64,000 bases of DNA from an uncultured delta proteobacterium (GCA_963765675.1 CAVXXK010000003.1:480001-544000); one strand, 5' to 3'. Positions 1 to 64,000 are shown, numbered from the stretch's first letter. Notes: generated from the sequence alone by a model not told the origin. A program made the numbers and translations.

Positions 1-1
1 G

Positions 2-262
2 CGGCGTGAGCTGCTCGACCTGCCGCCGTGGCCGTATGCGAAGCTTGCGCGCGATTTTGGCGGCGCGGGTTTCGAGGCGCGCACGCTGGCGCAGCTCCGC
101 CGCGCGCTTGCGTCGGCGCATCGCTCGCGCTCGTTTGCGATTATCGACGTGCGCGTCGAACGCGACGATTTGTCGCCGGTCTCGGTCAAATATATTCGCG
201 CCGCGGCCAAACGCTCGCAGGCTCCGGGCGCAAGCGCCGGGCGCGGGAGCAAACTCTTATGA
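2..262 (+). CDS. TPP-dependent alpha-keto acid (indolepyruvate/phenylpyruvate) decarboxylase family, C-terminal end (5'-partial)
   Basis: Frame from base 2 reads RRELLDLPPWPYAKLARDFGGAGFEARTLAQLRRALASAHRSRSFAIIDVRVERDDLS, resembling IpdC C-termini. The TGA at 260-262 overlaps the next ATG (ATGA). Not in the ORF track. Confidence 0.7.
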   Translation, partial: RRELLDLPPWPYAKLARDFGGAGFEARTLAQLRRALASAHRSRSFAIIDVRVERDDLSPVSVKYIRAAAKRSQAPGASAGRGSKLL

Positions 263-1882
263 GCGACTCAGCCGACCGTCATCACGCGCGGCATCGCGAC
301 TTCAAGTGGAGCGTGCCCGAGCATTTCAATTTCGGAGCGATCGTCGATCACTTCGCGGGCGATCCCAACCGGACCGCGCTGTTGTGGGAGGATCAGGACG
401 GCAAACGCGCGCGCCTGACCTACGCGAATATGCGCGCGCAATCCAATCAGATCGCGGGCGTGCTCGAGGCCTCGGGCCTGCGCCGCGGCGATCCGATCCT
501 GCTGGTGCTGCCACGCATCACGATGTGGCAGGCGGCGTATATCGGCGCGCTAAAGATGGGCGCGATCGTGATTCCGTGCACCTCGATGCTGCGGGAGAAG
601 GATCTTGATCTATCGCGCGAATCATTCCGGCGCACGCGCGATTATTGCCTCCACTGAAAACGCCTCGATGGTCGCGGAGCTGCGCGGTCAATGCCCGGGC
701 TTGAATCATTTTCTGATCACCGGGAGCTCGCGTTCGGGATGGCAGGGATTACCCGAGCTGATGCAGCAAGCGTCACCGGATTACAAGCCAATAGCTACTC
801 GCGCGAGCGACCCCGCAATTTGCTATTACACTTCCGGCACTACTCGCGAACCCAAAGCCGTCCTGCATAGCCATGCCTACACCTGGAGCCATCAGTATAC
901 CGGCCGAAACTGGCTGGACGTGGCGGCGGACGGCGTCCACTGGACGACATCCGACACCGGATGGGCCAAAGCCGCGTACGGAGTGCTGTTCGGGCCGTGG
1001 ATGAACGGGGTCACGACCTTCATGTACAACGGCCGCTTCGAGCCCAAACGCGAGCTCGAGTTGCTCGCGCGCTATAACATCACTACTTTCTGCGCCCCGC
1101 CGACTGAGTATCGGATGCTGATCAAGGAGGATCTGTCCAAATATCAGTTTCCGAAACTGCGCCATTGCACCGGAGCCGGCGAGCCGCTCAACCCGGAAGT
1201 GATCGAGGTCTGGAAAGATCAGCTCGGGCATGTGATTCACGACGGTTACGGACAGACCGAAACGATCATCCTGGTGGCGAACATGCCCGGGATGGAAGTA
1301 AAGCCGGGCTCGATGGGCCTGCCGTTTCCCGGGCACGACGTGCACGTCGTCGATGAAGACTTGCGCGAAGTAAAAGACGGCGAGGTCGGGCAGATAGCGG
1401 TGCGCGTCGCGCCCGAGCGCCCGCCCTCGCTATTCCTGGAGTACTGGAAGAACCCCGCCGAGACCGCCGCAGTTTTTCAGGGCGATTACTATTTGACCGG
1501 AGACCACGCGACACGCGATGCGGACGGATACCTGTGGTTCGTCGGACGCGCCGACGACGTGATCATCTCAGCCGGCTACCGTATCGGCCCGTTCGAGGTC
1601 GAGAGCGCGCTGCTGGAGCATCCGGCGGTGATCGAGTCGGCGGTGGTGGCGAGTCCCGACGCCGATCGCGGCTCGATCGTGAAGGCGTTCGTGCGGCTCA
1701 ACGCGGAAGCGCGCAAATCCGACGCGCTCGCCCGCGAGCTGCAGGAGCACGTCAAGCGCATCACCGCGCCGTACAAGTACCCGCGCGAGATCGAGTTCGT
1801 CGACGAGCTGCCGAAGACGGTCAGCGGGAAGATCCGCCGGGTAGAACTCCGCAAACGAGAGGAAGACCGCAAGAGAAAATAG
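259..1882 (+). CDS. Medium-chain acyl-CoA synthetase (ACSM-like AMP-binding enzyme), one +1 frameshift at about 604-606
   Basis: N-terminal half MSDSADRHH...FNFG... joins the C-terminal half carrying YTSGTT..PK, YGQTE, GRADD and PKTVSGKI. Removing one T from GATCTTGATC restores DLIYR. Confidence 0.9.
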
Positions 1883-1902
1883 CCACCTCGGAGCGATAAG
1901 CT

Positions 1903-2022
1903 TCACTCCCGCAGATATCGCTCGAGATCTCGCTCGGCCAGTATCTTCATGTTGCGCGCCCGCTGAGCGCGTGCGATCAGCTCAGCCGTGCGCGCTGTGT
2001 CCTTCGAGGCAGAGCTCTGCAT
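1903..2022 (-). CDS. Candidate 39-aa small protein
   Basis: MQSSASKDTARTAELIARAQRARNMKILAERDLERYLRE. It is preceded by TTGGAC-18bp-TACGAT ending 8 nt before the ATG, consistent with a leaderless transcript. Confidence 0.35.
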   Translation of the reverse strand: MQSSASKDTARTAELIARAQRARNMKILAERDLERYLRE

Positions 2023-2106
2023 ACCGCATCATCGTAGGACCGACAGCCCTCGGAGTCCAACAAGAAATCGAATGATGAATGCCGGCGAGATGATCTTGTG
2101 CTGATA

Positions 2107-2274
2107 CCCTCTCCCACCGGGAGAGGGCGGCGCGGCGCGGCGATTGCTTCCCTTAGCAATCGCCGTGACGCGCGGGTGAGGGCGGCCTTGCGCAGAATTT
2201 TCTTCTAATCGCGCGGCGCCACGCGCCGCGCTGAATTCGGACCCTCGCCTAACCTCTCCCTTTCAGGGCGAGGG
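2107..2274. repeat. Composite palindromic intergenic repeat, copy A
   Basis: CCCTCTCCC-n-GGGAGAGGG, then a GCGATTGCT..AGCAATCGC hairpin, GGGTGAGGG, a spacer and CCCTCGCCTAACCTCTCCC..GGGCGAGGG. Related copies start at 11682, 15609, 27313, 28703 and 54377. Confidence 0.85.
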
Positions 2275-2293
2275 ATCAGAAACAGCGGGCGAG

Positions 2294-3034
2294 TTATCCG
2301 GGACTCTGCTGCGACGCTTGCGGTAGCGCGGTGCGGAAGCCGCTTTGCAGCATCAGGGCGCCGACCGCGCGCGAGAGCGCTACCGACATCGATTCTCCCG
2401 GGTCCGTCTCGAGCGGCAGAAAGACTTCGCCGCCGACGGGTGCGGGCGGCTCGTTTTCAGCCCCGAGAATTTCGCCTGTATAGAGATCGGGATTCGCGCG
2501 CGAGGAGAGCGTGAACTTGATTCGCACCTTCGCCTTCATCTCGAAATACTGGCCGTGCACGGTTTGCTCGGTGCCAAAGCGCTGGTTGATCGACGCAAGT
2601 TCGATCGAGGTCGCGAGCACATAGTCGATGCCGACCGGCAGCGAAGCCGCGCCGCGCCTGAGCGGTCCGCTCGCGACCGGTTTCAGCCCCGCGTCGGCGA
2701 GCGCGCGGATCACAGCGGCGCTAACCACACCGCCGAGATCCTCGGCATAGAACGAACGCTCGACCGTTCCATCGGCCGAATAGACTCCGCCGACGCGCAC
2801 CCGCCCTGTCGCGATAGCGCCATCAGGCGGCAGCACCGCGATTCGCACCGGACCAAAAATCCGCTCAGAGCCGGGCACGAAGCCGGGCAGATAGTGCAGC
2901 CGCAACGCCGGTGCGGATTTGCATCCAGGCGCGATCGCCATCACGGCGACCGCGGCTATCGCGAGTGCGGCGCTAAGCCTCGGACGAAACTTGCGGCTAA
3001 ACTTCGGGCGGCGCAACCGGCTGATGTCGTTCAC
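2294..3034 (-). CDS. Hypothetical lipoprotein
   Basis: Basic N-terminus, hydrophobic stretch and lipobox-like IAPGC. The GTG start at 3034 is uncertain. Confidence 0.65.
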   Translation of the reverse strand: MNDISRLRRPKFSRKFRPRLSAALAIAAVAVMAIAPGCKSAPALRLHYLPGFVPGSERIFGPVRIAVLPPDGAIATGRVRVGGVYSADGTVERSFYAEDLGGVVSAAVIRALADAGLKPVASGPLRRGAASLPVGIDYVLATSIELASINQRFGTEQTVHGQYFEMKAKVRIKFTLSSRANPDLYTGEILGAENEPPAPVGGEVFLPLETDPGESMSVALSRAVGALMLQSGFRTALPQASQQSPG

Positions 3035-3626
3035 GCCACCACATGAATGCGAAAGCACCCACCACCAACAGGACCGCAAGCGTGACCCATAGTGAAGCGA
3101 GGTGCGCGACATGAAGCGCGTGATAGAGTTCATCGCCAACCAGATAACCTACCGTGCTGATAAGCGTACACCAGACCAATGCCCCCAACACGTTCCATCC
3201 GAGGAAGCGGAAAAACGGCATCCCCGCCGCACCCGCCATCGGACCGGCCATGAAGCGCACGCCCGCGATGAAGCGGGCCATGAAGACCGCCTTGGCGCCG
3301 TGCGTCTGGAAGAAAATCTGCAAACGATCGTAACGCTGGCGCGCGAAACTGAAATTTGCGGCCAGGCGGACGAGCAACCGCTGTCCCCCGGTGCGCCCGA
3401 GGATGAATCCGCAGCAATCGCCCGCGACCGCGCTGGCGATCGTCGCCAGGTAGACGCATCGCAGGTCAAGAATTCCCCGTCCGGCTAAAAATCCCGCGGC
3501 GAGCAGGACGGTCTCCTCGGGCACGGGAACTCCAAGGTTCCCGACGAACACGCAGACGAAGATGCCGAGATAACCCCAGGTCGCGAGGACGTCGGCGATA
3601 TGCTCGGGTTTCAGAATCTCATGCAT
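2997..3626 (-). CDS. DedA family membrane protein
   Basis: GVPVPEETVLLAAGFLA, AGD...GR and ARFIAGVR motifs. Confidence 0.92.
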   Translation of the reverse strand: MHEILKPEHIADVLATWGYLGIFVCVFVGNLGVPVPEETVLLAAGFLAGRGILDLRCVYLATIASAVAGDCCGFILGRTGGQRLLVRLAANFSFARQRYDRLQIFFQTHGAKAVFMARFIAGVRFMAGPMAGAAGMPFFRFLGWNVLGALVWCTLISTVGYLVGDELYHALHVAHLASLWVTLAVLLVVGAFAFMWWRERHQPVAPPEV

Positions 3627-4063
3627 GCGCTGATCCGCGCGCCCGATGCCGTTGTCGGCTTTCGGACGGATATAGCTTGCCTAAGTGTATGTCGGAACGT
3701 AAGAGGGCTCGCCTTGGCATTTTTGAGCGCAAATAAAGACTCCTTGCTGGTTCGGCCATAACACAACTGTAACGGTCCTGATCGAAGCCGCGTCACGACG
3801 CCGCAGCCAACGACGTTAACCCTGCTGGTATTCGCCGGCGCGCATCATCGCTTGCAGGCCGAGTTCCGCTATGCAGCCAAGGCGCGTTCAGTTTGCGAGA
3901 ATCATCTCGACCGCGGGCACCTGAGCCTGATTGAAGGTATAGGCGAATCAGTATTCGTCAGGGTTCCGTAACCAGAAGGCTTTCGCGGCATCGCGATGGC
4001 CGCCGAAACATTTGGAACGGGCGCGCTGAATAAACCTCAGTACAAAACGGGCTGCAAGAAAAC

Positions 4064-5494
4064 CTATGGGCCGTTCAGCCCCCAGATGTGTATTTGCCAG
4101 ATGCCGAAGGCGACCAGAAAGATCGATACGCAAATCAGGATTTTTGTGAGCTGATCGGTCCGGCGCGGCATCCCGATCGCCATCATCACGAGCAGAAACG
4201 GAAAAGCCGGGATATAATGACGAGTTCCGAACTGGGCAAAACCATTCGCATAGCAGAGCAGACTGGGTATCGAGACCAGCACCGCAGCCAGCCCCATCAT
4301 CGCAATAGTCAATCGTTTAAAGCTCGGCCTTAGCGCAAGCACGAAGGCGGGACTGGTCAGCGTGAGCGCCTGACCCGAGAAAACCGGATGAATATAGGGA
4401 AAGTTACTATTTACCGTGGGCGCCATGAACAGCACCGTGTACAGATTGCCAGGCAGATAGCGCAGCGAAAAAACCGCTGCGCCCTTGGGGCCGGTGAGCA
4501 TCACACCCTGATCAAAGAAGCTGCCGAAGCGCGCTTCGTTCAATCCAACGAAGATCACTCCCACCGCCAGGTAGCCCGGAATCATCTCGAGAATTTCAGC
4601 GAAGGTGCGGCCTTTGGCCAGCAACAAAATCGCATACACCGGCGCTACGAGTGCCAGGTCATATCTGCCGAGCGTCGCGATCGCCGCCCAAATTCCCACC
4701 CATAGCGGACGCGCCTCGCCGAAGAGCTCGATCAGGGCGAGCAGCGTGAAGATGATCGAGGTGTTCATCGGCAGCGCCCAGGTGGTGCCGAGCGTGGTCT
4801 CGTACCACAGCACGTTTCCCAGCCCGAAGAAGAGGGTCAGCCATACGCGCGAATTGAGGGTAAGCCGAAATCGTCCGAGCAAGATCCACGCAAGCGCGAT
4901 TGCGACGGCGCCGACTACGACCGAAAATTCCGTCTGGTTGGTGTCCATCCCCCAGATCGCCGTAAACGGCATCAGCATGATCGCCGGTAGCGGAGGATGC
5001 AGCGCGTAGCTGTACTGCCCGATCTGCACGTGCTCGAGGAATGACTGCGGTGCGTCGATATAGGTATGGCCGTGGATAAACGCGACCGCCTGACGCACTT
5101 GCTCGTTGAACGGCGACGGCGGATACATCGTAACCGCGTAGAACGCCAGGAACGCGATGAATACCGCGACGCCGGCCCATCCTTCGGACGACAGCACCGA
5201 GCGGATCCGGACAAGCATCGGGCCACCGGCATCGCTCTCGGCTCCGCGAACAATCGCAAACCCGGCCAACGCGAGCGCCGCCGCGATATAGATCAGAAAA
5301 TTCGAGGTCCGGTTCTGGCTCAGGAAATTTGGCGCAAAGACTGCGATCGCCGCAATTGCGAAGATCAAAAACCCGCGCGCGGTTGCAAAGAACTGCGCGT
5401 CCAGCGCGGCGCTCCGACCGGGATCCCGCCTTACCGCATCCGCGTCGGACCGGCGGACTAGTCGTGCGTATGCCTGTTCCACGTCGCCGCACAA
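4064..5494 (-). CDS. Polytopic membrane protein, probable GT-C-fold glycosyltransferase
   Basis: More than 10 hydrophobic segments, HPPLPA and QFGTRHY motifs, same strand and directly downstream of the YfhO-like and GtrB-like genes. Start uncertain. Confidence 0.55.
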   Translation of the reverse strand: MCGDVEQAYARLVRRSDADAVRRDPGRSAALDAQFFATARGFLIFAIAAIAVFAPNFLSQNRTSNFLIYIAAALALAGFAIVRGAESDAGGPMLVRIRSVLSSEGWAGVAVFIAFLAFYAVTMYPPSPFNEQVRQAVAFIHGHTYIDAPQSFLEHVQIGQYSYALHPPLPAIMLMPFTAIWGMDTNQTEFSVVVGAVAIALAWILLGRFRLTLNSRVWLTLFFGLGNVLWYETTLGTTWALPMNTSIIFTLLALIELFGEARPLWVGIWAAIATLGRYDLALVAPVYAILLLAKGRTFAEILEMIPGYLAVGVIFVGLNEARFGSFFDQGVMLTGPKGAAVFSLRYLPGNLYTVLFMAPTVNSNFPYIHPVFSGQALTLTSPAFVLALRPSFKRLTIAMMGLAAVLVSIPSLLCYANGFAQFGTRHYIPAFPFLLVMMAIGMPRRTDQLTKILICVSIFLVAFGIWQIHIWGLNGP

Positions 5495-5626
5495 TCTAGC
5501 AGATTCGCGCCTGGAACTTTACCGGCCCGTGGCCGCTCCGCTTGCCCTATACCCGAGTCTCGGCGGTGATTGAGCGACACATCAATGAAGCACTCCGCAC
5601 AAAACAATTCTGCCGCTGCGAAACCT

Positions 5627-7375
5627 TCACGATTCCTTCGCGCTATTCCGATACCGCTGTCGCCAAAATAGAATTACCGTGACCGCGCTGGTAAGCGCAA
5701 ATATCCATATACCAAGAATTGCCCAGGGCGCGCGATAAACGATCGTAAGCTTTTGGCTTCCCGCCGGTATGGTTACCGAGAGCACCGGGCGATTAGTGTC
5801 GATTGTAGCCGCGCCGTCACGAATCCGCCATCCTTTGTAATAATTCTGGTTGATTACCAGTACGTTCGCGCTGCGCGTGTTGACCTCGAACTGCAATTTC
5901 TCAGGCGTCCATTTTAATAGTCGTACGCTACCGGGCAGCAAAAGGTATTGCTCGCCGCGATAACCCGCCTGGTTGTATCCCCGCACCTGAGTGTCACTGA
6001 CATCCCAGAAGTTCGTCTCGTAACAATTGGCCGCACCGAGATTGGCCAAATTTAGAGGGAGCATGCCAATATTCGAAGGAGATGAATCGTAGTATTGGCG
6101 AAAGTCTGTTGAATACGCGGGAGTAGTAATTTTTCCCCCGGTGAAGGGCTCGGCGAGGCTGCCCGGCGAGACTAGAATGGCGTCGATCAGTCCCACCGCC
6201 AGTAAAGCGAGCGCCGCCCACCTTCGGCGCTCGAGTATGTATTCGGTTCCGAGCGCGGACAAGACCGCAAAGGCAAGCACGAATGGAATCAGGAATCGAA
6301 ACGGAGCGTAGGTTGATTCAAAGCCGGGCAACCGATGCAGCAGAACATACAGAGAATAAGGTGAGGTTCCGCCCATACCGAGCAGAAAGAAAATCAGCGC
6401 AGCGGCGGCCCAGGGCAGCGCTCGCGCCGGATATTTGATTAAGCCTGCCAGTCCCAGAAATGCGAACACAGCCCCGATATACGCTCCGTGCTCCCAGAAA
6501 CCACCTTCGCCCCAAGGACCGGCAAAATCCTGTTTGCGCGAGAAGATCGACAGGAGTGTCTTATAGAGACTCTCTTCGCTTAGGTACCCGAGCCGCGGAT
6601 GCGCGTGCATCAAGACGATCGCGGGGAAAAGCTTAAACGCAGCAAACCCCACAAAAAATATTCCAACGATCGCCGCTATAAACATTGGCCGCGGCGACCA
6701 TTCCATCACACACGCCGCGGCGCCGATGACCGCGACAAAGATAGCCAGTTGCAGAACCTCGTACATCGCACCTTCATAGCAGCACACGGCGACGAACAAA
6801 CCGGCGAGCGCCGCCCAAGCAGCGCTGCGTCGTTGAATTCCCATCCAAGTGAAGGCGCACACCCACGGCAGGTAGGCGCCGGCCAGATGCATCTCGTGAC
6901 CGGCCGCCGCATGCAATGGCAGCCACGAGCTGCCGGCGAAGACGATCGCGGCAGCAGCCGCTGCGATCGGCTTACAACTCACTGTCCGCGCGAGGACGTA
7001 GGCGCCGGCGAACGCCACGCTCAAATGCAGGGGTACTTCCAACTCGAGTCCGGCGAAAGGACCGAAGAATATCCGCAACAGCAAAAATGGCGACAGGAAA
7101 TCCGATTGCGGGTTCGCCAGCGAAGGCATACCGCCGCATTTGTATGGATTCCAGAACGGAAACTGGTGAAAGTGCGCGATCGTGCGCCAGTCCGACCATG
7201 ACCAATCCATCCCGCGCGACCAGTCCAGCGAGAGCGTCACCTGGCCGAAATGCCCAAACATCGGATAGCAGAACGCGAATCCAAAAATGAGCGAGATCAG
7301 CGAGACCGCGATCCATTCCTTGCTCCACCAAGCCGCCGTTCGATCGTTACCGGATATTTCGCCAGGTCTTGCCAA
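5627..7375 (-). CDS. YfhO-like GT-C membrane glycosyltransferase
   Basis: PFWNPY..GGMP.LANPQ N-terminal motif, many TM helices, C-terminal LVINQNYYKGW domain and a final TM helix. Confidence 0.8.
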   Translation of the reverse strand: MARPGEISGNDRTAAWWSKEWIAVSLISLIFGFAFCYPMFGHFGQVTLSLDWSRGMDWSWSDWRTIAHFHQFPFWNPYKCGGMPSLANPQSDFLSPFLLLRIFFGPFAGLELEVPLHLSVAFAGAYVLARTVSCKPIAAAAAAIVFAGSSWLPLHAAAGHEMHLAGAYLPWVCAFTWMGIQRRSAAWAALAGLFVAVCCYEGAMYEVLQLAIFVAVIGAAACVMEWSPRPMFIAAIVGIFFVGFAAFKLFPAIVLMHAHPRLGYLSEESLYKTLLSIFSRKQDFAGPWGEGGFWEHGAYIGAVFAFLGLAGLIKYPARALPWAAAALIFFLLGMGGTSPYSLYVLLHRLPGFESTYAPFRFLIPFVLAFAVLSALGTEYILERRRWAALALLAVGLIDAILVSPGSLAEPFTGGKITTPAYSTDFRQYYDSSPSNIGMLPLNLANLGAANCYETNFWDVSDTQVRGYNQAGYRGEQYLLLPGSVRLLKWTPEKLQFEVNTRSANVLVINQNYYKGWRIRDGAATIDTNRPVLSVTIPAGSQKLTIVYRAPWAILGIWIFALTSAVTVILFWRQRYRNSAKES

Positions 7376-7396
7376 TCGTGAAGCACTTCCACAGCG

Positions 7397-8422
7397 TCAG
7401 AAGTCGCGACGCTGATCGTCGAACCCCCAGGCGTCGCGGACCAGGTAAAGCGGGCGTCCCTTGACCTCCGTGTACACGCGCCCAAGGTATTCGCCGATCA
7501 CGCCCAAAGTAATCAATTGAATTCCGCCGAAGAACAGCACCACCACCATTAGCGACGTATAACCTGGCACGTCGATTCCCTTCCCGAGTTTGAGAATCGC
7601 CAAGAAGGTGGCGTAGAGAAACGCGAACAGAGAAACGATCACCCCAAGGTAGCTCCAGATCTTGAGCGGTAGGAAGCTGAACGAGGTGACCGCGTCGATC
7701 GCGAAGTTCCAGAGCCTCCAGTAGCTCCAGTTGGCGTGGCCCGCATGGCGCGGTGGCCGATGATACACGATCGCGGTCTGCCTGAAGCCAACCCAGGCGA
7801 ATAGTCCCTTCATGAAACGGCTGCGCTCGGGCAGGCGCACCAGAACCTCGACCACGCGGCGGTCGAGCAGGCGAAAGTCTCCGGTGTCGCGTGGAACCGG
7901 GACCTCGCTGACGCGGTGATAGATTTTATAAAAGAGACTCGCGGTAAGACGCTTGGCGAGGCTTTCGCCGCGGCGCGAAGCGCGGGTCGCGTAAACGACG
8001 TCAAAACCTTCGCGCCACTTGGCGACCATCTGCTCGATCAACTCAGGCGGATCCTGGAGGTCGGAATCGATCGGCACTACCGCGCGTCCGCTCGCGTAGT
8101 CGAGTCCCGCGCTGAGCGCGACGTCCTTTCCAAAATTACGTGAAAAATTTATGATCTTGATTGCTGAGTTGCGCTCCCGGAGAGCCAGCAGCATTGGCAG
8201 GGTGTCATCGGTGCTGCCGTCGTTGATACAGATCAGTTCGTAGGTGACGCCGATTTTGTCGATCACGCCGAGCACTCGCGCGATAAACTCTTCTAGATTT
8301 CCCGCCTCGTTGCGCATCGGCGCGACGATCGATAGATCGATCGCGGGTTCGGTCGCGGCAAGTGGCGATTCTTCGGTTGCGAAGCGAAGGGGGCGTAGGG
8401 CGCTCGGTGACTGCTCCATCAA
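7397..8422 (-). CDS. GtrB/YkcC-like GT2 polyprenyl-phosphate glycosyltransferase
   Basis: NDGSTD, SRNFGK, DSDLQDPPE, TGDFRLLDR, RFMKGL and two C-terminal TM helices. Confidence 0.92.
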   Translation of the reverse strand: MMEQSPSALRPLRFATEESPLAATEPAIDLSIVAPMRNEAGNLEEFIARVLGVIDKIGVTYELICINDGSTDDTLPMLLALRERNSAIKIINFSRNFGKDVALSAGLDYASGRAVVPIDSDLQDPPELIEQMVAKWREGFDVVYATRASRRGESLAKRLTASLFYKIYHRVSEVPVPRDTGDFRLLDRRVVEVLVRLPERSRFMKGLFAWVGFRQTAIVYHRPPRHAGHANWSYWRLWNFAIDAVTSFSFLPLKIWSYLGVIVSLFAFLYATFLAILKLGKGIDVPGYTSLMVVVLFFGGIQLITLGVIGEYLGRVYTEVKGRPLYLVRDAWGFDDQRRDF

Positions 8423-8497
8423 AGTTCCTGCAATTGATTAACTCAAACCCCCACGCGATCAAAGCGCCGATGCGCCGCCGAAGTATCAATCGCGCCG

Positions 8498-9871
8498 CTA
8501 ATTGCTGTCGTTCACGATCTCCTCGGGCGGCAGGACCTTGCGGAAGAACAGCCAGTAGAGAAATGTGTTGAGCCCCTGCATCACGGCGGCGAACTCGAGC
8601 GGCAGCGACAGGTATAGATGCTCCATGAACAGGCCCGCGATATACGGCCCGACCGCCGACATCACTTGCGAGGGAAAGTTCGCGAAGCCCGACGCGCTCG
8701 AGCGCTCAGCCGGCGGAATCACTCCCATCAGGTAGGACTGCCGCACCGGAATCGAGAGCATGTTGAAGATCGCACGGATTCCGTAAAGCGCAACCGCCCA
8801 CACGAACGTCGGCATCAGCACGACCATGAACAGCAGCGCGGTCGAGATTCCGCGCGTCCAGACGATCGAGCGCACCGACCCAAGCATCAGCGCGATTCGC
8901 CCCGCCATCAAATACGGAATCGCGCTTAGTATATTGAGCACGAAAAACGCCTCCGCGAGCTCCGCTGAGCCGACGCCGAAGCGCCGGTAAAACCAGTACA
9001 CCACGAACGGCCCGAGCATCCCGATCGCGAGTCCGTTGGTCGCGTTGGTGATCATGAAGCGGATGATGAGTTGCCACGACCGGGGCGACAGCCCCAGCCG
9101 CAGGCCCGGAGTATTGGAGGCCACGGCGGCGGAAGCCGCGACCTTTTGCGCATGGCGAGCGGCGGCGTGATCCTCATGCACCGGGATTACCGCGAACGCC
9201 ATCGCAAAGCCGAGCACGCCCGCGAAGACGAACAGGATGCGATAGGTTTCGAGCTCCGGCATCGCGGCCGCGTGATGCAGCACCGACGGCAGGCCGGCGA
9301 GCAAGGTGCCGGCCGCGGCCGCCATCACGCCTACAAACGAGAACGCGCCGAAGACACGAGTGCGGTTGTAGTCGGTGGTGCGTTCGGCGACCAGCGCCTG
9401 AACCGCTGGATAGAAGGGGCCCCACGCGCCGCCGGCCAGCGCTCCGCCGCGACCGATCGATCCAATCGAGGCAAAGATAACGATCCAGGTAAAGCTGCCG
9501 GCGAATGCGAACGCGATTGCGCCACTCCCGAGCATCACCGAAATCGCCATCAAGCAGTTCTTGCGCCCGAAGCGGTCGGCGAGCATCCCGACCGACATCG
9601 AGATTCCCGCGGCTGCGACCGCTGAGAATCCCAGCAGTATCCCGAGCGCCACCGCGCCGTAGCCGAGGGCGACCAGGTACAGCGGCAGGATGATCCCGAG
9701 ATAGCCTTGCGAGATGCTGCGCAGCACGCGCAAGACGAACAGCCAAGCGAGGTCGCGGTTGAGCCACGCGAGTCCGAGTATTCCGCCATCGGGCGGCTCT
9801 GTGGCGCTGGGGGCAGCGGCGAACGCCGCGGCGGATGCTTCGATCGGATCCGGTTTGGTCTCGACGTTCAT
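8498..9871 (-). CDS. MFS transporter
   Basis: GMLADRFGRK motif A and about 12 TM helices. Confidence 0.88.
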   Translation of the reverse strand: MNVETKPDPIEASAAAFAAAPSATEPPDGGILGLAWLNRDLAWLFVLRVLRSISQGYLGIILPLYLVALGYGAVALGILLGFSAVAAAGISMSVGMLADRFGRKNCLMAISVMLGSGAIAFAFAGSFTWIVIFASIGSIGRGGALAGGAWGPFYPAVQALVAERTTDYNRTRVFGAFSFVGVMAAAAGTLLAGLPSVLHHAAAMPELETYRILFVFAGVLGFAMAFAVIPVHEDHAAARHAQKVAASAAVASNTPGLRLGLSPRSWQLIIRFMITNATNGLAIGMLGPFVVYWFYRRFGVGSAELAEAFFVLNILSAIPYLMAGRIALMLGSVRSIVWTRGISTALLFMVVLMPTFVWAVALYGIRAIFNMLSIPVRQSYLMGVIPPAERSSASGFANFPSQVMSAVGPYIAGLFMEHLYLSLPLEFAAVMQGLNTFLYWLFFRKVLPPEEIVNDSN

Positions 9872-9949
9872 CCTGGATTTAAGGTCGGGCCGGCGCGCAG
9901 ATCACCGCTCAACTCATCCGAGCATATTTGCGCCGGTCACGAATCCAGT

Positions 9950-11554
9950 TCAATGCATCGGCTCTGCGCCTTCGGAATCGTCCGGAACGCCGCGGCGCGG
10001 AAGCAGCAGCAACAGTGGTATGGTAGCGAGAAGCATCGGGACCATGAGCCAGAAGCAATCGTTGTACGCCATCATCGTGCTCTGGCCGTTGATGATCGAA
10101 TTGAGCATCGCCATATCGCGGCGCTGGCTGGGCGCTGCATGGTAGCCGTTACTCGCGAGAAATCCGCGAAAGCTCCGGTCGGTCGAGCGAAACGCCGGGT
10201 TGGTCGCGTCGATCCCGCTTACCAGCACTGAGCGATGATACTGCGTGCGCCGCGCGACCAGCGTTGCGAGCAATGCGTACGCCACGTTTCCCGAAACCCG
10301 GCGCATGAGAGTGGTCAGGCTCGAAGCCGAAGTCATCAGCGCCCGCGGAATAGTGTTGAGCGTGACCGTGCTGGTCGTGACCATCGCGGCGCCCATCCCG
10401 ACTCCGCTCATCACCAGGATCGGGGCAAAGGACCAGAAGCCCACCCGCAACGAGAAGTGTCCCAATTGCCAGTACGAGATCACCAGCAGTGCGATTCCGA
10501 ATCCCACCAGGATGCGCGGACTCAGGATATTGTAGAGCCGTCCGACAATCGGCATCACCAGCATCATCGCGATTGCACGCGGCATCAGCACCAGCCCCGC
10601 CTGATAGGCGGGGTAGTTGAGGAGATCTTCAGTGAACTGCGGGAGCAGGAAAGACGACCCATAGAGCGCGAAGCCGACCAGAACTCCGATGCTGGTGCCG
10701 ACGGTGAAGGGCACGTTGCGCGTCAGGCGAAAATTGATGACCGGCTCGGAATGCTTGAGCTCCCAGATGACCAGAGATAACAGCGCGGTTCCCGCGATAA
10801 TCGCTCCGACAACGATCCAGCGGCTCGCGAACCAATCGACCTCTTCGCCGCGCTCGAGCACAATCTGCGTCGCGGTCAGCCCGATGGTTAAGAGCGCGAT
10901 TCCGCCCCAGTCGATCTTCAAAATTCCGCGCTTCAGATATGGCGGATCGAAAACGAACGCGCTCACCATCAGCAGGCCAACGATGCAGATCGGCACATTG
11001 ATATAAAACACGGCCTGCCAGCCGTAGTTATCGACCAGCCATCCTCCGACCACCGGACCAACCGCGGGCGCCAGGATCACGCCCATGCTGAAGATCGCCA
11101 TCGCCATCCCCTGCTCGGCCGGAGGAAACGACTCGCGCGCGATCGCCTGAGAGCACGGCATCAGGCTTCCGCCGCCGATTCCCTGCAGCACGCGATACAC
11201 GATCATCTGGATCAGGGTCTTCGAGGTGCCTGCCAATACCGAGCCGACGATGAAAACAAACATCGACGCGAGGAACAGCCGCTTGCGCCCGAGCAGGGTC
11301 GTCAGCCACGCCGCCATCGTGATCATGATGATCTCGGCGATCGAGTATGCGGTCGAGACCCAGGTGATCGTCAGCAGGTCTTGGCCGAAGGTGCCCATCA
11401 TGTGCGGCATCGCGACGTTGACCACCGTCGCGTCCATCACTGACAGGAAGGTGCCGACCATCACCGACGACGCGACCAGCCATTTGCCTGGCGCGAGCCG
11501 GACACCGGTCGGCGGAGGCGGCAGGATCTTGGGATGCGCAGCTTCAGTTGCCAT
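9950..11554 (-). CDS. DHA2 (EmrB/QacA) multidrug efflux MFS permease
   Basis: DATVVNVAMP, WVSTAY, YRVLQGIGGG, GPVVGGWL and VFYINVP motifs; 14-TM pattern. Confidence 0.92.
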   Translation of the reverse strand: MATEAAHPKILPPPPTGVRLAPGKWLVASSVMVGTFLSVMDATVVNVAMPHMMGTFGQDLLTITWVSTAYSIAEIIMITMAAWLTTLLGRKRLFLASMFVFIVGSVLAGTSKTLIQMIVYRVLQGIGGGSLMPCSQAIARESFPPAEQGMAMAIFSMGVILAPAVGPVVGGWLVDNYGWQAVFYINVPICIVGLLMVSAFVFDPPYLKRGILKIDWGGIALLTIGLTATQIVLERGEEVDWFASRWIVVGAIIAGTALLSLVIWELKHSEPVINFRLTRNVPFTVGTSIGVLVGFALYGSSFLLPQFTEDLLNYPAYQAGLVLMPRAIAMMLVMPIVGRLYNILSPRILVGFGIALLVISYWQLGHFSLRVGFWSFAPILVMSGVGMGAAMVTTSTVTLNTIPRALMTSASSLTTLMRRVSGNVAYALLATLVARRTQYHRSVLVSGIDATNPAFRSTDRSFRGFLASNGYHAAPSQRRDMAMLNSIINGQSTMMAYNDCFWLMVPMLLATIPLLLLLPRRGVPDDSEGAEPMH

Positions 11555-11681
11555 CGGGATACGCGCGCGCCGCCGCGAGCGGCACACCGATCTATTCTAG
11601 CAACAACATGGCAAGACCCAAGGAACCGAGCGACCCGCTCCAGTCAGTAATTCGAGCGCAGGCGCACAGCTCCTGCCGATG

Positions 11682-11808
11682 CCCTCTCCCTCCGGGAGAG
11701 GGCAAGCGGCGCGGCGATTGCTTCTTTCAGCAATCGCCGTGACGCGCGGGTGAGGGCGGGCCTTGCTCCATCGCGGATCTTTTTTAATCGCACGTCGCGA
11801 GCGCGCCT
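11682..11808. repeat. Composite palindromic intergenic repeat, copy B
   Basis: Near-identical to the first ~80 nt of copy A (CCCTCTCCC..GGGAGAGGG..GCGATTGCTTC..AGCAATCGCCGTGACGCGCGGGTGAGGG). Confidence 0.85.
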
Positions 11809-11881
11809 TGCCAGCGATTCGAACATGATAATCTGCTAAGTGAAGAGATATTGCGTCTATGGCTGCGAAGGAAGATCAGGC

Positions 11882-12904
11882 GTGAAGCTATCGATTGTGG
11901 ATCAATGTCCCGTGCCGGAGGGCTTCACACCCGCCGACGCGCTGCGCAACACGATTGATCTGGCGCGACTCGCCGATCGCCTGGGCTACGAGCGCTACTG
12001 GATCGCCGAGCACCACGCGACCGGATCGTTCGCCAGCTCCGCGCCTGAGGTCTTGATCTCGCGCGTCGCGGCAGAGACCACGCACATCCGCGTCGGTTCG
12101 GGCGGCGTGATGCTGCCGCATTACAGTTCGCTCAAAGTCGCTGAGGTTTTCCGGATGCTGCATGCGCTGTATCCCGGCCGGATCGATCTCGGAATCGGAC
12201 GCGCTCCTGGCGGCAGTCCGCTGGATACGTTTGCGCTCCGGCGCGAGCGGACCCGCAGCCCGATGCCCGACGATTTCCCGCAACAGATGGCGGAGCTGAT
12301 GGCGTTTCTCTCCGCCAGCTTTCCCGACGAGCATCCGTTCCGCGAGATCGCGGTTTCACCCGCGATGCCTGACGCGCCTGAAGTATGGTTGCTCGGTTCG
12401 AGCATGTGGAGCGCTGCGGCCGCGGCGCAATTCGGCGTGCCGTACGCATTCGCGCACTTCATCGATCCGACGCATACGCGCAAGGCGATCGAATACTATC
12501 GCGACCACGTCAACCGCAGCGGCGGCGCGCTCGCCGGGCAGACGATCCTAGCGCTCGGCGCGATCTGCGCGGACACTGACGAGCAGGCGCATCGCCTTTA
12601 TTCGAGCGTGCGCGCGTGGGCGCAGCGCCTGCGCCAGGGCGGAGGACGCGGTCCGATTCCGACGCCAGAGCGGGCGCTGACGCAGATCGGATCAACATAC
12701 GGGCGGCTGCCCAACGACACCGGCGAATGGCCACGCGTCTTCGTCGGCGACGCGAAGCATCTGCACGACGAGCTCGCGCGTATCGCCGAGGAGTTGCACA
12801 TCGACGAGATAATGATCGTGACGGTGGTACACGATCATCAGGCGCGCAGGCACTCCTACGAACTACTCGCCGACGCCTTCGGCCTCACCCCGCGCGCGGG
12901 CTAG
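11882..12904 (+). CDS. LLM class (luciferase-like) flavin-dependent oxidoreductase
   Basis: RYWIAEHH, RVGSGGVMLPHYS, GRIDLGIGRAPG and WLLGSS motifs. Confidence 0.93.
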   Translation: MKLSIVDQCPVPEGFTPADALRNTIDLARLADRLGYERYWIAEHHATGSFASSAPEVLISRVAAETTHIRVGSGGVMLPHYSSLKVAEVFRMLHALYPGRIDLGIGRAPGGSPLDTFALRRERTRSPMPDDFPQQMAELMAFLSASFPDEHPFREIAVSPAMPDAPEVWLLGSSMWSAAAAAQFGVPYAFAHFIDPTHTRKAIEYYRDHVNRSGGALAGQTILALGAICADTDEQAHRLYSSVRAWAQRLRQGGGRGPIPTPERALTQIGSTYGRLPNDTGEWPRVFVGDAKHLHDELARIAEELHIDEIMIVTVVHDHQARRHSYELLADAFGLTPRAG

Positions 12905-13362
12905 TTGCCCTTTAGCGCCTTGATATCATCGAGCAGGACTTTTTCGTGGCCCTGCGGATTCACTTTAGCGTAGGATTTCCGTACGACGCCCTTGGGATCG
13001 ATAACGAAGCTCGAACGCTCCCAGAACTTCATGTTGTTCCATTCCGCCTGGTTGATTCCGCACGCCTTCATCAGATCTGATTTGGGATCGGCCAGCAGAT
13101 CGATCGTGAAGCTGAACTTGTTGCAGAAGTTCTTGTGCGAGGTCACGTCGTCGGCGCTGACACCCAGCACCGTGATGCCCGCCTTGTCGAAGTCAGCCTT
13201 CGACGCGGTGAACGACTTGCCCTGGATCGTGCATCCCGGCGTGTCGTCCTTGGGATAGAAATAGACCACCAGCCATTTGCCGGCGAAGTCGCCGAGTTTT
13301 ACGGTTTTGCCGTCCTGGTTGGGCAGTGAGAAATTCGGAAATGCGCTTCCTGCTTCGAGCAT
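12901..13362 (-). CDS. bcp: Peroxiredoxin (Bcp/PrxQ)
   Basis: YFYPKDDTPGCT motif. Confidence 0.93.
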   Translation of the reverse strand: MLEAGSAFPNFSLPNQDGKTVKLGDFAGKWLVVYFYPKDDTPGCTIQGKSFTASKADFDKAGITVLGVSADDVTSHKNFCNKFSFTIDLLADPKSDLMKACGINQAEWNNMKFWERSSFVIDPKGVVRKSYAKVNPQGHEKVLLDDIKALKGN

Positions 13363-13449
13363 GATTCACCTGGTCCTTGCTATGAATGTTTGATCGCCGC
13401 GGCGCAGCGGCCGCATCAATCTTATAGCACGGCTACACGGTTTCTCGCC

Positions 13450-13869
13450 TCACTTACGCGCGGTCATCCGGTTGTCGATTTCCTGTTCGCTCACGTCCTC
13501 GATATGCGCGGCGATGAACCAGGTGATGCCGCATGGATCGACTACCCACGCGTTGCGATCGCCGTACGGCTTGTCGGTTGGCGCCTCGACTGATTTCGCA
13601 CCGGCAGCAATCGCGCGCGAGTAGGTCGCATCGACGTCATCGACGTACAAGTAGATCGAGGCCGGCGCGGGCTCGGTCTGCCCAACCATGAACATCGAGT
13701 CGCCGATCCGGAATTCGGCGTGAACGTGTCCGTTGCCCAGATCGTGATAGCGGGTCTCGGCGCCGCCGAAAACGCGCGTCACGAAATCGATCAGCTTGCG
13801 CGCGTCGGCAACGTACAAGAACGGCGTCGCAGCGTGAAATCCATCGGGCCTGCGTTTTACTGATCCCAT
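13450..13869 (-). CDS. VOC/glyoxalase (PhnB-like) family protein
   Basis: TPFLYV, HAEFRIGDS and YGDR..VVDPCG.TW motifs; AGGAG RBS before ATG 13869. Confidence 0.88.
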   Translation of the reverse strand: MGSVKRRPDGFHAATPFLYVADARKLIDFVTRVFGGAETRYHDLGNGHVHAEFRIGDSMFMVGQTEPAPASIYLYVDDVDATYSRAIAAGAKSVEAPTDKPYGDRNAWVVDPCGITWFIAAHIEDVSEQEIDNRMTARK

Positions 13870-13910
13870 CGTAGTCTCCTTGAGTAGCAGAGTTTTTGTT
13901 ACGCGCCGAA

Positions 13911-14987
13911 TCACCCCGCGCGCGGATCGTCGGCGAATGAAACCTCGTCCGTCTTGTTCGGCGTGCAGTACAGGATCGTCACCCACGTCTTCGGGAGCTG
14001 GCGATGCCATATGCCGCGCGGGCACACGAACGCGTCCCCCGCGCGAATCGTGCGCGTAACAGGACCATCGTCGGTCATCGCTGTCAGCTCGGCTTCGCCG
14101 TCGAGCGCATAGAGCAACTCGTCGCCATCGGGATGCCGCTCCCACGGCGTTCGTCCCGAGAAGCGCATCACGCCGAGCCTCAGCCGATCGAGATCGGCCA
14201 GATGCAGGTATGCCGCGTTGGCTTCCTCCGCGGTGGTCTGCTCGGTGATCGCGAGCGGGGTCGCCCGGGCGGCGGCCGCGCTCACGTCGTAGGAGGGAAT
14301 CGCAGCGCCCGCACTTGGCGGAGCAACCCGCGCCGCGTCGGGCGACATCGGAGGGGCGCCCACTACACGAGGATCGGACAAGTCCGAACCTTCGGTGCCT
14401 GCGCCCGGTGTGAGCGAGAGTTCGGAAACGAAAGGACGTGGGATCTGGCGATGCCACAATCCGCGGGGACAGATGAAAATCGATCCCTTGTCCGCAAACG
14501 ATGTTACCGGACCCGCGTCGGTCAGCGTGACGACCTCGGCGGCCCCGTCGACGATATACAGCATCTCGTTGCCGCCCGGATGGCGCTCCCAGTGCGTAGG
14601 CGTGCGCGCGTACGACGCGACCAGCGTCGTCTCATTCACGGGCTGGAGGAAACGCATCGAGGAATCGGGCAGCCCGTCGAGCGCGGCGCCGATGTCGTGC
14701 GGGAAGAATGGAGGACGGTGCTCGATATCGCCGAGGATCGCGTAGATCTGCGCCTCGGTGAATTCCCGCGTGATCGCGGGCGTCAACGACGGCGCGCCGG
14801 ACTTTGCCGCTAGCTCGCGCTTCAGGCGCGCCCTGAACTCGTGGCGTGGAAGATCGCGCAGCTCAGAGGCAATACGCATCAGCGCTGCGACTTTCGGATC
14901 GAGCTTCACGTGTGGGTCATCCGGGCTGGACATTATGGCCTCCACGGCCATATCGAGTTGTTCCGACAGGCTCGTGCGTTTAGCCAT
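13911..14987 (-). CDS. Putative anti-sigma N-terminal domain fused to two tandem cupin domains
   Basis: Helical N-terminus (EQLD...LRDLPRHEFRARLKREL) overlaps the ECF stop codon. Two repeats of WERHP.G.E.LY..DG...CPRG.WHRQ follow. Confidence 0.75.
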   Translation of the reverse strand: MAKRTSLSEQLDMAVEAIMSSPDDPHVKLDPKVAALMRIASELRDLPRHEFRARLKRELAAKSGAPSLTPAITREFTEAQIYAILGDIEHRPPFFPHDIGAALDGLPDSSMRFLQPVNETTLVASYARTPTHWERHPGGNEMLYIVDGAAEVVTLTDAGPVTSFADKGSIFICPRGLWHRQIPRPFVSELSLTPGAGTEGSDLSDPRVVGAPPMSPDAARVAPPSAGAAIPSYDVSAAAARATPLAITEQTTAEEANAAYLHLADLDRLRLGVMRFSGRTPWERHPDGDELLYALDGEAELTAMTDDGPVTRTIRAGDAFVCPRGIWHRQLPKTWVTILYCTPNKTDEVSFADDPRAG

Positions 14988-15531
14988 TGGAGTCACCAAT
15001 CCGTTTCCTCAGATTGTGCAATGCGCGGAATTGAAGCTGCTTGATCGCGCCTTCGCTGCGGCCGAGCGCGCCTGCTATCTGCGCGATACTCTTCTGCTCG
15101 GCAAAACGCATCTTGATCACGCGGCGCTGGTCGTCGGCGAGTTCGTCGACCATCTTAAACAGGCGCGCGCGATGCTCGAGTTCCTCGGGCGGCGGCTCGG
15201 GTTCCGCGTCGTCAGGATGGTAGCCGCGCGCGCGAGCCGCACGCGCTGCTCGATCGGCGATCGCGTTGGCGGCAATCCGGCAGAGCCACGCCGCGAATGG
15301 TACGCCGCGCCACTGGTAGCGGCCGAGATTCTCGAGCGCGCGATGAAAAACGTCCGCGGTGAGATCTTCCACTTCTGCGCGCTCGTGAACCCGTCGCGCA
15401 ACGTACGCATAGACGCGGGGAAAATTCTCCTCGTACAGGCAGGCGAAACGGCTTGGATCGGTCTGCGCGGCCGAGATCATCTGCCGCTCTTCCGAGTCGT
15501 CCGTCAAAATTGCCGCCCTAGCCCGCGCCAT
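14980..15531 (-). CDS. ECF RNA polymerase sigma-70 factor
   Basis: EDLTADVF, FAAWLCRIAAN and a region 4 HTH (SIAQIAGALGRSEGAIKQLQFRA). Confidence 0.93.
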   Translation of the reverse strand: MARARAAILTDDSEERQMISAAQTDPSRFACLYEENFPRVYAYVARRVHERAEVEDLTADVFHRALENLGRYQWRGVPFAAWLCRIAANAIADRAARAARARGYHPDDAEPEPPPEELEHRARLFKMVDELADDQRRVIKMRFAEQKSIAQIAGALGRSEGAIKQLQFRALHNLRKRIGDSNG

Positions 15532-15547
15532 GTGCTTACCTATTCAT

Positions 15548-15575
15548 ATAAACGCCCGTCACCGCAAAAGGTCAC
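15548..15575 (-). promoter_or_regulatory. Possible autoregulated ECF-type promoter
   Basis: GTGACC-N15-CGTTTA on the minus strand just upstream of the ECF start codon. Confidence 0.35.
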
Positions 15576-15608
15576 GCGCGTTGATGTCCGATCCCTCGCC
15601 CGCTGCTG

Positions 15609-15778
15609 CCTCGCCCTGAAGGGGAGAGGTTAGGTGAGGGACATTTTTCAGCGCGGCGCGCAGCGATGCGCGATTAAATGAAGATGCGGAGCAAGGCCGC
15701 CCTCACCTACGCGTCACGATACTTGCGAAAGAAACGCAAGCATCACGCCGCGTTGCCCTTTCCCGGAGGGAGAGGGGG
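15609..15778. repeat. Composite palindromic intergenic repeat, copy C (inverted relative to A)
   Basis: CCTCGCCCTGAAGGGGAGAGGTTAGGTGAGGG...TTCAGCGCGGCGCG..CGCGATTA...CCCTCACC..CGCGTCACG..CTTGCG..CGCAAG..CCCGGAGGGAGAGGG. Confidence 0.85.
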
Positions 15779-15805
15779 TTTCGGATGGATTGGCATTTTG
15801 TCCCC

Positions 15806-15841
15806 TTGACACAATTTGGCCAGGCGTTCAATATTTTGACC
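15806..15841 (+). promoter_or_regulatory. Sigma70 promoter for a leaderless tetR mRNA, with an overlapping operator-like imperfect inverted repeat
   Basis: TTGACA (15806)-17bp-CAATAT (15829), ATG at 15842; TTGGCC-N4-GTTCAA lies between the boxes. Confidence 0.55.
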
Positions 15842-16468
15842 ATGCGGCCAGAAATTGAACCCGACTCCGACCGGCGCTCCTTCATCGAAACCGCGCGGCG
15901 CGCGCAGATCATCGAATGCGCGATCGAGACCATCGCCACCCTCGGATACGCGCGCGCGTCGCTGGCGCAGATCGCGCGACGCGCCGGCATCAGCAAGGGC
16001 GTTATCTCTTATCACTTCAAAAGCAAGGCCGAACTGATCCGGCAGATCGTCGACGAGGTTTATTCCGCCGGCGAGGCCTTCATGCGCCCGCGACTCATGG
16101 CCGAGACCTCGGCGCGCGCGATCCTGCGCAAATATATCGAGAGCAACCTCGAATTCCTGGGCACGCATCGGATGCATCTGGCCGCGCTGTCGGAAATTTA
16201 CAAGAATGCGCGGCCGGGCCAGCCTATCGAACGCAGCGACGCGCACTCCGACGAGCGATTGATCTCGGGGCTCGAGCGGCTTCTGCGCCGCGGACAGCGC
16301 AGCGGCGAGTTCCGCGAGTTCTCCACCCGCGTGATGGCGATCACTATCCGGATCGCTGCGATCGACGCGATCTCGCCACAGTTGATAGCCGATCCAAAGC
16401 TTGATCTCGACGCGTACGCGCGCGAACTGGTGAACCTCTTTGACCGCGCCACTCGCAGGAGTGCATAA
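15842..16468 (+). CDS. TetR/AcrR family transcriptional regulator
   Basis: ASLAQIARRAGISKGVISYHFKSKAEL HTH. Confidence 0.93.
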   Translation: MRPEIEPDSDRRSFIETARRAQIIECAIETIATLGYARASLAQIARRAGISKGVISYHFKSKAELIRQIVDEVYSAGEAFMRPRLMAETSARAILRKYIESNLEFLGTHRMHLAALSEIYKNARPGQPIERSDAHSDERLISGLERLLRRGQRSGEFREFSTRVMAITIRIAAIDAISPQLIADPKLDLDAYARELVNLFDRATRRSA

Positions 16469-17989
16469 ATGGCAACCGCAATTTCCACCCAGCCGGTAGC
16501 TCAACCGCCGCTCGAAGGACCGCGCCTCGGCTTTGCGATCAAAACCTTCTACGGAGTCGGCTCGATCGCGTTCGGGGTCGAGACCGTGGCGCTCGGATCG
16601 CTGCTGTTGCTGTTTTTCAACCAGGTGGTCGGGCTGCCGGCGCCGTGGGTCGGAGCTGCGATCATGATCGCGCTGGTATTCGACGCGATCTTCGATCCGA
16701 TCGTGGGACAATGGTCCGATCATTTTCGCTCGCGGCTGGGCCGGCGGCATCCGTTCATGTACGCCTCCGCGCTGCCGCTGGCGGTCGCGTTCTATTTTCT
16801 GTGGAACCCGCCGCACGGATGGAGCAAGGGGGCGATGTTCGCGTACCTGATCACGCTGCTGATTTCGGTGCGGCTGCTCGTCAGCCTGTACGAGATTCCC
16901 AGCTCCGCGCTCGCGCCCGAGCTGACGCCGGACTACGACGAGCGCACCAGCTTGCTCAGCTACCGCTTCTTCTTCGGGATGATCGGCGGCACCGCGATGG
17001 CGATATTGGCGTTCCGGGTTTTTCTGCGCCAGGACGCAACTCACACGCTAGGCGTGCTCGACAGGGTGGGCTACGCGCGCTGGGGCCTGGTCGCCTCGAT
17101 CGTCATGTTCATCACGATCCTGATCACCTGCGTGGGCACGCAGGGCCGCGGGATCGATATCAAAACTCCGCCGCGAGTGGCCGGGAGCTTCTCCGGAAAC
17201 ATTCGGGAAATCATGACGACGTTATCGAACCGCTCGTTCCTGGCGCTGATGATCGCAGGGATCATTTCAGCGATCGCGGGCGGACTTTCCAGCGGCCTCG
17301 GCCTCTACATCACGACCTATTTCTGGGAGCTGACCTCGAAGGAAATTTCCTACCTGGTCGCGTTCGGTTTTTTCTCGGCGCTTCTGGGGGTCACGCTGGC
17401 GCCGATGGTCTCGAAGTGGATGGGCAAGAAGCGCGCGATGATCACGCTGTTCGCGATCTCGCTGGTCGCGAGCGTGATTCCGATTCCGCTGAAACTCATC
17501 GGCCTGATGCCACCGGCCCATTCGTTCGCGCTCATCGCGGCGCTGGTGGTGGACGGGGTCGTCCGTGACACACTCGGCATCATGGGCTTCATCATCGTGT
17601 CCTCGATGATGGCGGACGTGGTCGAGGATATCGCGGTGCACACGGGGCAGCGCTCCGAGGGGCTGCTGTTCGCGGCCAACGGGCTGTTGCAGAAGGTGGT
17701 TTCGGGCGGCGGTACTTTTGTTTCGGGATTGCTGCTCTCGTTCGTGCATTTTCCGCAGAATGCGGTGCAGGGCCACGTCGATCCGCTGATTTTGCGCCAT
17801 CTGGTTTTGATCTATGTTCCAATCACGGCGGCGTGCAGCGCGATCGCGATCGCAGTGCTGGGCTTCTACCGGATCGATCGCGCAAGCCATCAGCACAACC
17901 TCGAGCAACTGCGCGACGCCGGCGCGATCGCGCAGACGAGCCAGGCCGAAGCGATCGAAGGCATCACGCCGCTGACCCGCGCGATCTAG
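16469..17989 (+). CDS. GPH (MelB/XynT-like) MFS symporter
   Basis: DAIFDPIVGQWSD..RSRLGRRHPF, ELTPDYDERT and MMADVVE..GQRSEG motifs. Confidence 0.9.
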   Translation: MATAISTQPVAQPPLEGPRLGFAIKTFYGVGSIAFGVETVALGSLLLLFFNQVVGLPAPWVGAAIMIALVFDAIFDPIVGQWSDHFRSRLGRRHPFMYASALPLAVAFYFLWNPPHGWSKGAMFAYLITLLISVRLLVSLYEIPSSALAPELTPDYDERTSLLSYRFFFGMIGGTAMAILAFRVFLRQDATHTLGVLDRVGYARWGLVASIVMFITILITCVGTQGRGIDIKTPPRVAGSFSGNIREIMTTLSNRSFLALMIAGIISAIAGGLSSGLGLYITTYFWELTSKEISYLVAFGFFSALLGVTLAPMVSKWMGKKRAMITLFAISLVASVIPIPLKLIGLMPPAHSFALIAALVVDGVVRDTLGIMGFIIVSSMMADVVEDIAVHTGQRSEGLLFAANGLLQKVVSGGGTFVSGLLLSFVHFPQNAVQGHVDPLILRHLVLIYVPITAACSAIAIAVLGFYRIDRASHQHNLEQLRDAGAIAQTSQAEAIEGITPLTRAI

Positions 17990-18046
17990 CGGCGAGCATC
18001 TGGATGCGATCGATTTCGCCGGCGACCGCCCAAGGGGGAAGGAAAG

Positions 18047-19012
18047 ATGAGAATCCAAAATCGTCTTACTGTTTCATCGACGGCGATCGCCGCGATCATT
18101 TTGATGCTGGCGCTGGCGCCGCTCTCGCACGCCGCCGAGCCTGTAACCTCGAGCAGTTTTCAATTCGGAGGCTTTGAGCGCACGTACGCGCTGCACGTTC
18201 CTTCTCGCTACGACGGCAAAACTCCCGCGGCGCTCGTGATCGCGCTGCATGGCGCCGGAGGTTCCGGTACGCGAACGCTCACGCGCGAGGGCTGGGTCGC
18301 GGCGTCCGACCGCGATGGCTTTATCGTTGCGGGACCCGACGCTCTGCCGATCCGGCCGTCTGAGCCGGAGAGCTTCCGGACCAATCCAAGCGCGTGGAAC
18401 GATCTTGGCCAGACCGCAACCGCGGATACCGCGCATCACCGGGTCGATGACGTCGGATTTATCGACGCGTTAATCACACGCCTGTCGAGCCAGTACCGGA
18501 TTGATTCGCGGCGCATCTACGTTACCGGCTTTTCCAGCGGCGCCAGCATGACGCTGACGCTCGGGGTGAAGCTGGCAGGACGCCTCGCGGCGATCGCGCC
18601 GGTCTCGGGCCAATATCGATTGGGCCCGGCGACGCTCGCGGCGCCGGTCTCGATGCTCTACATCATCGGCACCGCCGATCCGCTGAACCCTCTGGCCGGT
18701 GGCGCGGCGACCACGCCGTGGGGAACCAGTTCCAAGCCTCCCATCGCGCAATCGATCAATGCGTGGCACACGATGCTCAAGTGCCCGAGCAGCGCGGCGA
18801 CCGTGCGCGACAGCGGTGGCGTGAAGGGAATCTCGTACGGTCCATGTGCGGGCGGCACCGTGCTCAAGTTCTACACGGTTGACGGTCTCGGCCACGTATG
18901 GCCGGGCAGCCCGCAGGTTCTGCCCGCGCGATGGGTCGGCGAGGCGAGCAACAAGCTCGACGGCACCGATCTGATCTGCAAATTTTTCGCGGCGCACCGG
19001 AAAGTCGACTGA
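18047..19012 (+). CDS. Secreted LpqC/PHB-depolymerase-like esterase
   Basis: Signal peptide, LHGAGG, DDVGFI, GFSSG nucleophile elbow and GHVWPG. Confidence 0.85.
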   Translation: MRIQNRLTVSSTAIAAIILMLALAPLSHAAEPVTSSSFQFGGFERTYALHVPSRYDGKTPAALVIALHGAGGSGTRTLTREGWVAASDRDGFIVAGPDALPIRPSEPESFRTNPSAWNDLGQTATADTAHHRVDDVGFIDALITRLSSQYRIDSRRIYVTGFSSGASMTLTLGVKLAGRLAAIAPVSGQYRLGPATLAAPVSMLYIIGTADPLNPLAGGAATTPWGTSSKPPIAQSINAWHTMLKCPSSAATVRDSGGVKGISYGPCAGGTVLKFYTVDGLGHVWPGSPQVLPARWVGEASNKLDGTDLICKFFAAHRKVD

Positions 19013-19021
19013 GGCATCGCG

Positions 19022-20491
19022 ATGAGCGAGCGGCCGAATATCGTACTCGTCATGGCGGATCAGCATCGCGCCGACATGCTCGGATGCGCCGGCGATCCGG
19101 TGATCAAAACTCCGCATATCGACCAGCTCGCGCGCGAGGGCGTGCGCTTCGAGCGCGCGTACTGCCAGGGCCCGCTGTGCATGCCGGCGCGCGCGTCGGT
19201 GCTGACCGAGCGCTTCGTGCGCGACCATGGCGTGTTCGAAAATTCGTCGCAGGTCGCGGACGGCACGCCGACTTTTCTGAACAGCCTCCGCGACGCGGGC
19301 TATCACACCGTGGAGATCGGCAAGATGCATCTGTGGCCGCACGGCCAGCGCCAGGAGCGCTCCACCGCCGCGATGCGCGAGCTGATGAGCGCGTATGGCT
19401 TCGACGAACCGATCGAGACCGTCGGCAAGCTCGCGTCGCGCACCTATGACACTCCGTACACCGATTATCTGCGCGAGCGCGGACTGCTCGAAACCTATCG
19501 CGAGTTCATCGCGAGCACGCGGCTGTCGGGCAATCGTGCGGGCACGCCTGCGTGGCAGGCGGATCCGTGTCCGCTCGCACTCGAGGACTATCCCGACGCG
19601 TGGCACGGCCGGCGCGCGGCGGATTGGATCGACAGCTACGCGGGGCGCGCGCCGTTCTTCCTGTGGGTGGGATTTCCCGGACCGCACAATCCGTGGGATG
19701 CCCCGCGCGAGGCGGTCGATCAGTATCGCGACGCGGAAATTCCGATGCCGCGCTCGCTCGAACGCCCCGCGGTTCCGGCCGCCGGTCCGTTCAAGCTGTT
19801 CCTGAACGCGTTTCTCGCGCATAGCGATTCGGCGACGATGACCGAAGCGGCGATCGTCGCACTGCGACGTGCGTACTACGCGAATGTCTCCGTGATCGAC
19901 GCCGGACTGGGCGCGATCATCGCCGCGCTCGCGCGCAGAAAGATGCTCGACAACACCTGGGTCATCTATACGAGCGATCACGGCGAGATGATGGGCGAAC
20001 ATCGGATGCTGATGAAGATGGTCTTCTACGAGCCGTCGGTGCGGGTGCCGATGATCGTGCGGCCGCCGGGCGCGGCGCCTGCGCGCGTCGTGCGGGAGCG
20101 CGTGCAGTTGATGGATCTGTCGGCAACCGTGCGCGATATCGCGGGCGCAGGCGCGATCGAGGACAGCGGCGCGAACTCTCTGCTGCCAGCAATTCGCGAC
20201 GGCGCTTCGCCGGCGGCGATGAGAGCGCTCGTGAGCGAGAATTATGGTTTTGCGATGTTCCTTGCGGATCGCTACAAGCTGGTCGTGTTCGAAGACACGC
20301 TCGAAGCGGGACAGCTCTTCGACCAGATTGACGACCCGGCGGAGGATCACAATCTATGCGGCGACCCCGCGTATGCGAAGGTCGTTGACGCGATGCTCGA
20401 GGAGCATGTGCGGCCGTTTTTCAAGACCGCGCCGATCCGGCCGCATCCAGCGCTGGTCGCACGGCTTGCGGCGCGCCACGCCCGCGGCTGA
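19022..20491 (+). CDS. Sulfatase (Cys-type, choline-sulfatase-like)
   Basis: PNIVLVMADQHR, CMPAR (CxPxR), GKMH and TSDHGE motifs; no signal peptide. Confidence 0.92.
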   Translation: MSERPNIVLVMADQHRADMLGCAGDPVIKTPHIDQLAREGVRFERAYCQGPLCMPARASVLTERFVRDHGVFENSSQVADGTPTFLNSLRDAGYHTVEIGKMHLWPHGQRQERSTAAMRELMSAYGFDEPIETVGKLASRTYDTPYTDYLRERGLLETYREFIASTRLSGNRAGTPAWQADPCPLALEDYPDAWHGRRAADWIDSYAGRAPFFLWVGFPGPHNPWDAPREAVDQYRDAEIPMPRSLERPAVPAAGPFKLFLNAFLAHSDSATMTEAAIVALRRAYYANVSVIDAGLGAIIAALARRKMLDNTWVIYTSDHGEMMGEHRMLMKMVFYEPSVRVPMIVRPPGAAPARVVRERVQLMDLSATVRDIAGAGAIEDSGANSLLPAIRDGASPAAMRALVSENYGFAMFLADRYKLVVFEDTLEAGQLFDQIDDPAEDHNLCGDPAYAKVVDAMLEEHVRPFFKTAPIRPHPALVARLAARHARG

Positions 20492-20499
20492 TTGCGGGT

Positions 20500-21729
20500 T
20501 TAGAACTCTACTGGCAGACGCTCGAGGCCTCGCATCACCATCGTGCGGCGCCATCGGTAGTCCTGTCCCGCGAGTCTTAGCTTCGGCATCCGGCGCAGAA
20601 GAGTTTCGAACGTGACGCGGCCCTCGAGCTTCGCGAGCGGCTCGCCGATGCATCGATGAATCCCGCCGGCGAAGGCGAGGTGGTTGTTGTCGGGCCGGGC
20701 GATGTCGAAACGATCCGGATCGGGAAAACGCTCAGGGTCGCGATTTGCCGCGCCCATGATCACAACGATGTGCTCCCCGGGCGGGACGGTCCGGCCGCCA
20801 ACCTCGATCGGTTCCGTCGCGGTGCGGACCGTTACCTGCGACGGACTCTCGTAGCGCAGGATTTCATCAACAGCGGAATCGATTAAGGTCGGATCGCGCC
20901 GCAGGCGGTCCGCGCCATCAGGATTACGCAGGAGGGCCAGCGTGCCGTTGGCGAGCATGTTCATGGTGGTTTCGTGGCCGGCGACCAGGGTAAAGATCGC
21001 ATTGGAGACGAGTTCGTCTTCGCTTACGATTTCGCCGCGCTCCTCGCCGGCGTTGAGCAGGCTCAGCAGATCCTCGCCGGGATTTTTGCGGCGCTCGGCC
21101 GCGAGCTCGGCGAAATAGCGCTTGGCCGACGCAATCGCGTCGCGCACGCCGGCGCCGTGATCGTTGGCGCTCCCGGAGGGATCCATCGATTCGCCGAGCG
21201 ACCGCACCCACGCGCTCAGCAGCGGAAAGTCACGCTCGGGCACGCCCATCAAGTCGGCCAGCACCGCGACCGGAAGTGGAAACGCCAGGTCCGCGACCAC
21301 CTCCATGGTGCCGCGCTCGTGCACCGCGTCGAGCAGGCGGTCGGCGATTTTCTGCACCCGCGGGCGCATCGCCTCCAGGTTCGCGGGTGAAAAAGCTTTG
21401 CCCAGCACCCTGCGCAGGCGGGTGTGGTCCGGCGGAACTCGGAACTGAAGCGCAGGCCGCAAGAGCGTCTGCATCGAGCGCAAACCGTCGTCGTGCGGAA
21501 AATTATCGATCGTGCTCAGATCGAACGAGTAGACGCGGCGATCGCGCAGGACGTTGTACGCGTCGGCGTAGCGCGTGATCATCCAGAAGCCGATCGGGGT
21601 CCGCAAAACCGGAAACCGTTTGCGCAGAAAGCGATAGAGCGGGTACGGATTGCGCGAGAACACGCGCCCGTACCAGCGGTTGAAAAACCGGCTCGTCTTC
21701 GCAACAGTCGCAGGCGACGCCATCAGCAA
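20500..21729 (-). CDS. Cytochrome P450
   Basis: AGHETT I-helix, EILR (ExxR) and FAGGIHRCIG heme motif. Confidence 0.95.
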   Translation of the reverse strand: MLMASPATVAKTSRFFNRWYGRVFSRNPYPLYRFLRKRFPVLRTPIGFWMITRYADAYNVLRDRRVYSFDLSTIDNFPHDDGLRSMQTLLRPALQFRVPPDHTRLRRVLGKAFSPANLEAMRPRVQKIADRLLDAVHERGTMEVVADLAFPLPVAVLADLMGVPERDFPLLSAWVRSLGESMDPSGSANDHGAGVRDAIASAKRYFAELAAERRKNPGEDLLSLLNAGEERGEIVSEDELVSNAIFTLVAGHETTMNMLANGTLALLRNPDGADRLRRDPTLIDSAVDEILRYESPSQVTVRTATEPIEVGGRTVPPGEHIVVIMGAANRDPERFPDPDRFDIARPDNNHLAFAGGIHRCIGEPLAKLEGRVTFETLLRRMPKLRLAGQDYRWRRTMVMRGLERLPVEF

Positions 21730-21946
21730 TACTCCGGGACCGGCAATCCAGCGCCTATCGCGAGCCGATATCCAGCAGATTTTCTAGGCATTGATTTCTA
21801 TGGCTCAATTTGATGAATAGGGTCAACCGCCGCAACCGAACAACCGCCGGAGGAAAAACATCAATATAGAGACCGAGGCGCAGGCTGCCGAGCCGCAAAC
21901 CATCAACACCCGCGGCAACCGCGCACTGACGCGGTTTTGGGCGCTC

Positions 21947-23257
21947 ATGACACGGTGGCGGCCCCATCTGATCCCGGTGCTGGCCGCGGGCCTCGCTTTG
22001 CTCTTTATCTGGGGAATCACGCAGGTCGAGTACGATCACCACCGCGGGTTCCAAATCGTCGCGCGCGAGGCGATCTCGGGTGATGGCCCGCACTACCTTA
22101 TCATCGTCAACTCCATCTTGTTCGATCACAGTCTTGAGGTGCAACACGCGTACGCCCGGGCCGCGGAAGGCGGCTTCGACGCAGGAAAGCGGTTTCGCCA
22201 CGGGTTGCCGGATCATCATACGATCGTCGTCAATCGGCGCACGGGGCATCATGCCCCCTGGGGTTTCCCGGTCGCAGGATGGGCGGCGATTCGCAACCCG
22301 AACAACGAGTTTCGCCCAAGTCCGGACGTGTACGAGGTTCCCGCTCATCCGGTCGCATTTCCAGCTTTGCTTGCGCTCGCGATTGCGCCGTTTCATCCGG
22401 CACCCGCGCAGGTCGAGCCGGAAGTTGGACTGGTGCTGGCGCTTATCGGTTGGATCGGTATAGTCGCGACCTATCTGATGGCGCGGCGCGGAGGTTTTCG
22501 CCGCACCCCCGCGCTCGTGGCGGCGGGAGTGTTGCTCCTGGCGAGTCCATGGCTGCCATACTGCAAGGATTATTTCGCCGAGACGACGATCGGTGTGTGT
22601 CTGGCGCTGGCGCTCCTTGCTTGGAACGATGACAGACCGATTATAGCCGCGCTGCTCGCGGCGGCTGCGGCGATCATTAAGCCGTCATTTGCCGTGGTCG
22701 GCGCGGGATTCCTGATCGAAACGATCCGCGAGCGGCGCTGGCGCGATACGATCGCGATGGCGGTCACGCTTGCTGTCAGCGCGGCCGCGCTGATGGGGTT
22801 CAACTACTGGCTGGCCGGAACCCCGGTGATCGCGGGGGTAGGTGAATGGCAAATCGCGCACTATCTGGATTCCTTTGAAGTAACCATGTTCCATCCCGAA
22901 CATGGATTGGTGATTTTCGCACCGTGGACGATCCTTGCGGCGTTCGCGATCGCGCATGCCTACGATCGATTCGAGATGGATTCCGCGATGCTGCGGCGGA
23001 TGGCGTGGCCGCTTATACTGTATTTAGTCCTGATGGCGATGACGCGTTTCGGTCCGGGATATTGCTACGGCCCGCGCTATTGGGTTCCGTTTCTGCCGTG
23101 GCTCGCGGTCGCGGCGGTGCAGATGCTGCGAACCGCGCGCCGCCGAACAATGGTTGCCGGCATCGTACTGATTGCACTTGGTATGGCGATCGCAATTCCG
23201 GGAACATTGCAATTGCCGCAGATGTATTCGAAATCGATATCAGACGCGTGGCCTTGA
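21947..23257 (+). CDS. Polytopic membrane protein, probable GT-C-fold glycosyltransferase
   Basis: GDGPHY after TM1, many TM helices, YGPRYW motif; upstream of a GT2 gene. Confidence 0.6.
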   Translation: MTRWRPHLIPVLAAGLALLFIWGITQVEYDHHRGFQIVAREAISGDGPHYLIIVNSILFDHSLEVQHAYARAAEGGFDAGKRFRHGLPDHHTIVVNRRTGHHAPWGFPVAGWAAIRNPNNEFRPSPDVYEVPAHPVAFPALLALAIAPFHPAPAQVEPEVGLVLALIGWIGIVATYLMARRGGFRRTPALVAAGVLLLASPWLPYCKDYFAETTIGVCLALALLAWNDDRPIIAALLAAAAAIIKPSFAVVGAGFLIETIRERRWRDTIAMAVTLAVSAAALMGFNYWLAGTPVIAGVGEWQIAHYLDSFEVTMFHPEHGLVIFAPWTILAAFAIAHAYDRFEMDSAMLRRMAWPLILYLVLMAMTRFGPGYCYGPRYWVPFLPWLAVAAVQMLRTARRRTMVAGIVLIALGMAIAIPGTLQLPQMYSKSISDAWP

Positions 23258-23401
23258 GCCGGAAGTGCGAGACTCGCGACGCGCGATGAATGCTCCTGCG
23301 CTGAGTCTCGTAGCCGTCAGCTTGTCGGGCGGGGCGCGAAACCGTTAAATGTCCTCACGCATGATTCAAGTCAATGAAACGCTCTCCGATCAGGATATCC
23401 A

Positions 23402-24586
23402 ATGGTTGATGACCCAGAGCCGGCCCAAGCCCAGGTCGAGTTAAGCGTGGTTATCCCCTGTCTGAACGAGGCCGATACCCTCAACGAATGCATCGAAAAG
23501 GCGCAACATGCGATGCGCGCGGCGGGTATCGAGGGCGAGGTCATAGTCGCCGACAACGGAAGCACCGATGGCTCGATCGAAATCGCGCAAAAGAGTGGCG
23601 CCCGGCTCGTGCGAGTCGCGGAACGCGGCTACGGCAGCGCGCTGATGGGCGGTATCAGCGCCGCACGGGGCAAGTTCATCGTCATGGGCGATGCCGACGC
23701 GAGTTACGATTTTGAGCAAATACCGCGCTTCGTGGAAAAACTGCGCGAAGGCCCCGATCTCGTGCAAGGATGCCGATTGCCTTCGGGCGGCGGCACGGTC
23801 CTGCCCCATGCGATGCCATTGTTGCATCGTTGGTGGGGAAACCCGCTCTTTTCGTTGATGGCGCGGCGATGGTTTCAGGCGCCGGTCCACGACGTGTACT
23901 GCGGCATGCGCGGCTTTCGTAAAGATGCGTACGATCGGCTGGATCAGCAATGCACCGGGATGGAATTTGCAACCGAAATGATCATCAAAGCCAGCCTGTT
24001 CGGACTGCGGATCGCTGAAGTGCCTATTACCTTGCATCCGGATGGTCGAAAGCAACACGCGCCGCATCTCAAGACCTTTCGTGACGGTTGGCGCACGCTG
24101 CGCTTTTTTTTGATCTACAGTCCGCGATGGCTATTTCTGATTCCAGGCGCCGCTTTGATCCTGCTTGGAATACTCGGCTACTGCCTGGCGCTGCCCGGAG
24201 TCGAAATCGGACGGATCAGGCTCGACGTGCATACATTGTTGTTCGCGAGCGTGGCGATCCTGTGTGGCTATCAAGCGATCCTGTTTGCGATCTTCACCAA
24301 GACGTTTGCGATAGGCGAGGGTCTGATACCGGAGGATCCGCGCCTTAGCCGCTTCTTTGATTTCGTAAATCTTGAGCGCGGCCTGGCGGTCGCGATCGCT
24401 GCCACGCTGATCGGTCTCGCGCTGATGGCGGAAGCTCTGAATCAGTGGCGCGTGGCCGACTTCGGCCGTTTGAACTATTCGATCACCATGCGCTGGGTTA
24501 TTCCCGGAGCAACGCTGACCGCGCTCGGGTTTCAAACTGTATTGTCGAGCTTCTTTGTAAGCATTCTCGGATTGCGACGGCGATGA
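23402..24586 (+). CDS. GT2 polyprenol-phosphate glycosyltransferase (DPM1-like) with C-terminal TM helices
   Basis: VIPCLNE, DNGSTDGS, GYGSAL, DADASY, GMEFATEM and FRDGWR motifs. Confidence 0.9.
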   Translation: MVDDPEPAQAQVELSVVIPCLNEADTLNECIEKAQHAMRAAGIEGEVIVADNGSTDGSIEIAQKSGARLVRVAERGYGSALMGGISAARGKFIVMGDADASYDFEQIPRFVEKLREGPDLVQGCRLPSGGGTVLPHAMPLLHRWWGNPLFSLMARRWFQAPVHDVYCGMRGFRKDAYDRLDQQCTGMEFATEMIIKASLFGLRIAEVPITLHPDGRKQHAPHLKTFRDGWRTLRFFLIYSPRWLFLIPGAALILLGILGYCLALPGVEIGRIRLDVHTLLFASVAILCGYQAILFAIFTKTFAIGEGLIPEDPRLSRFFDFVNLERGLAVAIAATLIGLALMAEALNQWRVADFGRLNYSITMRWVIPGATLTALGFQTVLSSFFVSILGLRRR

Positions 24587-25188
24587 GACGGATCGAGCGC
24601 TTCCATTCCGACTATGTTCACACACGGCGAGTCCGGGTGCTGCGCGATAATCTAGTGGAAATTATCCCGGCGGATGCCCGGATACTGGACGTAGGCTCGG
24701 GCGATGGATTACTTGCTTCGCTCATCGCGCAACGAAGGCCGGACATTGAGGTGCGCGGAATCGAGACGATCGTGCGGGAACATACACACATCCCGGTTGA
24801 ACAATTTGATGGCAGAACGATCCCATGCGAGGACCGGGCTGTGGATACAGTGATGTTAGTGGACGTGTTGCATCACGCCAATGACCCGATGGAATTACTG
24901 CGCGAAGCCAGGCGCGTCACGCGCCGGGCAGTGATCATAAAAGATCATACGTTGGAGGGATTTTGCGCCGGAGTAACCCTCCGATTCATGGACCGAATAG
25001 GCAACGAGAAACACGGCGTCTCACTTCCATATAACTATTGGACCAAGGCGCAATGGCTCGAATCGTTTAAATTTCTGGAGATGAAGATTGGTGTCTGGAA
25101 GTCCGGGCTTGGTCTTTATCCATTGCCCGCCAAATGGATATTCGAACGCTCTTTGCACTTTATCGCCAGGCTCGACGTGGCCGGCTGA
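24583..25188 (+). CDS. Class I SAM-dependent methyltransferase
   Basis: ILDVGSGDG and DVLHH motifs; ATGA overlap with the GT2 gene. Confidence 0.9.
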   Translation: MRRIERFHSDYVHTRRVRVLRDNLVEIIPADARILDVGSGDGLLASLIAQRRPDIEVRGIETIVREHTHIPVEQFDGRTIPCEDRAVDTVMLVDVLHHANDPMELLREARRVTRRAVIIKDHTLEGFCAGVTLRFMDRIGNEKHGVSLPYNYWTKAQWLESFKFLEMKIGVWKSGLGLYPLPAKWIFERSLHFIARLDVAG

Positions 25189-25262
25189 ATTCGCGATCTG
25201 CGCCGGTTTGGGGATTCGTAATTCCAAGCGCGACTTTAGCCGCGTCTACTTAGCTCCCGCAA

Positions 25263-26084
25263 CTATCCTTTCTTTGCGAATGGGCGGTCGCGCTCGGTCA
25301 GCGCGGACTTGAGGCCCTTCTCGCGCGAGGCTTTCATCCACGCCTTCACGGTGTCGGTCTGATGCGCGATCACGTCGATATCGGCGGAGGATTGTTCGGC
25401 GGCGCGAATCCCAAGGATGTCGAGATAGCGATTGACGGCGGCCTTGTGCAGCATCAGCAGCTCGGCCGGAACCATCGCGACCCGCCGCGCGTAGGCAAGA
25501 GTCTCCTCCTCGAGCTTGTCTTTCGGGAAGATGCGATTGACCAGATGCCACTCGAGCGCTTCTTTGGCGCCCATGTAATCGCCGGTGAACAGATATTCCT
25601 TGGTCTTGCGCGGACCCATCAGCACCGGCCACATCGAGAGCGTCGGCAGGATTCCGAGCGAGCGGCCCGCGGGATGGCCGAACTGCGCGTCCTCGCTCGC
25701 GAAGACGATATCGCAGTGGCCGATAAACTCAGTGCCACCGGCGAGGCAGTAGCCGTGCACCTGCGCGATGGTTGGTTTGGAAATCGCCCACAGGCGTTGC
25801 CATCGCTCGATGGTTTTGTGCAGTCCGAGGCGATCATTGGTGACGGTGAAGGTCGAGCCCGGATGCTGCGTGCCCTGCAGATCGTATCCGGCAGAGAACG
25901 CGCGGCCCGCGCCGCGGATGATCAGCACGCTCGCTTCGGGATTGGCCTCGTACTCGTCCATCACGAGTTCGAGTTCCTTGAGCAGCTTCTGCGAGAGCGC
26001 GTTGAGCTTCTCGGGGCGGTTGAGCGTGAGCCGCCAGATTTTGCCTTCGACGTTTTCGTAGATAACGGTTTCGTATGATGCCAT
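25263..26084 (-). CDS. Enoyl-CoA hydratase/isomerase family protein
   Basis: LNRPEKLNAL, FSAGYDL and VHGYCLAGG motifs. Confidence 0.92.
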   Translation of the reverse strand: MASYETVIYENVEGKIWRLTLNRPEKLNALSQKLLKELELVMDEYEANPEASVLIIRGAGRAFSAGYDLQGTQHPGSTFTVTNDRLGLHKTIERWQRLWAISKPTIAQVHGYCLAGGTEFIGHCDIVFASEDAQFGHPAGRSLGILPTLSMWPVLMGPRKTKEYLFTGDYMGAKEALEWHLVNRIFPKDKLEEETLAYARRVAMVPAELLMLHKAAVNRYLDILGIRAAEQSSADIDVIAHQTDTVKAWMKASREKGLKSALTERDRPFAKKG

Positions 26085-26110
26085 CGCGGATGCCCTCGTA
26101 GAGATTTCTG

Positions 26111-26936
26111 CTACTTCACCGCGGCCAGAAAGTCGCCGGGAAATTTTGCGGAGTTCTCCGCCTGTTCCCAAAAGAACATATGACCGGCGGCGGAAAGAAT
26201 CTTGAGCTTCGATCCGGCGATACCTTTGTGCAGAATCTCGGCGTTAGCGACCGGCACGATATTATCGTCGTCGCCGTGGATGACCATCGTCGGCGCCTTG
26301 ATCTGCGCCAGCCGCGCGAAGCTGTCGAAGCCGCCGATCGCCTCGCCCTGACGCATGTAGGTGCGCGTCGGCGTGATCGGATAATCCGCCGACTCAGCCA
26401 TCCGCTCGGCGAGAGTCTTCTGTCCTGCCGCCGAATTCAGAAATGCGCTCCCGCACGCGACCGAGAACGCGAGTTTCGCGGCCTCGAGCGGATCCATTCC
26501 GGGCTGCGGCATCAGCTTCGCGATATTTTCCGGTTTTGCCTGCGGCGAATGCGCCGCACCGCAATTGGTGCATCCGAGGACCAGGCCTTTGACGCGCGCC
26601 GGATACGCGAGGGCATATTCCTGCGCGATCATCCCTCCCATCGAGATTCCGTAGATATGCGAGGTCGGCAGTGCCCGCGTGATCGAGCACGCATGCGACA
26701 TCGTCGGCCATGTCAGAAAGCTTCCACGGGCGGTCGGGCTTGTCGCTTTCGCCGGTGCCGCGATTATCGATCATGAAGATGCGGAAGCGCTCGGCCAGAA
26801 GCTTCAGGAAGGGCTCGCCCCACGAGCGGCCGGAGCCGCTGAAGCCCATGATCAGCGCGAGCGGCGCGCCCGAGCCGCGAATCTCGTAGCGAATTTTGAG
26901 GCCGTCTTTCGATTGTGCGAAGTCGCGTGTAGGCAC
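26111..26936 (-). CDS. Alpha/beta hydrolase, +1 frameshift at about 26672
   Basis: DNRGTGES in one frame; GISMGG, HGDDD and AGH in the next. AAGGAG RBS before GTG 26936. Confidence 0.85.
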
Positions 26937-27245
26937 TTGGGTGAACTCCTTAAACGATCGGTATTGAAGCGGCGAGCCGAGGCGCGATAGTAGCGCCGTC
27001 GGTATCGAGGCGTAAAGCGCGGAGATTCGTGAGCATCGGCGGATGGCGAACATCCGGCGATCGGTGGGTTCGTTTCGGTGATTTTGGTGATCCCGGATCA
27101 AGATTAGTCAGGAAGATCAAGGTTTTCTTCTCAGAGAATGACAGTTCGTTTTCTTCTTTCGCTATTATTTTGCTTCCGGCTGAAATCCATAGGTTTTTCT
27201 CCGAGTGACTCACGATCGCGATGATCGCATAGAAGGCGGAGTTAA

Positions 27246-27294
27246 ATAAGGCTGAACTGTTCAGCCTTATAATTTGTCCACAAATAGTTTACAA
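27246..27294 (-). promoter_or_regulatory. Perfect 12-bp inverted repeat overlapping a candidate promoter
   Basis: ATAAGGCTGAAC-T-GTTCAGCCTTAT at 27246-27270. Minus strand reads TTGTAA-17bp-TATAAG; plus strand has TATAAT at 27268. Confidence 0.55.
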
Positions 27295-27312
27295 TGCTGT
27301 GTCCAGTTTTAT

Positions 27313-27566
27313 CCCTCGCCCTGGAAGGGAGAGGTTAGGTGAGGGTCCGAATTCAGCGCGGCGCGCAAGCGACGCGCGATTATAAAAAATCTGCCTGGCA
27401 GAATTTTAGGCGCGCGGCAAACGATGCCGCGCGCAGATCGGTCCCTCACCTAACCTCTCCCTTTCAGGGCGAGGGATCAGAAAAGGCACCCTCACCCACG
27501 CGTCACGATGCTTGCGAAAAAAAACGCAAGCATCGCGCCGCGTCGCCCTCTCCCGGAGGGAGAGGG
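27313..27566. repeat. Composite palindromic intergenic repeat, copy D (three modules)
   Basis: An inverted pair of CCCTCRCC..CTCTCCC/GGGCGAGGG modules followed by a CCCTCACCC-hairpin-CCCTCTCCC..GGGAGAGGG module. Confidence 0.85.
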
Positions 27567-27586
27567 TATGGGCGGAAACGCAAGAA

Positions 27587-27604
27587 CACAGGCTGAAGCC
27601 TGTG
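27587..27604. repeat. Short REP-like palindrome
   Basis: CACAGGCT-GA-AGCCTGTG, immediately after copy D. Confidence 0.5.
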
Positions 27605-27815
27605 CCACTTAGCAGGGAGGCGAAAATAGAGAGTAGCCGACAGGTGGAATCGTCGGGAAGAGGAAATCAGAATATCAAACGTTTGGGATTGCCTGGCTGA
27701 CGCGCGCGACAACCCGAGCGTTAGCTACGATCAATCTAAGTGGAAAAATTGCCGGCTTCCAGCGGTTGTGTTACAGCGATCTAGTACGATTTGTCACGCT
27801 AGAGGGGGGTGATAA

Positions 27816-28652
27816 ATGTCTGTCTATGGATGGCTGATTGACGCTGCGGGCAGGCAGTTTCCTCTTGACCAAAGTCAGTCGCTGCGAATAGGCCGTGACT
27901 CGACCAACAGCGTAGTCTTAAACGACGCTTCCGTGTCTCGTTCTCACGCAGAAATCTTCGTTCAAGGGGGCATCGCGCGAATCAGAGATTTCGGCAGCTC
28001 GAATGGCACCTTCGTGAACGGAATGAGGGTGACAGAATCTGCGCTTTATGACGGACAGAGTGTTCGGATTGGTTCGGTCGGGTTCACCTACCGAGGTGCG
28101 ACAAACGCTCACGACCAAACGATCCTAATCGGCGATGCAGATACCGTGCAGTCACCGCTTTCCCCTACGACAGTACAACCATTATCAGGAATCTTTTGTC
28201 AAAACTGTGGGGCATCGAACAGAACTGGGGCGGCATTCTGCACGAAATGCGGCACCGCTCTCAGAGCTATCCGTCACGCTGAGGTCCGGACCGCTTTCCC
28301 AGAACCGCAGGTGCAGTACATAGCAACTTCAAGTGCCAATGCTGGACTTGCAGCGGTTCTATCGTTCTTCTGGTGCGGTCTGGGTCACATCTACGCCGGA
28401 CGAATTGCCAAAGGTATATTGTTGATGTTCCTGTATCCGTGTTTTCTGGCGTTTGGATATTTGCTTCTCATCGGCGGAATCCTCGCTGCTGGAAGTAGCG
28501 CCTCCGCTGGCGCGGGCGTCTTCTCGCTTTTCGGTCTTGTCTTTCTCGTTCTTGCAGGGGTTGTGTGGGTCTATGGCATGGTCAATTCATATCACCTCGC
28601 CAAAGGCGCGGCTGTCGCAACCATTTCTCGGGTTAATGTAAGGCCAGTCTAG
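27816..28652 (+). CDS. FHA domain + zinc ribbon + TM2-like membrane domain protein
   Basis: IGRD..SVSRSHA..DFGSSNGT (FHA), CQNC..CTKC, then AAVLSFFWCGLGHIYAG and TM helices. Visibly more A/T-ending codons than neighbouring genes. Confidence 0.88.
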   Translation: MSVYGWLIDAAGRQFPLDQSQSLRIGRDSTNSVVLNDASVSRSHAEIFVQGGIARIRDFGSSNGTFVNGMRVTESALYDGQSVRIGSVGFTYRGATNAHDQTILIGDADTVQSPLSPTTVQPLSGIFCQNCGASNRTGAAFCTKCGTALRAIRHAEVRTAFPEPQVQYIATSSANAGLAAVLSFFWCGLGHIYAGRIAKGILLMFLYPCFLAFGYLLLIGGILAAGSSASAGAGVFSLFGLVFLVLAGVVWVYGMVNSYHLAKGAAVATISRVNVRPV

Positions 28653-28702
28653 TCTATGAACGTCGCGCGGGAGCAGTGCGCAATAAAAAGAGCGGAGTAG
28701 CA

Positions 28703-28820
28703 CCCTCACCCACGCGTCACGATGCTTGCGAAAAACATCGCAAGCATCGCGCCGCGTTACCCTCTCCCGGAGGGAGAGGGTATTTCAGACGCGCCGCGTC
28801 GCCCGCTCCCGGGGGAGAGG
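28703..28820. repeat. Composite palindromic intergenic repeat, copy E
   Basis: CCCTCACCCACGCGTCACGATGCTTGCG..CGCAAGCATCGCGCCGCGT..CCCTCTCCCGGAGGGAGAGGG, near-identical to the end of copy D, plus a partial tandem duplicate. Confidence 0.85.
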
Positions 28821-28926
28821 GAATTAGCAGGAAGTCGAGTTGAGGAGGGAGGAAATCATTCGGCGCGCGAGCCGGGGGGGGGCTCGGCGCGCCGAATTTC
28901 TGGGGTAAGGGGATCAGGTCGAGGAG

Positions 28927-29205
28927 TTAGTTGAGGCGCCAGATGGTGCGGGCGGCTTCGGCTGAACGCTCTACGAATTTGCGGCCGAGCTCGTGCTGCG
29001 CCGCGAAGACTGGGGCGAGCGGAGTCTCTTTGGCCCAGCTCGTCGCGCGTGCCTGCATGTCGAGCGCGTCGTTGGCGATCTTCTCGCTGGTCTCGATGTA
29101 CCAGGCGGCGAACTTCTTGGCGCCTTCGAGACTGAAATACTCGCGGCCGGCCTTTGCGATACTCTCGAAGCTCATCGTGCTTGCTTTCTCTTCTGCCACT
29201 GTCAT
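28927..29205 (-). CDS. Small helical phasin-like protein
   Basis: 92 aa amphipathic-helix pattern (IETSEKIANDALDMQ..W..TPLAPVF), GGAGG RBS, located directly downstream of phaC. Confidence 0.6.
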   Translation of the reverse strand: MTVAEEKASTMSFESIAKAGREYFSLEGAKKFAAWYIETSEKIANDALDMQARATSWAKETPLAPVFAAQHELGRKFVERSAEAARTIWRLN

Positions 29206-29282
29206 TGTCCTCCAAGGTCCGGCATCTACGGCCGGGGTTCTTTACAATCTAAGCATCAATTGACGCCACGCCCGTTTGCGTT

Positions 29283-29298
29283 GGTCGCGGACGCGACA
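29283..29298. promoter_or_regulatory. Candidate Crp-family box upstream of the phasin-like gene
   Basis: GGTCG-N6-CGACA, one mismatch to TGTCG-N6-CGACA. Confidence 0.45.
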
Positions 29299-29318
29299 AT
29301 TTTGTTGGATTTTCTCCG

Positions 29319-30392
29319 TTAACTTACTGGTGCGTCGCGGTCAGTCAGCCATCCGCCGATCGCGGGCCACAAATTTTTCAGCGCGTCACTCGAAACGGCG
29401 GCGCCCATGTGGCCGGTCGGATAATGGAAATTTTGTTTATCCTGGCTGCCGATCAGATCGGGCAGCGCCTCGCTCGACTTGGGATTGACGATATCGTCGT
29501 TGTCGCCGATCACGTTCATCACCGAGGCGACGACTTTTTTCAGATCGACGGTCACGCCGCCGACTTTCATTGTCCCTTTCATCAGAGCGTTGTGGATTCC
29601 AAGATCATTGTTGGTCTCGAGGAAGATCTTTCCGGCAAATGCAACGTCGCTATGCAGCCATTTTTCGAACAGGCGAAACATATCCAGGTAGCCGCGGCGC
29701 GCGGTGCTGCGATGGGCGCCGACGAACTTGTCGATCAGGTGATGCGTCGGCGCGAGCGTGTTGAAGAACGAGAAGATCATCCACGGCGGGACGTTGCCGT
29801 AGGTATCGACCAGCATCTTCGCGCCGGTTTCGGATAGCATCCGTGACATGAAATCGATCGGCAGGTCGCGCGTGCTCATGTCGAGCGGCAGCGTCAGCGT
29901 GACCAGGTTTTTGACGTTCTGCGGATGCAGGGCGGCATAGAGCAGCGCGAGTAATCCGCCGAAGCAGTAGCCGATGATCGAGACCTTCTCGACCCCGCGA
30001 TGGATCTGCACCGCGCGCACCGCGTTGGCGATATCCTCGTCAACGTATTCGTGGAAGCCGCGATTCTTGTCGGCGGCGACCGGTGGAATCCAGTCGATCA
30101 TGTAAACGTCGAACCCCTGGCGCGTGAGATTCTCGACCACGCTGCGCCCTTGCATCAGATCGAGGATAAACGGTCGTTTGATCAGCGAATAAATCAGCAG
30201 GACCGGCGTGTGATGCGCCGTGCCGGCGGCAGCGTAGTGGCGCAGGCGGACCTTGCCGCCCTCGTAGATGACGGTATAGGGCGTTGCGGTCGGAGGGTCG
30301 TTGCTTGCCTGGCCGAAACCGGTCGTGAACGCGTCGAGGGTGCGCAACGCCCCTTCCATCCAGAAGCCGGCAATTGAACTAATTGCTGACAT
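29319..30392 (-). CDS. phaC: Class III/IV polyhydroxyalkanoate synthase subunit PhaC
   Basis: 357 aa; TP...IY, SLIKRPFILDL, GYCFGG lipase box (catalytic Cys), GDNDDIV (Asp) and TGHMG (His). Confidence 0.88.
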   Translation of the reverse strand: MSAISSIAGFWMEGALRTLDAFTTGFGQASNDPPTATPYTVIYEGGKVRLRHYAAAGTAHHTPVLLIYSLIKRPFILDLMQGRSVVENLTRQGFDVYMIDWIPPVAADKNRGFHEYVDEDIANAVRAVQIHRGVEKVSIIGYCFGGLLALLYAALHPQNVKNLVTLTLPLDMSTRDLPIDFMSRMLSETGAKMLVDTYGNVPPWMIFSFFNTLAPTHHLIDKFVGAHRSTARRGYLDMFRLFEKWLHSDVAFAGKIFLETNNDLGIHNALMKGTMKVGGVTVDLKKVVASVMNVIGDNDDIVNPKSSEALPDLIGSQDKQNFHYPTGHMGAAVSSDALKNLWPAIGGWLTDRDAPVS

Positions 30393-30990
30393 TGGCCTTC
30401 ATCTCGGCGATCTCGCGCCCTTTGGGCATCGCCATTCCGGTGTAGAGCGGACGCTGGAAGCGGCCCGCGGTTGACATGATCGCGGCTTCGACATCGAAAC
30501 GCGGGTTGTCGCGCAGCTCGCGCGGATGCACCGGGGTGGTGGTCTCGATAACGCGCGCGGCGCTGACCGCGCGTGCGTCGGCGAGGTCCGCGCGCAACGC
30601 GGTGACTTCCTCGCGCATCGCGGCGACATCGTTCGCGGTCGGCAGGCCGATCGCGGGCCACAGGTTGGCGAAGATCGCGTTCGACAGCGCGGCGTTCAGG
30701 CGCTGCGCCCTGACCGCAAATTCCATCGCTCCCGAGGCGACGCGGCCGAATGCGGAATTGGTATAGACGCGGCTGGTAGCGTCGTTGGCGACTTTGACGA
30801 TCGCGTCGTACGCTTTCCATCCCGCTTCGTTGAGCTCGCGCTCATCGGTGCGGGCGAGTAGGCGCATAGTTGCCGCAATCGGCAGGTCGATCATGATCGC
30901 TTCTGCGATATCGACGATGCTGCGCATCGCGGCGGGCATCGTTGCCGGCAGCGTCGTGGATGCGTCTTTAATCTGCGGCCTGGTGCTCAT
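30379..30990 (-). CDS. Short PhaE/PhaR-like PHA synthase partner subunit
   Basis: 203 aa, overlaps the phaC start, carries a GLPTANDVAAMREEVTALRADL coiled-coil motif resembling PhaE C-termini. Confidence 0.6.
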   Translation of the reverse strand: MSTRPQIKDASTTLPATMPAAMRSIVDIAEAIMIDLPIAATMRLLARTDERELNEAGWKAYDAIVKVANDATSRVYTNSAFGRVASGAMEFAVRAQRLNAALSNAIFANLWPAIGLPTANDVAAMREEVTALRADLADARAVSAARVIETTTPVHPRELRDNPRFDVEAAIMSTAGRFQRPLYTGMAMPKGREIAEMKANVSN

Positions 30991-31094
30991 CTGATAGATT
31001 CTCCCCGGAATGGTTCCTTCGGTGTTTGTCAACTTTCGGTTTCAGTAGAATATCTGATAATTCAGATAGTACAACCATTAGAGTTACTTAAGTT

Positions 31095-31161
31095 TGTCCG
31101 GTCTGCGACAAAACCATGAAATCTAATACGCAAATGCACGCGAACTGTCGCAACGGCGACA
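31095..31161. promoter_or_regulatory. Two Crp/CooA-type boxes in the divergent pha/crp promoter region
   Basis: TGTCC-N6-CGACA at 31095-31110 and a perfect TGTCG-N6-CGACA at 31146-31161. Confidence 0.65.
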
Positions 31162-31191
31162 ATTACCGACCTCGTGTGCTAGTTTTCGCCC

Positions 31192-31896
31192 GTGGCGCTG
31201 GAACATCCGCTTGACCCCAAGGCCCTGCATAAGCTCAAGAACTTCGCCTGGCTCGATGCCGGGCAGCTAACGATTCTGGCGGCAAATGCCGCTTCGATAC
31301 GCATCAAGCGCGGCGACAGTATCTTCTACGAGGGCGAGGCTTCGAGCCGCGTTTACGTGCTTATCTCCGGCGTTGCCAAGCTTTCTTTCCTTAAAGCCAA
31401 TGAACGCGTGCTGGTCGGACTGGTCGGTCCGGGCGAGGTCTTTGGCGCGTCTTCGCTGCTGCCCGAAACCACCCGCCCATTTCGATGCGACGCCTTCTCT
31501 GATTGCACGGTCGGTGCCATCAAGCCGCAGGTATTCGTCGAAACGGTGCTGGGAGTTCCACTCGAGGGTCTGTCGCGCACTCTGGAGATGACGGTCGGAC
31601 GATGGTGGTCGATGCTGCTGCGGTACGCGAACTTCGTCGGACTGGGATTGCGCGAGCGGTTGGCGGGCGCGCTGCTCGAGCTCGCGACCAAGTTCGGAGT
31701 GCGCGACTCGCGCGGGACGCTCTTGACGCTCAAGCTGACGCACGCCGACCTGGCGGAGCTGGTGGGCGCGTCGCGCCAGCGAATAACCGAACAGCTGATC
31801 GAGTTCGAGCGTGACGGAATTATTCTGCGCGAGGGTCGGCGATTGATTATCGTGCCCGAGAAGCTGTATCAGATCGCTCAGTCGCAGAACGCATGA
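31192..31896 (+). CDS. Crp/Fnr family transcriptional regulator
   Basis: cNMP-like domain (IFYEGE, GEVFG) and HTH LTHADLAELVGASRQRITEQL. Confidence 0.93.
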   Translation: MALEHPLDPKALHKLKNFAWLDAGQLTILAANAASIRIKRGDSIFYEGEASSRVYVLISGVAKLSFLKANERVLVGLVGPGEVFGASSLLPETTRPFRCDAFSDCTVGAIKPQVFVETVLGVPLEGLSRTLEMTVGRWWSMLLRYANFVGLGLRERLAGALLELATKFGVRDSRGTLLTLKLTHADLAELVGASRQRITEQLIEFERDGIILREGRRLIIVPEKLYQIAQSQNA

Positions 31897-31924
31897 AGCT
31901 GCGAATCTTTTGAGGTAGCAAGCG

Positions 31925-32782
31925 ATGGCAAACCCGGCGGCGCAGGTTAATCCGGCCGATAAATTTATCGAGGTCAAGGGGCTGCGGCTGCATTATCTCG
32001 ATTTCGGCGGCGACGGCCGCCCGTGGCTGGTATGCATTCACGGCCTCTCGGGCAACGCGCACAACTTCGATCAGATCGCTCCACGCCTGGCGCAGCGGTA
32101 TCACGTGCTCTCAGTCGATGTGCGCGGACGCGGCGACAGCGCGTGGGGTCCGCCGACCGAGTATCTGCCGAAGAATTACGTCGAGGACCTGGCGGCGATC
32201 CTCGAGCGACTGGGAATCGCGCGCGTCACGCTGGTCGGCACCTCGATGGGCGGGATCATCTCGATGATGTACGCAGGAGGATGGCCGGAGCGGGTCGAGC
32301 GGCTGGTGCTGAACGATATTGGGCCGGACATCGACCCGGCGGGCGCCGCGCGAATCGGTGCCTACATGGGCGTCGCGCCGGAACGCTTCAACGACATCGG
32401 CGAGGTGGCGGAATACTATCGCAAGACCTATCCAACAAACGCCAAGGTGCCGGAAGCGGAGCTGCGGGAGTCGGTAAAGTGGTCGGTCAAGCCTCTGGAC
32501 GGCGGCGGACTGGGATGGAAGATCGATCCGACGATTCGGCGTCCAATACGCGGCGCGACGGCACAGCAACGCCCTGATCTCTGGGTGCCGTTTGCACGCA
32601 TCACCTGCCCGGTCCTGGTGATCCGCGGCGCCGACAGCGACATCCTGTCGCAGCGCACAGCGGCCCAGATGAGCACGACCCACACGGGAGTAACGATCGT
32701 CGAAGTTCCGGGCGTAGGTCACGCGCCGTCACTCGCCGAGCCGGAGGCATCCTCGGCGCTCGCAAAATTCCTCGCGCTGTAG
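31925..32782 (+). CDS. Alpha/beta hydrolase
   Basis: IHGL, DVRGRGDS, GTSMGG, RGADSD and VGHAP motifs. Confidence 0.9.
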   Translation: MANPAAQVNPADKFIEVKGLRLHYLDFGGDGRPWLVCIHGLSGNAHNFDQIAPRLAQRYHVLSVDVRGRGDSAWGPPTEYLPKNYVEDLAAILERLGIARVTLVGTSMGGIISMMYAGGWPERVERLVLNDIGPDIDPAGAARIGAYMGVAPERFNDIGEVAEYYRKTYPTNAKVPEAELRESVKWSVKPLDGGGLGWKIDPTIRRPIRGATAQQRPDLWVPFARITCPVLVIRGADSDILSQRTAAQMSTTHTGVTIVEVPGVGHAPSLAEPEASSALAKFLAL

Positions 32783-32928
32783 CGCCTGGCGAGTATTTTC
32801 GCTCGAAAAATAAATTTTGCGTGGTAACTATATTGATCTAAGTTCAGATGTAGTTTGACACCGGGCAGCGGAGTCCGGCCGGAAAGCGATTGGCGCGGGT
32901 TGAAATGTCAACTCACGGGAGGTGCGCG

Positions 32929-34275
32929 ATGCCTGCAAGAGCTTTCAACCTGTCCGCGAGGGTATTCATCGCGACAGCCACCGGCATAGCGGCAATCGCG
33001 ATCGCTGCCGGGAATGTGGCGCGGGCCACGATGCCGCCGCCGAAACCGGGAGCGTCGGCCGAACCCAAATCGGCAGACCAGACCGGCTTTCCCGCCCTGC
33101 TCTATCAATGGAGCTCGCCGGCCGATAATCCGCAAAGCGCGGCCAAAGTCGCACTGGGCAAGGATCTGTTTTTCGACCCGCGGATCTCGGTGGACAACAC
33201 GGTCGCGTGCGCCAACTGCCACGACCCTGACAAGGGTTTCACCGATCAGTTGCCAACCGCGATGGGCGTGCATGGCAAGTTCGGCCAGCGCAACGCGCCC
33301 ACCGTCCTCGATGCGATGTTCAATATCGAGCAGTTCTGGGACGGGCGCGCGCCGACGCTGGAAGATCAGGCCGGGCAACCGATCCTGAATCCGATCGAGA
33401 TGGGGAACCCGGATCAGCAAACCGTAGTGAACAAGCTCAATTCGATTCCTGACTACCGACAAGGTTTTCAGCAGGTTTTCGGCGCGGCGCCCAGCTACGT
33501 GAACATGGAGCGCGCGATCGCCGCGTACGAGCGCACGCAAATCGCCTTCGACTCGCCGTTCGATCACTTCATGGCGGGAGACGCGAGCGCACTCACCGCG
33601 CAGCAACAGCGCGGATGGGCGATCTTCAACGGGCAGGGACGCTGCATGTCGTGCCACGGATGGAATCCGACCCGGCCAACCTTCACCGACGATCGCTTTC
33701 ACAATATCGGCGTGTCGGCGCACGACGCGCAGTTCGTTCCGCACGCGCGCGAGGCGCTCGCACTGCTTGCCAGCGGTGGCGGAGGCGTGCAGCAGATCGA
33801 TCGGCTCGCGATCTCGACCGACATGAGCCAGCTCGGACGCTTCCTGGTGACCAAACAGCCGCACGATATCGGCTCTTTCAGGACCATGGACCTGCGCAAT
33901 CTGTACGTCACCGAGCCGTACTTCCACGATGGATCGCAGAAGACGATCTGGGACACGCTCGATCACTACAACAAGGGCGGCGTACCCAATCCGTTCCTCG
34001 ACGGCGGGATCACGCCGCTCGGCCTCAGCGAAAAGCAGGAGGACGACCTCGCGGCGTTCCTGCTCTCGCTCACCAGCAAGAGCTACATGGAGCAAGCCAA
34101 GGCCGAGTACGAGCGCCAATTCAAAGAGTCGAGGACCACACGGCCGCAGCGCGACACCGCCGCGGCGATGGGACAGATCGGACGCGACGGTCCGGGCTTC
34201 GCGGGGCCATTTGGGGATATCGGACCGGGCGAGGCCGCGATGCAGGAAAGTCCCGCGCAGCTTGGCGGAGACTGA
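32929..34275 (+). CDS. Di-heme bCcP/MauG superfamily enzyme, exported
   Basis: Signal peptide, CANCH and CMSCH heme motifs, RNAPT, QFWDGR, Q..P..NP.EM, PYFHDG and DHYNKGG; GGAGG RBS. Confidence 0.92.
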   Translation: MPARAFNLSARVFIATATGIAAIAIAAGNVARATMPPPKPGASAEPKSADQTGFPALLYQWSSPADNPQSAAKVALGKDLFFDPRISVDNTVACANCHDPDKGFTDQLPTAMGVHGKFGQRNAPTVLDAMFNIEQFWDGRAPTLEDQAGQPILNPIEMGNPDQQTVVNKLNSIPDYRQGFQQVFGAAPSYVNMERAIAAYERTQIAFDSPFDHFMAGDASALTAQQQRGWAIFNGQGRCMSCHGWNPTRPTFTDDRFHNIGVSAHDAQFVPHAREALALLASGGGGVQQIDRLAISTDMSQLGRFLVTKQPHDIGSFRTMDLRNLYVTEPYFHDGSQKTIWDTLDHYNKGGVPNPFLDGGITPLGLSEKQEDDLAAFLLSLTSKSYMEQAKAEYERQFKESRTTRPQRDTAAAMGQIGRDGPGFAGPFGDIGPGEAAMQESPAQLGGD

Positions 34276-34328
34276 GGGTACGCGAGTATCGCGCATTCGT
34301 CGTTTCATCGGCGGGAGAGGACAAGACC

Positions 34329-35477
34329 ATGGCAATCCGGCACAAGAGTATCGAGACAAAATTTTACGAAGATCGCGAGCGCGTGATGAAGGCGCTGCGC
34401 AACTGCGACCGGCGCACGTTCCTGAAAATCACCGCCGCAACGATGGGCGCGGTGATGGCCAAGGGCCTGATGCCACCGCATACGTTCCAGCTGGTCGAGG
34501 TCGCCAACGCCGCCGTCACAAAAGGATGGGACAGTGCCGGCGCGCAGGGCGCCCTGCCCTTTCGCTTCGCGTATATCTCGGACGCGCACCTATACGAGCG
34601 GACGCTCAATCAGCGCTTCGTGCGCGCGATCGTCAAGGCGGTCGATGACGTCAACGCGCTCGATCCGCAACCCGACTTCGTACTCTACGGCGGCGACCTG
34701 GCGCAGCTCGGCAGCGCGGCGCAGCTCGAACTCGGCAAGCAAATCTTGAGCGGTCTCAAGGCGCCGGTGAAGATGATGGTCGGCGAGCATGACTGGTTCC
34801 TCGACCTGGGCGTGAAGTGGCAGGAGCTGTTCGGGCCGCCGACTTACTCGTTTGACTGGAAGGGGGTGCACGTCGTGGTCCTGCAGAGCGTGTACGAGAA
34901 CGATTTCTGGACCGCGCGCAAGATGACGCCGGAAGAGCGGATGCAGACCGTCGCCGGTCTTGACAACGGAATCCAGGGGCGCTTCCAGGTCGGCGCGGCG
35001 CAGCGCGAATGGCTCAAGAAAAATCTGGCGAACGTTCCCGTCACCACGCCGATTCTCGTGTTCTCGCACTCGCCGCTCTACAAATATTATCGCAACTGGA
35101 ATTTCTGGACCGAAGACGCCGACCAGGTGCAGGCGATCCTGAAGCCGTACAACAAGGTCACCGTGATCCATGGGCATACGCATCAGATGTTGTTCAATCA
35201 GATCGGAAACATCAGCTTCTACGGGATGCTCTCGACGGCGTGGCCGTGGCCCTACGCACCGGAGGGGTTGCCGCCGCTGACGATCCAGATGAACCGCGCC
35301 GATCCGTTCGATCAGTTCGACGGATGCGGCGACGGCCAGTTCGACGCGCGCGCCGACGGCCTGGTCGATACCATCTACAATTTGTGGGATCGCAATCCGG
35401 TCACGGTGAAGGCGAGTTACCTGACCTCGGGCGGCAAGGTTGATCGTCCGCCCGCGCCGCAGTTTGCGAGCTACTGA
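34329..35477 (+). CDS. Tat-exported calcineurin-like metallophosphoesterase
   Basis: DRRTFLK twin-arginine motif; SDAH, GGDL, GEHD, FSH and HGHTH metal-binding motifs. Confidence 0.9.
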   Translation: MAIRHKSIETKFYEDRERVMKALRNCDRRTFLKITAATMGAVMAKGLMPPHTFQLVEVANAAVTKGWDSAGAQGALPFRFAYISDAHLYERTLNQRFVRAIVKAVDDVNALDPQPDFVLYGGDLAQLGSAAQLELGKQILSGLKAPVKMMVGEHDWFLDLGVKWQELFGPPTYSFDWKGVHVVVLQSVYENDFWTARKMTPEERMQTVAGLDNGIQGRFQVGAAQREWLKKNLANVPVTTPILVFSHSPLYKYYRNWNFWTEDADQVQAILKPYNKVTVIHGHTHQMLFNQIGNISFYGMLSTAWPWPYAPEGLPPLTIQMNRADPFDQFDGCGDGQFDARADGLVDTIYNLWDRNPVTVKASYLTSGGKVDRPPAPQFASY

Positions 35478-35483
35478 GAGGGG

Positions 35484-36269
35484 ATGATGAAAGCTCAATC
35501 CAAACTGATTACTACTGCGATACTCAGTGCGCTTGCTGGCGGCGTGATAATCGGCGCATGGACAATTTATCCTCACACTCGCGCGGCTTACGCGCAATCT
35601 GCGCCGACTCATTCAGTGCCACAGGCGACGGCGGGCGGCATCGTCGTCGAGTTATGCGACGGGGTGACTCACACAGAGGTTACCGGCCTCAAGCCCGGGC
35701 AGCCGATGTCACATGCGCAGGCGCTCGCCGTCACCGGCAAGCTGATGGCCGAGTGGCAGCGAAAGCATCCGGACGAGAAATGGCAGATGGCGCAAGCGGG
35801 CGACCAGCCGGCGCCCGGCACGGCGGAGCCCGCGGCGTCTGCCTCCGGCAACGCGTCAAAGAATATCGGCGGCCCCGGGGCGGCGGAACAAGGCGCCAAG
35901 CTCAAGAGCCAGCAGGGCGATACCTACGCGAGCTTTCACGATCGCGATTATAAAGTGTGGAAGGCCGAGACCGACGCCTTCGTCGCGCGCGGCAGTGAGA
36001 TATTCCATTCCAGCAAGTTGCTCGGCAGCACCATCGGCGTGAGCTGCGACATGTGCCATCCCAACGCCGCGAATACTCATCCCGAGACCTACCCGAAGTA
36101 CCAGGAGCAGCTACAAAAAGTCGCGCTGCTGCGCGACATGATCGACTGGTGCATCGAGAATCCGGTCAAGGGCAAGACGCTCGACCCCAACGACCCGAAT
36201 CTGCGCGCGCTCGAAGCGTACATCCTTGCGTCGCGCAAAGGCGTGCCGCTCGACTATGGCAAGCACTGA
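35484..36269 (+). CDS. Exported monoheme c-type cytochrome with a SoxA/TsdA-like domain
   Basis: N-terminal hydrophobic segment, single CDMCH, and a YPKY...LRDMIDWCIENPVKG...LRALEAYI pattern like SoxA/TsdA heme domains. Confidence 0.8.
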   Translation: MMKAQSKLITTAILSALAGGVIIGAWTIYPHTRAAYAQSAPTHSVPQATAGGIVVELCDGVTHTEVTGLKPGQPMSHAQALAVTGKLMAEWQRKHPDEKWQMAQAGDQPAPGTAEPAASASGNASKNIGGPGAAEQGAKLKSQQGDTYASFHDRDYKVWKAETDAFVARGSEIFHSSKLLGSTIGVSCDMCHPNAANTHPETYPKYQEQLQKVALLRDMIDWCIENPVKGKTLDPNDPNLRALEAYILASRKGVPLDYGKH

Positions 36270-36290
36270 TCCCGAGTTGACCTCGATACC

Positions 36291-37640
36291 CTATTCCCGC
36301 CGATGGATGCGGCCGTATCGGAACCATTCGATTTCGCCGTCGCGGTTGCGCAGAAATTCGGCTTGCGCGCCGATGAACGGCGGATCGATCGCAGCGACAC
36401 GATCGAGCGCAGTGAACTTGAGCCGCGTCGGCGGGGGCGGCGGTCCTGCCGGCGCGTCGCGCGTCGGAAAGCCGCCGTGGGGAGTGACCTGCATCACCAG
36501 GTGACCGTCGGCAACTTTGAGCTCGACCGCATCGAGAACGGAGTCATAGCGGCCGGCGTATTCGGCAAGCTCAGCCTCCGGTTTCTCGATCGGCGCCGGG
36601 ACCTGAATCTTCGCGTCCAGGAATAGTTCGAGCGCGAGCTTGGTCGTTTCGTTAATCACCAAGGTGCCGCTCCCGGCATTGGTCAGCATCACGAGCGCGA
36701 ATTTACGCTCGGGCGCGATCATGAAGGCCGAGAGCTGGCCGAGCGTTCCGCCGCCGTGAAGCACGAGACGGACGCCGCCCATCTCCTGGATCATCCACGA
36801 CAATCCCATTTTCGTGTCGAGCGCGCCGTCACACACCGGTGTCTGCATCGCCGCCATCGTCTCGGGCGCGAGCACGCGAGTGCCGTCGTCCGCAGTGCCG
36901 TCGCCGAGATGGAACCGCGCGTAGCGAAGCTGGTCCTTCGCCGACGCCGCAATCCCTCCTGCCGGCCACGCCGATCGCGGTATCGGCCAGGGCCTCAGTA
37001 CATATGCCTTGTCCTTGACGACCGCATGGCCGACCGCGAACCGCTTGAGCATCACGAATGAGGGAAAGAAATACGAGCGGTTGAGTCCGAGCGGCTTCAG
37101 CACCAGCTCCAGCATCGCCGCTTCATAGGTCTTGCCAGTCACAGCGGCGATTACGTGTCCCGCCAGAGAGAACGCGGAGTTGTTGTAGGACCATACCGCG
37201 CCCAGCGGCGTGAGCTGAGGAAGCTCCGCCATCTTGCGCACGTAAATCGCAAGCGCGTCGTCGCCATCGCCCGTGTCGTCGAAGAAATCGCCGACCCATC
37301 CGCCGACGTGGGTCAGCAGATGCCGGGTGGTCGCGCGCGCGGTGACTTCCGGATCGCGCACCTCGAAATCGGGCAGGTAGGTGCGAATCGGTTCGTCGAG
37401 ATCGAGCTTGCCCATCTCGACCAGCCGCATGATCGCGGTCGCGGTAAAGGTCTTGGTGGTCGAGCCGATTTGGAACAGCGTGTCGGCATCGACCGGCAGC
37501 GGATTATCGACGCTGGTAACGCCAAGCCCCGCGCTGAATTCCTGCCCGTCCGCGATTACTCCGATCGCGCATCCCGGCAGGAAGTTGCGCTTCATCGAGT
37601 CGGTGGCTCCCGCGACGAGCGCGTCGAATTTTTCCTGCAT
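36291..37640 (-). CDS. Serine hydrolase (beta-lactamase class C-like)
   Basis: STTK (SxxK), LLTH, YNN and HGG motifs. Confidence 0.92.
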   Translation of the reverse strand: MQEKFDALVAGATDSMKRNFLPGCAIGVIADGQEFSAGLGVTSVDNPLPVDADTLFQIGSTTKTFTATAIMRLVEMGKLDLDEPIRTYLPDFEVRDPEVTARATTRHLLTHVGGWVGDFFDDTGDGDDALAIYVRKMAELPQLTPLGAVWSYNNSAFSLAGHVIAAVTGKTYEAAMLELVLKPLGLNRSYFFPSFVMLKRFAVGHAVVKDKAYVLRPWPIPRSAWPAGGIAASAKDQLRYARFHLGDGTADDGTRVLAPETMAAMQTPVCDGALDTKMGLSWMIQEMGGVRLVLHGGGTLGQLSAFMIAPERKFALVMLTNAGSGTLVINETTKLALELFLDAKIQVPAPIEKPEAELAEYAGRYDSVLDAVELKVADGHLVMQVTPHGGFPTRDAPAGPPPPPTRLKFTALDRVAAIDPPFIGAQAEFLRNRDGEIEWFRYGRIHRRE

Positions 37641-37655
37641 CCTGCGACCTGCGTT

Positions 37656-38672
37656 CTAGTGCGCGAACTCGACCAGCACCTTGGCGCGCGCACCGGGGTT
37701 TCTCAGCGCCTCGAACATTTCGGGAACTTTCTCGACCGCGACCACGTCGGTGATCATCGGTTTCGGATCGATCTTTCCCGAAGCGATCGCCGCGATAGTT
37801 TCGTTGAACTCGGCGCGGTTGTATCCAACGATAAATTCGAGGCCGACTTCCTTGAACAGGCAGGTCAGCGGAGTGATCTGGTCGGGCTCCATGCACGCCC
37901 CAAGAATGACGACGCGGCCGTGAAGCCCTACCATGTCGATCGCGGAGCTGAGCGTGGTTTTGACGCCGATACATTCGAAGACCACGTCGGGCAGGCGCCC
38001 GGTGAGCTCGGCGACTTTCCTGGCGGGACTTTCCTCTTTCGGATTGACCACCGCCGCCGCGCCGAGTTTCAGCGCGAGATCTTTGCGTCCCATCGCGAGC
38101 TCCGAGACGACGACCTTCGCGCCTTTGGCGGCGGCCCAGATGGTCGCCGAAAGTCCGATCGGTCCCGCGCCCATCACGACCACGCCCATCCCCGGCTGAA
38201 GATTCGCGCGATTGACTCCATGCAGTCCGACCGAGAGCGGCTCGACCAGAGCGCCCTCGCGGGAACTCACGTTGTCGGGGAGCCTCAGCAGGCTCGACGC
38301 GCCGCACATCACGAATTCCGCATAGCCTCCCGGCAGTTGCCCAAGCCCGAGGCCGCGGATGCGCTCGCAATGCATCCCGTCGTCGCGGCGGCATCGCTCG
38401 CATTCGCCGCAGGAGATGAACGGCAGCGCGGTCACACGCTCGCCCTTCTTAAAGCCGGTCACGCCTGCGCCGAGCTCGTGGATCTCTCCGCAAAACTCGT
38501 GGCCCATCACAGTGTCGGGCCGAAGCCCCATCCCGTATTGCACGGCGTGCAGGTCGGAGCCGCAGATACCGCAGTTGTGAACCTTCAAGACGACTTCACC
38601 AGCGCCCGCTTTCGGCGCGGGAACGTCGATCACCGCCATTTGATTGAGCTGTTTGAAGACCGCGGCTTTCAT
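37656..38672 (-). CDS. Zinc-dependent MDR alcohol dehydrogenase
   Basis: CGSDLH, GHE, CGECERC..C and GAGPIG motifs. Confidence 0.93.
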   Translation of the reverse strand: MKAAVFKQLNQMAVIDVPAPKAGAGEVVLKVHNCGICGSDLHAVQYGMGLRPDTVMGHEFCGEIHELGAGVTGFKKGERVTALPFISCGECERCRRDDGMHCERIRGLGLGQLPGGYAEFVMCGASSLLRLPDNVSSREGALVEPLSVGLHGVNRANLQPGMGVVVMGAGPIGLSATIWAAAKGAKVVVSELAMGRKDLALKLGAAAVVNPKEESPARKVAELTGRLPDVVFECIGVKTTLSSAIDMVGLHGRVVILGACMEPDQITPLTCLFKEVGLEFIVGYNRAEFNETIAAIASGKIDPKPMITDVVAVEKVPEMFEALRNPGARAKVLVEFAH

Positions 38673-38694
38673 CTGTGAATCCTCCGCAGGCGTC

Positions 38695-39090
38695 TTATGC
38701 GGCAGCGCGTTTTTGCTCGATCAGCTCGATTTTGTACCCGGTCGGATCTTCGATAAACGCGATCGGCGTGCTGCCGTGCTTCATCGGACCGGGCTCGCGC
38801 ACGACCTTGACGCCCTTCGCTTTCAGATCGGTGCAAGTCTGGTAGATATCGTCGACGCCGATCGCGAGATGCCCAAACGCGCTGCCGATTTCGTATTTCG
38901 AGGTACCCCAGTTGTAGGTCAGCTCGACGACGGTCTGGTCGCGCTCCTCACCGTAGCCAACGAAGGCGAGCGTGAACTCGCCGCCGGGAAAATCATTCTT
39001 GCGCAAGAGCTTCATTCCGAGCTTGTTGCAGTAGAAGTCGAGCGATTCGTCCAGGTTCGCCACTCTGATCATCGTGTGCAGCAGGCGCAT
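38695..39090 (-). CDS. gloA: Lactoylglutathione lyase (glyoxalase I)
   Basis: MRLLHTMIRV, ELTYNW, FGHLAIGV and AFIEDPTGYKIELI motifs. Confidence 0.95.
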   Translation of the reverse strand: MRLLHTMIRVANLDESLDFYCNKLGMKLLRKNDFPGGEFTLAFVGYGEERDQTVVELTYNWGTSKYEIGSAFGHLAIGVDDIYQTCTDLKAKGVKVVREPGPMKHGSTPIAFIEDPTGYKIELIEQKRAAA

Positions 39091-39097
39091 CGCGGTT

Positions 39098-39391
39098 TTA
39101 CCTCCGGGTTTTGCCTTGATCAGCGCCGGGCTTGCGCCGCGCGGCGATCGCCTTGTCGAGTGCGCCGCTGATCTCGTTGAAGAGATCCTCGGTCGGCGCG
39201 AAGCCCTGCTCTTTCATCTTGGCGACAAGATCGCGCCGCCCGATTTCGAGCATCTCGAGCGCTTCATGCTCATGCAGCCGCTTCGATCGCACCAGGTCGA
39301 GAATCGCGAGTTCGCGCACGCGCGCGCGAAAATCAGCTTCCGGAAACTGATCGTCAAAGACGTCAGCAGGCAGTTCGATTTTGAGCTCCAT
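39098..39391 (-). CDS. UPF0175 family protein (putative antitoxin)
   Basis: MELKIELP...VRELAILDLV....EALEMLEIGRRDL pattern. Confidence 0.6.
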   Translation of the reverse strand: MELKIELPADVFDDQFPEADFRARVRELAILDLVRSKRLHEHEALEMLEIGRRDLVAKMKEQGFAPTEDLFNEISGALDKAIAARRKPGADQGKTRR

Positions 39392-39564
39392 GGCGGTTAT
39401 GCCCCGACTTTCCGCGATCGCCAAAATGAAGTCAAACTCGCCGACGGTCTGTCTGAACATCTCTTCGCTTGCTGGTGCGTTTGAAGATCAGCGTGACGTT
39501 CGTACCGTGGATCATTCGCGTGCTATCGAAATGACAGATGCCGGCTTCAGCCGAGCCCCCAACC

Positions 39565-39680
39565 GTCATTCCGAGCCCTGGGCGAGGAATCCCGAGGCGG
39601 CCATGCTCCGAGCCTCGCTGGATGCGGCGGCCCGTCGTTCGGGATTCCTCGCGCGCGGCAGCCACGCGCGCGGGAATGAC
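39565..39680. repeat. REP-like long palindrome (second repeat family)
   Basis: GTCATTCCG..GCGAGGAATCCCGA.....TCGGGATTCCTCGC..CGGGAATGAC nested inverted repeats. Confidence 0.75.
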
Positions 39681-39802
39681 ACCATTGACCGACGGTTCAG
39701 AGACTCTTGGCGAATGAGCCCGATGTATGCGATTTCTATTGGCGGGGAACCACTCAAATCCGGGGCAGGTGACACGCAAATTCGCCGCCTCAGGAGGGGA
39801 TC

Positions 39803-40987
39803 ATGGATTTCAATTACAGCGCTGAAGACGAGAACTTCCGCACCGAATTCCGCGCGTGGCTCGAAGCGAACAAGCAGTTCGCACCGCATCGCGCCGAAGT
39901 GATGGGCGATGAAGGCGGCAGCGGATGGGACGCGCAAGTGCGCTGGGCCAAAAAACTCAGCGAGGGACGCTGGCTCGCCGTCAATTGGCCCAAGGAATAC
40001 GGCGGGCGCAGCCTGAGCGTGATGCAGACGATCATCTACAACGAGGAGCTCGCGCGCGCGGGGCTCGCCGCGCCGATGATCGGAATGGGCATCAGCCTGC
40101 TCGGGCCGACGCTGATTCATTGGGGCACCGACGAGCAGAAGCAGCAACATATTCCGAAGATCCTGAAGGCCGAGGAAATCTGGTGCCAGGGATATTCGGA
40201 GCCCGGCTCGGGCTCGGACCTCGCGTCGCTGCAGACCCGCGCGGTCGAAGACGGCGACGACTACGTCGTCAACGGGCAGAAGGTATGGACCTCGGCGGCG
40301 CAGCACGCGGACTGGATTTTCCTGCTGACGCGGACCGATCCCGCAGCGCCGAAGCACAAGGGTATCAGCTATCTGCTGGTCGATATGAAATCTCCGGGAG
40401 TGACCGTGCGTCCACTGGTGCAGATCACCGGCGGCCGCGGTTTCAACGAAGTTTTTTTCGAAGACGTGCGCGTGCCGAAGAAAAATCTGGTCGGCGAGAA
40501 GAACGCCGGATGGCAGGTCGCGATCACGACGCTGATGTTCGAGCGATCGGGCGGCGGCGGAGATCGCGGCGCGATGTTCCAGGTGCGCGAGCTGGTCAAT
40601 CTTGCCAAGAAGCTTCCGCGCGATGGGAAGACCGCGTGGGACGACGCCGGCGTGCGCCAGAAAATCTCAGAGTTCGCGTGCGAGGCTTACGCGCTCAAGT
40701 ACACCGGCTATCGGCAGCTCACGCGGCGGCTCAAGGGGATGCCGCCGGGACCGGAGGGCTCGATGATGAAGCTGTGCGGCACGGAGCTTAATCTGCGCAT
40801 GCAGCTCTTTGCGATGGAGCTGCTCGGGCCGTACTCGCAATTCGAGTATCACGCGCCGATGGCTATCGATCACGGCAAGTGGTCATTCCGGATGCTCGCG
40901 GCGCGCGGCGGTACAATCGCGGCCGGTACCAATCAGATTCAGCACAATATAATCGGCGAACGCGTCCTCGGCCTGCCAAAGGGTTGA
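39803..40987 (+). CDS. Acyl-CoA dehydrogenase (paralog 1)
   Basis: WCQGYSEPGSGSDLA, NGQKVWTS, FNEVFF, LMFER and IIGERVLGLPK motifs. Confidence 0.95.
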   Translation: MDFNYSAEDENFRTEFRAWLEANKQFAPHRAEVMGDEGGSGWDAQVRWAKKLSEGRWLAVNWPKEYGGRSLSVMQTIIYNEELARAGLAAPMIGMGISLLGPTLIHWGTDEQKQQHIPKILKAEEIWCQGYSEPGSGSDLASLQTRAVEDGDDYVVNGQKVWTSAAQHADWIFLLTRTDPAAPKHKGISYLLVDMKSPGVTVRPLVQITGGRGFNEVFFEDVRVPKKNLVGEKNAGWQVAITTLMFERSGGGGDRGAMFQVRELVNLAKKLPRDGKTAWDDAGVRQKISEFACEAYALKYTGYRQLTRRLKGMPPGPEGSMMKLCGTELNLRMQLFAMELLGPYSQFEYHAPMAIDHGKWSFRMLAARGGTIAAGTNQIQHNIIGERVLGLPKG

Positions 40988-41034
40988 GACCTCGCTGGGT
41001 TGCAGGAAGACTGCATCAAGAGGAATGATCACGC

Positions 41035-42219
41035 ATGGATTTCAATTACACGCCTGAAGACGAAGCCTTTCGCAGCGAGTTGCGCACCTGGCTCGAAGCC
41101 AACAAAAAGTTCGCTCCCGCGCCGAGCAATATCATGGCCAACGAGGGCGAAGGCGAGTGGGAAGCGCGCGTGCGCTGGCATAAGAAGCTCAACGAGGGCG
41201 GCTGGGTGGCGGTCAATTGGCCCAAGCAGTACGGCGGACGCGGAGCCAGCGTGATGCAGCGGCTCATCTTTCGCGAGGAGCTTTCGCGCCTGGGCCTCAA
41301 CGAACCGTTCATCGGCATGGGCATCAGCCTGCTCGGCCCGACGCTGATGCATTGGGGAACCGAAGCGCAGAAACAGAATCATCTGCCGAAAATCCAGAAG
41401 GGCGAAGAAGTCTGGTGCCAAGGCTATTCCGAACCGGGCGCGGGCTCCGACCTTGCCGGATTGCAGACGCGCGCGGTCGAGGACGGCGACGACTTCGTCG
41501 TCAACGGACAGAAAGTGTGGACCTCGATGGCGCAGCATGCGGACATGATTTTCCTGCTGGTGCGCACCGATCCCTCCGCGCCGAAGCATAAGGGGATCAG
41601 CTACCTGCTGGTCGATATGCATAGCCCCGGAATCACGGTGCGTCCGCTGGTCCAAATCACCGGCGGCAAGGGGTTCAACGAAGTATTTTTCGAAGACGTG
41701 CGCGTGCCGCGCAAGAATATCGTCGGCGAGCTGAACAACGGATGGCAAGTCGCGATGACCACGCTGATGTTCGAGCGCGGCGGTGGCGGCGGCGAAAACG
41801 CGCTCGGCGAGGTTCAGGAGCTGGTCGATCTGGCCAAGCGGCTTCCGCGTAACGGCGCAACCGCGTGGGACGATTCGAGCGTGCGCCAGAAAGCGGCGGA
41901 GTTCGCGGCCGACGCCCTCGCGCTCAAGTACACCGGCTATCGCCAGTTGACGCGCCAGCTAAAGGGGATGCCGCCGGGGCCGGAAGGCTCGATGATGAAG
42001 CTGTGCAGCACCGAGCTCGGACTGCGCATCGCGCTGTTTGCGATGGAACTCCTCGGGCCGTACAGCCAGCTCGAGTTCGGCGCGCCGTTCTCGGTCGACA
42101 AGGGCAAGTGGTCATTCCGGATGTTGTCCGCGCGCGGACCGACAATCTACGCCGGCACCAATCAGATCCAGCACAACATCATCGGCGAGCGAGTGCTCGG
42201 GCTGCCGAAGGGATCGTAA
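41035..42219 (+). CDS. Acyl-CoA dehydrogenase (paralog 2)
   Basis: Same motifs as paralog 1 and highly similar throughout. Confidence 0.95.
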   Translation: MDFNYTPEDEAFRSELRTWLEANKKFAPAPSNIMANEGEGEWEARVRWHKKLNEGGWVAVNWPKQYGGRGASVMQRLIFREELSRLGLNEPFIGMGISLLGPTLMHWGTEAQKQNHLPKIQKGEEVWCQGYSEPGAGSDLAGLQTRAVEDGDDFVVNGQKVWTSMAQHADMIFLLVRTDPSAPKHKGISYLLVDMHSPGITVRPLVQITGGKGFNEVFFEDVRVPRKNIVGELNNGWQVAMTTLMFERGGGGGENALGEVQELVDLAKRLPRNGATAWDDSSVRQKAAEFAADALALKYTGYRQLTRQLKGMPPGPEGSMMKLCSTELGLRIALFAMELLGPYSQLEFGAPFSVDKGKWSFRMLSARGPTIYAGTNQIQHNIIGERVLGLPKGS

Positions 42220-42243
42220 GCTAGTTCGATTTGAGAAGATTTC

Positions 42244-42268
42244 GGGCGGTCTTTGGACCGCCCTTTTT
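42244..42268 (+). terminator. Rho-independent terminator
   Basis: GGGCGGTC-TTTG-GACCGCCC-TTTTT. Confidence 0.85.
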
Positions 42269-42309
42269 GCCGGACGCTCGGCGCAAGCGCGAAATCTTCG
42301 TTCCCTCTT

Positions 42310-43638
42310 CTACACCGCGCTGGCGAGGGAGCCAGGCGCGATCGCCGATGCGATATCGCGCGCGAGGCGCGGAGCATCTTCGACCGCGAGCGCCGCGACC
42401 GTCGCGCGGATTCCCGGCGCGGCGCGAATCCGGAAGCGCTCACCCGCACGGAGCGCCCACTTTGACGCGGCAAGCGACTGGATTGCGCCCGATTCGTCCT
42501 GCACCGGAATCCATACGTTCAAGCCCGAGCGTCCCTGCGCCTTGATTCCATGCTCCGCGAGCGCGTCGATCAACGCATGGCGGCGCTCGCTATAGGTATC
42601 GGCGGCGCGGCGGACCAGCTTCGTGATCTTCGGGTCGGACCACATCACGGCGAGCAGTTCCTGCAGCACGTGACTGACCCATCGCGGGCCGAGCCGCTGC
42701 ATCCCTTCGACGCGCGCGATTGTCAGCGCGTCTCCGGTGGCAAAGGCGATTCTCAAATCGGGACCGAGCGCTTTGGAGACCGAGCGGATAACCGCCCACC
42801 GTTCGCGCCGCGGATCGATCGCGGAAACCGCGGGCACGCCGGAGACCGCGCCGGCGAAATCGTCCTCGACGATCAGCACCTCGGGGTGGCCAGCGAGTAT
42901 CTCCGCGAGTTCGCGCGCGCGGCGGCGGTCAAACGCGGCGCCGGTAGGGTTCTGCGCGCGCGGCGTGAGGACCATCGCCTGCGCGCCCGCGCGCAGCGCA
43001 GCCGCAACCGCGGCGGGCGTGGCCCCGAACTCGTCCATCGCAATCGGCTCGGCAACGTAGCCGAGTGCTGCGATCAAATCGAGCGTGCCACTGTAGCTCG
43101 GATCCTCGACTCCGACGATATCGCCCGGGCGCAGATGGGCCGCGAGAATCCGCTCGAGCGCGTCCATCGCGCCGCTCAAGATCGCGATCGCCTTCGCGCC
43201 GATCCCGTCAGCCGCGAATTGCCGCGCCGCAATGCGCAGCAGATCGGCGCGATTCGCTTCGCCGCCATAGAGCAACTGCCCGCCTTCAATTCGCGCGAGC
43301 GCGTCCTTGAGCGACGGAAGCATCGCGGGGTCGGGGTTCCCGTTGGCGAGGTCGCGCACTCCCGCCGGCGTTGCCGGAGCCGACGGTATCGCCAGCGCGG
43401 GCCGGTGGTTGACCGCCGTGCCGCGCCTGCCGCTGCCGCGCACGAGGCCGCGCACGCGCAGAGTTTGGTAGGCGGCGGCCACGGTGGTGGGGCTGACGCC
43501 GAGGCGGTTCGCGAGCCCGCGGATGGGCGGCAAACGGTCGTTGACTTTCAGGCGTCCGGCGCGAATCGCGTCCTCGACGCTGGCGGCGATCTGGTTGCCT
43601 GATTTTCCTTTGATCTGATAATGTACTGATACGTTCAT
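42310..43638 (-). CDS. MocR/GabR family PLP-dependent GntR regulator
   Basis: RLPPIRGLA..LGVS..TV HTH; VEDP, AQNPTG, VEDD and RSVSK (PLP Lys). Confidence 0.93.
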   Translation of the reverse strand: MNVSVHYQIKGKSGNQIAASVEDAIRAGRLKVNDRLPPIRGLANRLGVSPTTVAAAYQTLRVRGLVRGSGRRGTAVNHRPALAIPSAPATPAGVRDLANGNPDPAMLPSLKDALARIEGGQLLYGGEANRADLLRIAARQFAADGIGAKAIAILSGAMDALERILAAHLRPGDIVGVEDPSYSGTLDLIAALGYVAEPIAMDEFGATPAAVAAALRAGAQAMVLTPRAQNPTGAAFDRRRARELAEILAGHPEVLIVEDDFAGAVSGVPAVSAIDPRRERWAVIRSVSKALGPDLRIAFATGDALTIARVEGMQRLGPRWVSHVLQELLAVMWSDPKITKLVRRAADTYSERRHALIDALAEHGIKAQGRSGLNVWIPVQDESGAIQSLAASKWALRAGERFRIRAAPGIRATVAALAVEDAPRLARDIASAIAPGSLASAV

Positions 43639-43664
43639 TAGTTTGTACTGTTACATATTATACA
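43622..43664. promoter_or_regulatory. Candidate MocR-type operator
   Basis: Direct repeats TGTACTGATAC (43622) and TGTACTGTTAC (43644), 22 bp apart, plus a degenerate third unit, in the divergent promoter. Confidence 0.6.
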
Positions 43665-43677
43665 AAGGAACCCGGAA

Positions 43678-44821
43678 ATGGAAGAGCCGCGCCGCACGCC
43701 CCGAACCACCGTCAAACGGATGGCCAAACGCGCCGCCTACGACCTCGAGGTTATCCACTCGATCCTCGACCGAGCACTGGTCTGCCACGTAGGCTTCGTC
43801 GCCGGCGGCGCTCCTTCGGTCCTGCCGACACTGCATGCGCGGATCGAGGATCGCCTGTTCCTGCACGGCTCGGCCGCAAGCCACATGCTCCGCACCGCAG
43901 CCGAAGGCGCCGAGATCTGCGTGACCGTGACTATGATTGACGGGCTGGTGCTCGCGCGCTCCGCGTTTCATCATTCGGTAAATTACCGCTCTGCCGTGAT
44001 CTTCGGCCGTGCCCAGCGGGTCGATGATCGAGAACGCAAGCTCGCCGCGATGCGCGCGCTGGTCGAGCACGTCGCACCCGGAAGATGGGCCGGCACGCGC
44101 GCACCCAACGAGAAGGAAATCAGTGGTACACTCATTTTGGAATTGCCGATCGAAGAGACCTCGGCAAAGATTCGCACCGGCGGTCCGATCGATGACGAGG
44201 CCGACTATGCTCTGCCGTTCTGGGCCGGCGTGATTCCCCTGACGCTCGCCGCATCGACCCCGATCGCCGATCCGCGGATGGACCGCTCGATTGAAATGCC
44301 GTCGGCACGTCTTCGAATACCGCACGCCTGACGAGCGCGCTCTCGGTCTCGCCCACGACGGCGCGCCGTTGGAGCAGCGTGTCGGCGAATTTCTGATTAC
44401 AACCGACGTCTCTCGACTCGACCTTAACGTGATCCACCGGTTCCTGACCGGCAGCTATTGGGCCGCCGAGATTCCGCGCGAGGTCGTCGCGCGGGCGCTC
44501 AAGAACTCGCTCTGCTTCGGTCTCTATGACGGCGATGCGCAAATCGGTCTCGCGCGAGTGGTGACGGACTATGCGACCTTCGCGTACGTCGCCGACGTGT
44601 TCGTGCTCGAGGAGTATCGCGGACGCGGACTCTCGAAAGCCCTGATGACGGCCGTGCTCGCGCATCCTCATCTGCAAGGACTGCGGCGCTGGACGCTGGC
44701 GACGCGCGACGCGCACGGACTCTATCGCAAGTTCGGATTCGAGACGCCGCGCTTGCCCGATCGCCAGATGGAACGGGCGGACCTGGAGGTTTATCGGCGC
44801 AGATCGGCGGGCGCCAAGTAG
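43678..44821 (+). CDS. Probable fused PNPOx-like (NimA) flavin-binding / GNAT acetyltransferase protein, +1 frameshift at about 44304
   Basis: LVLARSAFHHSVNYRS domain followed by a GNAT domain (ARVVTDY..DVFVLEEYRGRGL..LYRKFGF). The GNAT ORF has no good independent start; removing one G gives the continuous MPSHVFEYRTPDER. Confidence 0.75.
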
Positions 44822-44849
44822 CCTCGTCGATTGATGGAAGGAGGAAGAA

Positions 44850-45518
44850 ATGTACATTCCGAAACCCTTCGAGATAACCGAGACGCGCACACTGCACGAA
44901 TTTATCCAGGCGCACAGCTTCGCCACGATCGTGTCGAACAGTGCGGATGACATGCTCGCTTCGCACGTTCCACTGGCGCTCAATCATGCCGGCGGCGCAA
45001 ATGCGTCGCTCGCCGGCCACTTTGCGCGCGCAAACCAGCATTGGCGCGCACTCGAGCGAAGTGGACAGTGCCTCGTGATTTTCGGCGGGCCGCATTCGTA
45101 TATCTCGCCCAGCTGGTACGCGAATTCTCCCGCGGTACCGACCTGGAACTACGCCGCGGTGCATGTGTATGGAAAGATGAGGATCATAGACGATGCCGCG
45201 TGGGTGGCCGGTCTGCTTGACCGGATGATCGCGATCTACGAAGCGCCGCAAGCGCGGCCGTGGCCCGGACTCCTGCCGGTGGAGTTCCGCGCCAAGCTCA
45301 CCGAAGCGATCGTGGGCTTCGAGATTCAGATCGATCGAATCGAGGGCAAGTTCAAGCTCGGGCAGAATCGCCCACTCGAAGATCAGCGTGGCGCCCTGCG
45401 CGAGCTCGAGCGCAGCGGCGACGCGGCGGCGCGAGAACTCGCTTCGATGGTGCGGCGGCATCTGGGAATTGCCGCTGGCGACGGTGATCATCGCGCAGAG
45501 ATCGGCACGGCGAAATGA
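44850..45518 (+). CDS. PaiB family FMN-binding protein
   Basis: MYIP, GHFARAN, YISPSWY, VPTWNY and GKFKLGQN motifs. Confidence 0.92.
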   Translation: MYIPKPFEITETRTLHEFIQAHSFATIVSNSADDMLASHVPLALNHAGGANASLAGHFARANQHWRALERSGQCLVIFGGPHSYISPSWYANSPAVPTWNYAAVHVYGKMRIIDDAAWVAGLLDRMIAIYEAPQARPWPGLLPVEFRAKLTEAIVGFEIQIDRIEGKFKLGQNRPLEDQRGALRELERSGDAAARELASMVRRHLGIAAGDGDHRAEIGTAK

Positions 45519-45675
45519 CTTTTCGCGGCGGCGGCGCGCCGTCGGGCGATTTGCCGTAGCTTGCGCCGCTTTCAGCGCGAGGCTTATATAACATCCGTTA
45601 GGTCCTTAACCGGCCGACGCCGCTCGCGCGGCCAGGTTACGATTCGCTGGGACCGCGATCGGAGGTCTTCATCAG

Positions 45676-46875
45676 ATGGATTTCAAATTCAGCGCCGAGG
45701 ATGAGTCGTTCCGCCAGACACTGCGCTCGTGGCTCAAAGCCAACGCGCCCAAGCGCGAGCACAGTCCTGATGAGGACCTCGGTCCGATGAGCGAGTCGGG
45801 CGGCGACGACTGGAAGCATCGGTTGCAATGGCACAAGAAGATGCACGAGGGCGGCTGGGTCGGAATCAGTTGGCCAAAGGAATACGGCGGGCGCGGCGCA
45901 ACCATCACACAGCAGCTCATCTACAACGAGGAGATGAACAAGGCCAACACGCCGCAGCTCGTCAACGGACTCGGCATCATGTTGGTCGGTCCCACCCTGA
46001 TCCACTGGGGCACCGAAGAACAGAAGAAGCGCTACGTTCCGAAGATCCTGTCGGGCGAGGAAATCTGGTGCCAGGGCTATTCTGAGCCGGGCTCGGGCTC
46101 CGACGTCGCGTCGCTGCAGACTAAAGCCGTCGAAGAGGGTGACTACTTTATCGTCAACGGCCAGAAGGTCTGGACTTCCGACGCGCATCACGCGGATTAC
46201 TGCATCCTGCTGACCCGCACCGATCCGAGCGCGCCCAAGCACAAGGGAATCAGCTATATCATCGTCGATATGCACTCGCCCGGCGTGACCGTTCGTCCGC
46301 TGGTGCAGATCACGGGCGACGCGAATTTCAACGAAGTGTTTTTCGAGGACGTAAAAGTCCCGAAGAAAAACCTGGTCGGCGAAAAGAACCAGGGATGGCA
46401 GGTCGCGATCACCACGCTGATGTTCGAGCGGTCCGGAATCGGCGGCGGACGCGACATGCTCGGCGAGGTGAAGGATCTCGCGCATCTCGCGCGCGCGGTG
46501 CAACTGAACGGCCGCAGCGCGTGGGAGCATTCGAGCGTCCGGCAGAAGATCGGCGCATTCGCGTCGGAGGCGCTCGGGCTCAAATACACCGGCTATCGCC
46601 AACTGACGCGGCGGCTCAAGGGACTTCCGCCGGGCCCGGAAGGATCGGTGCTCAAGCTCGGCGCCAGCGAGCTTAATCTAAAGATGAACAAGTTCGCGAT
46701 GGAGTTGCTCGGGCCCTACTCGCAGATGGAGTTCAAGGCGCCGTTCGCGGTCGACAAGGGCAAGTGGTCGTACCGGATGCTGGCGTCGCGCGCACTGACT
46801 ATCGCCGGCGGCACCAGTGAGATTCAGCATAATATCATAGGCGAACGCGTTCTGGGGCTGCCCAAAGGTTATTGA
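45676..46875 (+). CDS. Acyl-CoA dehydrogenase (paralog 3)
   Basis: WCQGYSEPGSGSDVA, LMFER and GGTSEIQ motifs. Confidence 0.95.
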   Translation: MDFKFSAEDESFRQTLRSWLKANAPKREHSPDEDLGPMSESGGDDWKHRLQWHKKMHEGGWVGISWPKEYGGRGATITQQLIYNEEMNKANTPQLVNGLGIMLVGPTLIHWGTEEQKKRYVPKILSGEEIWCQGYSEPGSGSDVASLQTKAVEEGDYFIVNGQKVWTSDAHHADYCILLTRTDPSAPKHKGISYIIVDMHSPGVTVRPLVQITGDANFNEVFFEDVKVPKKNLVGEKNQGWQVAITTLMFERSGIGGGRDMLGEVKDLAHLARAVQLNGRSAWEHSSVRQKIGAFASEALGLKYTGYRQLTRRLKGLPPGPEGSVLKLGASELNLKMNKFAMELLGPYSQMEFKAPFAVDKGKWSYRMLASRALTIAGGTSEIQHNIIGERVLGLPKGY

Positions 46876-46897
46876 ACGCGCGGGTTTGAAAAAGCGG

Positions 46898-46929
46898 AAA
46901 AAGGGCAGCCCGACCTGGCTGCCCTTTTT
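46898..46929 (+). terminator. Rho-independent terminator
   Basis: AAAAAGGGCAGCC-loop-GGCTGCCCTTTTT. Confidence 0.85.
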
Positions 46930-46969
46930 GTTTGCGAAAGACGCGCACGGCGCGCAAGGAAGAGCTCCG

Positions 46970-47521
46970 ATGGAAGGAAAGCTGGTCAGGCTTCGCGGCT
47001 ACGAGAGAACCGATCTGGACGCGGTCATGAAGTGGATCAACGACGAGGAAGTGACCCAATTCCTCGGCGGCGAGATCCTGGCGCTCCCGCAATCGTCGAT
47101 CGCGGAGATGAAATTCATCGAAGCCTCGGCCGGACGTGTGCCGTCATCGGCGGACCAGTCGTTCGTTATCGAGACGCTCGCGGACCGTAAATATCTGGGC
47201 GGCGTCGCCTTCCATGCGATCAACTGGCACAACCGCGCCGCCGGAGTCGGAATTGTCATCGGCGACAAGAGCTACTGGGGCCGAGGTTACGGGAGCGACG
47301 CGATGCGCGTGCTGATGCGAATCGGATTCGACAAGCTCAATCTGCATCGCCTGTGGCTGCACGTTTACGATTTCAATCAGCGCGCGATCGCATCGTACGA
47401 GAAGTGCGGCTTCAAACGCGAGGGCGTGCTGCGCAAGGAGCGCTTCCACAAGGGAAGCTATTGCGACACGATCGTGATGGGAATTCTCGCTGACGAGTAC
47501 CGCGCGATGAATCAGCAGTAG
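46970..47521 (+). CDS. RimJ/RimL-type GNAT N-acetyltransferase
   Basis: YWGRGYG and NQRAIASYEKCGFKREG motifs. Confidence 0.92.
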   Translation: MEGKLVRLRGYERTDLDAVMKWINDEEVTQFLGGEILALPQSSIAEMKFIEASAGRVPSSADQSFVIETLADRKYLGGVAFHAINWHNRAAGVGIVIGDKSYWGRGYGSDAMRVLMRIGFDKLNLHRLWLHVYDFNQRAIASYEKCGFKREGVLRKERFHKGSYCDTIVMGILADEYRAMNQQ

Positions 47522-47527
47522 GCTGCT

Positions 47528-50500
47528 CTACTTGCCGGTGCCGGCCAGCGCCGCGGAAAGCGTGCTGCTCTTGCCGTTGCTTCGAATCGTGAAGGTGCCG
47601 GCGCGTTTTCCAACTGCCGTCGGAGCAAACGAGATCGTATATTTGCATCGCTGGTGGGCGGCGAGCGTCGAGGCGCAAGTGCTCGCGCCCACGATGATCG
47701 CGAAATCGCCGGTTACCGATGCGCTCTCGATCGCGATCGTCGCGCCGCGAGGATTGACGACCGTCAGGTTTTTGGTTTTCCCCGCGCCCGCCCGAAGTCC
47801 CTACCGCTTCCTTGCCGAAATTCAAGCGTTTCGGCGTCAAGCTTGAGCGTCGACGTTACCGGCGTAGGCGTCGCCGTCGGCGTGGGAGTTCGCGTAGCAG
47901 TTGGCGTCGGCGCCACAGTGGGTGTTGCAGTTGACGTTGTAGTCGCGGTCGGGCTCGCAGTGACCGTCGCGGTCGGCGTGGCCGTGCGTGTCGCGGTGCG
48001 CGTTGGAGTCGCGGTCGGGGGCGGTGTTCTCGTCGCCGTCGCCGTCCCGATATTGGTCGGTGTGGCCGCCGGAGTTGGCGTGGGGGTTGCCGTCGGGCTG
48101 CTGCTGACGTTGGCGCCGGCGATCTCGAAAACGCCGCGTCCAAACGTGCCGGCAAAGATCATCCCATTCTGATTCTGTTCGAGATCGAACACCGGCACCG
48201 CCGGAACCGCGCCGAGATTATACGGCGTCCAATCCGCGCCGCCGTCGATGCTTCGAAAAATACCGATATCGGTCCCGGCAAGAATCGTGTTGCCGGTGCT
48301 ATCGGTGCCATCCACCAGAATCCGGAGCACCGGAATATCGGGCAACGCGTTTGTGGGCGGCGGAATCTGGTTGAGTGGATTGCCGTCCACCTGCGCCCAC
48401 GTCACGCCGAAGTCGTGCGTCACGAAGACGTGCCCCATCTGGGTGGCTGGCGGTGAATCCCGACACGGAGAGATAGGCGGTTGCGGAATCTCCCGGATCG
48501 ATCGCAATACCGGTGGCCTGCGTGTAACGCGGCAGCACCAGCGGTGAAAGATTCGCGGTCACGTCCTTCCAGGTCGCGCCCTCGGGATTGTCTCCGGTCA
48601 CCTGCACGTTGGCGTCAGAGGTTGTCATCAGGCGAAACGGCGTCGGAGTGAAGGTTGTATCGGTTTCCATCGCGAGGGCGTATGCCTTGGTGTCGTCCGA
48701 CGGCGCGATCTCGAGATCCTCGAGCGCGCAATTCCCGTCGCCGCATCCTCCGGTCAAATCCTGCGTGGTCTCCGCCGCCCAAGTGTTGCCGCTGTCGCTC
48801 GAAACGTAAACCGAGTGCGCTCCGAACATCACCCTGCCCTGCTGCTCGGGATCGGCCGCGAGCGGAGGATAAAGCCCCGCGCCCCGGTCGCCGTTGGACG
48901 CAAGCGCCGCACGCAACGCCCGGGTCGGGCCGGCCGAGGTCCACGAGGTTCCTCCGTCGGTCGATTGCGCGATCGCGGGGCCGGCGCTCGTCGTAGCGAA
49001 GACGTGGTACGCGAGCGATGGATTGGCCGGATCGAAAATCGCGAACGCGCCGTCGAGCGTATCGACTTGCCCCCATGCTGCCGCCAGCGGCATCGAGCTG
49101 TTACCCAGCCCGGTTCCGTTGTCGGACATCCCTGCGAGCACCAGCGAGTTGTTGGTCGGATGCGGCCCCACGGATTGAACCTCCTCGGCGCCGATCGAAG
49201 AGTTCAGTCCGCTCCAGGAGCCACCGGGCGAGGCAAAATGAAACACGCCGCCGTCGTTGCCAAGATAAAAGCTGTGCGCGCTCGCCGGATCGAAGGCGAC
49301 CGCATGCTGATCGGAATGGGTTCCGCCGTTCTGTGCAAGGAAAGTCCACGCGGCGCCCGAGTTGGTCGATCGATAGATTCCAACTCCACCGAACACGACG
49401 GTAGCGCCGCTCGAGTCCGCCGGATCGATCGCAAGGGCCTGGCCAAAAATCGAGTCGGAGACATTGTCAGCCGCGGTACCGTCGAGCACCACGCCGTCGC
49501 CAAGGCTCGCGCTCGGAACGCTCTCCGCGGTCCAGGTGGCGCCACCGTCGGAGGATTTGTAGAAGCCCGCGTACTCGATTCCGTCGGCCGCGCCGAGCAT
49601 CGCATAGACGATTCCCGAATCAGCGGCGATACTCGAGCGCCCGATCGCTCCCGCGAAACCCGGGAAGGTAATCTGGCTCCAGCTCAGGCCGGAGTCTGAC
49701 GAGTGAAACACTCCGGTCCATTGCACCGCCGCATAGACGTTTGCTGGCGCCGCCGGATCGATCACCACCTGGGTGACGGGGCACGGCTGATTCGTGAAGT
49801 AGGTGCAAGTGCCGAAGGTGCCGAGCGGATACGTAAGCCAGGAATTTCCTCCGTCGGTCGACCGCCAGACTCCCATCTGGCTCCATTGCGTTTCGATCCA
49901 TCCGGCCTGCGCGCGATTGGCGCTCGATCCGTAAGTCACGGCCGCATAGATAGTCCGCGGGCTCTGCGTAGTGTCGACCGCAATACCGCCGATCGAGGCG
50001 TCGTCGAAATTAGCCGCGCCAAGCTGGCTCCACGAGCCGCCGAGGTCAGATGATACGAAAATCCCTTCGCCATAATAGGAATCGTTCGAGCCGTCGCCCT
50101 CGCCCGTCGCGACGTACAATGTAGGATTCGGCGTCGTGGTCGGGTCGAGCGCCATCGATCCGACCGACAGCGTCGGCTCCGCATCGAAGATCGGCGTGAA
50201 CGCCGCGCTCGCATTCGGACGCATCCACACTCCACCCGCCGCCGTGCCAACGAACAGCCGTCCGCTCACCGTCGGATCGGCTATAATCGCAGTCACGCGT
50301 CCGGTCGCATTCGGCAGCGGCGAGCCAATCGCGACTCCGCCGAACGTAGCGACTTCCGCGTCCACCGGCTGCGGTCCAGTAAAGCTCCAGGAGGTGGTCT
50401 GCGACAGCGCAGGAATCTCAGCGGCGTTCGCCACCTGCGCTTGCGCCATCTCTTGCTGGCGCATCATGGCGACCGCTCGCAGATATGCGCCGCGCGGCGT

Positions 50501-50695
50501 TCCGAATTGATGTCCCCGTTTCGCGGCAAGGAATTCGCGGCGTGCCTCGAGCCGGCGCGCCTTCTGATAACGTGCCGTGTCGCGGCGCGCGCCGGGCGCC
50601 GCCGCCGGCATCATCGCCGCCCCTGCCAGGAGCGCGGCGAGAATCAATCCGGCAGGCGCAAGCCGGCGCGCGCGCGATAATCGCAACGTAATCAC
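47528..50695 (-). CDS. Large secreted BNR/Asp-box beta-propeller protein with Thr/Pro linker and C-terminal Ig-like (choice-of-anchor D/ASH-like) domain; three +1 frameshifts
   Basis: Signal peptide, many S.DGG.SW Asp-boxes, a TPTATPT linker, then LNFGKEAVG...CKYTISFAPT...LAGTGK. Frame breaks near 48448, 47843 and 47790. Confidence 0.8.
47855..48105 (-). repeat. Low-complexity Thr/Pro/Ala linker-coding region
   Basis: Encodes SSSPTATPTPTPAATPT...TPTPTATPTPV. Confidence 0.8.
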
Positions 50696-50880
50696 GGGCC
50701 CCCTTTTGCCCTAACTACGCTGCGATCTTACCTAGTAGTCGATTATATACCTATTATAGATAGTCAGTAATACTCACTAGCTATTTACGGATAGACTAAT
50801 CTCTGTCGGTCTATATTGAGCAGCTCTGGCCCGTATCGCTTATGTTTCGGCACGTTCCGCCGGCGACATTCAAAAGCCGC

Positions 50881-51792
50881 CTACGCGGCGGAAACGCGGA
50901 AACCGATCTTGGGAAAGTGATTTACGACGCGTCCGACCGCGGGATCCTCCCGCTCGATCGCGATCTCCTGAATCGTGTTGAGCGCCACTGTCCCTGCCAC
51001 CGGATCAAATGCGTAGTCGTCCGGAGTTACCGCAACGCGCGCCCCTGTCTTCAGGCCGCTCGGATCGGCGGGGTCGGAATTCGGCTGCGTGGCGGGATTG
51101 GCAGCCTTTGCGATTTTGAGCGCTTCGTCCGGGTCCATCGGAGTCATCGCACCGTAACCCATTGCGTCGATCCGCTCGAACCATCGCATCAGATTCGGAA
51201 ACTTCTGCGCGTGCGAGAACGCGGTCGGCTCCGCGCGCAGGAACCACACCGGATGGAAGCAAGCGGCGTCGGCGAGGCTGAAGCGATCGCCAAGAATATA
51301 CGGCTGCGAGGCGAGAGAGCCGTCGAGGATCTGCAGGAACGCACGCAGTTGGTTGAGCGCGTCGGGCGCGGCCTTTCCGATCTGCGCAAAATCGGCGCCC
51401 TGCATCATCTTGCTGCGATCTTCGATAAATTCCTTCGGCACCACTGCGGCGAGCTTCTCGAAGATCACCGGCGTGGTGGACCAGAAGATGCGCCGGTCCG
51501 CCCACATATTGAGCGCGTTGCACGCGGCTTCCATCCCGCGCGGATATAGCGAGGGCTCGGGATGAAGCTCCTCGAGTTTGCGGATGATGATGCCGGTATC
51601 GCACCACACGTCGGCGCCGATCTGGAGGACCGGAATTCGCCGGTAGCCGCCCGTCAGCGGAACGAGCTTGGGCTTCGGCATGATCACTGGCTGCTCGACG
51701 GCGCGCCAGCCGATCTTTTTGTACGCGAGAATTTTGCGGATTTTTTCCGAGAACGGCGAATTCACATACTGATGCAGAATAACTTCGGGCAC
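50881..51792 (-). CDS. Glutathione S-transferase family protein
   Basis: SPFSEKIR, GYRRIPVLQIG..CDT and SLADAA motifs. Confidence 0.9.
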   Translation of the reverse strand: MPEVILHQYVNSPFSEKIRKILAYKKIGWRAVEQPVIMPKPKLVPLTGGYRRIPVLQIGADVWCDTGIIIRKLEELHPEPSLYPRGMEAACNALNMWADRRIFWSTTPVIFEKLAAVVPKEFIEDRSKMMQGADFAQIGKAAPDALNQLRAFLQILDGSLASQPYILGDRFSLADAACFHPVWFLRAEPTAFSHAQKFPNLMRWFERIDAMGYGAMTPMDPDEALKIAKAANPATQPNSDPADPSGLKTGARVAVTPDDYAFDPVAGTVALNTIQEIAIEREDPAVGRVVNHFPKIGFRVSAA

Positions 51793-51899
51793 GATGAGCC
51801 TCCTGGGTTGATCGATTCCAACGGGTCAAAATTTACCGCACCGCGCTCAATTGGGGAACCTCCATTGCAGCGCCTGCGAAACCTGATATTTTCGCCGTT

Positions 51900-52556
51900 A
51901 TGTTCGGACAACAGGAATTCGATCTTTTCGAAGCAATTTATACGACTCGTTCGATGCGCCGGCTGAAACCCGATCCGGTCGCGCCCGAATTGATCGTCAA
52001 GGTGATCGAAGCGGCGACGATGGGCCCCAGCGGCAGTAACCGGCAGCCGTGGATCTTCGTCGTGGTGCGCGATGCGGAAACCAAAGCCTTCGTTGCGGAG
52101 CGCTACTTGAAGGCGTGGGAAGTCTACTTCACGCCGCGGGCGCGGGAGATCGTCGCGAACGATCCGCAAAGTCCGCAGGGACGAATTCTGCGCTCGGCAC
52201 GCTATCTGGCCGAGCACGTCGGCGAAGCACCGGTGATGATCTTCTGCTGCGTCAAGAAATACAACGACGCGAGGCGCAGGGGGCAGCCGATGCTCAACGC
52301 GATCTTTCCCGCAATCCAGAATCTGTGCCTCGCGGCGCGCGCCTACGGCCTCGGCACCTCGATCACCGGGCTGCATCAGATGCATGGCGCCGAGATCGAC
52401 GAGCGGCTTGGCGTGCCGGCCGAGTACTCGAACGCGGCGATGATTCCGATGGGCTATCCCAAAGGCAGATGGGCGCGGCCCGAGCGCAAGCCCGCCCTCG
52501 ACGTGATCAACTGGGAGCGATGGGGGAGCCGCACGAGCTCTGTACCGGAAAAATAA
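51900..52556 (+). CDS. Nitroreductase family protein
   Basis: TRSMRR, PSGSNRQPW and IQNLCLAARAYGLG motifs. Confidence 0.92.
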   Translation: MFGQQEFDLFEAIYTTRSMRRLKPDPVAPELIVKVIEAATMGPSGSNRQPWIFVVVRDAETKAFVAERYLKAWEVYFTPRAREIVANDPQSPQGRILRSARYLAEHVGEAPVMIFCCVKKYNDARRRGQPMLNAIFPAIQNLCLAARAYGLGTSITGLHQMHGAEIDERLGVPAEYSNAAMIPMGYPKGRWARPERKPALDVINWERWGSRTSSVPEK

Positions 52557-52574
52557 ATTCTGCGATCGGCGCGT

Positions 52575-52793
52575 TCAGCCCTCGATCACGGCGAGCACCA
52601 GACCGCGCTGAATCTGATCGCCGGCCTTGACGCGGAACTCGCGTAGCCGTCCCGTGGCCGGCGCCTTGATCGGAATCTCGACCTTCATCGACTCGATCAC
52701 CATCACTTCGTCGCCGCGCGCAACCTGCGCGCCCATATCCACCGTGAGCCTCAGCACCTTGCCAACCGCGGGGCTTTTTATGTCCATGCTCAT
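52575..52793 (-). CDS. Stand-alone biotin carboxyl carrier protein
   Basis: 72 aa with an IESMKVE biotinylation motif. Confidence 0.9.
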   Translation of the reverse strand: MSMDIKSPAVGKVLRLTVDMGAQVARGDEVMVIESMKVEIPIKAPATGRLREFRVKAGDQIQRGLVLAVIEG

Positions 52794-53010
52794 GCGCCAG
52801 CGGCGCCGTCCTTTCCGAAAGTCGTCGAGATACCGGCGTCATAGCAGGCGCAAGCGCGGTCCGCCAGTATTGGCGCAAATTGCGCGCTTGAGTTGCGCGG
52901 CCCGATGGCTGTAGAAGGGGGGCATCGGCAGCGGTCTGGGGACCACGCTGCCGGAATCGATCAGGCGAAAAGAGCGGCTGGAGAAACTGCGCTTGGGTAA
53001 TGACAGCAGG

Positions 53011-54354
53011 ATGAGCGGTATCGTCGCCGCGCGCACATTGCTCGAGTATCCGCGCGGGGCGCATCGATGGAGCCTGCTCGGGCTCACGGTGATCGCGACG
53101 ATTCTCGCGTCGTACGAATTCCAGCTCGCGCCGATTCTCTCGCTGCTGCTGCCGTTCCTGCACATGAGCCAGGTCGGGTACGGCTACTTCATCACTTTTG
53201 CGGTTCTGATTTCCGGAATCTCGGCGTTCTTCGGCGGACCGCTCGCTGACCGCTACGGCCGCGTGATCCTGATCGACATCTGCCTTGGCCTGACCGTGGT
53301 GCTGGTGTTCTGCAACCTGTTCATCACCAATATCGTTTCATTCATTATCATCCGCACGCTGATGAGCGTCGTCGCGGGCACGATGGCCGGTGCTGGCGCG
53401 GCGTTGATGCGCGACATGTCGCCGCGCGTCGATCGCGCGCTGGCATTTGGCCTTTTGACGATCGGGCCGGTCGGCGCGAACTTCCTGGCCAACAAGATCG
53501 CGGCGTGGACGCTGCCGATCTACCACACCTGGCAATCGCAGATCTGGATCACGGGATTTCTGGGCCTCGCGATGTTCCTGCCGATCGTGCTGTGGCTGAA
53601 GGACTTGAGCACCGATCTGCGCTTGCAGATTTTCCGCACCGAGATCGCCTCGATGGAGGCGCGCGGGGTCAAGCTGAAGGCGGCCGAATTGCCCTCGAGC
53701 ACCAACGACGCCTTCCGGCGTCTGCTGAAGCATCCGGAGATCTGGATCCTGGTCGTCGGGATGAACGCCAATTTGACGCTGTATTTCGCGATCACCGCGT
53801 TCGGTCCGCTGATGTTCACGCAGGCGTTCAAATATCCACCGGCCGAAGCGGCCGCGATGAACTCGAACTTCTGGTTTTGCAACCTGGCGATCCTGATCGC
53901 CACCGGATTTATCTCCGACCGCCTGCAAATCCGCAAACCGATCGCGATTATCGGCGCCGCACTCAGTATCGGACTGCTCGCGTGGTGGATTCCGAGCTTC
54001 ACAGGCACTGGTCTGCCGCGCGGCGAGATGGCGATTGTCGCGGCGGTGCTGGGCGGCTTCCTTGCGATCGGCTATGTGCCGTGGGCCGCGCACTTCTCCG
54101 AGACGCTCGAGGAAGTGTCGCCGGCGCTGCAGGCGACGGGATGGGCGTTCTTCGGATTGGTCGCGCGCGCGTGGGCGGGACTGTCGGCGCCGCTGACCCT
54201 GTGGGTCGCCAAGGAATTCGGATGGCAGGCATGGATCAAGGTGAGCATCGTGGGAATGGCGATCTACATCGTAGCCCTGCTCATCACGCGCGGCATTCAT
54301 CAAGAGGCCGCCGAGACCGCCGAAACAGAAGCAACCGCAACCGCGGCACAGTAA
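53011..54354 (+). CDS. MFS transporter
   Basis: GPLADRYGR motif and about 12 TM helices. Confidence 0.88.
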   Translation: MSGIVAARTLLEYPRGAHRWSLLGLTVIATILASYEFQLAPILSLLLPFLHMSQVGYGYFITFAVLISGISAFFGGPLADRYGRVILIDICLGLTVVLVFCNLFITNIVSFIIIRTLMSVVAGTMAGAGAALMRDMSPRVDRALAFGLLTIGPVGANFLANKIAAWTLPIYHTWQSQIWITGFLGLAMFLPIVLWLKDLSTDLRLQIFRTEIASMEARGVKLKAAELPSSTNDAFRRLLKHPEIWILVVGMNANLTLYFAITAFGPLMFTQAFKYPPAEAAAMNSNFWFCNLAILIATGFISDRLQIRKPIAIIGAALSIGLLAWWIPSFTGTGLPRGEMAIVAAVLGGFLAIGYVPWAAHFSETLEEVSPALQATGWAFFGLVARAWAGLSAPLTLWVAKEFGWQAWIKVSIVGMAIYIVALLITRGIHQEAAETAETEATATAAQ

Positions 54355-54376
54355 GTATTGCCCCTGTGCGGAATGT

Positions 54377-54639
54377 CCCTCTCCCAGATTGGGAGAGGGT
54401 GCGTGGCGCGGCGATTGCTCTTTTCAGCAATCGCCGTGACGCGCGGGGTGAGGGACCGGCAGAAATAAAAATCTGCGACCGCGCGCTGCGACATTCTGTG
54501 CGCGCTTGCGGAATCCGAATTCTGGTGCTTTGGACAAACTTGGTGCGTATGCCGAAACAAGCAGGAGAGTTTTCTCTGTCGGTCCCTCACCCGTCGCGCG
54601 CAACGCGCGCCACCCTCTCCCAAACTTATTGGGAGAGGG
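54377..54639. repeat. Composite palindromic intergenic repeat, copy F
   Basis: CCCTCTCCCA..TGGGAGAGGG..GCGATTGCT..AGCAATCGC..GGGTGAGGGACCG at the left end and the inverted module CGGTCCCTCACCC..CCCTCTCCCAA..TTGGGAGAGGG at the right end. Confidence 0.85.
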
Positions 54640-54655
54640 ACTGATCGGATCGCGG

Positions 54656-56212
54656 CTACGGGCGCATCGTGCGAGTGCGGATTCCCAGCTGGGTTGGCAC
54701 AATCTCATATGCCTGGTGCACCCAATCGACCAGGATCGGACGCGTGTCGCGAGGATCGATTATCTCCTCGATTCCGAATGCCTCCGCAGTGCGAATCGGC
54801 GAACGCACGGCGTTGAACTTCTCTTCGAGTTCTCTGCGCAGTTTTTCCGGATCCTTCGAGGCCGCAAGATCGCGCTTGTACGCCGCCTCAATGCCGCCCT
54901 CGATCGGCAGTGATCCCCAATCCGCCGATGGCCACGCATAGCGCAGATTGAGTCCGCTGGTGATTCCGTGCGCGCCGCCGGCGACGCCGAACGCTTTGCG
55001 CACTATAATCGCGACCCATGGCGTGATCGTCTGGTACACCGCGCACATCGCGCGCACGCCGTGCCGGATGGTTCCCTCGCGCTCGGCTTCGCGACCGATC
55101 ATAAAGCCCGGCTGATCGACGAAGTTCACGATCGGCAGATGAAACGTGTCGCACAGGTCGATGAACTTGACCATCTTGTCTGACGCCGCCGCGTCGAGCG
55201 ATCCACCGATCGCGAATGGGTCTCCCGCCATCACGCCGACCGGATAGCCGTCCAGGCGCGCGAACGCGGTGACCAGCGACGGTCCAAAGTACGGGGTCAT
55301 CTCGAAAACTGAATCGCGATCCATCACCAGCTCGAGAATCCTGCGCGCGTCATAACCTTGCCTGCGGTTGCGCGGCACGATGCTGATGAGCTCGTCCTCG
55401 CGGCGATGCGGATCGTCGAGCGGCGTAGTCCGCGGCGGCGCCTGCCATACGCTCTGCGGCAGATAGGACAGGAAACGGCGAATCTGGTCGAAGGCGTCCT
55501 CCTCGCTTTCGGCCTCGTTGTCCACCGCCCCGCTCTCGTGCGCATGGATGTCAGATCCGCCGAGCTGTTCCTTGTCCAGATTCTCGCCGGTTCCCCACTT
55601 CACCACCGGAGGTCCGGCGACAAAGAGCTGGCTCGAGCCTTTTATCATCACCGCAAAATGCGATGCCGCCACCCGCGCCGCGCCAATTCCCGCAACCGAG
55701 CCCATGCATCCCGCCACCACAGGGACTTCGGACATGAGCTGCATCATGATGTTGAATCCGGCGACCGCAGGGACGTAGGTCCTTTTCATCGTCTCGAACG
55801 TGCGCACGCTGCCGCCGCCTCCGGTGCCGTCGATCAATCGCACAATCGGCATGCGCAGCTCGTGCGCGATCAGCTCTGCGTATCCCCGCTTGTTGCCGAT
55901 CGACGCGTCCGCGGCGCCACCGCGCACGGTGAAGTCGTCTCCCGCGACCACGACGCGCCGTCCGCTGATTCTTCCGGTTCCGCCGACAAAGTTGGCCGGC
56001 AGGAACTCGATCAGAGTATCGCCCTCATACTTGGGTGCGCCCGCCAGCGCGCCGTATTCGTGAAACGATCCGTGATCGAGCAATCGCTCGATCCGTTCGC
56101 GCACCGTGAGCTTGCCGCCGTCGTGTTGGCGCTTGATATTGTCGGCGCCGCCCATCTGCTTCGAGAGCTCGAGGCGGCGGCGAATTTCATCGACTTCCGG
56201 TTGCCAGGACAT
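54656..56212 (-). CDS. Acyl-CoA carboxylase carboxyltransferase (beta) subunit
   Basis: GKLTVRERI, DFTVRGGA, FVAGPPVV, LGG..H, DQPGFMIG and IIDPRDTR motifs. Confidence 0.93.
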   Translation of the reverse strand: MSWQPEVDEIRRRLELSKQMGGADNIKRQHDGGKLTVRERIERLLDHGSFHEYGALAGAPKYEGDTLIEFLPANFVGGTGRISGRRVVVAGDDFTVRGGAADASIGNKRGYAELIAHELRMPIVRLIDGTGGGGSVRTFETMKRTYVPAVAGFNIMMQLMSEVPVVAGCMGSVAGIGAARVAASHFAVMIKGSSQLFVAGPPVVKWGTGENLDKEQLGGSDIHAHESGAVDNEAESEEDAFDQIRRFLSYLPQSVWQAPPRTTPLDDPHRREDELISIVPRNRRQGYDARRILELVMDRDSVFEMTPYFGPSLVTAFARLDGYPVGVMAGDPFAIGGSLDAAASDKMVKFIDLCDTFHLPIVNFVDQPGFMIGREAEREGTIRHGVRAMCAVYQTITPWVAIIVRKAFGVAGGAHGITSGLNLRYAWPSADWGSLPIEGGIEAAYKRDLAASKDPEKLRRELEEKFNAVRSPIRTAEAFGIEEIIDPRDTRPILVDWVHQAYEIVPTQLGIRTRTMRP

Positions 56213-56323
56213 ATGGTTCCTCCGCTGTTTGCCGATCTTATCAATCATGCTCAGCGCGTTCACGGCAAACGGGCGAACGACCCCGTTTCGAGCGACGATT
56301 CTTCCTGTTAGCCTTGAGCGTCG

Positions 56324-57727
56324 ATGAGTGCCGCGCCGATTCAGACTGTTCCGAACGCGAACTTCTCCGCGCGACCGAAGCGCGCGATGCTCTCCGGATG
56401 GGGCCGTTACGGAGCGCTCGAATGCGATCTCTACCGGCCCGAGAAATTCTCCGAGCTGGCGGAAATCGTCGCATCAAACTCGACCTCGCTTATCGCACGC
56501 GGCGCCGGGCGCGCGTATGGCGACGCCGCGGTGAACGGCGACAATCGGGTCGTCGATGTGACCCGGCTCGGGAGGATGCTCTCCTTCGATCCAGACAGCG
56601 CGACGCTGCGAGCGGAGGCGGGGGTCACGCTCGATGAGATCATCGATGTGTTCCTGCCGCGCGGATTTTTTCCGCCGGTAGTGCCGGGCACGCGCTACGT
56701 CACGCTCGGCGGATCGATCGCGGCAGATATCCACGGCAAGAGCCATCATCGCGACTCCTCATTCGCGAGCCACATCACCAGCTTCATCCTGATGCTTGCG
56801 TCGGGCGAGATTCGGCGATGCTCGCGCGAAGAAAACGCCGACCTGTTCTGGGCTACTGTCGGAGGGATGGGCCTGACCGGCGTGATTCTCGAAGCGGAGC
56901 TGCGGCTCAGTCGTATCGAGAGTGCGTGGCTGGAAGGCGAAGTGATTCGTGCGGAGAACCTGGACGCGGCGCTCGAGGCGTTCGAGCGCACCGACGGCCA
57001 ATACGGCAACTCGGTTGCGTGGATCGATTGCGCGACCACTAAAGGGCGGCTTGGGCGCTCGATCCTGAACGCCGCAAATTTCGCGACGCGCGACGCTCTT
57101 GCGCCCGCGATGCGCCAGGATCCGTTTGCGATCAAGCCGAAGTTCCATCCCGCCGTGCCGTTCGATCTGCCGAACTTCGCGCTGAGCGCGCTCACGGTTA
57201 GAACGTTCAACGACGGTCTGTACGCGATTCATCGCCGCAAGGCTGGCCGCGCGCGTTTCGACTATCAGAGTTTTTTCTTTCCGCTCGATTCGATTCATGA
57301 CTGGTACCGAATCTACGGCAAGCGCGGATTCGTCCAGTACCAGTGCGTATGGCCCGAGGCCGAGAGCCGCGCGGGGTTGATCGAGACTCTGGAAGCGATC
57401 AGCGCGAGCCGGCGCGGATCGTTTCTGAGCGTCCTCAAGAAGTTCGGCGCGCAGGAAGGGATGCTCTCCTTTCCGATGCCGGGTTATACACTTGCGCTGG
57501 ATTTTCCAGTCGCGGAAGGTTTGATGGAATTTCTCGACCGGCTTGACGCGATGGTGCTAGCGCGCGGAGGCCGCGTCTACCTCGCGAAGGACGCGAGGAT
57601 GCGCCCGGAGACGTTTCGCGAGATGTACCCGAACCTCCCGCGATGGCAACAGATCAAGACAGCCGCCGATCCGAATAACCGGTTTTCCTCGAGCCTCGCG
57701 CGGCGTATCGGGATGCTGCCCACGTAG
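56324..57727 (+). CDS. DprE1-like FAD-linked oxidoreductase (polyprenyl-phosphoribose 2'-oxidase family)
   Basis: LSGWGR, RGAGRAYGDAA, VVPGTRYVTLGG.IAADIHGK.HH, GFVQYQ, LSFPMPG.TLA.D and YLAKD motifs. Confidence 0.88.
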   Translation: MSAAPIQTVPNANFSARPKRAMLSGWGRYGALECDLYRPEKFSELAEIVASNSTSLIARGAGRAYGDAAVNGDNRVVDVTRLGRMLSFDPDSATLRAEAGVTLDEIIDVFLPRGFFPPVVPGTRYVTLGGSIAADIHGKSHHRDSSFASHITSFILMLASGEIRRCSREENADLFWATVGGMGLTGVILEAELRLSRIESAWLEGEVIRAENLDAALEAFERTDGQYGNSVAWIDCATTKGRLGRSILNAANFATRDALAPAMRQDPFAIKPKFHPAVPFDLPNFALSALTVRTFNDGLYAIHRRKAGRARFDYQSFFFPLDSIHDWYRIYGKRGFVQYQCVWPEAESRAGLIETLEAISASRRGSFLSVLKKFGAQEGMLSFPMPGYTLALDFPVAEGLMEFLDRLDAMVLARGGRVYLAKDARMRPETFREMYPNLPRWQQIKTAADPNNRFSSSLARRIGMLPT

Positions 57728-57749
57728 GCGCACAGGCGCTTCCAGAGCC

Positions 57750-58488
57750 ATGGCCAAGGTAATCGTCTTAGGTGCGACCAGCCCGATCGCGCGAATCCTC
57801 GCGATGCGCTTTGCCGCGGACGGCGACGCGGTTTATTTAGCCGCGCGCGACGCGGGCGAGGCAGCGAGAATCGCAAGCGACCTATCGGTACGCACGGGAG
57901 CGGTCGCGCTGTCAGGCGCATTCGACGCGGCCGATTTCGCCTCGCATACCGATTTCATCCGCCGCGCGACCGACGAGCTCGGCGGCATGGACGGCGTCGT
58001 GCTTTGCTTCGGCACGCTCGGCGACGAAGACGCGGCGCAGATCGATCCTGACGCCGCGCTGGCGACGCTGCATCAGAACTTCACCGGCGCGGTCAGCCTG
58101 ATGACGCTCGCCGGGACGCATTCTCGAACAACAGAAGCACGGCTTCATGATTGTGATCGGCTCGGTCGCCGGAGATCGCGGCCGCGCGAAAAATTATGTG
58201 TACGGCGCGGCCAAGGGCGGGCTGCATACTTTTACCCAGGGACTGCGCGGACGGCTCACGCGCGCGGGCGTCCACGTGATGACGGTCAAGCTCGGCACGG
58301 TCGACACGCGGATGACGTGGGGTCGCGAGGGAACTCTCCTCACCGTCTCTCCCGAGAAAGCCGCGAACGCGATTTACGCCGCGTACCAGCGCAAGGCTGA
58401 GGTCGTGTACGTACCGTGGTTCTGGCGCCCGATCATGGGAATCGTGAAGTTAATCCCGGAGCGGTTTTTCAAGCGCACCAGCTTCTAG
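57750..58488 (+). CDS. DprE2-like SDR reductase, +1 frameshift at about 58121
   Basis: LGATSPIA in one frame; SVAGDRGR..NYVYGAAK and GTVDTRMT in the next. Adjacent to the DprE1-like gene. Confidence 0.85.
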
Positions 58489-58491
58489 CGA

Positions 58492-59262
58492 TCACTCTTC
58501 CAAGTAGTAATCGATCGTCGAAACCAGACGCACCTTCTTGTCGATCGAGCGCGCTTCGTCGAAGCCGCTCTGCGAGCCGGAAGCGTCACGCGGAAGAATC
58601 TCGAACACGCCCTGATTGGCGCGCCGGATCGGGCCGAGCTTGCTGTTCGAATCGTTGGCGAACTGCTGCGCGACGGCGCGCGCGCTCTTGGTCGCCTCCG
58701 CCAGCATCGCGGGCCGGATCGAATCGAGGTTGGTAAAATAGTAGGCAGGATTGGCGATGCCGTTGTCGGGTTCGAGGTTGAGCACGATTCCCTGGCTGAT
58801 GAGATCACCGGTGAGTTGACCGGTCTGCGCAACGCGATCGACATTGCCCGAGCGGATCTGAATGCCGCCCTTGACCAGATAGCGCCCGTTGCTGCGATTT
58901 TGCGTGGCGCCGAACTGCTCGGTGTCGGTGACCTTTGCGGGGACTATTTCGATCTCGGCGTCCGTGAAGCCATGCTGATGCGCAAACGCAGTGACGAGCT
59001 TCGCGTCACGAACGATTTCAGTATTTGCCTTGATCACGTCGTCGCTGGTGGCGGTGTATGAGATGTTCCACACCGCCACGTCGGCTTTGACCGGCCGCTC
59101 GACCAATCCGCGGACCGTCACATAGCGGTCGCGTCCGCGCGCAGACAGAAACCCCTGCTCGATAAAATAGCCGCCCAGCGCAAGCCCGATCGCAACCAGC
59201 GCGCCCAGGATCGCAGCGCTCGAAGCAGGCATCCCGCGAGATTCCATGATTCGCGTCTCCAT
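58492..59262 (-). CDS. SIMPL (DUF541) domain protein
   Basis: VTVRGLVER.VKAD, IRRANQG.F.I and KKVRLVSTIDY motifs. Confidence 0.88.
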   Translation of the reverse strand: METRIMESRGMPASSAAILGALVAIGLALGGYFIEQGFLSARGRDRYVTVRGLVERPVKADVAVWNISYTATSDDVIKANTEIVRDAKLVTAFAHQHGFTDAEIEIVPAKVTDTEQFGATQNRSNGRYLVKGGIQIRSGNVDRVAQTGQLTGDLISQGIVLNLEPDNGIANPAYYFTNLDSIRPAMLAEATKSARAVAQQFANDSNSKLGPIRRANQGVFEILPRDASGSQSGFDEARSIDKKVRLVSTIDYYLEE

Positions 59263-59308
59263 CGTTATAGGCCGTCGCCCTAGAGGCTACGCGCAAACCG
59301 CAGAAAAG

Positions 59309-59339
59309 AAAGAGGCCCGATTTAGCGGGCCTCTTTTTT
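59309..59339. terminator. Rho-independent terminator (bidirectional-like) downstream of the oxidoreductase beta gene
   Basis: AAAGAGGCCCG-loop-CGGGCCTCTTTTTT, with an A-run on the left side. Confidence 0.8.
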
Positions 59340-59363
59340 CGATCATGTAAGTAATCTCGCGAG

Positions 59364-60365
59364 CTAGTTGACGGTCCAGGTGTCGCCGCGATTCAGGAGC
59401 TCGGTCAGATTGCCTGGGCCCTGCTTGGCCTTGGCGTCTTCGAGCTGCTTGTTGATCGCGCCGTCGTAGGTCGGACGCGAAACCGCGTAGAAGACTCCGA
59501 CCGGCGTCGGCATCGGCGCCTCGAAATTTCCGAGCATGAAGGCGAGCGAGAGATTGGTTTCGTCGTGGACCACGATGTCTTTTTCGCTGATGCCATTTTC
59601 GCCCAGCGTCACGACCTCGGGCCGCATCCCGTTCATCTTGATGCCCTTGTTGCGTTCCTTGCCGAAGAGCAGCGGCTTGCCATTCTCGAGGATCAACTGA
59701 TGCTCGGCTTTGATCGCCTTGTCGCTGACCTCGTTGAAAGCGCCGTCGTTGAAGATATTGCAGTTCTGCAGAATCTCGATGAACGACGCGCCGCGATGCG
59801 CATGCGCGCGCTTGAGCATCTCGCCCAGATGCTTCTGCTCGACGTCGATCGCGCGCGCGACGAAAGTCGCATGTGCGCCGAGCGCGACCGTGATCGGGTT
59901 GAAGGGAAAATCCACCGAACCCGCGGGAGTTGACTTGGTCACCTTGCCCACTTCGGACGTCGGCGAGTACTGGCCCTTGGTCAATCCGTAGATACGGTTG
60001 TTGAAGAGCAGAATCTTGAGGTCGATATTGCGGCGCAGCGCGTGGATCAGATGGTTGCCACCGATCGAGAGGCCGTCGCCGTCGCCGGTGACGACCCACA
60101 CGTCGAGGTCCGGCCGCGTAACCTTGAGACCGGTCGCGATCGCTGGCGCGCGTCCGTGAATCGTGTGAAAGCCGTAGGTGTTCATGTAGTACGGAAAGCG
60201 GCTCGAGCATCCGATGCCCGAGATGAAGACCGTGTTGTGCGGCGCGATGCCGAACTCGGGCATCGTCTTTTGAACCTGCGCCAGGATCGCGTAGTCACCG
60301 CATCCAGGACACCATCTTACTTCCTGGTCGGATTCGAAATCCTTGCGGGTAAATGCGGTAGCCAT
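59364..60365 (-). CDS. korB: 2-oxoacid:ferredoxin oxidoreductase beta subunit
   Basis: WCPGCGD, GIGCSS, HGRA, GDGD and YGLTKGQYSPT motifs. Confidence 0.92.
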   Translation of the reverse strand: MATAFTRKDFESDQEVRWCPGCGDYAILAQVQKTMPEFGIAPHNTVFISGIGCSSRFPYYMNTYGFHTIHGRAPAIATGLKVTRPDLDVWVVTGDGDGLSIGGNHLIHALRRNIDLKILLFNNRIYGLTKGQYSPTSEVGKVTKSTPAGSVDFPFNPITVALGAHATFVARAIDVEQKHLGEMLKRAHAHRGASFIEILQNCNIFNDGAFNEVSDKAIKAEHQLILENGKPLLFGKERNKGIKMNGMRPEVVTLGENGISEKDIVVHDETNLSLAFMLGNFEAPMPTPVGVFYAVSRPTYDGAINKQLEDAKAKQGPGNLTELLNRGDTWTVN

Positions 60366-60371
60366 TGGTCC

Positions 60372-62274
60372 TCAGCCCTCCAATACGCGGTTGATGCGGG
60401 TGACGATTTCGCTGACCTTGAACGGACGGCCCTGGATCTTGTTGAAGCCGACCGCGTCGATCAGGTAATCGGCGCGAACCATCTTCAGCAAATGGCCCAT
60501 GTTCATTTCGGCGATCATCACGGTCTTGAATTGGCGCAGCTTGGCAGCCAGATCGCGCGGCAGCGGATTCAGGTAGCGCAGATGGATGTGCGAGACCTTC
60601 TTGCCCTTCTCTCGCACCTGCTTGACGGCCTCGCGAATCGGACCGAAGGTGGAACCCCATCCGAGCACGACCAGGTCGCCGCCGTTCGCGTCGCCGAAGA
60701 TTTCAGTCGGCGGAATGTCCTGCGTGATCCCCGCGACCTTGCGCGCGCGCGTGCGGATCATCAGCTCGTGATTTGCGGGCGAGTAACTGATGTTGCCGGT
60801 CAGGTTCTCGCCGGTGATTCCGCCGAGCCGATGCTCGAGTCCCGGAGTGCCGGGAATCGCCCACGGACGCGCGAGCGTCTGGTCGTCGCGCGAGTACGGC
60901 AGAAATCCGACCGGGTCGGTTTCGAACTCAACTTTGATCGGCGCCAAGATCCTCAACCTTCGGCAGCAACCACGGCTCGGCGCCGTTGGCGAGCTGTCCG
61001 TCGGTGAGCAGGATCACAGGCGTCATGTACTTGACCGCGATTCGAACCGCCTCGTACGCGCAATCGAAACAATCGGCGGGAGTCGACGCGGCGATGATCG
61101 GAATCGGCGACTCGCCGTGACGTCCGTACATCGCCTGCAGCAAGTCGGCCTGCTCCGGCTTGGTCGGCATCCCGGTCGAAGGACCCGCGCGCTGGATGTC
61201 GGTAATCACGAGCGGCAGCTCGACCTTCACCGCCAGACCGACGGCCTCTGCCTTGAGATTCATGCCGGGGCCCGAGGTCGTGGTGATCGCGATCGCGCCG
61301 CCGAATGAGGCTCCGATCGCGGAGCACACGCCGGCAATCTCGTCCTCGGCCTGGAACGTATAGACCGGGAAATTCTTGAAGGTCGCGAGTTCATGCAGAA
61401 CGTCGCTGGCCGGCGTAATTGGGTATGATCCGAGGAACAGCGGACGATTCGATTTCACCGCCGCCGCGACAAATCCCAGCGCGGTCGCTGTGTTGCCCGT
61501 GATATTGCGGTAGAGGCCCGGAGCGATCTGCGCGGCGGGAACCTCGTACGACGAGGTGAACATCTCCGTGGTCTCGCCGTAATTGAAGCCGGCCTTGAAG
61601 ACGCGGATGTTCGCCTCGATGATCTCGGGATTCTTCTTGAACTTGCTCTCGATATACTCGATCGTGCTCTGGGTCGGGCGCTGATACAGCCACGAGAGCA
61701 TCCCCAGCACGAACATATTGCGGCTGCGGAACACGGCACGGTTGTTGAGTCCGAGCCCATGCACAGCGAGCGTGGTGAGCTTGGTCACGTCAACCTGGAT
61801 GACCTGGTACTTGTCGAGCGAATGGTCTGTGAGAGGATTATCGGTGTAGCCGGCGCGCTTCAGGTTCGCGGCGCTGAACGCCTCGCGATCGACGATTAGC
61901 AGGCCGTTGGGCGGCAGGTCTTCGAGGTTGGCCTTGAGCGCGGCCGGATTCATCGCGACCAGCACGTCGGGCTCGTCGCCGGCGGTAAAGATCTGATTGC
62001 TGGAAAAGTTGAGCTGAAATCCGCTGACTCCGGCGAGCGTACCCGCAGGGGCGCGGATCTCGGCCGGGAAATCCGGCAGCGTCGCGATATCGTTGCCGGC
62101 AAACGCCGACTCGGTCGTGAACTGCATCCCGGTCAACTGCATCCCGTCGCCGGAATCTCCGACGAAGCGGATGACGACGCGGTCTTTGCGCTGAAGAGGC
62201 TTCTTGGCGTCACCGGAACGGCGCTGACTCGGGGAGTCCGTAATCTGTCCGGCGGCCTCAGGTGGTACAGCCAT
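60372..62274 (-). CDS. korA: 2-oxoacid:ferredoxin oxidoreductase alpha subunit, +1 frameshift at about 60946
   Basis: GDSGDGMQL, YPITPAS, QAEDE and QRAGPSTG motifs; the C-terminal GWGST part lies in the next frame. Confidence 0.9.
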
Positions 62275-62407
62275 CTCGGTCCAATCTCCTTACGCTGACA
62301 ATCGTGGTGATGAAGACATTGTTGGGTTACATGCGGAACAAAAGCTCAATCGTATGCGCGGAACTAAAGTATATCTAATGTTAGGATTTCGTGAAAGAGG
62401 GGGTTGC

Positions 62408-62686
62408 TTATCTGATTTCAAACCCGGCGAGCTCTCCGCTCCACTCCATCCACTCCTGCTCCACTGAACTCACACTCGCGAACCGCGGCCCCTGATGCGC
62501 CCACGCCGCAAGCTTGTCCAATCCATCCTTATCCCCTTCGGCGACAATTTCAACGCCTCCGCCCGCCAGGTTTCGCGCCCATCCCGCAAGCCCGTGCCGC
62601 TGGGCCTCGGCGACGGCAGCCCAGCGGAAGCCGACGCCCTGCACCCGTCCGGTAACAATCAGCCGCATCCGCGCCCGTGCCGCCAT
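62408..62686 (-). CDS. acyP: Acylphosphatase
   Basis: GRVQGVGFR and GWARN motifs. Confidence 0.93.
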   Translation of the reverse strand: MAARARMRLIVTGRVQGVGFRWAAVAEAQRHGLAGWARNLAGGGVEIVAEGDKDGLDKLAAWAHQGPRFASVSSVEQEWMEWSGELAGFEIR

Positions 62687-62697
62687 CGCGAAATCCC

Positions 62698-64000
<1,303 letters not shown>

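Follow-up and report, generated by a model that had tools for sequence, protein, structure and literature searches.

Three adjacent genes in the 64,000-nt stretch of DNA analysed here (the window), from an uncultured delta proteobacterium, make up one self-contained, horizontally mobile operon that occurs in many soil bacteria. A full-text literature search found no paper on the combination, for which an earlier note on this DNA knew of no assigned function. The genes are:

32929-34275, + strand: gene A, di-haem enzyme of the bCcP/MauG superfamily, predicted to be exported and of the Tyr type, 448 aa
34329-35477, + strand: gene B, putative Tat-exported dimetal protein of metallophosphoesterase (MPE) fold, 382 aa
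35484-36269, + strand: gene C, mono-haem cytochrome c of SoxA/TsdA type, predicted to be exported or anchored, 261 aa

Tentatively, we read this cassette as a periplasmic redox module, in which B and C would form the core and A would be an H2O2-using oxidant partner.

The genes are co-directional, with gaps of 53 nt (A-B) and 6 nt (B-C), at the coordinates the earlier note had given. The start of A is placed at the ATG at 32929 rather than at the upstream TTG at 32890, since a GGGAGG 6 nt upstream of the ATG supports it. The survey of gene order which the same note had proposed was made on 80 loci, the best among 584 genome matches that were confirmed, and all 80 have a B at least 63% identical. 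Order and strand are kept in 79 of these 80 loci, from at least six phyla; the remaining one (L056) lies at a contig end, its sequence beginning inside B. Because 79 of 80 loci keep all three genes, their order and their strand, the arrangement is not a matter of chance. B is the middle gene in all 79 complete loci, and the most conserved (63-97% identity; A has 44-93%, C 35-93%). The median A-B gap across the 79 is 17 nt, and A and B overlap in 5. By phylum label, the 80 loci are from Myxococcota (27), Pseudomonadota (15), Binatota (11), Planctomycetota (6), Acidobacteriota (2) and Thermodesulfobacteriota (2), with 17 unlabelled. On a Methylocystis plasmid (NZ_CP107559.1), the cassette is flanked by a Tn3 transposase and an IS6. 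No further ORF cluster is common to these best 80 of the 584 matches beyond lineage level; the next-ranked clusters, in at most 27 loci, either are artefacts of overlapping frames or represent local neighbours. No mau genes were found among the annotated neighbours of the cassette.

The features of gene A considered here are:

32917..32922, + strand: GGGAGG ribosome-binding site, 6 nt 5′ of the ATG, by direct sequence reading
33208..33222, + strand: haem-1 (peroxide-side) attachment CANCH, aa 94-98; C94, C97 and H98 in 78/78 non-gap rows
33337..33399, + strand: inter-haem Trp137 of QFWDGR (codon 33337-33339) and distal Gln147, Pro151 and Glu157 (33367-33399), by alignment with MauG
33643..33657, + strand: haem-2 attachment CMSCH, aa 239-243; H243 in 80/80 rows
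33961..33981, + strand: DHYNKGG with Tyr347 (codon 33967-33969), predicted haem-2 distal ligand by alignment
34114..34272, + strand: C-terminal tail, aa 396-448, containing RPQRD, by alignment

With its two CXXCH motifs and a Pfam CCP_MauG (PF03150) score of 196.3 bits (cut-off 25.6), A belongs to the di-haem superfamily. The best NCBIfam matches are to the MbnH family (TIGR04039, 220.5 against a cut-off of 362.85) and to MauG (TIGR03791, 199.3 against 443.85), both under cut-off. Neither assignment is adopted: there are no mau genes nearby and A lies outside both MauG rows of the tree, while the genes beside it encode an MPE and a cytochrome, not MbnP. Nor is A a canonical cytochrome c peroxidase (CcP), as its Tyr aligns with Met298 of the Mesorhizobium CcP. 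In the tree, the orthologues of A group in a separate clade that takes in none of the reference rows, whether MauG, MbnH or the single canonical Met-type one; to the extent of that single reference, A does not cluster with canonical CcP.

Trp137, Gln147, Pro151 and Glu157 align with W113, Q123, P127 and E133 of the Paracoccus MauG precursor (mature Trp93, Gln103, Pro107 and Glu113), so that the Q/P/E set at haem 1 and the QFWDGR Trp picked out in the earlier note have their counterparts in MauG. Position 137 is W in 69 of 78 rows and L in the other 9. The same note had read a Tyr (33967, in DHY) where canonical peroxidases have Met, and this also holds: the Tyr347 column contains Paracoccus MauG precursor Y314 (mature Tyr294), MbnH Y317 and Methylobacterium MauG Y305, and the residue is Tyr in 79/79 non-gap rows. 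Met at position 344 is not conserved (35/80 rows), and a His near the canonical distal-His position is found in only 28/78. By the Tyr at its haem-2 distal position, A would belong to the Tyr/His-ligated (MauG-like) subgroup. Its C-terminal half is nearest to PDB 6e1c (47.4 bits, vs at most 24.7 for canonical peroxidases), which we take to be MbnH although the database label says only “Di-heme enzyme”; Tyr347 aligns with the Tyr of “DIY” there. The C-terminal tail has no counterpart in the MauG, MbnH or CcP reference rows of the alignment, and R405, R408 and D409 in it are nearly invariant among A orthologues. Export of A is predicted from a hydrophobic N-terminal segment, read by eye, together with the CXXCH motifs.

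Among known systems, A resembles MauG, with pre-methylamine dehydrogenase and amicyanin: distal Tyr, inter-haem Trp and Gln/Pro/Glu fall in the same columns, and, as in the mau cluster, the adjacent genes are for a periplasmic enzyme and a small electron carrier. Here, however, mauA, mauB and mauJ are not nearby, the neighbour has an MPE fold, and a cytochrome of His/Cys type takes the cupredoxin's place as carrier. MbnH is likewise close, as the best NCBIfam match and, through 6e1c, the best match for the C-terminal half, but the cassette has no MbnP-family gene, and a Methylocystis MbnH row falls outside the cassette clade. The Burkholderia proteins BthA and BthB are Tyr/His di-haem enzymes of unassigned function; BthA is described as widely conserved without a mau operon (PMC6405878). 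A resembles BthA in being MauG-like, of the Tyr-ligated type, widely conserved and without a mau operon, but its match is weak (6nx0, 64.4 bits), the neighbours differ, and the inter-haem Trp retained by most A proteins of the cassette is replaced by Ser in BthA (PMC6405878). The canonical di-haem peroxidases are matched by the N-terminal, peroxide-side domain (146-172 bits) and by the co-encoded c-type cytochrome, but not by the C-terminal domain (12-20 bits), with its Tyr rather than Met at the haem-2 distal position.

For gene B the features are:

34404..34427, + strand: twin-arginine motif CDRRTFLK, aa 26-33; R28, R29 and F31 in 81/81 rows
34782..34796, + strand: GEHDW, MPE motif III with Glu153, which aligns with Asn80 of GpdQ “GNHD”
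35061..35186, + strand: motif IV FSHSPLYKYYRNWNFW (His247) and motif V HGHTHQ (His283, His285), by alignment
35232..35261, + strand: STAWPWPYAP loop (W305-P-W307-P-Y309), invariant in 81/81 rows

B scores 53.4 bits against Pfam Metallophos (PF00149; cut-off 21.5), and its AlphaFold model (pLDDT 80.4) finds GpdQ (2zo9), Rv0805 (3ib7) and purple acid phosphatases (PAPs) as best Foldseek matches. It falls far below the class III cyclic-nucleotide/glycerophosphodiesterase models (CpdA NF008359, 36.5 vs 225; SpdA, 33 vs 400), and is not assigned to that class. Over 81 rows, 141 of the 382 positions show invariance of at least 97%, among them S7, E9, T10 and R16 of a conserved 27-aa segment that precedes the twin arginine. 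The DRRTFLK motif makes B a predicted Tat substrate, with Pfam TAT_signal below its cut-off (17.1 vs 22.7).

The MPE motifs DxH, GD, H247 and GHxH are present in B, with H283 and H285 aligning with GpdQ H195 and H197. The consensus of motif III is GNH(D/E), but B has GEHD, with Glu153 replacing the Asn in all 81 cassette rows and also in the Rhizobiaceae and Ralstonia homologues described below. All other hydrolytic residues (D85, H87, D123, H154, H247, H283, H285) are kept, and B may therefore simply be a phosphohydrolase. The W305-P-W307-P-Y309 loop is probably at the active site, to judge from an alignment of W305 with GpdQ His217 that comes solely from a second, weak stretch of the HMMER match (0.7 and 6.2 bits); the Rhizobiaceae homologues retain the loop, and the Ralstonia homologue does not. 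The invariant aromatic residues are W156, W164, W194, W228, W257, W260, W305, W307, W353, Y251, Y254 and Y309. With its GEHD, Tat export and invariant Trp/Tyr, B looks tuned for something else than plain hydrolysis. What it has in common with GpdQ, Rv0805 and PAPs is the fold together with motifs I, II, IV and V; it differs from them in the motif III Glu, extra inserts, the WPWPY loop, its predicted Tat export and its consistent pairing with redox proteins.

Two regions of gene C are of interest:

35607..35783, + strand: N-terminal beta-beta-alpha domain of the model, aa 42-100, with Cys58, Met88, Trp91 and Trp100; block pLDDT 73-91
36039..36164, + strand: haem site SCDMCHP (C188, C191, H192) and LRDMIDWCIENP with Cys223, by alignment

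In the model of C, a disordered linker some 45 residues long joins a small N-terminal domain to a haem domain of SoxA/TsdA type. Pfam SoxA-TsdA_cyt-c (PF21342) gives 37.4 bits (cut-off 27), and the best Foldseek matches are TsdA (4v2k) and SoxA (1h31). C is not a SoxA equivalog (TIGR04484, 33.5 vs a cut-off of 110), and the cassette has no SoxX-like gene. C188, C191, H192, H199, M219 and C223 are present in 78/78 non-gap rows. Cys223 falls opposite a haem ligand of SoxA 1h31, the Cys of “INACRTS”, and is the predicted sixth ligand in C, whose haem is most likely His/Cys ligated. In the N-terminal domain, C58 is found in 74/80 rows, M88 and W91 in 79/80, and W100 in 79/79 non-gap rows; the domain has no Pfam or Atlas match. 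A hydrophobic N-terminal segment, read by eye, and the CXXCH again suggest export, so that the export signals claimed for all three proteins in the earlier note stand, by an invariant twin arginine for B and by this combination for A and C.

The haem domain and ligand Cys thus resemble those of Sox and TsdA proteins, and one sister locus (below) adjoins soxYZ. SoxB is Tat-exported, and B is probably in the same superfamily and has a Tat motif. Unlike SoxAX/SoxB/SoxYZ, however, C has one haem and no SoxX partner, the cassette lacks soxYZ and soxCD, and B is GpdQ- or PAP-like rather than 5′-nucleotidase- or SoxB-like.

The division into core and partner is suggested by four sister loci (L087-L090), all from a plasmid-only collection with incomplete gene tables. 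Phyllobacterium (L088) and Rhizobium gallicum (L090) have B homologues with 44-47% identity; downstream of B come a SoxA/TsdA cytochrome and then a COX1-like subunit and a FixO-cytochrome c fusion, these last two being read as a cbb3-type oxidase; a protein with a CDAHGWM motif, possibly blue-copper-like, is encoded upstream of B, and SCO1/SenC nearby. In S. meliloti (L087), the B-C′ pair adjoins the flavoprotein of a flavocytochrome c sulfide dehydrogenase (FCSD), a cytochrome c, SoxZ and SoxY; soxYZ is on the opposite strand, and the region also has an IS66 on the upstream side of B and, past soxY, a gene for a recombinase. In a Ralstonia megaplasmid (L089), a cupredoxin with CxxxCxxxHxxM is encoded 2 nt downstream of a 34% identical B homologue. 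No A homologue was found in the fetched flanks of the four loci at E ≤ 1e-3. Because distant B homologues keep a SoxA-like cytochrome or a cupredoxin without a di-haem gene, B-C can be regarded as the core and A as an exchangeable oxidant-side partner. In the earlier note the di-haem enzyme had the central place and acted on the hydrolase; that centre moves to B-C, and A keeps a place as the partner.

In this redox module, B would contribute a dimetal site, with Glu for the usual Asn ligand and many invariant Trp/Tyr, and C, with its putative His/Cys haem, would be its core partner. A, as a MauG-type Tyr/His enzyme, would react with H2O2 and pull electrons from the B-C pair, directly or via C; overall, a small periplasmic substrate would be oxidised and H2O2 would be the acceptor. 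In the sister operons the cbb3-type oxidase has the oxidant-side place, and electrons would presumably go to O2. That the proteins form a complex, that electrons flow in this direction, and that the oxidation is catalytic rather than one-off is what we infer. C's family makes a sulfur oxyanion such as thiosulfate the leading candidate for the substrate. The His/Cys haems of SoxA and TsdA are low-potential catalytic centres, not simple wires, and C may for this reason be the reaction site rather than a carrier. No sulfur-oxidation genes adjoining the cassette were found within the window, a lack that counts against the redox-module reading.

A bolder version, speculative and on balance unlikely, would make B the first oxidoreductase on a metallophosphoesterase fold: a Tat-loaded Fe or Mn dimetal centre with Glu for Asn, wired through invariant Trp/Tyr to dedicated carriers, with A supplying H2O2-derived bis-Fe(IV) oxidising power. 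If so, A might drive catalytic oxidation of a periplasmic substrate, as a peroxide-linked respiratory or detoxifying branch, or make a new Trp-derived cofactor (the WPW loop) at the dimetal site of B; either would be new enzymology for both the di-haem and MPE families.

The earlier note had left a choice between a maturation and a redox system. Maturation is a live rival, possible if somewhat doubtful: A would form bis-Fe(IV) with H2O2 and install a protein-derived cofactor by long-range oxidation, in Trp/Tyr of B such as the W305-P-W307 loop or in Cys58, Met88, Trp91 or Trp100 of C, and the actual function would then fall to the matured B-C pair, on the pattern of MauG/preMADH/amicyanin or MbnH/MbnP. 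It is consistent with this that A has the Tyr and distal residues of MauG and a C-terminal half most like 6e1c. According to passages in PMC6405878 and PMC11951088, the Tyr-ligated members with a known physiological job, MauG and MbnH, both mature a neighbouring gene product, in both cases altering its Trp; this maturase precedent counts against the redox-module reading of A. The MbnP Trp converted to kynurenine sits, in the passages concerned, in a conserved WxW motif (PMC11951088), with which the invariant WPW of B, weakly aligned with the active-site His217 of GpdQ, may be compared. A MauG-type gene beside methanethiol oxidase has likewise been proposed to encode a maturase (PMC6548844). 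The N-terminal domain of C, too, is found only where A is present: it is absent from the C homologues of all three di-haem-free loci that have one (L087, L088 and L090), where matches begin at aa 160-167. Against maturation, the Rhizobiaceae B homologues retain all candidate Trp/Tyr, including WPWPYAPEG, without an A gene within 6 kb, and A is strictly stoichiometric in gene order, even overlapping B in some loci. The B homologues without a di-haem gene thus favour the redox half of the earlier note's alternative over the other.

A more specific form of the redox module, compact Sox-like oxidation of sulfur oxyanions, is improbable as a whole. At the His/Cys haem of C, thiosulfate would be joined oxidatively to one of two cysteines, Cys223 or Cys58 on its tether, B would hydrolyse off the sulfonate group, as SoxB of the MPE superfamily does, and A would pass the two electrons onto H2O2. 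It would account for the membership of C in PF21342, the TsdA and SoxA matches in fold and sequence and the conserved ligand Cys, for the S. meliloti B-C′ pair beside soxY, soxZ and the FCSD flavoprotein, and for the Cys-bearing domain on its long disordered linker, which the short C′ of L087, L088 and L090 lacks. B, however, has no specific SoxB likeness, its best matches being GpdQ, Rv0805 and PAPs; C scores well below the SoxA equivalog cut-off; Cys58 is missing in 6/80 rows; the Ralstonia homologue is partnered by a cupredoxin, not a His/Cys cytochrome; and the S. meliloti soxYZ is on the other strand, in a region with IS66 and a recombinase gene. Among L087, L088 and L090, soxYZ is nearby only in S. 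meliloti.

Ordinary peroxide defence, with A as periplasmic peroxidase, C as donor and B as an unrelated phosphate-scavenging esterase in the same operon (or, in a variant, as a redox-switchable PAP-like enzyme toggled by C and A), seems very improbable, even though the top scores of the N-terminal domain of A are with canonical peroxidases (171.5 bits for the first stretch of the match to 9qdt) and B keeps its hydrolytic residues and resembles PAPs around HSPLY. Tyr ligation alone need not preclude it, as BthA is described, in passages of PMC6405878, as still reducing H2O2 with an external donor; the Tyr, not Met, at the distal position of A nevertheless speaks against it, as do the central position and high conservation of B in the complete loci and the persistence of a redox-protein neighbour of B where A is absent.

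Genes A, B and C lie on the same strand of the window with gaps of 53 nt (A-B) and 6 nt (B-C), just as the earlier note had claimed, and a purine-rich ribosome site is found immediately 5′ of each:

32929-34275, forward strand: gene A, di-haem protein of the bCcP/MauG type, 448 aa (Pfam CCP_MauG, 196.3 bits)
34329-35477, forward strand: gene B, Tat metallophosphoesterase (MPE), 382 aa (Pfam Metallophos, 53.4 bits; TAT_signal sub-threshold)
35484-36269, forward strand: gene C, SoxA/TsdA-type cytochrome, 261 aa (Pfam SoxA-TsdA_cyt-c, 37.4 bits)

Signal peptides of A and C were read by eye, and ligand assignments are alignment-based. In the hit tables, the named source of close relatives of A, B and C is Candidatus Binataceae.

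A survey of triad synteny bears out the grouping. A genome scan, with one genome per species, gave at least 600 pattern matches, 584 of them confirmed; the best 80 of these 584 loci, all with a B identity of 63% or more, were inspected. A, B and C have the same order and strand in 79 of the 80, the exception (L056) starting inside B. When all ORFs of these best 80 of 584 loci were clustered, only A, B and C proved common, the other clusters being overlapping-frame artefacts or lineage-specific neighbours, and no fourth conserved gene (chaperone, transporter, or regulator) was found. The A-B gap has a median of 17 nt, with an overlap in five loci; B-C gap lengths were left out as unreliable across loci, since the earliest in-frame start codon of C frequently lies well upstream. 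Metagenome matches to A, B and C often share one “longest contig” value (e.g., 4729, 5401, 54446, 138456), which suggests that the same contigs encode all three, a soft but independent hint of synteny.

The three-gene cassette occurs in at least six phyla: by label, the best 80 of the 584 loci are Myxococcota (27), Pseudomonadota (15), Binatota (11), Planctomycetota (6), Acidobacteriota (2), Thermodesulfobacteriota (2), and unlabelled (17). Cultured myxobacterial carriers include Cystobacter, Corallococcus, Myxococcus, Pyxidicoccus, Hyalangium, Chondromyces, and Minicystis; Methylocella is among the Pseudomonadota. On a plasmid of Methylocystis sp. MJC1 (NZ_CP107559.1) the cassette lies between a Tn3-family and an IS6 transposase (L081 4701-7676 and 16534-17205). 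Since loci share these three genes only, taxa are intermixed in the A tree, and transposases flank the plasmid copy, the cassette is an autonomous, horizontally moving unit. The Methylocystis plasmid record gives the third cassette gene a late start and no annotation beyond “hypothetical protein.”

Against NCBIfam, A ranks first with the MbnH family (220.5 bits; cut-off 362.85) and second with MauG (199.3 bits; cut-off 443.85), and by these curated thresholds its sequence places it in neither. Among solved structures, its N-terminal, peroxide-side domain is closest to canonical peroxidases (172-146 bits); its C-terminal domain matches 6e1c best and canonical peroxidases poorly (12-20 bits). 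Natural references taken from plasmids (Paracoccus denitrificans MauG, Methylobacterium MauG, Methylocystis MbnH, and a Mesorhizobium cytochrome-c peroxidase) were used for residue alignment. The residues said earlier to be retained around haem 1 hold up: A W137, Q147, P151, and E157 co-align with W113, Q123, P127, and E133 of the MauG precursor (mature W93, Q103, P107, and E113 of the MauG literature, given the 20-residue offset). So does the proposed Tyr ligand, since Y347 falls in the column of precursor Y314 (mature Y294), predicting Tyr rather than Met at the haem-2 distal site. The Mesorhizobium peroxidase has Met298 in this column in the first alignment, and is gapped there in a second MAFFT run. 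Among 80 cassette A rows, the distal Tyr is present in all 79 without a gap, and a nearby Met, at position 344, in only 35 of 80. H115 was considered as a bCcP-type distal His and rejected, because only 28 of 78 rows have His there.

The inter-haem residue (W137 column) is Trp in 69 and Leu in nine of 78 cassette A rows; the Leu variants recall BthA, which is reported to have Ser at this position (PMC6405878). A quick maximum-likelihood tree of 29 rows puts the 20 cassette A proteins in a single clade (SH-aLRT 92), outside which lie the two MauG rows, the MbnH row, and the six remaining references; the Met-type canonical group is represented by just one row. This agrees with the earlier view of A as probably something other than an ordinary peroxidase. 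The deeper branches are long and unresolved. A further trait of cassette A proteins, missing from the references, is a C-terminal tail of ~50 residues in which RPxRD is conserved.

The model of B (pLDDT 80.4) is confident except in the signal region, and its fold matches GpdQ, Rv0805, and purple acid phosphatases. The motifs DxH (D85, H87), GD (D123), H247, and GHxH (H283, H285) are all preserved. In motif III, here GEHD, Glu153 aligns with the metal-ligand Asn80 of GpdQ; this Glu is shared by all 81 cassette rows and by most of the more distant relatives. Of the 382 positions, 141 reach at least 97% invariance across these 81 rows, which come from several phyla; nine Trp and several Tyr are among them. 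They include an invariant loop, W305-P-W307-P-Y309, whose W305 aligns, in a weak second HMMER stretch, with the active-site His217 of GpdQ. Invariant as well is the twin-arginine motif. The segment before it (residues 1-27, window 34329-34409) is unusually long and conserved, with S7, E9, T10, and R16 at least 97% invariant and a helix predicted by the model at 8-24; it recalls Tat leaders that bind dedicated chaperones, although the cassette has no chaperone gene.

At 50% clustering, B has 2126 homologous representatives at E ≤ 1e-3 and only 107 at E ≤ 1e-30; judged by sequence, the family is compact. ESM Atlas returned generic metallophosphoesterase clusters only. Proteins of the B type are currently labelled cAMP phosphodiesterases or “Icc protein,” and for the GEHD variants these labels are probably wrong.

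C is modelled as an N-terminal hydrophobic helix, a beta-beta-alpha domain (aa 42-100), a disordered linker (about 101-146), and a haem domain. Because its mean pLDDT is only 62, the model was used solely for the N-domain, a small region modelled confidently, and for ranking fold matches, the best of which are TsdA and SoxA. All 78 non-gap rows keep C188, C191, H192, H199, M219, and C223. Cys223 aligns with the Cys of SoxA 1h31 that serves there as haem-1 ligand, and from this alignment and the fold matches the haem of C is predicted, most likely, to be His/Cys-ligated. The N-domain gave no usable match in Pfam or the ESM Atlas and is itself well conserved (Cys58 in 74 of 80 rows, Met88 and Trp91 each in 79 of 80, Trp100 in 79 of 79 without a gap). 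Two cassette loci (L077 and L053) lack the N-domain Cys, and one C homologue (P0139, 349 aa) has two copies of the Cys-containing domain.

Relatives of B also occur in operons without A. A tblastn search of the plasmid collection, whose gene tables are incomplete, found B homologues of 44-47% identity in Phyllobacterium zundukense and Rhizobium gallicum; GEHDW and WPWPYAPEG are both kept, as read in Phyllobacterium. The gene order (L088 5104-10798 and L090 5093-10695, respectively) is a 238-aa protein, the MPE, a SoxA/TsdA cytochrome of 154-164 aa without the N-domain, a COX1-like subunit, and a FixO-cytochrome c fusion, with SCO1/SenC, hemA, and groEL upstream. The 238-aa product, a putative blue-copper protein, contains a CDAHGWM motif and, at its C-terminus, a CarboxypepD_reg domain. 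Taken by itself, this Phyllobacteriaceae/Rhizobiaceae plasmid operon resembles an oxidase system not yet characterised. Its identification with the sNOR “norSY-senC-orf1” cluster was considered and dropped; orf1 is not described in the accessible portion of the source (PMC4940428).

In Sinorhizobium meliloti (L087) a CarboxypepD_reg/CDAHGWM-type gene, the MPE, and a SoxA/TsdA cytochrome follow in the same order, the last being an unannotated 115-aa ORF directly after the MPE gene (L087 7183-7530). The trio adjoins a flavocytochrome c (sulfide dehydrogenase) flavoprotein, a cytochrome c, soxZ, and soxY, with IS66 upstream; soxY, soxZ, and the flavoprotein gene are on the opposite strand to the MPE. 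The Ralstonia solanacearum megaplasmid encodes a 34% identical B homologue that has kept GEHD and lost WPW, followed after 2 nt by a cupredoxin with a CxxxCxxxHxxM motif and preceded by an ECF sigma/anti-sigma pair. No A homologue was found in these four sister stretches.

B is unlikely to be a plain hydrolase, because a small electron carrier is encoded beside it every time, and twice a terminal oxidase as well. Three features would suit a redox-active dimetal centre in B: the replacement of Asn by Glu, export through Tat, and the large number of invariant aromatics. Since A holds the oxidase's place in the sister operons, it may be the oxidant-side partner, using H2O2. Holes would then pass in the direction B/C to A to H2O2, whether the outcome were catalytic oxidation or the one-off synthesis of a cofactor.

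That second outcome, in which A would be a maturase carrying out a single oxidative cofactor synthesis on a cassette partner, is a live rival. Both Tyr-type enzymes of known function are maturases (PMC6405878, PMC11951088), and the Trp targeted in MbnP is given in the latter as lying within a WxW motif, to which the WPW of B is similar. The candidate aromatics of B are equally conserved where A is absent, as the Phyllobacterium motifs indicate, which argues against B as the target; the N-domain of C, on the other hand, co-occurs with A. If A is instead the H2O2-using partner of a B-C redox core, a sulfur oxyanion is the leading, low-confidence guess at a substrate, given that C is of SoxA/TsdA descent and that soxYZ genes adjoin one locus.

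To our knowledge, a function is established for only a few Tyr-ligated di-haem enzymes, and each of these revealed unusual protein chemistry (TTQ, kynurenine-copper sites). Because this clade has fixed partners, spans at least six phyla, including cultured myxobacteria and methanotrophs, and is mobile, the role of many orphan MauG-like enzymes becomes directly testable, through three small soluble proteins. The cassette also flags an entire family of GEHD-variant phosphatase-fold proteins always accompanied by electron carriers or terminal oxidases. The BthA paper divides the superfamily among canonical, MauG, and Burkholderia clusters and describes the genomic contexts of MauG's network neighbours as unexplored (PMC6405878). 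A search of openly accessible full-text literature found no paper on the A-B-C combination.

Around the cassette in the window there is no common theme: neighbours include an enoyl-CoA hydratase, alpha/beta hydrolases, an FHA protein, a Crp-family regulator, a beta-lactamase-fold hydrolase, a Zn-dehydrogenase, a glyoxalase, two acyl-CoA dehydrogenases, and a GntR-aminotransferase. The Crp/Fnr-family regulator (cNMP_binding and HTH_Crp_2) and an alpha/beta hydrolase are directly upstream of A on the same strand (window 31192-32782); ORF clustering showed no conservation of this regulator beside the cassette in the other loci. The 146-nt spacer 5′ of A contains an imperfect dyad, TTGATCTAAGTTCAG (window 32833-32847). 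A scan found no sigma-70-like promoter sites, and five terminator-like sites against 3.4 expected, an uninformative outcome. On the minus strand (window 28927-31032), an alpha/beta hydrolase of 357 aa that contains a GYCFGG box adjoins proteins of 217 and 92 aa, neither with a Pfam match; the trio looks like a PHA synthase of class III together with its partner and a phasin. The acyl-CoA dehydrogenases (window 39803-40987 and 41035-42219) are tandem paralogues of 394 aa each, very alike in sequence.
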